The notes beneath the pieces were generated by a model, which was not told the origin of the DNA, did no database searches, and saw only the letters and a program-made list of their open reading frames with translations. The position numbers were made by a program, and so were the translations under genes. From NCBI RefSeq assembly GCF_001194135.2, contig NC_068990.1, positions 34,142,239-34,206,238 of the forward strand: 64,000 nt of DNA, in the 5' to 3' direction. Position 1 is the stretch's first letter; each line of letters opens with the position of its first letter. Of this stretch, positions 1 to 64,000 are shown in pieces. The DNA is from Octopus bimaculoides (taxonomy: Eukaryota).

Positions 1-84
1 TATATCGTCTTGGTTTGGTGTACATAGTAAGTCGTGTTGACGCTGGTGGTGTAGAGGCTGTTTGGTAGTAATCGTGTTGGTCAT
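1..84 (-). CDS. Possible first coding exon of a host gene running off the left edge (MTNTITTKQPLHHQRQHDLLCTPNQDDI...)
   Basis: First ATG (84-82) downstream of the TATA-containing promoter; the frame is open to the window edge. No homology recognised, so it could be 5'UTR. Confidence 0.2.
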   Translation of the reverse strand, partial: MTNTITTKQPLHHQRQHDLLCTPNQDDI

Positions 85-239
85 GACGATGTTGCTGGAT
101 AGTAGTCGTAGACTCTTGTTGCTGATGTGGTGACGGCGGAGGTCCTCGTGGCTGGACGAAGCTGCTGAAGTGGTCGCTGGCTGCTGCTGCTGTCGTGTGG
201 TACACGGAACAGTCTCTAAGAGAAACTGGACCGAGACAA

Positions 240-405
240 ATTTGTGGGGTATGAGTTGATCTATTTATAGCGTTAAGGGGGCTCACCAGATATCAGAAAT
301 ATACTCTATCACGTGACCTTATTAAGGGCTGTGATTGGTCAGTTTGCGTTCTGGCGGGAACGGTTCGAAGTTGCCGATTCGAATAATGATCAGTCATGTG
401 ATGAC
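240..405 (-). promoter_or_regulatory. Pol II promoter-like cluster: TATA, E-box, CCAAT, E2F-like, second E-box
   Basis: Minus strand: TATAAATA 269-262, GTCACGTGAT 318-309, CCAAT 338-334, TTCCCGCC 360-353, TCACATGAC 401-393. CpG-retaining and followed by a CAG-rich UTR-like stretch. Confidence 0.6.
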
Positions 406-527
406 AAGGAATGAGTTCTCTACTACGCTCGCATTTATTTATATTTAAATGAGAAGATTGTATGTAATGGCGATAGTAGTTTGTATCTAGTGACGATAGG
501 TAGTTTCACTACATATATATATGTAAG

Positions 528-718
528 TATGGGCATATGTTTGTGTCTGTGTTTGTTCCCCCCCACCATCGCTTGAAAACCGATGCTGGTGTGTTTATGT
601 TCCCGTAACTTAGTGGTTCGACCAAAGAGACCGATAGAATAAGTCCTGGGGTCGATTTGCTAGACTAAAGGCGGTGCTCCAGCATGGCCACAGTCAAATG
701 ACTGAAACAAGTAAAAGA
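528..718 (+). mobile_element. SINE-A, 3' half
   Basis: Matches the 3' half of the full copy at 23968-24340; ends ggcggtgctccagcatggccacagtcaaatgactgaaacaagtaaaaga. Confidence 0.85.
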
Positions 719-1952
719 TTATTATTATTATTATATTGCTAAGCATATCTGGTCTAAGTGAAAAGAGGAAGGAAAAATACATATATTGAAAAATAATAAT
801 AATATTAGCTAGGGTTAAAACCTTTAACTAGCATTTAAAAAATATACGCATCAGTCATGAATCGTGCTCTGAGTGAATGTAACAATACTAAATGTTCAAT
901 GTTATCTAGCATGGAGTTAGAATGTCTTCAAACTATCACCAAAGAAAAATACTAGTAGCAATGTAATTAATAACAACAAATAGGATTACAGTACTACTAT
1001 AGCTACTACAATAAAATTGTTCCGTTATTTCTTTCGCTAGAACAGAAAAGTTGCTTTGCTCTATCTAATTCTTCGCGACGGATATGCGAAGAAAATTTAG
1101 GTATTTTCAGAGGTTATTGATTTTCCTAACAGATCAGATAGAGAGAGACGGCACTGTAAAGGGAAGTAACTCCGGCGAGCAGCCCGAATGGCAAGTCCTG
1201 AACAAGCAGCCGTCTGTTTATTTCAAACCACAACCAAAGTATTAACAGAACTTGATGCAAAGCAGTGGCACCGTAGTAAAACATAAATGTGAAAGAGAGA
1301 GAGAGGGGTAGTGGTCAGTAGTATTTCACGCGCGTGTGTGTGTATGTGTGTAAAAATAAATACAAAGATAGACACGCATACATACATACTCATAGTAATT
1401 GTCTAGAAGGCTAGCTACAGGCTACTATTAAATAATATCAATATTGCCGTCGAATTTCCTTTAATTCTTTTACAAATAACAGGAAATTCCTGTGTAATAA
1501 ATTAAAATTCATTCCCAGCATGAGTGTATTGAACAAAGACTTTATTTTTCAGTATTTCCATTTATTACTTTTCTTATTTCTTTCCGCGAGTTGGTTAAGC
1601 ATCACAACAGTAAATAAATGAATAATAAAAAATTCTTGGTGCCAATAAGATATGTACACGGTGCGTGTACGAAAGAAGTGGGAAGGGAAACGCTAGCATA
1701 GAGATATATAAGCGAATGCACATACACAATGTATGTATCTAACTGCATTGAAACAAGACGGGGGTGGGGGAGAAAATTCTATGAAGAATATGTGCACTAT
1801 GCTGGCTGGCATAAGTATACATATGCAAGTGTGTCGATTTACGTTAATGTATCCTCGTGTAGGCGCCTATACATATCAATGAATCTGAACATAGATGCGT
1901 GTTTACCGTCGGTGTTTCTATGGTGTATTTTACATGCGTACATACATACATC

Positions 1953-2345
1953 GGTGGAGACGGACTATATGTAATCTGAACCTTCCCCCCCTTATTTATT
2001 AATTTTTTTTACGGAATCCCACGTTTTAGGCTATGGAGATTCCGATCCTGATTCTGAATAAAAATTGTTTGAAAAATTTCAATCCCCTCCCCCCATCAAG
2101 CAGGCTATTTACATGCTAGAAATAACAGCCAAATCTCACAAAACTAGTGTTAGGGTTAGGGTTTGAGTTAGGGTTAGGTTTACCCTGTGGATTTATATAA
2201 AAACGGTGGGGTGGGATCGAAATTTTGAAATTGAGATTTTTGAAAAATTTTTTTCAGAATCGGAATCTCCATAGCCTAAAACGTGGGATTCCGTAAAAAA
2301 AAAAAAGTGGGGAAAGGTTCAGATTACATACAGTCCATCTGGACC
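1953..2345. mobile_element. Foldback MITE with long TIRs and internal TTAGGG-like repeats
   Basis: Left arm ggactatatgtaatctgaacc...tacggaatcccacgttttaggctatggagattccga is the reverse complement of the right arm (about 2270-2345); ttagggttagggtttgagttagggttagg lies in the middle. Confidence 0.8.
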
Positions 2346-2349
2346 TATA

Positions 2350-2745
2350 CATCATCATCATCATTAATGATGATGATATATATATGTATATACATATGTG
2401 TATGTATATATGTATACATGTATGTAATATATATATACCTATATGTATATATGTATATTATATACATATACATACATACATACACAGACACAAGCATACA
2501 TACATACACAGGCACACACACACACACACATACATACACACACATATCATTAATGATAATATATATGTGTATGTATGCATGTATGTATGTAATATGTGTG
2601 TGTATATATATATATATAAATACATACACACATAAATACACACATACATACACAGACACAAGCATACATATGTATACAGGCGCGCGCGCACACACATACA
2701 TACATACATACATACATACATACATACATACGCACGCACGCTCCT
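2350..2745. repeat. Compound microsatellite (CAT/TA/CA/TACA)
   Basis: Directly visible; source of the spurious YIYI/THTH ORFs. Confidence 0.95.
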
Positions 2746-3470
2746 GAACGATTATATGTAAACCGTATCTATGCTCACTTGCATGTGTACGTATGGCCAG
2801 AATTGTGTTCCGGTAAGGAACTTCGACAACTCAATTAACTGATTAATTTAATGATAAACACGGGAACTACTGCGTATTTTAGGAGTGCTTTTATGAAGAA
2901 TAATGTCCCAAAATACATGCGTGTGAATGTGCGCGCGCGAGTGGGTGTAGGTTTCAAAATTTGAACAGAATCACAAAGGAAGAAACGGAAAATCCACACA
3001 CTCGTCGGTTATCGTCCAAAAGATCCTTACAATTTTCACGCCTTAACGATAATATTGTTCACTTTTGGTGGCGGTCAACAGCGAGAAGCTGCTAGGAAGA
3101 GCGAGCGAACGTTGGGGACAGTGACGAAAACAAACACAACACAAATGTGAATATAGAAACAAAATAAAAGGAATATGCTGTATACAAAATATTCAGCTGA
3201 ATAGGTAAAAAAATAAGAACGGTGTGTAATGTTTCATTAAACTGTGAGCTGCAAACTTTAAACAGAAACACAACAAAAGAACAAATGGAAATTTCACTCG
3301 TCAAGGATTTAGATAACCCAGGCGAGTATCCCACTCAGCACTCCATGCGAAATCTTTGCCAACAGAAAATATGGAGGATAAGATTCGAAGAAAGTATTCC
3401 ATGAATCCAAAGAACATTCTATACAAAGTAAATGGAGGGGGGGGTGTTCAGGATATTAATCGTAGAGCAT

Positions 3471-3829
3471 TCTTTTATTCTTACCCACGTTTCAGTTATT
3501 TGACTGCGGCCATGCTGGAACACCGCCTTGGATGGTATTGGTTGAAGAAATCGACACCAGGACTTGGTTTCTTTGTAAGCCCAGGACTTATTTTATCGGT
3601 CACTTTCGCCGAACTGCTACCTTACGGGAACATAAACGCACCAACATCGTTTTTCAAGTGTGTGTGTGTGTGTGTGTGTGCGCGCGTATATATATACGAC
3701 GGGCTTTCAATTTCCGTCTACCAGATCCACTCACAAGGCTTTGGTCGGTCTGAGGCTATAGTAGAAGACACTTGGCCAATGTGCCACGCAGTGGGACTGA
3801 ACCTGGAACCCTGTGATTGGGAAGCAAGC
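3471..3829 (-). mobile_element. SINE-A, near full length
   Basis: Reverse complement of the SINE-A head (B-box ggttcagtccc), ccttgggcaagtgtc-like core, central microsatellite and tail. Confidence 0.85.
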
Positions 3830-4415
3830 AAACAAAGAAAGAAATGAAGATGACGGTATCAAATTATTTAAACAACTAGAAGGTTGAGGAGCTCCTTTCG
3901 CCATTTTATAAGACACATATCATTATTAAATTCCCTTTAACCCTTTGAACACGGAAATATATATTCGCTCAAAATTTTAGCACTGTTAACTGTGGAAAGC
4001 AATTTAACCCCCATGGCTTTGTGGGAAATAAAGAGAACTAACCTTATGCTACGAGAAGAGAAGACACCCCCAGATTTTCTTTATTGTTTTTCGTTTTGTC
4101 TTTTTTTTTTCCTCACACAATTCATGAAATATATTTCTGCAAAGCAAGACTCGAATACGTTTAATAGTGGACATCAAAAACCGTAGTATCTACAAGAGAT
4201 GCCGAAAAATGTATTGCAGAAACAGAGAATATTAGTTCTAATTTTTTAGCGGATAATTAACATCACAACGACAATGGCCATGAAATTTAATTTCGTACTC
4301 AACGAGTTAAATTAATTTCAAGAGATGTCCAAATTTTCTTCACACAACGGCAACCTTGGTCGCTGACGCAGCTCTTCAGCAAATGAGATTAATGAAAAGC
4401 GGGGATAAAAGCATC

Positions 4416-4591
4416 CACTAGCGTAGCTGGCGGGAGGGGGGCCGGTCCGCCCCGGGCGGCACTTCTAGAAGGGCAGCATTTTTCAACCTGTTGTAGGCTA
4501 TTGCTGTAGGCAATATATGTTTTTTTGTGGTGTCTGGGGGCAGCAAACGGAAGGGGTGCCCCAGGCGGTACCCTCTGTGGCTACGCTAGTG
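4416..4591. mobile_element. hAT-type MITE
   Basis: Perfect 12-bp TIR CACTAGCGTAGC; perfect 8-bp TSD aaagcatc (4408-4415, 4592-4599). Confidence 0.9.
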
Positions 4592-5517
4592 AAAGCATCT
4601 ATGCTGAACTGATGAGAAACCTGTAGTTATTCTATTCAGTATTAAATTTCTACCCATTATTTTACGAGTACTTGATTACATGAGAAACTGCTTCAATATC
4701 TATCTTGAAAAGTTAGTTTCCCTAAAACCACAAAGTATATGTCTAATCACGAGATTACAGCCACAAGCTATCGAAAAGACTATAAAAATATGTAAGGCAT
4801 TCGAGAAATTTAGCATGTAATATGATCTCAACATGTAAATGCCTGCATCCTTATGTGTTTCTGTATATATGTACATATATGCATAATACGCCTGTCGGCG
4901 TTGTCTCAATTACATTGAGAGCCTAACTTCTAGGTTAGAATCTGGTTCTTACTCCACTGGTGAGAGAGAGGAAGGAAGGAAGGACTCAAGGAAGCAATGA
5001 AAGAAAGAAGAAAGAATGAAAAAGAAAGAATGAAGGGGAAAGAAAGGAGGGAACGAAGGAAGGAAGAAAAGAAATAATGAAAGAAAAAAAAGAGAAAGAG
5101 AAACAGGCTTGCATACATGCATCTATTTAAACGAAACATCACCATTTTAGATCAACAAACAATTTCATGAAAGAACGATTATGTCACAAGTCGATAGGAA
5201 AACCTAACGACTTGATATTATCCGGGATCGATGAAGTTGCTAAAGAACACTTAGCACAAATTGAATCTCTCAACTTTTGGCTATTGAATGTCTTATTCTA
5301 TTGTGTTGCAGTTACCATTTGCCAACAGATAAAGGAAGTATGAGAGATCGATTGCAATGAGAAAGCTCAACCAATATGGATGACCTTGCTGCAGACAAAT
5401 GACGACAGACCCAGAAAAAAGTATTGGGCGATTAGTTACTATCGTTAAATGCAAAGTGAATAATAAATTCATGAACCATCAGCTGCGACTGTATGATAGA
5501 CTATCCAATGTCTACAG

Positions 5518-5807
5518 CAGAAGCTCCCAATGTGGGCAGTACTGAACTCCTGAGGTGGGGGAAGATCCAGGAGGAGGGGCCTCGAAGAAAAGTGAGACGA
5601 TAATGGGGTGGCCAAAAGGGAGCGATGGATGTTAAAAAAAACCCTCAAAATAATGGGTTAGTTAGGTTAAGTTTTATTTGTGAAATAGTTTGTTTTAATT
5701 TCTTGCAGAAAATGGTCTATGTTTGTGATGGTGAGTGGGGATTGGGAGCTACGGATGAGGCTTGGGTGCCAAGGGAGCGGCAGCCCGAAAATGTTCGAGA
5801 ACCACTG
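5518..5807. mobile_element. hAT-Charlie-like MITE
   Basis: Ends cagaagctcccaa / ttcgagaaccactg resemble the CAGTGGTTCYCAA TIR; flanks gtctacag / atctacag are a 7/8 TSD resembling the Charlie NTCTAGAN target. Confidence 0.7.
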
Positions 5808-5927
5808 ATCTACAGGAACTGTCGACAGGAAACACCAACGCGAACTGCGAGCATCAAGGCAAAAATCTTCGTTGTCGTAAGAAATTACTGGAACGCGGAG
5901 CTACGAATAGCGAACTTGCATTAAACC

Positions 5928-6046
5928 CCAAATCGGAATGCTGCAGCATGAAAGACCACCACATCCAAATCGGAATGCTGCAGCATGAAAGACCACCACA
6001 TCCAAATCGGAATGCTGCAGCATGAAAGACCACCACATCCAAATCG
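5928..6046. repeat. 37-bp minisatellite, 3.2 identical copies
   Basis: Unit ccaaatcggaatgctgcagcatgaaagaccaccacat starts at 5928, 5965, 6002 and (partial) 6039. Confidence 0.95.
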
Positions 6047-6428
6047 TAAAAATCCTCTTCCCACAATGATCTAGAACTACTTTGAAGAAGGATCCGGAAA
6101 GAAAACAAACAATAGAACAATATTGACAGGGCAGCCTTTGTCAATCAATTGAAAAGAACAATGATTTCCTTTATAATCACTAGTTATATTCTAACACGCT
6201 CCATAGCATTGTGAGTTGGAACATTTAGATTTGAATCACAAAAATTACTTTTTTTTTCAAGAACCTCTCTTAACGTTTACTGAATGTGTTTGGTGAGTTT
6301 GTTGCACAAAACTATAAACTATAAATTACATCATGTAGCAGATTTATCACCATGATAATCATATATTGAAAACAAGCGTTTTTTTGTGAAATGCGTTCCA
6401 ACTAACAAAAAACACGCGCACACGCACA

Positions 6429-6985
6429 TCTTTTATCTTTTACTGGTTTTAGACAGAGGCTGAGGCCATTCTGGGGCACCGCCTTTTAGCGTAGTTGAGT
6501 TTCTTTCCTATATTGTTTCTAGTGAAGTATCGAATCGGATGGAGCTGCTCTTCTTTGTGGCTCTTGCCGCGATGGGGATTCATCAGGTATGTCACATAAA
6601 AATTTGCCCAGACGTTCTTTGAAGGCTTCCATATTTACACCTCGCAATTCTCTGAGGTTGTTTAGCAGAATGTCAAATAGTTGAGGACCCTTGAAACCCA
6701 AGCTGTTACAGCACTGGGTCCCTATTGTAGATGGAGAAGACGGGATCTTTGGTATTGTATAGTGCCGTCCAATTCAGTAGCTGATATAGCTTTAAATTCC
6801 AAAGCTGGGAGTTAGACCTTCCAGGATCTTCCGTATGATATCGCTGCCAATCTTTCGCGTCTTTTCTCTAAGGAATACAGCTTCAGTTATTTTATCCTCT
6901 CTCAGTAGCTCATCTGCTGCACTGAGTCAATAATCTTTGTGTAGTGGGGTTGAACTGCCTCCAGTTCCGCCACCACTTCCACGTT
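6429..6985 (-). mobile_element. CR1/L2-group LINE 3' fragment (ORF2 C-terminus plus tail)
   Basis: Broken frames read SY*ERIK*LKLYSLEKRRER and GFKGPQLFDILLNNLRELRGVNMEAFKERLGKFLCDIPDES, typical of CR1-group ORF2 ends; a homologous copy lies at 47382-47868. Confidence 0.8.
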
Positions 6986-7111
6986 CTGCGGTAACCACAG
7001 TTGCGAGCAGTCATCCAGATGACTGAGATCTGGTAAAGTTGACCTTGGCAGGATTTGAACTCGCTGTGTTTAAATAATACAGGCATTTTTCTGATACTAT
7101 GTCTAGCAATT

Positions 7112-7188
7112 CGTATCGAAAGAGGTGGATTGGCATTTGGAACGGTGGGTTGGCATTTGAAACAGTGGATTGACATTTGGAACGGTGG
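7112..7188. repeat. About 20-bp degenerate tandem repeat (ggtggattggcatttggaac), about 3.5 copies
   Basis: Directly visible. Confidence 0.75.
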
Positions 7189-7226
7189 ATCTCGAAGCAA
7201 ATTTTAAATATTGGATTTAAAAAACG

Positions 7227-7361
7227 CTTTGAATAGAAAGGGTCGAATGTCGCCGTGGGACTTGATCCCACATCACCCGTAACCATGGTAGGAGTTTTCC
7301 TATCGGACTAATATAATCCCTCGAATTTCTCTAGGCATTTTAGAAACTTCATTCTCAACAG
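7227..7361 (-). repeat. About 135-bp repeat with tRNA-like core, copy 1
   Basis: Homologous to 8993-9129; the minus strand has T-arm-like GTGGG-ATCAAGT-CCCAC. Confidence 0.75.
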
Positions 7362-8487
7362 CAAGAATTTTATGCAGTTCACGTCATATATATATCGTGC
7401 TTCGTACATTTTTTGTTGTACACATTTCATGACGTCCTGTGCCCCCCCCCCCATATATATATATATANNNNNNNNNNNNNNNNNNNNNNNNNNNNNNNNN
7501 NNNNNNNNNNNNNNNNNNNNNNNNNNNNNNNNNNNNNNNNNNNNNNNNNNNNNNNNNNNNNNNNNNNNNNNNNNNNNNNNNNNNNNNNNNNNNNNNNNNN
7601 NNNNNNNNNNNNNNNNNNNNNNNNNNNNNNNNNNNNNNNNNNNNNNNNNNNNNNNNNNNNNNNNNNNNNNNNNNNNNNNNNNNNATATGAGAGAAAGAGA
7701 AAGAGAGAGACTGGAGTCTGAATCACAAAATATAACCATATTCCGTTGTGAAAATCAGCTGTCCACCCGACAACAATATGGTGATAAAAAAAAATTCTGG
7801 ACAATAAAAACGGATGGACCTTTGATAACAAGCCAGTAAATCCAGTACCCAAAATTCACTTTAATCATTATCCCTATTATTATTGGAGCAACTGGATACG
7901 TAGCAACTCGGCAAGATCGACGTATGGTTATGCTTGTATTTTTGCTTCTTGGCAGATAGATCGTAACTCCATATTTCATTCGTTCGCGTTTCATTATCCG
8001 AGATACTGTGATAATTTGTAGATGATCACGATATCTGGGACAATAAATAACCTGCAACACCTTAAAATTTAAAGGATGAATGGGTTGTGTAAAAGAGTAG
8101 TTGCACATAGAAAATAAATATCTTCTCTGTACAACCTTGCTTACGAGTAGGCGGCCGATCAAAATAAACTGTAACATTTTAAACCAGGAAGATAAACTAA
8201 AGAAACACGCCTGCAAAAGAAACGGACATGCATTCGTATATACACATGCATGTGGGTATACAGACACACATGCATGTGGGTTTACAGACACACATACATG
8301 AATTCATTCAAGCTTGCTTATGTACATTTATCCATGAAAGTGCATGAGATTGAGTAGATACGTGTGTATTCACAAGTATATATATAACGAACGGTTGCGA
8401 ATATATGTATGTGTATAAAAGTTTATATATTCAACGAATGCACAGAATCAAAGGCGAAGTGAGAGGTACAAGCATATCATTTTTTTT

Positions 8488-8902
8488 TATTCTATTACTT
8501 GTTTCAGTCATGTGACTGCGGCCATGCTGGAGCACCGCCTTAAAGGTTTTTAGTCCAACAAATCGACTCCAGGACTTATTCTTTGTAAACTTAGTATTAA
8601 TTCTATCTTTTGTTTTTTTACCAAACCGCTAAGTTACGGGGACGTAAACACACCAACATCGGTTGTCAAACGATAGTTGGGGAGCAAACACAGATACAAA
8701 GACACACACACACTCACAAACACACACACACATACATACATATATGGCAGTCTTCTTTCAGTTTCTGTCTACCAAATCCACTCATAAGGCTTTGGTTGAC
8801 CCGAGGCTATAGTAGAAGACACTTGCCCAAGGTGCCACGCAGTGGGACTGAACCCGGAACTATGCGGTTGGGAAGCAAGCTTCTTACCACACAGCCATGC
8901 CT
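8488..8902 (-). mobile_element. SINE-A, full length
   Basis: Head, core, (CA)n middle and tail all present on the minus strand. Confidence 0.9.
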
Positions 8903-8992
8903 CTACGTGTGTGTGTGTGTGTGTGTGTGTACGAGCATTATGATTCAGTTTGGCTGTTTTGATATTTGAAAATGATATTTCTAATTTTGGTA

Positions 8993-9129
8993 CTTTGAAT
9001 AGAAAGGATCGAATGCCGCCGTGGGACTCGATCCCACATCACCCGTAACCACGGCAAGCGTTTTGCTATTGAGCCCAATATAAATCCTTCGAATTTCTCT
9101 AGGCATTTTAGAAACTTCATTCTCATCAG
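8993..9129 (-). repeat. About 135-bp repeat with tRNA-like core, copy 2
   Basis: Homologous to 7227-7361; GTGGG-ATCGAGT-CCCAC arm and A-box-like gggctcaatagc on the minus strand. Confidence 0.75.
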
Positions 9130-9130
9130 A

Positions 9131-9245
9131 GAATGAAGGATAATTGGCAAAGTCGATCACGGCAGGAATTGAACTCGGAACGTAAACAGTCGGAAGAAAT
9201 GCCGCAAAGTAATTTGTCCGACGCGCTAGCGTTTCTGTCAGCTCA
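9131..9245 (-). mobile_element. SINE-B, 5' part
   Basis: Matches the SINE-B head (gagctgacagaaacgctagc...gagttcaattcc). Confidence 0.75.
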
Positions 9246-9974
9246 CTACAGAAAAATAGTTGAACATAATGATGATGACGGTGGTGGTGGTATTGGTTTC
9301 TTTTATTAGTTAAGCAAGACGAAAGAATATGTTGGTCTAAAATCGTTCTAATGAAATCAGCAGCAATTTCCTGTTCTACTAGATAGATTCCTGAGTAGTT
9401 GCTGATAATTAGCTGCAATATGAAATTCTTGCAGTGTTTTCTAATACAGAAACGAGATTATGAAAATACAATTGAACAGCAGCACGCCAGTAACATATAC
9501 ATACTTACATACATACATAAATACATACATACATACATAATACACATATGTATGTATGTATGTGTGTGTGTATGCATGCATGTATAAGCCAGCATTTCAT
9601 TAATTCAGTTAGTATTGATTGCAGAGATGCCAGTGATGATAGCAACAAAAACCAGAGATTCTGTGGAATTTTCAGAGGAATTGAAGAATATGTATTAAAC
9701 ACGCAGAAACCATAGAAGCATGGGGGATTTCTTTGAAAGAAATCACAAAAATAAAAAAAAATTAAAAAAATCATTGTGTTTGCTTTTAAGAAAGAGAAAA
9801 ATAAAACGCGATGAAATTAAAAGGAAAATACATTAAGTATACGTTTGAAAATATTTACAACTTCAAGAAATTAAGCGAGGTGTAAAATAAAGCAAACGAA
9901 AATAGATATTATTAGAGAAATATTCAAAGACCGATTCCAAACGCTGTTTTGTAATAAAATAGACCCACATCATG

Positions 9975-10285
9975 TCATGTCATGCCATCTTCTTTGCCCA
10001 CTTCATTCTGGAGGGTCGAGGGAGGAGAGTCTTCAGCCACGCCCTACATCGTGTTCTGTCAGAAGCAACAGTCTCCAATTGATTCGGTTGAATCTCCAAG
10101 CGGTTGAATCTCCAATCTCTAACCGAGCTCATTGATGTTATCCAACCATCTTGCTCGTGGTCAACCCCTGAGGGTTTCTTTTTTTTTTTTTTTTTTTTTG
10201 CTCGTAAAACCCGTTCGGCGATTCTTTCCCCGAGACATTCTGCCTATGTCTCCGTAGAATCGGAGCTGTGACATCTCAATTCGGA
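9975..10285 (-). mobile_element. RTE-type LINE 3' fragment
   Basis: Minus frames give LRFYGDIGRMSRERIAERVLRA and RPRARWLDNINE, an RTE ORF2 C-terminal signature (G.RP.GRPR.RW.D). Confidence 0.65.
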
Positions 10286-10420
10286 GAAGTAGTGACTATA
10301 CTTAGAGCACCACCCTGAGACGGTATTCTCTGGCTGACAGACCCACATCTACTTATAAAATGTGTAAACAATAAATGATTATAGAGTAGAATGAACACAA
10401 TGAAATAAGGATCTTTCAGA

Positions 10421-10751
10421 CAGCTGAAAGACCTCCTTCGGTCATGAATGACCATGGGATTGCACCTAGAAAAAATTCCCTCCAAGGTACAAGTCTGGGC
10501 AAAGGTTTTATGGAAGACCAGTAGTTGACCATGCATACCAACCTCCCCTCTCTATGCTACCGATGTTATCCAAGGGAAAGGCAAAGGCTGATACAGCTTG
10601 GTGCCAGTGACTTCGCAACTCATTTCTGCAGCTGAGTGAACTGGAGCAACGTGAAATACAGTGTCATGCTCAAGAACACAACACACAACCCGGTCCGGGA
10701 ATCGAACTCCTTACCTCATGAGTGTGAGCCCGACGCCCTAACCAATGAGCT
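10421..10751 (-). mobile_element. SINE-C
   Basis: tRNA-like head (agctcattggttagggcg...gagttcgattcc); homologous to 22950-23275. Confidence 0.85.
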
Positions 10752-10854
10752 TTTATTTATCATATCTTTGCTGAAATAGACTGCCTTCGGGCCAATTGAT
10801 TTTGAAAATAACGAAAAATTAAGTAAAATAACTTTGTCATTGAACTGGTGTATA

Positions 10855-11005
10855 CACTAGCGGAGCTAAGTGAGGGCGGTAGGGGTAGTACTTTTAAAGG
10901 GGCGGCACTTTTGGGTCTGTTGAGGCAATATGTGCTTTTTGTGGGGTCCGGGTGCGGCAAATGGAAGGGCTGCCCCGGACGGCACACACTCTAGCTACGC
11001 TAGTG
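10855..11005. mobile_element. hAT-type MITE (same family as 4416-4591)
   Basis: TIR cactagcggagc / gctacgctagtg; perfect 8-bp TSD ggtgtata (10847-10854, 11006-11013). Confidence 0.9.
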
Positions 11006-11437
11006 GGTGTATACCAAATAAATTAGAATGTACAACAAAGTTTATCATAAAAGTAAAGATATGGCAAAATCATGCATTGAAGATCGTATTTCATATGTCT
11101 TACTATTAAGCGAATACTTCTTCGAAATTAAAATTTCTTTAAAAGAAAAAGCTCTTCAAGACATTAATAACATCAAAGCTTTAAAAGAGTTCTGATTGCT
11201 TATCGAAGTCATTCACAACTGGTTTAAATATTTTCTAGTGCTAGAACAAGGAGAATTTCTCTTTAAAAAAATGTTATTTCGTATTTTACAGTCAATACAT
11301 TTTAAAAAGATTTTTAGTGATGTTAACCCTTAAAAATTTTTTTTTTTTTCAGTAAATGATTAACCTACACTAATAACGCATACTTTCATCCACAAAAGGC
11401 TTAGGATATTTGTGTGGGTGTACACATACATAGCGCA

Positions 11438-11670
11438 AGCGCATGGCATAGTGGTTAGAGTGTTGACCTCATGATCGTAAGATTGTGGTTTCGATTTCTG
11501 GACGGGGGGGGGGGGGCATATTGTGTTCTTGAGTAAAACACTTCATTTCACGTTGCTCCAGTCCATTCAGCTGGCAAAAATGTGTAATTTTGCGACGGGC
11601 CGGCGTCTCATCCAATATACGCCATGGAAACCAGGAAACCGGTCCTATGAGTCTATACGACTCGGGAAGG
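11438..11670 (+). mobile_element. SINE-C-related element (shared head and core, different tail)
   Basis: Head gcgcatggcatagtggttagagtg...ggtttcgattt and core tgtgttcttgagtaaaacacttcatttcacgttgctccag. Confidence 0.7.
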
Positions 11671-11715
11671 AACTATACTTCACTCTTTTTTGGCACAGAC
11701 ACACATATATACATA

Positions 11716-11830
11716 CCAGCAATGCATCCCGGCGTTGTCAAGGTGCTATGACCTACAACCTCATTGTATCATTTGTTCCTTTTTTATGGGCAGAATCGGC
11801 ACAGCTGATATATACTGTAGTGGATTACTG
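11716..11830 (-). mobile_element. Helitron-like 3' end, family 2
   Basis: Homologous to 50067-50170 (gcaatgca.cccggc.ttg...atgggcagaatcggcac); degenerate CTAG plus GC hairpin. Confidence 0.55.
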
Positions 11831-12369
11831 GCGTAATGGAAGTTGTTTGTTTAAAAGTGAAGAGTGGGGAGGGTACAATTTGCATGGGTTTGTATGAGAG
11901 GGCTTTCTTTTCTTAAGAAGGATCACAAGCTATGTATTGTTTCATCGTATAAAAGGGGGTTCATACGATTTTGCTCAGAAATCACGTTTTCAAAATTTTA
12001 ATTTTCCTCGTCCCCACCGCAATTTCTCAATTTTTAACTTTATTCGATTTAATTTTATCGACGTAGAAATATACAGAGATTACGAATCTGGAAAATAGAT
12101 ATAATTTTTAAAAGTTTAATTTTTTCTTAAAGAGACACTCAATGTCCCTTCTCCCACCCGCTTTCAAAAGGCTAAAATCTCCCAATGTTTCACTTTCAGT
12201 TAATGTTTCACGCATGCATAGAATTGTACTAAAATAGCAGACGTAAAAAAAAAAAAAAAAGCTTTTTGGAAATCGAGGAAGTTTCTTTAGAAATAATGTC
12301 ATTTACTTATTGTTTCTAGCATGTTGGGTTTTCTGGTGGTGGTCTGGTATTTTTTACGTCGCAGTTGAG

Positions 12370-12563
12370 CTGCTAGATGCAGGAGGAAAGAGTGAGAGAA
12401 ATTTGTGGTGAAAGAGTCAGCAGAAGTTCGCCATTACCTTCTGCCAGAGCTGTGTGGAGTTTAGGTGTTTCGCTCATAAACACACACATCGCCCGGTCTG
12501 AGATTTGAACCCGCGATCCCTCAACCACAAATCCGCTGCTCTAATCACTAGGCCATATACCTC
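12370..12563 (-). mobile_element. SINE-D, 5' part
   Basis: Homologous to the head of 27205-27588. Confidence 0.75.
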
Positions 12564-13829
12564 CGCTAGCAGTCGAATTTACGCAGAAAAAATACACAAA
12601 TAAAAGTTATATACTTACTGGAAAGATCTAACATAAATGTTTGTATATAATAAAGAACAATATAGCAACAATTTACGTATAACCATAGAATTATTACATT
12701 GGACATATTAAATGAAGCAAATAACGGGTTCAAGTTTTGGCACAAGACCAACGATTTTAGAGGAGGAGTAAGTCAGTTACATCAACTAGTGTCCAACTGG
12801 CGTCAGTCTAATGACTAGGTTGGTTTGTTTACACCCACTCCCGTAACTTAGCGGTTCAGCAAAAAAACCGTTAAAATATGTACCGGGCTTTAAAAATGAT
12901 AAGTACTGAGATCAATTTGTTTGACTGAACCCCAGCACCACCTTAAACAGTTAAGTCGAACGAGTTTCAGCCAGTTAAGCCATTATCGGGTAGTCCAATG
13001 ATGGCTTAGCTGATTGGAACTTCGAAATTACTGTCAATGCTATTCTTGTTAAAGAATTATATATATATATATATATTGAAACGAAAGCTCGATCTACATT
13101 CGTTTCCTAACTATTCTAACACGCGATATAATAAGCTAAGGGGAAATACAAAAATCGTTCAATATTTTACATTAAATCTAAGAAAAGTACTGTACTCTAG
13201 ACCTTTATTAATATGCCAAACATATATATGCATTTTCAATTTTTTAGTTTAAAGATGCTTTTATCGATAAAATATAACTGTCTTCTTTGGTATTTAATTT
13301 TGTGATTGCAAAGACAGCAGTATGCAAAAAGGCTGCACTTTCCCCGCATCATCGTTATATTCAGTTATATACACTCGTAGCTTCAAGTCAAAGGGGTTGA
13401 GTTCAAATTGCACTGGTCAGTTATTGATTCTGACAAACCTTACCAAGGAACAGATCAAAGGTGATCGATTATGCTTACGTAATGCACTTGCCATTCTTAT
13501 GGGCTGATAATCGGCATCCACTTAATGAGCGAAACGAATTAGTTATTAATTGTAGGCATCAGATAAAGTGGTTATTCCGAAACTGCATTACGCAGAATTA
13601 ATAATTATCTGTTTACCAATAATAGATTGAACATACGCTGCTGTATGTAATCCTTCCACACGTGATGTGTGTGTGTATATATATATATATATGTATATTT
13701 GCGGAGATTTCAAGCTTCCATAATTTATTTCTTCGACTTCTGACCTTTCACTTATTATTTAAAATATCTTGTAGCTATCTTACTTTTGAATCCAGTAACA
13801 AATGGCTAATTTCGAACTATGCAGCATTT

Positions 13830-14004
13830 ATTTTATCTTGTGACGGTTTCAGTCATTGGACTACGGCCATGCTGGGTCACTTCCTTGAAGGGTTTAGTCG
13901 AAGAAATTGAACCTAATACTTTCTTTTAAAGCCCGGTACTTATTCTATCGTTCTTTTTTGCCGAACCTCTAAGTTACGGGAATGTCAACAAACCAAAACA
14001 CGCC
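13830..14004 (-). mobile_element. SINE-A 3' part, cut by an assembly gap
   Basis: Reverse complement of the SINE-A tail. Confidence 0.75.
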
Positions 14005-14699
14005 NNNNNNNNNNNNNNNNNNNNNNNNNNNNNNNNNNNNNNNNNNNNNNNNNNNNNNNNNNNNNNNNNNNNNNNNNNNNNNNNNNNNNNNNNNNNNNNN
14101 NNNNNNNNNNNNNNNNNNNNNNNNNNNNNNNNNNNNNNNNNNNNNNNNNNNNNNNNNNNNNNNNNNNNNNNNNNNNNNNNNNNNNNNNNNNNNNNNNNNN
14201 NNNNNNNNNNNNNNNNNNNNNNNNNNNNNNNNNNNNNNNNNNNNNNNNNNNNNNNNNNNNNNNNNNNNNNNNNNNNNNNNNNNNNNNNNNNNNNNNNNNN
14301 NNNNNNNNNNNNNNNNNNNNNNNNNNNNNNNNNNNNNNNNNNNNNNNNNNNNNNNNNNNNNNNNNNNNNNNNNNNNNNNNNNNNNNNNNNNNNNNNNNNN
14401 NNNNNNNNNNNNNNNNNNNNNNNNNNNNNNNNNNNNNNNNNNNNNNNNNNNNNNNNNNNNNNNNNNNNNNNNNNNNNNNNNNNNNNNNNNNNNNNNNNNN
14501 NNNNNNNNNNNNNNNNNNNNNNAGACTGAAAAAAAAAATTCTAAAAAAAGTTTAAAATTTAAAATTTGAGGAGGTGATGTTTGGGGGTGGGGTAAAATTT
14601 TCAAAAAGTATATATATTTTTTGCTTAGCATATTCGTAAACTAAAACCTAGGAATCCGAGGTAATTATTTTTAAAAAAATGCATTTTTGAACTGGTCAT

Positions 14700-16214
14700 T
14701 CAGTACCTCACTGATCTTGGTTGAACTGTCTGAGGAAGCCATCCTTTTGGAAGAGGGGTCCTATTTTGCAGCGTACTGAGGCTGTTTCTTTGGCATAATG
14801 AACGAAGGCCTTTGACAATGCTTTTTATAACTCAGGCTTCTTTATCTGCATAGGATTGTTGCAGACTTTTTTCTATCTCCTTCAGTGTTGTTTTTAGGCC
14901 AGACCTTTCGCTACTTTTAGAATGTTGGTTGAGGCGATTTACAACATACATTACGAGAGAGATAAGATACGCCACTGTGGAGGTGCGCTTCACAACGGAG
15001 GAGGAAGCAATAAAGCACTCCACAGAGGCAATAAGGACAGACAAATGGGTGATGTTGCCTTCGTACTGCGGCAAACGTGTGGCCAAGGTGCGAGTGGGTA
15101 AGGTACCACCCGAATTGAAAGAAGAATGGCTGATGACAGCCATAACGTATAATATGAAAGATGGGAAGATTCTGAAGGCTACAAGGACCCAGAAGTTAGA
15201 TTACTGGGGATATAGTATCGAATTAACGATTCAGGCAACAACAGAGGACTTGAATAGTGTGGTGGATGAGATTGTGCTGCTAGAAGATGTGAAGCTGAGA
15301 GCTATTGTGGAGGGTAGGCCACCAGTGTGTTTCACATGTGGAGAAAGGGGCCACATGAAGGCACGGTGCACCCAAAGAAAGCTACAAACAGAACAGGAGG
15401 AGAGACAGTAGAGTGTGGACCAGGTAGTATAGGGCAAGGCAACATAAACAGTAAAAGAAGCGGAGAAGGGATTCACTATGGTTAAAAAAAAAGGAGGAGG
15501 AGCAGAGGAATGCGTTCTCCGCCAGAGGAGCAAAAACAGGAGAGAGAAGAGGTGAGAAAAGAAACTGTGAAGGAGGGCAGTAGGAAGTAAAAAGAAAGTG
15601 GAGTTACCAGTGGAGAAAGAGTCGGAAACCCAACTGTATGAAGGTGAGATGGAGAGACTATTTATGGAGGAAGAAAAGAGAGAACCAAAAGTCCAAGAGA
15701 AAGGAAAGAAGATACGAGGAGGAGAGGGAGTATGGTATTATGTAACGTACCCCAAAAATGTTGAAACAGAGAAAAAGATAATCAAGTTACACTCAATAGT
15801 AAGAGTGGAGGTGCCTTCATACGTCTACGCGGAGGATATGAAGGCAATATTGATAGAAGAGGAAAACTACAGAAAATTGAAAGAGGTGTGGAGATAACAT
15901 TTACCTGCCAGGAGTGGAGGTGGAATTTAAAGAGTTGCCACCGTGGTGGATTTAAGAGATATCGAACCACTAATGAAGTTCTACTAAAGACAAAAAAAGT
16001 ATGAAATTAAAGGAAAAAAAAAAGAACAATTGTAAATAGTACATATAACGGTTTAAATGGTACTGCATGAGAGTGGGCCCCATGCGTCCTTTTTCATTTT
16101 TATATAACTTTCATTTCATTTACATTCATTTTAAGTTTTTTGTCCCCACTGTGGTCTTGTCTGTCCTTGTGGTGTCCCCATCTGTGTTTGGGGCTTTATG
16201 CCTAATAAAGAAAT
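14700..16214 (+). mobile_element. Tx1/L1-clade element 1: decayed ORF1 followed directly by 3'UTR and tail, no ORF2 (HAL1-like)
   Basis: ORF 14929-15411 has a CCHC knuckle (CFTCGERGHMKARC) and is homologous to the element 2 ORF1; the frame continues past stops (EKGFTMVKKKG); further ORF at 15598-15897; 3' tail ends aataaagaaat at 16214. The 5' boundary is approximate. Confidence 0.7.
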
Positions 16215-16435
16215 CGGTATTGTGACTTGTGAATAATTGAGAATAATTCTGTGGTGTTTTTTTTTTTTTGCTTGTAGGTATAGTTGAAATTGTTGTATCT
16301 GAATTCTTTCCTTGTGTTGTTATTAATAGCGTTCTGTGTATGGCCGACAGTGTGAACTTTTATACCCCTCTGTGAGGTGGGGAATTATCCATTTTTGTTG
16401 CGTATTCCCACAAATCTTGTTAAATTTTGTTTAAA

Positions 16436-18828
16436 ATGAATACTTCCTCTGCAGAGTAAAAAAAACAACTGTGAAATGTTAAGTATGCCAACAGCAGACA
16501 AACTTGTTGAACCGCCAGATAAAGATAAATTTTGCAGCTGCGGCTGGAGTGAAAAAAGAAAATTTATGTGTAGATCGAAGTATGCAAATGCAGCACCAAA
16601 ACATGTTTTCGAAGGAGGAGTACGACGTAAAAGCCACCCTCCCGAGTGAAATCAAAGAGGAAACCGCAAAAAAAAAAAAAAGTCGTATTTAAAACTGGTA
16701 ATAAAGGAAAAGAAACTCGACAAAGCACCAAAAGAAGAAATACAAAAATGCCTGCAATCTGGCAGGACATAGAATACCTGACCAGAGGGAAACGCTTTGC
16801 CAATGTAGTAGTTTATTTCAAAAGCGAAGAGAAGGCCAAAACACACTCAGTGCAACCTTTGAGAACCACAGACATTGTGTTGCTGCTAACATACTTAGGA
16901 AGGCGCACATCAATAATCACAACAGAAGAGATCCTGCCAGAAATGAACTCGTAGCCGTACTAATGGGGCTCGAAGAAGAAATAACGATATTAGAGGCCTC
17001 AAAATTCCACCAGCAGAACTGGAAGGGGCAAGGCCTCGAGGTCACCATCCAAGCGGTGCCACAGACCCTGGAAAAGATCATGGAAAATATACACCTCGGA
17101 GAAGAAACCACCTTACGGGCAATGGTGGAGGGAAGAAAACCCCGGTGCTTCGAATGTGGAGAGAAGGGCCACATTCGGGCAAACTGTCCTACCCGTAAGG
17201 TGGAGACGGCCCAAATAACTCTTGAGCCATTACTGCGGGAATTGAGCGACATTCCGAGACAGACAAGTTGTGGAGAATCGGTTTCAGCGTACGCGGACGA
17301 CATCACCACATCGTAACCGAAATGGATCACCTACAGAGGGTAGGCAAAGCCATTGAGGAATACGAGACGGTGGCAGGAGCAAAGGTTAATCGTGAAAAGT
17401 CAGACGGCTTGCAGCTCGGCACCTGGAAAGGCAAGTCGATGCCTCTTGACAGCGCCTTGGGACGTTGGACGGAGGGTCCGATTAAGTTGCTAGGAGTCCG
17501 GTTTGGACCAGGTCTCCGAACAGAGAAGAACTGGGACGAGGTAGCGAGAAGGGTGGCCCACATAGCCAAGACCTGGTCTTGGCAGTGGCTATCTCTGAAA
17601 GGGAGGAAGGAGGTGGCCAATGTGTTCATCGCATCGGTCATCACCTACCGCCTAACCGTCGTTCCCTGCCCTGATTCGTGGTTGAGCAGGCTGGAAAGAC
17701 AGCTCTTCTGCTTCTTGTGGAAGGGCTCGAATCCTCTTGTTAGACGCTCTATTTGCTGCCAACAACCGTTAAAGGGTGGGTTAAGGATGCCTTGGCTGAT
17801 GATGCGCAGGCACGCGCTGAGGTTGAAGCATCTGTGGCTCCATCTGGATGGTGATCGAGTGTGGTCTCCACTGGCGAAACAGATGTTTCCCAAGTTCACT
17901 TGTTTCGGTGAACTGGAAACCTGGTTCTATCGTAGATCGAAGTTAGATGCATGCTTTACGGAGTGTCGTAAGGCTCTCCGGATATTCCATCTCTCGGGCA
18001 ATGCCTGTGGTAGTGGTTCTACCACATTCTTCTATAGAGGGTTCGTAGAAGCGAAATGTGACGATGCCTTGGGGGAAGCCCTAGGTCTCGATGATAACCA
18101 GCTGGCCAATCTGTTCCAACGTACATTCGGGCCGAAGACACTGGATAACTTTAAAAAATTTTTGGCATGGCAATGTTACTGAGGAGCCCTACCTGTCCAA
18201 GATGTGGGCGGGACAGGGAAACTGTCCCGCACGCTATTGTTCAGTGTTCGGAAGTGTCATATATGTGGGTTTATGCCGAACAATTGTTGTCAATTACTGG
18301 AAGAGTACAGCTATCGACTGAATCAGTAGAAAAATTGACCCACAGGATTTTCTATCGAAAGAAGGTAAGAATTGCTTTCTCATAGAAATTGCAATTGCGA
18401 GAGAGGTGATTTGGAAGACGCGAGTGAAAGGGTTAATAAAAGGCACTTTTATCTCTGGCCCTGGCTTGGTGAATTTCTTCACCTTCATCCTAAGAAGGAA
18501 AATAGGGTTAGAGAGAAAATGCCTGTCCACGAAAATGTTTCAAGATCGATGGAAGAATGTCGCACGAATGTTGCGTATAGATGGGACCGCATGAATACAA
18601 CGCAGGATAAACTTAAAGCATCAGTGGTAAGGCGGGGCTCGTAGGGTCCGAGCATATCCCGTTTCTCCACTCTATTCTGTAATATTGTCCTGTATATGTT
18701 ATCATCCGAACTATTTATATTTACGTAAAATTTTAAAATTCATTTTTGTGTTAATTCATACGTTAAATCTGACCCAATATCAAATTGTACTGTCCCCTCT
18801 TTGTTGTCCTCTTGTGGGAAATAAAAAA
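16436..18828 (+). mobile_element. Tx1/L1-clade LINE element 2 with internal deletion (ORF1 joined to the distal half of RT)
   Basis: ORF1 knuckle CFECGEKGHIRANC; LEPLLREL...SAYADDIT; RT thumb (GAKVNREKS, KLLGVRF, LSLKGRKEVAN); C-terminal CPRCGRDRETVPHAIVQC; A-rich tail. No APE domain is visible. The 5' boundary is approximate. Confidence 0.9.
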
Positions 18829-18830
18829 TT

Positions 18831-19118
18831 TGCGAAATGCTTACCGGTATTGTGTCTGTCTTTATGTTCTGAGTTCAAATTCCGTCGAGGTCGACTTTGC
18901 CTTTCATCCTTGTGCTTGGAGTAGAAAATAATCGTTAGCACGCTGAACGAAATGCCTAGCAGTATTTCATCCGTCTCCACATTCTGAGTTCAAATTCTGC
19001 CGAGGTCGACTTTGCCTTTCATCCTCTTGGAGTCGATAAATCAAGTACCAGTGAAGCACTAAGTCGATGTAATCGACTAGTCCCCTGCCTTCAAATTTCA
19101 GGCTTTGTGTCCTCAGCA
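18831..19118 (+). mobile_element. Two head-to-tail SINE-B copies abutting the Tx1 tail
   Basis: ttctgagttcaaatt...gaggtcgactttgcctttcatcc occurs twice; junction near 18930. Confidence 0.85.
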
Positions 19119-19298
19119 GAAACGATTATTTATTGTCTTTTTTTTTTGTTTTTGTTTTTAGATTTAATTTTTTTTTAATTTCAGCTTTTTTGCTATTGTA
19201 TTCTAACATAAGTCTTAGCGTTTGGTTCTTCGCGAAACAATTATTGATAGGATTCTTGTATAGGAAACCGATAATTAATTCTAACTTGCCAAGTCTAT

Positions 19299-19776
19299 CC
19301 AATTTACATCGCCATATTAAAATGACGTCATAGTCACATGACATGTCTACAGGTACTTCAATATAAAAGAAGCTTAACAGAGAACTCCCCCCCAACCGAA
19401 TCATATCACCTATTATAATTTAAGAAATTTTTTTTACTAAGCCCACAATCACCTACAAGTATAATCTTAAAAATAGCTTATTCAAAATATGAACAGGAAT
19501 ATATTTTACAAAAGAAAGACAAGGAAAAAAGATGGGAGAAAGAAAAAACCACAACAAATGTTTTTATTGGGTTTAGGTTCATTCTATTAGTGTATCATTA
19601 CTAGCAAGCTTGCTTGCAATGTTTCACCGGGGAAACATTTATAGAACTGATTTGCTTCTGGTCGATCTGTAACATGGCGAATAAAGAGATACTAAGAAAA
19701 AAATTTGTAATGTATAGATCTAAGCATGTGGTGTTTCAAATGTATCGGTAGAGTGAAATGTCACCTTTCAGTAAGT
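19299..19776 (+). promoter_or_regulatory. Pol II promoter-like cluster and putative first exon
   Basis: CCAAT 19299-19303, CRE TGACGTCA 19323-19330, GTCACATGAC 19333-19342, TATAAAAG 19362-19369; donor-like TCA|GTAAGT at 19771. Confidence 0.45.
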
Positions 19777-19849
19777 AAATTAATATCCGAAATGCTGCAG
19801 TATGTATTGTGTTGTCACTACATTTCGTGCATTTGATACAACTCAATGC

Positions 19850-20293
19850 TGTAGTTTTTGTTCTTTGTTTTCAATAATCTGTTATTCTTTACACGTTGCT
19901 TTCTTTTTTACTTATCTGTTGGTTTCGTTTTGACTCATCTTGTTTTATACCACTTATTTTTTATCATTCATCATCTACTCACCTTTATTTTGGTTTTTAC
20001 TGTTATTTTCTTATGTCGTTTTTGTTTCTTCATCTCTGTATTTTATTTACAGGGGTTTATTATTGTTTTTGCTGTTTTAATTTTCCATTTATATATATAC
20101 ATATTTTTTTTCTCATTTTTTCCCCCTTGTTTCTCTCCATTTTTTTTTCGCTCCTTGTTTCTTTCTGTGTTCCTTTCAGTTAAAGAGCGTAGCTCGAAAC
20201 GTCAAAGACTCTCTATTCCCGAACGTTAAACTAATACATCCATTTGTTGTTTACACCACCTGTCTTCGTCTGTTGTTTTTTTCGTAAATTCTC

Positions 20294-20295
<2 letters not shown>
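19850..20295. mobile_element. Penelope-like element terminal remnant
   Basis: Pyrimidine-rich tract followed by aagagcgtagctcgaaacgtc, resembling the PLE pseudo-LTR motif (GA.GA...CGAAACGT). Confidence 0.5.
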
Positions 20296-20331
<36 letters not shown>

Positions 20332-20769
20332 CGCCAGTGGATCAAAAATCCACATTTTACGTAAGAAGCACATTCTAAACGCTAGTGCAGTAATGTATTT
20401 ACATGAAATTAGATATATGCTTGGTCATAGAATGACCAATGGTTTCACATCTATAGGGCACTTAGCATTGTAGGCGACTCGTCAGACTCTATTGGACACA
20501 CACACACATTATCAACGCTTGTTTATATTTTTTCTCTCTATATTTTTTAAGGTTTCTCCTTGACTAGCGTATAATAACTGCTTTCATCTATTAAAAATTA
20601 CCTAATTACTCCTGAAATTGTTTCTGCTTTGTTTGAGCATGATTCTTTGTTATATAAGGCAAGTATTGTCGACCGGGTTAATATTTGGATATTTTTCATC
20701 TGATGAAAATCATCCGTGAAAGATAATTGAAATGTGCATAATGAAATTCAGGAAATATTGGTTTCAAAT

Positions 20770-20945
20770 TTTGGCACAAGGCCAGCAATTTGGGGATGGG
20801 GGTGCTCAACCGGTGCTTATTTTATCGACTCCAAAAGGATGGAAGCTAAAACCGACCTCGGCGGAATTTGAACTCAGAACGTAGAGACGAAATACCACTA
20901 AGCATTTTGTTCACTGTGCTAACGATTCTGCCAGTTCGCCGCCTT
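20770..20945 (-). mobile_element. SINE-B
   Basis: gacctcggcggaatttgaactcagaac...gctaacgattctgccagttcgcc. Confidence 0.8.
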
Positions 20946-21127
20946 AAACTTTGGAAACATCATTAAATTGGTTTTCTGTCTCTTATTACCATGTTACAGC
21001 TTGACTCCCCAGTCATAGCATTCTATATAATGCTTTATACGAGTATCTGAAATTAATGTAGTTTGAATATCGATCCCTGAGTCCCATGATAAAATGTTGG
21101 GCATTTTGGGGTATCACTTAGTATATA

Positions 21128-21552
21128 CCGTAAATCTTCGAGTATAATCCGCACTTTTTCCCCAAAATTTAATGGTCAAAATTTCTAGTGCGTACTATAT
21201 ACGAGGTTAAAAATGAAAAATATTTTCTAAGCAAAATTTTCTAAGTCATAAATATGTAAAGGCAATTTACTTAATATTTATTTTTCACTGACGTTAGTAC
21301 TGTTATTTCTTTATTTTCTGCAAACAAAGTGCACAAAAAAGCTTCATGTTTGCGTTATGTTATATATACAATAATAATAAAGGACGTAACCGTATATACG
21401 ATTACAAACCAAGGACGTTACATAGACCTCCTTGACTCAAGTTAGAGAAGGGGTTCGTATTATACACAAGGCTTAGGTTTTTCTGAGGTACAGCCCCCTA
21501 AAAATCCCCTGCGTATTATGCTCAAGGGTAGACTATACTCTAGGATTTACGG
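21128..21552. mobile_element. Tc1/mariner-superfamily MITE (Tc2/pogo-like)
   Basis: TIR ccgtaaatcttcgagtataatc / gactatactctaggatttacgg, flanked by TA on both sides. Confidence 0.8.
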
Positions 21553-22141
21553 TATATATATATATATATATATATATAAATATATAAAACAAATAGTAAA
21601 TGAGTATATGCATATATACGTACAGGTATGTGCATACCGACATCCACCTGTATCTATAGGTGCATATCTGGGTACAGGACATTGCAAACAAAACAGAGAC
21701 GAGAAAACACACAAGCCACATAGAGAACATTCTACTTCATCAGCTACCTCCGTTTTAACACCGACACACGTACATACATAGATGCATGCATACGTACGTG
21801 AACACGCGTGTTAGCCCACTTTTTAAAATTCAACAACTTCATAGTCCATAACATCATGTTAACACATACATTTAGAATACTCCAAATGGCAAAATATTAA
21901 ATCTCTTTATAAGGAACAGAAAGAAAAAAAAGAATGCTCCAATATCTTAATTAGAGTACTTTTCCAATGGTTTAACTATTTTCTTGCATTATTTTTTAGT
22001 TTGGAATTATATCACATGTTAGAAATACACAAGGAAAAAAAAAAAGAATGAGTATGTTTGTATACATACACATATATGCGCATGCATACATGCACACAAA
22101 TACATACAGGCAAATACACACACTGTAGTGCTTAAAATTTT

Positions 22142-22197
<56 letters not shown>

Positions 22198-22221
22198 CAC
22201 ACACACACACACACACACACA

Positions 22222-22352
22222 TTGGGTTAGGAAGGGCATCCAGCCATAGAAACCATGTCAAAGCTGGCAGCAGGATTTGGTGCAGTCTTCTGCCTTGCCA
22301 ATTCCTGTTGAACCATCCAATCCTTGCCAGCATAGAAAACAAACATTAAATA
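22222..22352 (+). mobile_element. Element E 3' fragment
   Basis: ttaggaagggcatccagc...ccagcatagaaaacaaacattaaa. Confidence 0.7.
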
Positions 22353-22949
22353 GAGATGATGTTGATGACAATACATGGTTAGATGAATGAAATGGTAGAC
22401 AGCAATTGAAAAGCCTATCATGTGCATTTGTGTGTGTGTGTGTGTATTTGCATACATGTGTGTAAATATTGTTCCCCTTGTCCTCCAAAGTAAGCAATGG
22501 CATTTTTCTTTACATTTATTATAGTTTTACCAGTTTCAGTTATTGACGTGATGATCAATGGAATGAGAAAAGAATACCTTACTTGGAAAACAGTTAAAGT
22601 TTAATGACAGGAAGCGCATCTATAGGAAGTACTGTCTCATCAGGTTTCATCCAACCCATGCCAGCGTGGAAAAACATGTAAACCCAAATGTACATTGTAT
22701 TTAGTTCAACAGTGGCTGACAACATGAATAGTTACCAAAACTATCTAGACAAACAAGCACCACAGAAAGTTGTAATTAATGCTACATATATCATTTATCT
22801 GGTACATTTGAGGCCCATTCTTTATGTATGTTTAATTCACACAGTCATAAAGTCATAGCCCCAATTACTTAATTAGTTGTTGTGCACTCTTGATAATTAA
22901 ACAAATTGCTTGAATGCACAAAAATAGTATTGATTGGTTATATAAAGTT

Positions 22950-23275
22950 AAAGACTTTGGTCATGAATAGCCATGGGATTGTTGCCTAGAAAGTTACCTT
23001 CTCAGGTTCAAGTCTGGGCAAAGTTGTTTATGGAAGACCAACACTCGCCCATGCATACCAGTCTCCCCTCTCCACGCCAATGTTATCCAAGGGAAAGGCA
23101 AAGGCCAATACAGCTCAGCACCAGTGATGCCGCAACTCATTTCTACAGCTGAGTGAACTGGAGCAATGCGAAATTAAGTGTCTTGCTCAAGAACACACCA
23201 CACAGCCCGGTCCGGGAATCAAACTCACTACCTCATGATTGTGAGCCCAATGTTCTAACCACTGAGCCATGTGCC
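22950..23275 (-). mobile_element. SINE-C
   Basis: Homologous to 10421-10751 along its length. Confidence 0.85.
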
Positions 23276-23391
23276 TTCACGCAACCATTGGTGATGTCCT
23301 GTACTTATTGTGTATGTTTTGGTATTTTATCCTGTACTTGTCTCTCGTGTGTTTACGTATTTTTCACTTTTTGATGTTGATATGTATTTTT

Positions 23392-23426
<35 letters not shown>

Positions 23427-23784
23427 TTAAGGATGTATAATGAAATGAGTTTATAAACTGAAAGTTACTGTTCTCAATAACATATCACCATCGTCTTTGT
23501 TGTCATTTCACATCCACATTTCCGTGCTTTCATCAAACAGGTGAAATTCCTTGAAGCTAATGTTCCACAGCTGGGCGCCTTTCTTGTCACCAATCCTTGG
23601 CTGTTTCCAAATAAACTAACATTTTCTCCAGTCCTTCAAACATGAACAACACAATGGCTGGACATGATTTCACAAATGATTGCAAATGAATGGCATACTT
23701 GTCTGATATTGATGTACATTTATAGCAAGTATGGGATACCAAGTCAGGAAAACACAAACACACACACACATATATATATATATG

Positions 23785-23955
23785 TGAGACTACACTCTGA
23801 GTGGTTGGCGTTAGGAAGGGCATCCAGCTGTAGAAACTCTGCCAAATTAGATTGGAGCCTGGTGTTGCCATCCGGTTTCACCAGTCCTCAGTCAAATCGT
23901 CCAACCCATGCTAGCATGGAAAGCGGACGTTAAACGATGATGATGATGATGATGA
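23785..23955 (+). mobile_element. Element E 3' part with (GAT)n tail
   Basis: gagtggttggcgttaggaagggcatccagctgtagaaac...catggaaagcggacgttaaacgatgatgatg. Confidence 0.85.
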
Positions 23956-23967
23956 TATATATATATA

Positions 23968-24340
23968 GGCGTAGAAGTGGCTGTGTGGTAAGTAGCTTGC
24001 TTACGAACCACATGGTTCCGGGTTCAGTCCCACTGCATGGCACCTTGTGCAAGTGTCTTCTACTATACCCTCAGGCCAACCAAAGCCTTGTGCGTGGATT
24101 TGGTAGACGGAAACTGAAAGAAGCCCATCGTATATATATGTGTGTGTGTGTGTATATGTTTGTCTCCCACCATCGCTTGACAACCGATGCTGGTGTGTTT
24201 ACGTCCCTGTAACTTAGTTGTTCAGCAAAAGAATAAGTACTAGGTTTAGAAAGAATAAGTCCTGTGGTCGATTTGCTCAACTAAAAGGCTGTGTTCCAGC
24301 ATGGCCACAGTCAAATGACTGAAACAAGTAAAAGAGTAAA
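23968..24340 (+). mobile_element. SINE-A, full length (reference copy)
   Basis: A-box tggctgtgtggt, B-box ggttcagtccc, CORE-like ccttgtgcaagtgtctt, central microsatellite, tail ending gtaaaagagtaaa. Confidence 0.9.
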
Positions 24341-24504
24341 TAGTATATATATATATTTATATATATATCATCTTATCTAGTTTCAGCTCATGAGCTGTGG
24401 CCATGCTGAAGCAAGGATATCCATGTTTCATGTGACCATTTATTTAAGCAATGTGAAAATTACATCAAATGTAAAATGCTGAGAAATCCTCAGCTGCACA
24501 AAGG

Positions 24505-24725
24505 TATAGAAATTTACTGAAATTACATTTCAACAGAAGGACATATTTTTGTAACTACATTTAAACTTTCCAAGTATAAAGGAAGAATACAAAGAACATT
24601 TTGACTTTAGCCTGTATGGCTAAGTCAAAATGGTTATTTGTATTCTTCCTTTCTACTTGGAGAATTTGAATGTAGTTACAAAAATACGTCCTTCTGTTGA
24701 AATGAAACTTCAGTAAATTTCTATA
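24505..24725. repeat. About 220-bp near-perfect palindrome (about 108-bp arms, 5-nt loop)
   Basis: Arms tatagaaatttactgaa...gactttagcc and ggctaagtc...cagtaaatttctata around the loop at 24613-24617. Confidence 0.9.
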
Positions 24726-24765
24726 TATTCTATATACTTTTTGACCTACCCTCGTATATATGTTA

Positions 24766-25966
24766 CTAGCAGAAATACCCGGCTTTGCCCGGGTTAAAGA
24801 GAATAATGAAATCTAAAAACGCTGTCTAGACTATGCAACCCTCAACTGTTAGTAGCTACGATACCATATTTCTACATTAATAACTCTCCAATCCATGCCA
24901 GCATGGAACATAGACATTAAGTGGAATGCCAGTCTCTCATCTAGGAGGACCTTGAAATCAATGTTACCAACTGGGGACTATGTGTGTCGCAGTGATAATA
25001 AAAAGACCCAAAGGAGGTCTGCAACGAAATAATTTTACTCAACACTTTGCAAGTGAATCAGTGGAGGCAAAGATGTGTCTCATTTACTTGACAATTTATG
25101 CACCACATTGTAGANNNNNNNNNNNNNNNNNNNNNNNNNNNNNNNNNNNNNNNNNNNNNNNNNNNNNNNNNNNNNNNNNNNNNNNNNNNNNNNNNNNNNN
25201 NNNNNNNNNNNNNNNNNNNNNNNNNNNNNNNNNNNNNNNNNNNNNNNNNNNNNNNNNNNNNNNNNNNNNNNNNNNNNNNNNNNNNNNNNNNNNNNNNNNN
25301 NNNNNNNNNNNNNNNNNNNNNNNNNNNNNNNNNNNNNNNNNNNNNNNNNNNNNNNNNNNNNNNNNNNNNNNNNNNNNNNNNNNNNNNNNNNNNNNNNNNN
25401 NNNNNNNNNNNNNNNNNNNNNNNNNNNNNNNNNNNNNNNNNNNNNNNNNNNNNNNNNNNNNNNNNNNNNNNNNNNNNNNNNNNNNNNNNNNNNNNNNNNN
25501 NNNNNNNNNNNNNNNNNNNNNNNNNNNNNNNNNNNNNNNNNNNNNNNNNNNNNNNNNNNNNNNNNNNNNNNNNNNNNNNNNNNNNNNNNNNNNNNNNNNN
25601 NNNNNNNNNNNNNNNNNNNTCTCTCTTTCTCTCTCTCTCTGAAAGTATCTGTCATTACAGTATCGAAATGTGATTGTTTCAGTTAGTGGAATAGTTTCAT
25701 TTTTAAAGTGAAAGTATTTGACATGAGTGTTTTTGTTTCACTTTTGACACGTAATACTTAGATAGTGGAGGAGATATTATGTTGCTGTGGGCTCGAACTC
25801 TGCAAGAGGTTAAAATTTTTTTTGACTAAAACACAACTGGAACCCTAAGTAAGGCATCTGTAAAATTTGAATGAAATTGGTTGCGTAGTTCTCGAGTTTT
25901 AGGGATTCACACAGACAGACAGACAGACAGACAGAAACACATTCTCATTTTTATATATATAGAAGA
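24766..25966 (-). mobile_element. Non-autonomous Helitron, family 1 (spans gap 25115-25619)
   Basis: Minus strand starts a|TC ttctatatatataaaaatg with (GTCT)n and ends acccgg-gcaaag-ccgggt hairpin, tatttctg CTAG|t: canonical TC...hairpin...CTRR at an AT site. Confidence 0.8.
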
Positions 25967-27204
25967 TTCCATATTGCTATTGTTTATATCTCACTCGGAG
26001 ATTAAATATAGCTTATTTCTCCCTTTTTGAGATCAGTGACAGTTTGTCGCTGGAAAACACATATAGTATTTTGTGAGTGGAATGAGCTTTCATCACTAGC
26101 TTGTGATTACCACATACTGAGGATGGGTAACCACCCAGAAACTCGAGTCCTTGTGCATCACATAAGGCTAGAGATGGGAGCGATGAAGTCTCCTCGCAAA
26201 TACTAATCGGACACAAATCGTGTGTCATTAACCAGTTGGAAGAGCTGTCTTCCTGGCTATAAACATCAGCAGCACTGTTTGACTGTTTGACACTGCCAGA
26301 TGCAATGGTACTGCTGAGGTGTTGAAACCATAATGATATCCATGTGGCAGCTGATGATGGAGGTATGTTGGATTGTTGGTATGGCTGTTTTGGTATATGT
26401 GGAATAGGTTCATAGCACATTCTTTTGATATATGTATGAATATGCACATACACACACACATACCTATATATATATGTGTGTGTGTGTGTGTATATAATTA
26501 TACACATACCTGTATATCTATATGCATAAATATACACACATATCTGTGTATATATATATATATATTCATGTATATATATATGTGTGTGTGTGTGTGTGTA
26601 TACACATGCACACGCACCCTGTCACTTCTGATAGCTTCAGTTAACACTTCCATTGTAGTCATTGAAATTTTATCTATTCTTTGCATTCTGTCACATTTTA
26701 AATTTCCTTCAATAATCACAGGCCTTCATTGACTCCATTGTTTTCTACTAATGCTCAGACTAGGAACTCGTAAAGCCTGTATAATATGCACATTATGAAA
26801 CCTAAACACAACCAATGCAAAAACTCTGTCTAATGGCTAGGAAAGATTAAAATAATGTTCTGAAAGTCTCAATGCTAATACCATTTCATTATAAGAAAAA
26901 AACACATAAATATTTATAACCATATGTGTGCGTGTGTATGAGTGCACATAAACGTATATTATGGCTACAACTTAGTTTTATGCAATGTCATCTCTTGATT
27001 GTTCTCTTAAACATGAACGACAGAGATGTGGTTTTTTTGCTAAAGACTTGCACACTTTTGCAGATGTTGCAATGATGGGCACCTCTTGCAGTAGGTGTTC
27101 ATACAGCTTACAGCTCATATTAATTTGTAATGCGTTCATTCCATTACAGAAAGTTTCTTTGAATGGTTCACTTTTTTTGTTTACAGCCTACTATAGTATG
27201 CTGT

Positions 27205-27588
27205 GGAGGCGCAATGGCCTAGAGATTAGGGCAACGGACTCGCGGTTGTAAGATCATGGTTTCGATTCCCAGACCAGGCGTTGTGAGTGTTTATTGAGCA
27301 ATTACAACACCTAAAGCTCCACGAGGCTCCGGCAGGGGATGGTGGCAAACCCTGCTGTACTCTTCCACCACAACTTTCTCTCACTCTTTCTTCCTGTTTC
27401 TGTTGTACCTGTATTTCAAAGGGCCAGGCTTGTCACACTCTGTGTCATGCTGAATATCCCCGAGAACTATGTTAAGGGTACACGTGTCTGTGGATTGCTC
27501 AGCCACTTGCACGTTAATTTCACAAGCAGGCTGTTCCGTTGATCTGATTGACTGGAACTCTCGACGTCGTAAGCGACAGAGTGCAACA
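27205..27588 (+). mobile_element. SINE-D, full length
   Basis: tRNA-like head ggaggcgcaatggcctagagattaggg...ggtttcgattccc; TSD core actatagtatgc (27190-27201, 27589-27600). Confidence 0.9.
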
Positions 27589-28127
27589 ACTATAGTATGC
27601 AGCACATAACAATTATATCAATAGTAATTTTCAAGAATAAGCAGTGCCTGTGCTTGAAGCCTTTTAAAGAGAAGAAAATCTTTGCACAGGACCAATCTCA
27701 CTCTCTAAACAACATATGCATTTGTTCAAAAAGAAGGACTACAGCATTGAGTGGAAATGAAGTCACTTGTGTTACATCCGAGCTTGCATTTCCCTAGAAA
27801 GAAGACTGGGGAGTTCTCACTTCCAACTGTTGGATGGCTTATGATGACTCTATAAAGTTTATCTGCCCATTGATAAATTTTGTTTTTACCCTACAGAATA
27901 TCCAACGAAAATCCTCCTCCTTACCAAGCAACCTTGATAAGGTGGCTGATTCAGTTGTCAAGGGCCTGACCATTTAATAGCTTGTTACATGTTATCAGTA
28001 GCAAAGTGTGAGCTAACTTATACACACACACACACACATGTATATATGTACATATGTGTATATATGCATATATACATATATGTACATATATGTATATATG
28101 CATATATACAAATATCTTTTGATTATT

Positions 28128-28420
28128 AAACTGTAGCCATGCTGGAGCATTGCCTTGAGGAATTTTAGCTGAACGTATTTACCCTAGAACTGTTTTTCTT
28201 TTAAGCCTGGTACTTATTCTGTTTGTTTCTTTTGCCAAACCATTACGTTGCAGGGATATAAACATACCAACACCAGTTGTAATGCAGTAATGTGCAGCTA
28301 ACATAGACAAAAAGACACACACACACATATATATATATGATGTGCTTCTTTCAGTTTCCATCTACCAAATTCACTCACAAGGCTCTGGTCAACCCAAGGC
28401 TATAGGAGAAGACATAGGAT
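28128..28420 (-). mobile_element. SINE-A, degenerate and CpG-decayed
   Basis: Recognisable tail and body with many CG>TG/CA changes. Confidence 0.7.
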
Positions 28421-28994
28421 ATGCTAGAAACAACAGCCAAATCTCCCTTAAATCACACACCTTTATGTCTGAAAATATTTACTTTGCTTTTTTTTTATTA
28501 CCAAAAAAAAGCTTCTATAGTTTTTAAGTGTGTAGTGCCCCCATAATCATATATAATGCCCACAAAATCAACCAAAATCAGTTCAGAGAGGGGAGGATGG
28601 GGTTAGGGCAAAAGCATTTACCCCCAATTTTTTTTTTTTTTGTTAAAAAAATGCTCCAGATCATTTTTCCAAGGGCACTGTGAAAAGAAATCTGAAACAA
28701 CCCAGTCGAAACAGAGAAATTCCAACTTATGTGTGCTGCCTTTTGTTGATGTCAGCCCCCAAAAATTTATTGTAATTTTTCATTGGCATGCTATTCAGAA
28801 AGTCCTGTAGATCATAGTTTTCCCATGACTCGTTTAAAAAGACCATTAATAGCATCAATCCTACCTATCCCAGAGAGCTTGCAATGGTTATGGTTGCTGC
28901 TCTTTCTGCCAAACTCAGCAAATGTATAAAGAGAAAGAGAGAGGGAGAAAGAATAAAGGAAGAGAAAGTGGAGGAGATGAAAGACGGAGCAATG

Positions 28995-29350
28995 GAGGAA
29001 ATGAATGAAGCTAGTATGTTCTGACAGATGCGTACTGTCACTCTACAAAAGTGCAAATGGGTAAAGAGAAAACTTTGATATAAGAAAATTTGATGTAGCA
29101 TGCAAGAGAAAACTGCAATGGTTTGGTCTTATGATGCATATGGATGAGGACAGCTATATAAAAGAGTGCCAATCACTTAAAATAGATGGATCTTGTGGAA
29201 GAGGGAAAATAAGGAAGACTCAAGACAAAGTGGTAAAGATAGTTCTCAAGATATTGAGCTTCTTGGAAAAAATGACAAAAGACCAAGATGGTTAGTGATT
29301 CACTGTGCTCATGTAGACCCATTCATTATGGCAAAAGTGAGGTCCTAAAA
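28995..29350 (+). mobile_element. RTE LINE 3' fragment
   Basis: Broken frames give QEKLQWFGLMMHMDEDSYIKECQSLKIDGSCGRGK.RKT.DKVVK, typical of RTE ORF2 ends. Confidence 0.75.
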
Positions 29351-29844
29351 GTATTATGTTTATCCTCATACATGCTGGGCCCTTTAGCTAATTTATCTAC
29401 ATCAAGCATTCCACCCTCCCACATCTCATCTTTTTAACACATATGCCTCCATCACTCTCGTATCTCTAGTACTACTCAATTGCTGTAATCATTTGAGAGT
29501 AGAACAGCATGTACTTCATTCTCTCTTTGGTAGAACCAGTTACCCCTCTCCCATTATCATCCCTATCTATACTACTTTCCACTTACCAACCCCTATCAGT
29601 GCTTCCAATAATCTTTCGCTCCACTCTGAGATATATCATAGGTCCACTATGCTTTTTTCTTAATGTCTTTCCTATCTGTGATCATTCTCAGCATCATTTC
29701 ACATCTGCTATCCTTGCTCCACTTGCTATAGCATCCCTCATGAATCTCTAACTCCCATCTCTGCCACAGTTTGTTTTCCTTTCTTTACTTTGTCTAACAA
29801 ATTACTTGGGTGACTTCACTTGTGACAGTGTCATGAAAAATGTA

Positions 29845-30005
29845 CCCAGTGAACACTGTAAAGTGGTTGGCATTAGGAAGGACATCCATCAGTAGAAACC
29901 ATGCCAAAACTGACACTGGGGCCTGATGTAACTCTGTGGCTCATCAGATCCAGTCAGACTGTCCAACCCATGATAGCATGGATAACAGATGTCAAATGAT
30001 GATAT
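29845..30005 (+). mobile_element. Element E 3' part
   Basis: gtggttggcattaggaaggacatcc...ccaacccatgatagcatgga...gatgat. Confidence 0.75.
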
Positions 30006-30169
30006 ACAAGCACGCATACATAAATACATCCATGCATATATATACATATCAACATGACATGCATATACATACACATGCATGTATGTATGCATATATGTAT
30101 GCATATATATACATACATACATACATACATATATACATACATGCATACATACATAATACCATCAACCAT

Positions 30170-31330
30170 TCGTGGACTCTCAACTACTATATCACATCAC
30201 ACTTTGAAGGCTATGCATTTGCAGTGCAAGAGCTAGAGATGCTACAAAATGCCTAATAAACAAAAGAAACAGTGAGGCCCTTGGAACCCTGAGATGAAAC
30301 TAAAAATGTTGATTATGTTTGTCACATTTCCATAGAAGACATCATACATGTGATCAACAGCAGTTCAAAAACTCTTCAAGGTACTCTTTTCCAATGTGAC
30401 ATGATCTTGTGAAAGCAATACACAGTGTGGCGGGCCGTAAAGAATATGGATTGCACCCCTTTCGGGGTTTTTTTTTTTTTTTACAGAATCGTTCCATTTA
30501 CAATACGGAGATTCTGATTCTGCAAAAAAAAACAAAAAAAAAAGNNNNNNNNNNNNNNNNNNNNNNNNNNNNNNNNNNNNNNNNNNNNNNNNNNNNNNNN
30601 NNNNNNNNNNNNNNNNNNNNNNNNNNNNNNNNNNNNNNNNNNNNNNNNNNNNNNNNNNNNNNNNNNNNNAAAAAAAAAAAAACAAGAAAACAGCATTTAA
30701 AAATTTTAATTTCCTCCATCCCCAAATTCTTTAATTTTCACTTTTTTCAGAAATTTTTTTTTTGTGAAATATGTAGGAAAATACAGAGCTTCAATTTTCA
30801 CTTTTTCAGAATTTTTTTTTTTTTTGCAAAATACGTAGAAAAATACGGAGATAATCTCTGTATTTTTCTACGTATTTCGCAAAAAAAAATTTTGATAAAA
30901 GTGAAAATTGCAGAATTTGGTGGGGTGGGGATGGAGGTGAAATTAAAATTTTAAAATGCCGTTTTTTTTTTTTTTCACAGAATCAGAATCTCTGTACTTG
31001 AAAATGGGGAGATTCTGTGGGAAAAAAATAAGAAACACGAAAGGGTCCACATTCTTTACGTCTGCCCACAGTGCTACCTAAAAATACATAGAGTGTCCTG
31101 GGATAAATATAGAGAATCCTTTGTTATTGAATAACATAAGAAATATTGTTGAAATATTTTCATCAAGTGCAAGGGCTGGATATCATGGTTTGGGATAAAT
31201 TATATGTGCCATCATAGACATCAGCTGCCCTACTGATGTGAGTATCTCTATGAAAATCTAAGAGAAAGAGGATAACAATAGGTATCTGCTTTAAAACATT
31301 CCGTTGGTGCATTTGGTTACGTGAGTAAAT
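30170..31330 (+). mobile_element. R4/Hero-type RLE LINE C-terminal remnant, interrupted by a DNA element
   Basis: FEGYAFAVQELE and EDIIHVINS..K before the insert (zinc-finger region); LDIMVWDK and CAIIDISCPTDVSISMKI*EK after it (restriction-like endonuclease motif). Confidence 0.6.
30423..31073. mobile_element. Long-TIR foldback DNA element (Transib-like ends)
   Basis: Ends cagtgtggcgggccgtaaagaata and (reverse complement) cactgtgggcagacgtaaagaatg; subterminal ggagattctgattctg in both arms. No clean TSD. Confidence 0.65.
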
Positions 31331-31659
31331 ACCAAAGCGACACTCTAAAAAAAGGCTAAGGTTTTCAGAAAAGGAACTCAACCAACTCACATGCACATTA
31401 CAAATACAATTAGTAAGCGGGGCAGTAAAATTATACAAGACTTTTCTCAAGTTCAAAATGTGACATTGTTTTTACTGCTGACATTCCAACAATGGTAGTA
31501 AGATATTAGCACTGTTTGAGAAAGATCTGTAGAAGGTAGAGGCCACTGGTAATCCACTGGACATGTAATGTTAACTTGCATGATTAGGAAACCAAAAGTG
31601 AACAGAGCCAATGGTATTTTAAAGGCATCAGCTGATGCATTCTGTCAGAAATAATTCAT

Positions 31660-33107
31660 TCTAATTTTGGTAACAGGTTAGTAATTTTGAGGAGGCAGGG
31701 TAACTCACTTACATAGACCCTAGTACTTGACTGGTATTTATTTGATTGATCCTAAGAGGAAGAAAGACAAAGTCAACTTTGGTAGAATATAAAGCTGAAA
31801 GAAATGCCACTTAGCATTTTGTCTGGCATGCTAAAGATTCTGCTAGCTTATTGTCTTTTTCTACTATAGGAAAAGTCCCTAAATTTTGGGGGAGGGACTA
31901 GCTAATTATATCAACCCCAGTGCTCAACTGGTACTTATTTTATTGACTCCCCAAAATGATGAAAGGTAAAGTTGATCTCATCAGAATTTGAAGTTAGAAT
32001 TTAAAACCAAAAGAAATGCCACAAAGTATTTTGTCTGGTGTGCTAACGATTCTTATTTCTTTATTGCCCACAAGGGGCTAAACATAGAGGAGACAAACAA
32101 AAAGATTAAGTTGATTACATTGACCCAGTGCGTAACTGGTACTTAATTTATCGACCCCGAAATGATGAAAGGCAAAGTTGACCTTGGTGGAATTTGAACT
32201 CAGAACGTTACAGCAGACAAAATACCGCTAAGCATTTCGCCCGGCATGCTAACATTTCTGTTTCTGCCAGCTCGCCGCCTTCTAACGTTTCTGCCATTTC
32301 GCCCGGTGTGCTAATGGTTCTGCTAGCTCACAACCTTAATAATAATCCTTTCTACTAAAAGCACAAGGCCTGAAATTTTGCAGAAGGAGACTAGTTGATT
32401 GCATTGATCCCAGTGTTCCACTGGTACTTAAATTATCGACCTCAAAAAGATGAAAGGCAAAGTCAACCTTGGCAGAATTTGAACGCAGAATGTGCAAATG
32501 GACAAAATGCTACTAACCATTTTACCTGATGTGCTAATGATTCTGCCAGCTCACCACGTTAATAATAATAATGGTGATAGTAATCGTTTCTACTATAGGT
32601 ACAAAATCTGAGATTAGGGAGAGGAGAAAAATCAACTACATTAACTGGTACTTATTTCATCAACCTCAAAAGGATGAAAGGCAAAGTCAATCCAGCATGT
32701 AACGAATCAGAAAAAATGCTTATAAGTAGTTTTTCTGGCATGATTTTATTACAGATGGGGGAAGTTGATTACATCAACCACAGTTCTTGATTCATACTTA
32801 TTTTATTGATCTTAAAAGGGTTAAAGGCATAGTTGATCTCAGAAAGTTACTAAGCAATTTGTCTATCTTGCTAATGGTTCTGTCAGCTGACCACCTTTAT
32901 AATAAAAGTAATAATAATCCTTTCTACTAAAGGTGCAAGGCCTGAAAGTTTGGTACCAGTGTTTCACTGGTACTTAATTTATCAAGCCCCTGAATGAATG
33001 ACAAGCTAAGTTGACCTTGGCAGAATTTGAACTCAGAATGTAAAGACAGGCGAAATTCTGCTAAGCATTTTGCCTGGTGTGCTAATGATTCTGCCAGCTC
33101 ACCACCT
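31660..33107 (-). mobile_element. Array of about 7 head-to-tail or nested SINE-B copies
   Basis: Repeated gatgaaaggcaaagt(t/c)(g/a)acct...gaatttgaactcagaa...gctaa.g.ttctgccagctc units; the youngest copy is about 32053-32280. Confidence 0.85.
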
Positions 33108-33120
33108 TAATAATAGTAAT

Positions 33121-33498
33121 AACAAGAGCACTCAGAGAGCGCAAACCTCTGCGAAGGCAACACCAATGTCCTCTCAACGATTAGCCAGAGATGATTTTTA
33201 AAATGAAAATATCTGAAGTAAACTTGACTGCTCTCACAAACGAGAATACTAAAAAAGGAACCTGACCACTCTCAAAAATTAAGTAAAAAAAAGCAGGAAA
33301 AATAATCCAGAATCTTTGTCCGGTACTGGATCAATCCCCAAATCTAATCAGTTCATGCCAGTCACGAGGCCAAACACCTCTGAAAGTTTCATCCAAATCC
33401 ATCCAGCTGTTCTTGAGATATCTTTCCACGGACAAACAAATAAACAAACAAACACGACTGAAAACAATACCTCTGCCTTCGCTAAGGCAGAGGTAATA
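33121..33498 (+). mobile_element. Helentron/HINE-like non-autonomous element
   Basis: Starts aacaagagc, with subterminal acctctgcgaaggca, an (ACAA)n microsatellite, and a perfect 11-bp hairpin acctctgcctt-cgct-aaggcagaggt (33469-33494) near the 3' end. Confidence 0.7.
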
Positions 33499-33507
33499 AC
33501 GATATGA

Positions 33508-34605
33508 TGAAAGGCAGCACGCTGACAGAAACGTTAGCATGTCGGGTAAAATGCTTAGCAGTATTTCATCTGTCTTTACATTCTGAGTTCAAATTCAACT
33601 TTGCCTTTCATCGGGGTTGATAAATTAAGTACCAGTTACGTACTGGAGTCAATCTAATCGACTGGCCCCCTCTCCAAATATTTTGGGCCCTGTGCCTAGT
33701 GTAGAAAATAATAATAATATGATGAACTGGCAGAGTTGTTGGTGTGCTGAATAGAATGCTTTCTTTGATTCCTTTCAAAGTCATTGTCATTATTATGAAA
33801 AGGGGAAGGCGACGAGCTGGCAAAATCATTAGCATGCCAAGGGAAAGGCTTAGCAGTATTTCATCTGTGCTCAGAGTTCAAATCCTGTTGAGGTCAACTG
33901 TCTTTCATTCTTTTAAGGTTGGTACATATAAAAGTCAAGAGTAAAATTGTTTGTGCTTTGGAGAACATTCCTTGTAGTATCTGTTCCAGTTCTTTGCATT
34001 CTGAGTTCACAGTCTGTGTTAGTATCAGTAGTCAAACATGGGAGAACATCGCTCAAACCACAGTTGACCAAGGTACTCACTGGATTGCAATCAGCTAGCA
34101 TAAAGACACGCTAAGGCTTCTTTCAACAGTGGATTGAAAGTACCTGAATGAAAAAGTCATTGTCATTATGAAAAGGGGAGGGCGACAAGCTGGCAGAATC
34201 ATTAGCATGCTGGGTGAAAGGCTTTGTGGTATTTCGTCTGCCACTACGTTCTGAGCTAAATTCTGCCGAGGTCGACTTTGCCTTTCATCCTTTCGGGGTC
34301 GATTAAATAAGTACCAGTTACTCACTGGAGTCAATGTAATCGACTTAATCCCTTAGTCTGTCCTTGTTTGTCCCTCTATGTTTAGCCCCTTGTGGGCAAT
34401 AAAGAAATAAGAATCATTAGCATGCTGGGTGAAAGGCTTAGTCGTATTTCGTCTGCCACTGCGTTCTGAGCTCAATTCTGCCGAGATCGACTTTGCTTTT
34501 CATCCTTTCAGGGTCGATAAATTAAGTACCAGTGAAACATTGAGGTCGATGTAATCGACTAGTCCCTGCCCCCAAATTTCAGGCCTGGTGCCTATAGTAG
34601 TAAGC
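33508..34605 (+). mobile_element. Cluster of about 4-5 plus-strand SINE-B copies, including a nested pair
   Basis: Copies at about 33508-33715, 33805-33925 and 34181-34605 (nested, junction 34410/34411). Confidence 0.85.
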
Positions 34606-35550
34606 TTTATTATGAAAAGGGTGGTGGAATGGTAAAATAATTTTTCGTATTGAAAAAATACTTTTCAGCATTTGTTTTGGCTCTTTTTGTCATGAGCTCA
34701 AATACTGGTGAAACTCGAAACTTAAACTTCATTGAAAATCCATTATTAAAACCATTCCACCAATGATAATCCTACCATATTGTCCAATATAGTATTGTTT
34801 ATTTAAGATAGTAAAGTGTTATTTGAGTAGATCTGTTGTTTCTGGTTGAGTGGCTGTATACAGGCTTCCGTCGTGGTAAAGTACCAGGGTCGATTAAATA
34901 GACTGTGGATAGATTCATCCCCTTAAGAAGTGAGTCCCTGAGGCAGTATTAAAAGATCATCTTGCCATATTTATGGTCAAACCATTCTAACTATTCCTTC
35001 CCTGTCTTCACTTTAGATTTACATTGTGAAATAAAATGTAAAAAAGATTTGTTGTTTATAGTATACATATTACAAAGGTGACATTACAAATCATATCGAA
35101 AATTTTCTTTAGCTAAATAGATACATTGATTTGGAAATGAATATTTTAAAATGAAACAGTAGACCGCATCTTTTGGTAACAGAATATAGTCGAATATTCT
35201 AACCTCAATCCATGAAGAATGATAAAGAAAAGCGATCAGTGGGATTTGAACTCAGAACATAAAAGGACATAACTAAATTCACTATTGAATACCTCTCTTC
35301 AATGCCTTCTTTAAATCAAGATACGAAGCAGAAATTATTTCCTTTGACCTTTCCTTACAAAATTCAAACTTTCTACATTTTGAAAATGTTATTTTAAAGC
35401 AATGCTGATTAAAATAATTAAAGTTTCGCAGAAGAAAATTAAGGATATGAAAAATTGATCGGAAGAATATGAAAAATTAAAATAGCCGGTATTAGCACTC
35501 TTAATCGATAGAAAACATAAAACAAAAAGTTCAACTGAAATGAAGGTTCG

Positions 35551-60949: not shown

Positions 60950-63030
60950 GCCGGCCCCAAGCCTAGAGGAAGAAGTAAGGGGTGGTTGGACACCCAAGCT
61001 AGTAATTCAGCTGTAAAAATTAAGAATCATTAAAGAAACAGCACCAAAAATTTACAAGAATGGACAACATGAGGAGGAAGGTGCTGGAGAAACACCATTT
61101 ATGGTGGGCCCTAATGTAGGCTGAAAGTAAGTTAAAGCCCCACAAAAGCCTGATTCTGAATACCAAAGCCACAGCAAAGATCAGAACTCAGAATGTACAA
61201 ACAGTGTACTAAACTGGAAGACTTGGGCCAACTTTTGAGAGAATTTGATGGATACCAGCTGGACATCTTAGGCATTAGTGAAATGAAGTGGACAGGTAGT
61301 GGAGAGACTCTCCTGTATTACAGTCATGAAGACAAGCACATGCACAGTGTAGGCATGGTGCTTAACAAAGAAGCACCAAGTGGAAACTAGTAAATGAGTG
61401 AATTGTCACTGTGAGATTCCAATCACCACCATTGTGATGGCCTCTGCGCCAATTGAAGATACTGATGATGCAACAAAAGATGCTTTCTATAGGCAGCTTC
61501 AAGACAAATTCAATGATATCTCCAGTTACGATGTCAAGCTGCTGATTGGTGACATGAGTGTGCAACTCCACAACAATAGCAAAGAACTGAACTGTATCAG
61601 TGGGCCATTTGGCTGTGCACAAAGAAATACTGACAAAGATGAATGACTGGCTTTTCTGTAATATCAATAGCCTGAACATCAGCAACAAAGTTTTTCAAAC
61701 ATAAGTGGATCCATGAGTCAGCTTGAACCCTGGTCAATGAAAGAAAAAGAAAGCAAAGGATGAAGGAGACAGAACAACAACAAAACAGATAGGAAAGAAC
61801 AGATACTGCCAATTGGGAACAGGATCAGCCAGTCAAAGGGCACTGTTGCAGAGACAAGTGCAAGAGGCAAAAGAAGTAGCCAGAGAAAAATTATGCAAAG
61901 ACTCTGTTCTCATTTGCTTCTGTACAATGTGGTACAAAGAGCAATGCAAATATTCCAATAAAAGGCAAGAATGGTAAGATCTTGGTAGTGGATGGGGAAG
62001 CAACACTGGAAATGGATGGAACATTTTCAGGAAACACTCAATCAGTCAGCCTCAACTATGTTTGGTTTCACCTAGAGACCAGTAACTGCACCTCTTGAAA
62101 TGTGATGGCAAAATTGAGGAAAAGGAAATGAGAGATGCTATCAAAACCAGGAAAAACAAGACTGTAGGACTAGAAGAGATCTCTACAAAATTGTTGCAGC
62201 ATGGTGGGGGCATTATGACTGTGGCATTGACAACATTGGTGAATCACTATTAGCAGGAAGCATACGGCCATCAAGATTGGTAGCAAGGGATGAGTGTGAA
62301 ATTGCAGGAGAAGAGAAATGTAGCAGACTATAACTAATGAAGAGGTATCACGCTACTGTTGATCCTGGGCAAGGAGTTTTACAAAGTGCATCCGAGAAGG
62401 CTATGACGAGCATTGGATTATGTTCTGTGTGAAGACCGGGTTGACTTCAGGAGCAACTGGTCGAGCACAGAACAGATTTTCAGTCTACTGAACATCACTG
62501 AGCAGTGCTTTGAATACCCAGACAGAAGCCACTGGATGTTAGTTTCATTACAACCACAAGTGTGCAAAAGGAATTCCTCTGAAACAATGTCATGTCATGT
62601 CATAAAGCATCTTGCATCACTATCAACATCTTCAAAAGTTTACACAATAACACAAGCTATTGCATAAAAACTGAATCTGAAATGACAGAGGTCTTCAGTA
62701 TTGTCTCCTGAGTCAGGCAAGGTTACATATGTTCTCCTCTGCAGGCTCTGCTGACTGCTGACTTTCTCTTGAAAAAGACTGACCCTGCTTTCTCTATGGA
62801 TTCCAGACTTTACTGATGACATGACATTGATAGCACACAACAGTGAAAATCTGAAAAGAGCTGAAAACATCACTGCAACAAAGACAAATGTGATGAAGTC
62901 CAATAACAGCGACCAAGAAATAGCTATCAAAACTGAAAAGCACAACATACAAGAAGTGAACCAATTCACCAATCAAGAAGTGAACTAATTCACCAGCAGC
63001 ACTGGTGATGTGGAACTGCAGTAGCAGTGT
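60950..63030 (+). mobile_element. RTE (BovB/RTE-1-like) LINE, decayed, with APE and RT
   Basis: LDILGISEMKWTGSG, APIEDTDDATKDAFYRQLQ...LLIGDM, RGITLLLI.GK, FRSNWSSTEQIFSLLNITEQ, VRQGY, DFTDD. Confidence 0.85.
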
Positions 63031-63714
63031 TCCAGCATATGGAACATGTGCATGTGGCTATGCATATGTGTGTGTATGCATGCATGTATATATGGTTATA
63101 TGTGTGCATATACACCCAGAACCACGCTAATAACTTAGGAGTGAAATTTAGGATTTCTCAGTTTTCTGTAAATCGGTTTTCATAAAACTTTTCCCACCTG
63201 GTTTGCACACTAACGCAACACCATTGTTATGTTTTCATTATTCTGTGTAACATACTTTCTTTTTTATTGCAGATTCTTCAGTTTTGGGGTGAACCATGCT
63301 AATAGGTTTTGAATGAAAATAGCCAATCTAGACATTTTTTTTCAGAAGATGAAGGGTAATGATACATATTAAGAATACATTGAGTATGCTTAATATATTT
63401 AACAGAAAACCATAATAATATTATAACATTTATTGACATAATGAATTATTTAGCCATATAAGTGCCATTAAGTATTTAATGTACACAGTATAAAGATATG
63501 AGCTATTAAAAGTTTCATGCATTGGAGACACAATCATGCTATAAAAACCTATCTAGAATTATATTTTCAGGGCTCATATCTTTATGATATGTACATTAAA
63601 TGATGTGTGTGTAAACACAGTTATATACATACATGTGTGTGTGTGCAAATATATATACATATACACATACACACACACATCTGAAGGCTAAAATCGTAGC
63701 AACACATTATGACC

Positions 63715-64000
63715 AACACATCAACATCATCATTTAATGTCCACTTTCCAAGCTGGCATGGGTTGGACGGTTTGACTGAGGGCTGGCAAGCCAGATGGCT
63801 GCACTAGGCTCCAATCTTATCTAGCAGAGTTTCTACAGTTGGATGCCCTTCCTAACGCCAACCACTCCGAGAGTGTAGTGGGTGCTTTTACTTGCCACCA
63901 GCACGAGGGCCAGTCAGATGGTACTGGCAACAGCCATGCTCAAATGGTGTTTTTACATGCCACCTGCACAGGAGCCAGTCCAACGGCATTGGCAACAACC
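63715..64000 (-). mobile_element. Element E 3' part, continuing off the right edge
   Basis: Reverse complement of the E tail (ggatgcccttcctaacgccaaccactcc). Confidence 0.85.

What the first reader, a model, noticed from the sequence alone, without database searches (positions are those of the whole stretch)
31860..34605. SINE-B inserts site-specifically into its own head, with 25-29 bp target duplications
Seen: two oppositely oriented nested insertions use the same site. Plus case: gaatcattagcatgctgggtgaaaggctt is identical at 34196-34224 and 34411-34439, including non-consensus bases, and brackets a young copy ending ...gggcaataaagaaataa. Minus case: attt(c/t)g(c/t)c(c/t)ggtgtgctaa(t/c)g(g/a)ttc at 32296-32320 and 32028-32052 brackets the young copy 32053-32280. 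A third tail|aatcgttagca junction occurs near 18930. Established: Tx1-clade endonucleases are often sequence-specific, and Xenopus Tx1L leaves a 23-bp duplication. Inference: a Tx1 enzyme recognises the SINE-B head (GAATCGTTAGC...), perhaps because its natural target is a related tRNA-like sequence. The SINE would then be both cargo and target, seeding self-nesting arrays such as 31.7-34.6 kb.
Basis: partly seen in the sequence, partly recalled or inferred. Interest (0 to 1): 0.8.

Follow-up and report, generated by a model that had tools for sequence, protein, structure and literature searches.

The report
SINE copies nested in SINE heads
Two younger copies of a short retrotransposon (SINE) have each landed at the same nucleotide inside the front end of an older related copy, duplicating about 26-27 bases, which hints that its helper enzyme prefers that spot, although two events in one window cannot prove it.

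Summary
A SINE subfamily with the tail ...CCCTTGTGGGCAATAAAGAAATA ("B") sits twice, in opposite orientations, immediately before AGAATCGTTAGC of an older SINE with a different tail ("A").

- **Plus case:** a 29-30-nt duplicate is identical. It is the only identical pair among 91 head pairs.
- **Minus case:** the duplicate is 20/25 identical, which is no better than unrelated heads. Position and age support it instead: the insert keeps 10/17 CpGs, the host 1/14.
- **Cut positions:** both events fit one pair of cuts, about 26-27 bp apart.

A partner LINE is in the window. It has an L1/Tx1-type ORF2 C-terminus and a CCHC ORF1, and its 3' end shares about 60 nt with the B tail.

Limits:
- Only two exact events exist.
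- One of three B copies lies outside any SINE.
- Neither LINE copy uses the site. One ends 18 nt further into a head.
- The "third junction" has an A-type tail and is ambiguous.
- Most of the 31.7-34.6 kb array is A-type copies joined tail-to-head through (ATT)n, not head nesting.
- Tx1 clade membership and tRNA origin could not be shown.
- No other DNA of this genome was reachable.

Best reading: target-primed insertion with a preference for this head motif. This resembles the published Tx1-Mar/SINEU system.

The parts
34150..34195 (+). Plus case: 5' leader and first 16 nt of the host SINE head (aaagtcattgtcattatgaaaaggggagggcgacaagctggc)
   Evidence: nhmmer hit 34181-34345 starts at model 2. 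Leader and H1 match the copy at 33778-33823 closely and differ from B-type heads.
34195..34224 (+). Plus case: upstream copy of the duplicated target (AGAATCATTAGCATGCTGGGTGAAAGGCTT)
   Evidence: Identical to 34410-34439. 0/4 CpGs kept, against 7/11 in the B body that follows.
34225..34409 (+). Plus case: inserted SINE-B body and tail, joined in register to the host head
   Evidence: B-tail nhmmer hit 34336-34409, E 4e-15. Alignment with the other B copies.
34410..34604 (+). Plus case: downstream target copy (34410-34439) and the rest of the host SINE, with an A-type tail
   Evidence: nhmmer 34410-34560 starts at model 16. A-tail hit 34551-34604.
32296..32337 (-). Minus case: orphan host head (A-type H1 aaggttgtgagctagc plus AGAACCATTAGCACACCGGGCGAAAT)
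   Evidence: nhmmer 32335-32295, model 2-42, E 1e-6. It is preceded by the (att)n linker of the neighbouring array copy.
32282..32295 (-). Minus case: 14 extra nucleotides (ggcagaaacgttag) at the 5' join, copied from a B-type head
   Evidence: Read directly. It carries the same T-to-A variant as the insert's own head.
32054..32281 (-). Minus case: full-length inserted SINE-B, with a 6-nt AGAAAC/AGAAAT duplication in its own head
   Evidence: nhmmer core 32279-32109 and B tail 32117-32055. CpG kept 10/17, non-CpG divergence 5%.
31858..32053 (-). Minus case: downstream target copy (32053-32028) and the rest of the old host SINE, with an A-type tail
   Evidence: nhmmer 32053-31904 starts at model 16. 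A tail 31906-31858. CpG kept 1/14, non-CpG divergence 15%.
40230..40445 (-). Solitary, youngest SINE-B copy, in non-SINE DNA; 5'-truncated near GTTAGC, no clear target duplication
   Evidence: CpG kept 14/15.
16142..16214 (+). 3' end of LINE#1; its tail shares about 60 nt with the SINE-B tail
   Evidence: Alignment A1. nhmmer B-tail hit 16157-16214. An ORF1 with a CCHC knuckle lies upstream at 14929-15411.
16646..18828 (+). LINE#2, internally deleted: ORF1-like CCHC region fused to RT motif YADD, then thumb and zf-RVT C-terminus, then a 3' tail related to the B tail
   Evidence: Translations. phmmer to human L1 ORF2p 716-889, E about 1e-5. zf-CCHC, zf-RVT. Tail hit 18790-18828.
18830..19122 (+). 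Two A-type SINE pieces after LINE#2: M (18830-18929, from core ~35) and R (18929-19122, from core ~18)
   Evidence: nhmmer 18832-18927 (model 35-126) and 18929-19078 (model 17-167). Sequence.
32342..33110 (-). Four older A-type SINE copies joined head-to-tail through (ATT)n-like linkers
   Evidence: nhmmer starts at model 2-3 for 33106, 32895 and 32557. A tails at 32919, 32586 and 32347. Linkers read.

Best explanation
Two separate target-primed reverse transcription events put LINE-dependent SINE-B copies into the first part of older SINEs that share the same head.

**Cuts.** In both events the bottom strand was nicked between GGC and AGAATCG (core C16|A17, ambiguous by one A). The top strand was cut after core 42-43, giving a duplication of about 26-27 bp.

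**5' joins.** In the plus case the host's duplicated head annealed to the homologous part of the new cDNA. The old head and the new body therefore read as one continuous SINE. In the minus case the cDNA ran to the RNA 5' end, picked up 14 extra nucleotides by a template jump, and was joined out of register.

**Cause.** The most likely cause of the shared site is a sequence preference of the partner LINE's endonuclease for this head motif. The partner is an L1/Tx1-type element whose tail SINE-B carries. It is a preference, not an absolute requirement.

**Shown and inferred.** Shown: the anatomy, the age order in the minus case, and the LINE-SINE tail sharing. Inferred: which enzyme cuts, where the second cut falls, and that the site is preferred genome-wide.
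For: - Both B tails are followed by AGAATC(A/G)TTAGC at model position 16.
- Plus duplicate is 30/30 identical, the only identical pair of 91. It is host-type: 0/4 CpGs, with variants at core 23, 30 and 42 shared with the copy at 33822. The other B copies carry the standard head instead.
- In the minus case the insert is much younger than the host: CpG 10/17 against 1/14, non-CpG divergence 5% against 15%.
- The orphan head has the A-type H1 and sits after an (att)n linker, where an array member should start.
- Duplicate ends are bracketed at core 42-48 (plus) and 42-43 (minus), so one stagger fits both.
- The events are independent: different hosts, leaders and 5' joins.
- LINE#1's tail shares about 60 nt with the B tail. 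LINE#2's ORF2 matches L1 ORF2p.
- Random-placement probabilities are 7.5e-5 overall and 0.02-0.055 conditional.
- Precedent: Tx1-Mar LINEs and SINEU share one target, with a 16-bp duplication and tandem copies sandwiching it (PMC4494074). Tx1L endonuclease is sequence-specific in vitro (PMC1950540).
Against: - Only two exact events, and they were picked post hoc.
- The youngest B copy (40230-40445) is not in a SINE and shows no long duplication.
- Neither LINE copy uses the site. LINE#2 abuts a head at core ~35, and LINE#1's flank is not SINE by nhmmer.
- The minus duplicate's identity (21/26) is no better than unrelated heads.
- In the plus case, host and insert have equal CpG retention (7/11 each), so their order cannot be dated.
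- Three of the five 'non-consensus' bases of the 29-mer also occur in a third copy at 33822. They are partly subfamily markers rather than private mutations.
- No endonuclease domain is available to examine.
Confidence: 0.55

Rival explanations
1. There is no dedicated site. The partner LINE merely favours SINE-rich or A/T-rich DNA, or any part of a SINE head, and two hits on the same nucleotide are a coincidence noticed after the fact.
For: - Given three ends already inside SINE cores, two coincide with probability 0.02-0.055, which is not negligible for a scan of many windows.
- LINE#2's junction is in a head but at core ~35.
- One B copy lies outside any SINE.
- A-type copies also pile up next to each other.
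Against: - Both events share the 3' junction and also a compatible 5' boundary at core 42-43, in the same orientation relative to the host.
- Three of five LINE-type 3' ends lie in same-orientation SINE cores, which has probability 1e-4 at random. Some targeting of SINE heads is needed in any case.
Confidence: 0.2
2. The junctions are chimeras made in one event. Reverse transcriptase copying a SINE RNA stalls at a fixed point in the head, jumps to the 3' end of a SINE-B RNA and continues. Alternatively, a B-A dimer amplified as a unit.
For: - Several copies start at about the same head position: 34410, 32053, 18929 and possibly 40445.
- The minus case shows clear template-jump debris at its 5' end.
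- In the plus case both halves have the same CpG retention.
Against: - In the minus case the downstream half is far older than the B half, CpG 1/14 against 10/17. They were not inserted together.
- A chimera predicts no upstream partial head, yet one is present (32337-32296).
- In the plus case the B element carries the host's head variant rather than a B-type head.
- The two loci differ in host type, so they are not copies of one dimer.
Confidence: 0.08
3. DNA-level rearrangement within a SINE array produced the partial head duplications. Candidates are unequal recombination, gene conversion, or slippage between AGAA motifs.
For: - The region is a dense array of similar repeats.
- The plus join is in register, as recombination would give.
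- A 6-nt AGAAAC/AGAAAT duplication shows that local slippage does occur.
Against: - The sequence between the duplicates is a complete B-type 3' half with a LINE-derived tail, and it ends exactly at the tail's last base in both cases.
- Both AGAA-containing motifs are retained at the junction.
- Recombination between A-type array members cannot create a B tail. No other B copy lies nearby to serve as donor.
Confidence: 0.07
4. Targeting is by tethering to the RNA polymerase III transcription complex bound on the SINE's internal promoter, not by DNA sequence read by the endonuclease. This would give orientation-specific insertion in or near the box-A region at somewhat variable positions.
For: - All SINE-associated LINE-type 3' ends lie in the first ~35 nt of a head and in the host's orientation: core 17, 17 and 35.
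- The site lies in the stretch that by eye resembles a box A (TGGCAGAATCG).
- From my own knowledge, not tested here: Dictyostelium TRE elements and yeast Ty3 are positioned by Pol III factors.
Against: - The host in the minus case is old and CpG-decayed, and may no longer have been transcribed.
- Two events at the same nucleotide with the same stagger look more like direct sequence reading.
- No tRNA-like structure is detectable.
- Nothing here tests protein contacts.
Confidence: 0.1

Closest known systems
Tx1-Mar LINEs with SINEU SINEs in crocodilians (Kojima 2015, PMC4494074)
   Same: A LINE and the SINEs it mobilises share one target inside another abundant repeat. The target duplication is long and of fixed sequence (16 bp there). 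Tandem SINE copies sandwich a duplication. Strength of preference differs between SINE families (13-90%).
   Different: There the target is an unrelated Mariner DNA transposon. Here the target is the head of the SINE's own wider family, so cargo and target are homologous and one join is in register. Here the duplication is about 26-27 bp. Clade membership of the LINE is not established, and only two events were seen.
Xenopus Tx1L inserting into Tx1D (cited in PMC1950540 and PMC4494074)
   Same: An APE-type LINE with a sequence-specific endonuclease inserts at one position of another repeat. I could not check this number because the primary papers are not held.
   Different: The target is a DNA transposon and no SINE partner is involved. 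Specificity there was shown biochemically, and here it was not.
Other target-specific Tx1-group elements: Keno (U2 snRNA genes), Kibi and Koshi (microsatellites) (PMC4494074)
   Same: The targets are multicopy small-RNA genes or simple repeats. The A-type copies here, joined through (ATT)n, behave like microsatellite- or tail-directed elements.
   Different: No small-RNA gene target was found here. The SINE head gives no tRNA hit with ARAGORN or Rfam.
L1 5'-junction microhomology and template-jump products (general knowledge of L1 biology)
   Same: The 5' end of the insert is resolved by annealing to target sequence (plus case) or carries extra copied nucleotides (minus case).
   Different: Because the target is homologous to the insert, annealing here spans tens of nucleotides and recreates a complete mosaic SINE.

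Membership tests
Target-specific Tx1-clade LINE/SINE system | LINE RT and APE endonuclease group with the Tx1 clade in a phylogeny | not testable with these tools
   The window holds only the RT motif C onward, the thumb and a zf-RVT C-terminus, plus ORF1 CCHC knuckles. The thumb matches human L1 ORF2p 716-889 at E about 1e-5. That shows the L1/Tx1 superfamily, not the clade. No TE reference library is available.
Target-specific Tx1-clade LINE/SINE system | The SINE shares its 3' tail with the LINE | tested here: met
   About 60 nt of LINE#1's 3' end (16157-16214) align with the B tail. LINE#2's end is more diverged.
Target-specific Tx1-clade LINE/SINE system | A substantial fraction of copies is flanked by the same target sequence at the same position (over 20% in PMC4494074) | tested here: inconclusive
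   2 of 3 SINE-B copies and 0 of 2 LINE copies are at the exact site. One LINE is in a head at core ~35. The sample is far too small. Genome-wide data were unreachable.
Target-specific Tx1-clade LINE/SINE system | Target duplication of constant length and sequence | tested here: inconclusive
   The boundaries are compatible with one 26-27-bp stagger (core 17 to 42/43). However, the plus case is only bracketed (42-48), and the minus duplicate is 20/25 identical.
tRNA-derived SINE (SINE2) | The head is recognisably derived from a tRNA, with box A and box B in a cloverleaf-like context | tested here: not met
   ARAGORN finds no tRNA in the window. Rfam at E<=1 (cluster) and E<=10 (youngest copy) gives no tRNA match. 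Only by-eye resemblance remains: TGGCAGAATCG to box A and GAGTTCAAATTCC to box B.
SINE (LINE-dependent non-autonomous retrotransposon) | Short, non-coding, many diverged copies, LINE-derived tail, variable 5' truncation | tested here: met
   18 core matches with E<1e-3, about 3.9% of the window. Two tail types are present, one shared with a LINE. Ages are spread, with CpG retention from 0/16 to 14/15.

The most novel reading that the evidence does not exclude
The head shared by this SINE family contains a landing site read by its own partner LINE's endonuclease, so the SINE is both cargo and target. Because host and insert are homologous, the 5' join can form in register. This instantly creates a complete mosaic SINE with an old promoter-bearing head and a new body and tail. 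That would be a built-in route to module shuffling between SINE subfamilies and to self-nesting clusters.
Probability: 0.3. Interest if true: 0.65.

Novelty: new variant of a known kind. Interest (0 to 1): 0.45.

Why it matters
If the preference holds genome-wide, it would extend target-specific L1/Tx1-type retrotransposition to a case where the target is the element's own SINE family.

That would have three consequences:
- It would confine new insertions to DNA that is already 'junk', a safe-harbour strategy.
- It would help explain dense SINE clusters.
- Through in-register joins, it would offer a concrete mechanism for the mosaic ('jigsaw') structure of mollusc SINE subfamilies.

It would also supply a defined ~30-bp substrate for studying how an APE-type endonuclease sets both nicks about 26 bp apart.

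If it does not hold, the locus is just two nested SINEs in a repeat-rich region.

Tried and rejected
1. **Sampling the genome by DNA.** Scans for the SINE core and the B tail in viral, metagenome and prokaryote-genome collections all gave 0 hits.
2. **Sampling by protein.** An antisense open frame across the SINE, used as a protein query, gave no candidate. It was meant to read off what follows the head in other copies.
3. **Using the LINE ORF2 C-terminus.** It gave five relatives at 35-64% identity. The two contigs retrieved (under 1.8 kb) stop before the 3' tail, and a third look-up found no record.
4. **Searching papers for stretches of the SINE sequence.** None found. Cephalopod and mollusc SINE papers gave nothing on self-insertion.
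5. **A SINE after LINE#1's tail.** The idea rested on a shared CGGTATTGTG. It is not supported by blastn (E 8.5) or nhmmer.
6. **A possible old B-type tail at 32763-32743 abutting a head at core ~28.** nhmmer does not detect it, so it is left as uncertain.
7. **A possible LINE-like tail upstream of the solitary B copy (ctgtaatagaa).** The alignment is no better than shuffles.
8. **AGAA microhomology or tandem duplication.** Rejected, because both motifs are intact at the junctions.
9. **Inverted segmental duplication of one ancestral nested structure.** Rejected, because hosts, leaders, 5' joins and ages differ.
10. **Checking the 23-bp Tx1L duplication in the primary papers.** They are not held.
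Full report
**What the window is.** The window is an AT-rich draft eukaryotic assembly with many N runs, microsatellites and transposon debris. The SINE reminds me of cephalopod SINEs, but that is recollection and I could not confirm the organism.

**SINE census.**
- A profile built from the window's own copies finds 18 core matches with E<1e-3, about 3.9% of the non-N bases.
- Eleven of them are packed into 31.7-34.6 kb.
- They form a minus-oriented block (31704-33106) and a plus-oriented block (33513-34604), separated by an unrelated ~390-bp element (33116-33508).
- Two tail types exist. 'A' ends ...CAAATTTCAGGCCTTGTGCCTATAGTAGAAAGG followed by (ATT)n. 'B' ends ...GTCTGTCCTTGTTTGTCCCCTCTGTGTTTAGCCCCTTGTGGGCAATAAAGAAATA.

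**The observation.**
- Both stated repeats are at the stated coordinates.
- *Plus case.* The 29-mer is identical, or 30/30 with the preceding A. It is the only identical pair among 91 pairs of heads; the next best is 27/30 and the mean is 21.7/30.
- *Minus case.* Identity is 20/25. That is not exceptional, because each partner is closer to some other copy than to the other.
- In both cases the sequence between the repeats ends with the exact 16-mer GGGCAATAAAGAAATA, followed by AGAATC(A/G)TTAGC.
- *Third junction, at 18929.* It is real, but its tail is A-type. The tail's AAT-rich end merges with gAATcg, so the break is defined only to core 18-22.

**Are these insertions, and are they independent?**
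- *Minus case.*
  - The insert is a full-length B copy. It keeps 10/17 CpGs and has 5% non-CpG divergence.
  - The downstream host keeps 1/14 CpGs and has 15% divergence. The insert is therefore clearly younger, which excludes a chimera made in one event.
  - The upstream 41-nt 'orphan head' has the A-type first segment (aaggttgtgagc). This matches its array neighbours and differs from B's aaggcggcgagc.
  - The orphan head follows an (att)n linker, exactly where the next array member should begin.
  - Orphan head plus downstream remainder therefore form one old A-type copy, split with a duplication.
- *Plus case.*
  - Host and insert have equal CpG retention, 7/11 each, so they cannot be dated against each other.
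  - The duplicated 30-mer has 0/4 CpGs and carries variants shared with the copy at 33822.
  - The leader in front of it matches that copy's leader.
  - The other two B copies have the standard head.
  - The 5' part of the apparent 'young copy' therefore belongs to the host, and the B body is joined to it in register.
- The two loci differ in host, leader, 5' join and age. They are not copies of one ancestral structure.

**One pair of cuts fits both.**
- The 3' junction is between core C16 and A17 in both cases, ambiguous by one A.
- In the plus case the last host-specific base of the upstream duplicate is core 42, and the first B-specific signal is at core 49-50.
- In the minus case the orphan head ends at core 42 or 43.
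- A bottom-strand nick at C16|A17 and a top-strand cut after core 42-43 therefore explain both events. This is a 26-27-bp stagger.
- The plus case's in-register join is what target-primed reverse transcription predicts when the 3' end of the cut top strand is homologous to the cDNA. That 3' end is host head sequence.
- The minus case was resolved differently. It carries 14 extra nucleotides copied from a B-type head, which is a template jump.

**The partner LINE.**
- Two decayed LINEs lie at about 14.9-16.2 kb and 16.6-18.8 kb. Each has an ORF1 with a CCHC knuckle.
- LINE#2 also has RT motif YADD, a thumb that matches human L1 ORF2p residues 716-889 (E about 1e-5), and a zf-RVT C-terminus.
- LINE#1's last ~60 nt align with the B tail, and LINE#2's end is a more diverged version.
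- So SINE-B's dependence on an L1/Tx1-type LINE is supported.
- Tx1 clade membership is not testable here. No endonuclease or N-terminal RT is present, and no TE reference library is available.

**Evidence against strict site specificity.**
- The youngest B copy (40230-40445, CpG 14/15) sits in non-SINE DNA without a long duplication.
- LINE#2's tail abuts a SINE head at core ~35, not 17.
- LINE#1's 3' flank is not recognisably SINE.
- Three of the five 'non-consensus' bases of the 29-mer are shared with a third copy, so they are partly subfamily markers.
- The hosts are A-type. The target is the family's common head rather than SINE-B's 'own' head.
- No tRNA signal is detectable in the head, so a tRNA-related natural target is unsupported.

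**The array.**
- Five, possibly six, of nine A-type tails are followed by an (ATT)n-like linker and then the full-length 5' end of the next copy.
- The 31.7-34.6 kb cluster is thus mainly a tail-to-head A-type array. Insertion into (ATT)n tails explains it most simply.
- Only two of its members are head-nested B copies.

**Chance.**
- Random placement of five LINE-type 3' ends puts at least 3 in a same-orientation SINE core with probability 1e-4.
- It puts at least 2 at the same model coordinate +-1 with probability 7.5e-5.
- Conditional on three ends being inside SINE cores, two coincide with probability 0.019-0.055.
- These are post hoc figures for a feature chosen because it was striking.

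**Alternatives considered.**
- *AGAA microhomology or tandem duplication.* Rejected, because both AGAA-containing motifs are intact at the junctions.
- *One-step chimeras or dimer amplification.* These fail on the age difference, the orphan head and the host-type head in the plus case.
- *Recombination.* It cannot supply a B tail.
- *Tethering to Pol III factors.* This remains a low-probability alternative. It would explain why all three SINE-associated 3' ends lie within the first ~35 nt of a head in host orientation.

**Comparison with known systems.**
- The closest published system is Tx1-Mar with SINEU in crocodilians. There the LINEs and their SINEs share a target inside an abundant repeat, with a 16-bp duplication and tandem copies sandwiching it. 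Preference ranges from 13% to 90% between SINE families (PMC4494074).
- Tx1L's endonuclease is sequence-specific in vitro (PMC1950540).
- Possibly new here: the target is the SINE family's own head, so some joins are in register and yield complete mosaic SINEs.

**What could not be done.** No other DNA of this genome could be reached by DNA scans, by protein search or by contig look-up. The decisive genome-wide tabulation therefore remains to be done.

**Verdict.**
- Nested insertion at one head position with a ~26-27-bp duplication is well supported.
- A sequence preference of an L1/Tx1-type partner is the best explanation, with confidence about 0.55.
- Strict site specificity, Tx1 membership, a tRNA-related target and array seeding by head nesting are not established.

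Noticed in passing
window 33116-33508: An unrelated ~390-bp element with a terminal hairpin (cctctgccttcgctaaggcagagg, 33468-33495) lies exactly between the minus- and plus-oriented SINE arrays. The SINE heads on both sides point away from it, each separated from it by an (att)-like linker.
   Followed up: partly
window 32254-32265 and 32282-32295 (minus strand): The inserted B copy of the minus case has a 6-nt duplication AGAAAC|AGAAAT inside its own head, at the same motif that serves as target. It also has 14 extra nucleotides (ggcagaaacgttag) at its 5' join. This could be a footprint of nicking and repair, or of template jumping.
   Followed up: partly
window 33715-33762: A second orphan SINE head (model 5-46) ends about where the two duplications end. 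It is followed by non-SINE sequence and then a full-length copy, so it does not fit the nested-insertion pattern.
   Followed up: partly
window 31858-33110 and 33513-34711: A-type SINE copies are chained tail-(ATT)n-head: five clear cases and one weak case out of nine tails. This suggests microsatellite- or tail-directed insertion by a different or related LINE.
   Followed up: partly
window 33778-33823 and 34150-34195: Two SINE copies share a near-identical ~45-nt leader (aaagtcattgtcattat..gaaaagggga.ggcgac.agctggc) upstream of the usual head. This is either a longer 5' end of one subfamily or a local duplication.
   Followed up: no
window 14929-18828: Two decayed L1/Tx1-type LINEs lie in tandem. 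The second has ORF1 fused directly to RT motif C (an internal deletion) and several frameshifts.
   Followed up: partly
window 44640-45203: An ORF with the HTH_48 domain of Mos1-type mariner transposases (E 7e-13).
   Followed up: no
window 8547-8684, 28040-28280, 45337-45678, 39880-40110: Another short interspersed repeat family, unrelated to the SINE studied here.
   Followed up: no
window 40170-40193 and 40563-40586: A 24-nt inverted repeat (22/24) flanks the solitary SINE-B copy at 40230-40445. That copy may lie inside a small hairpin-forming or TIR-bearing element.
   Followed up: no
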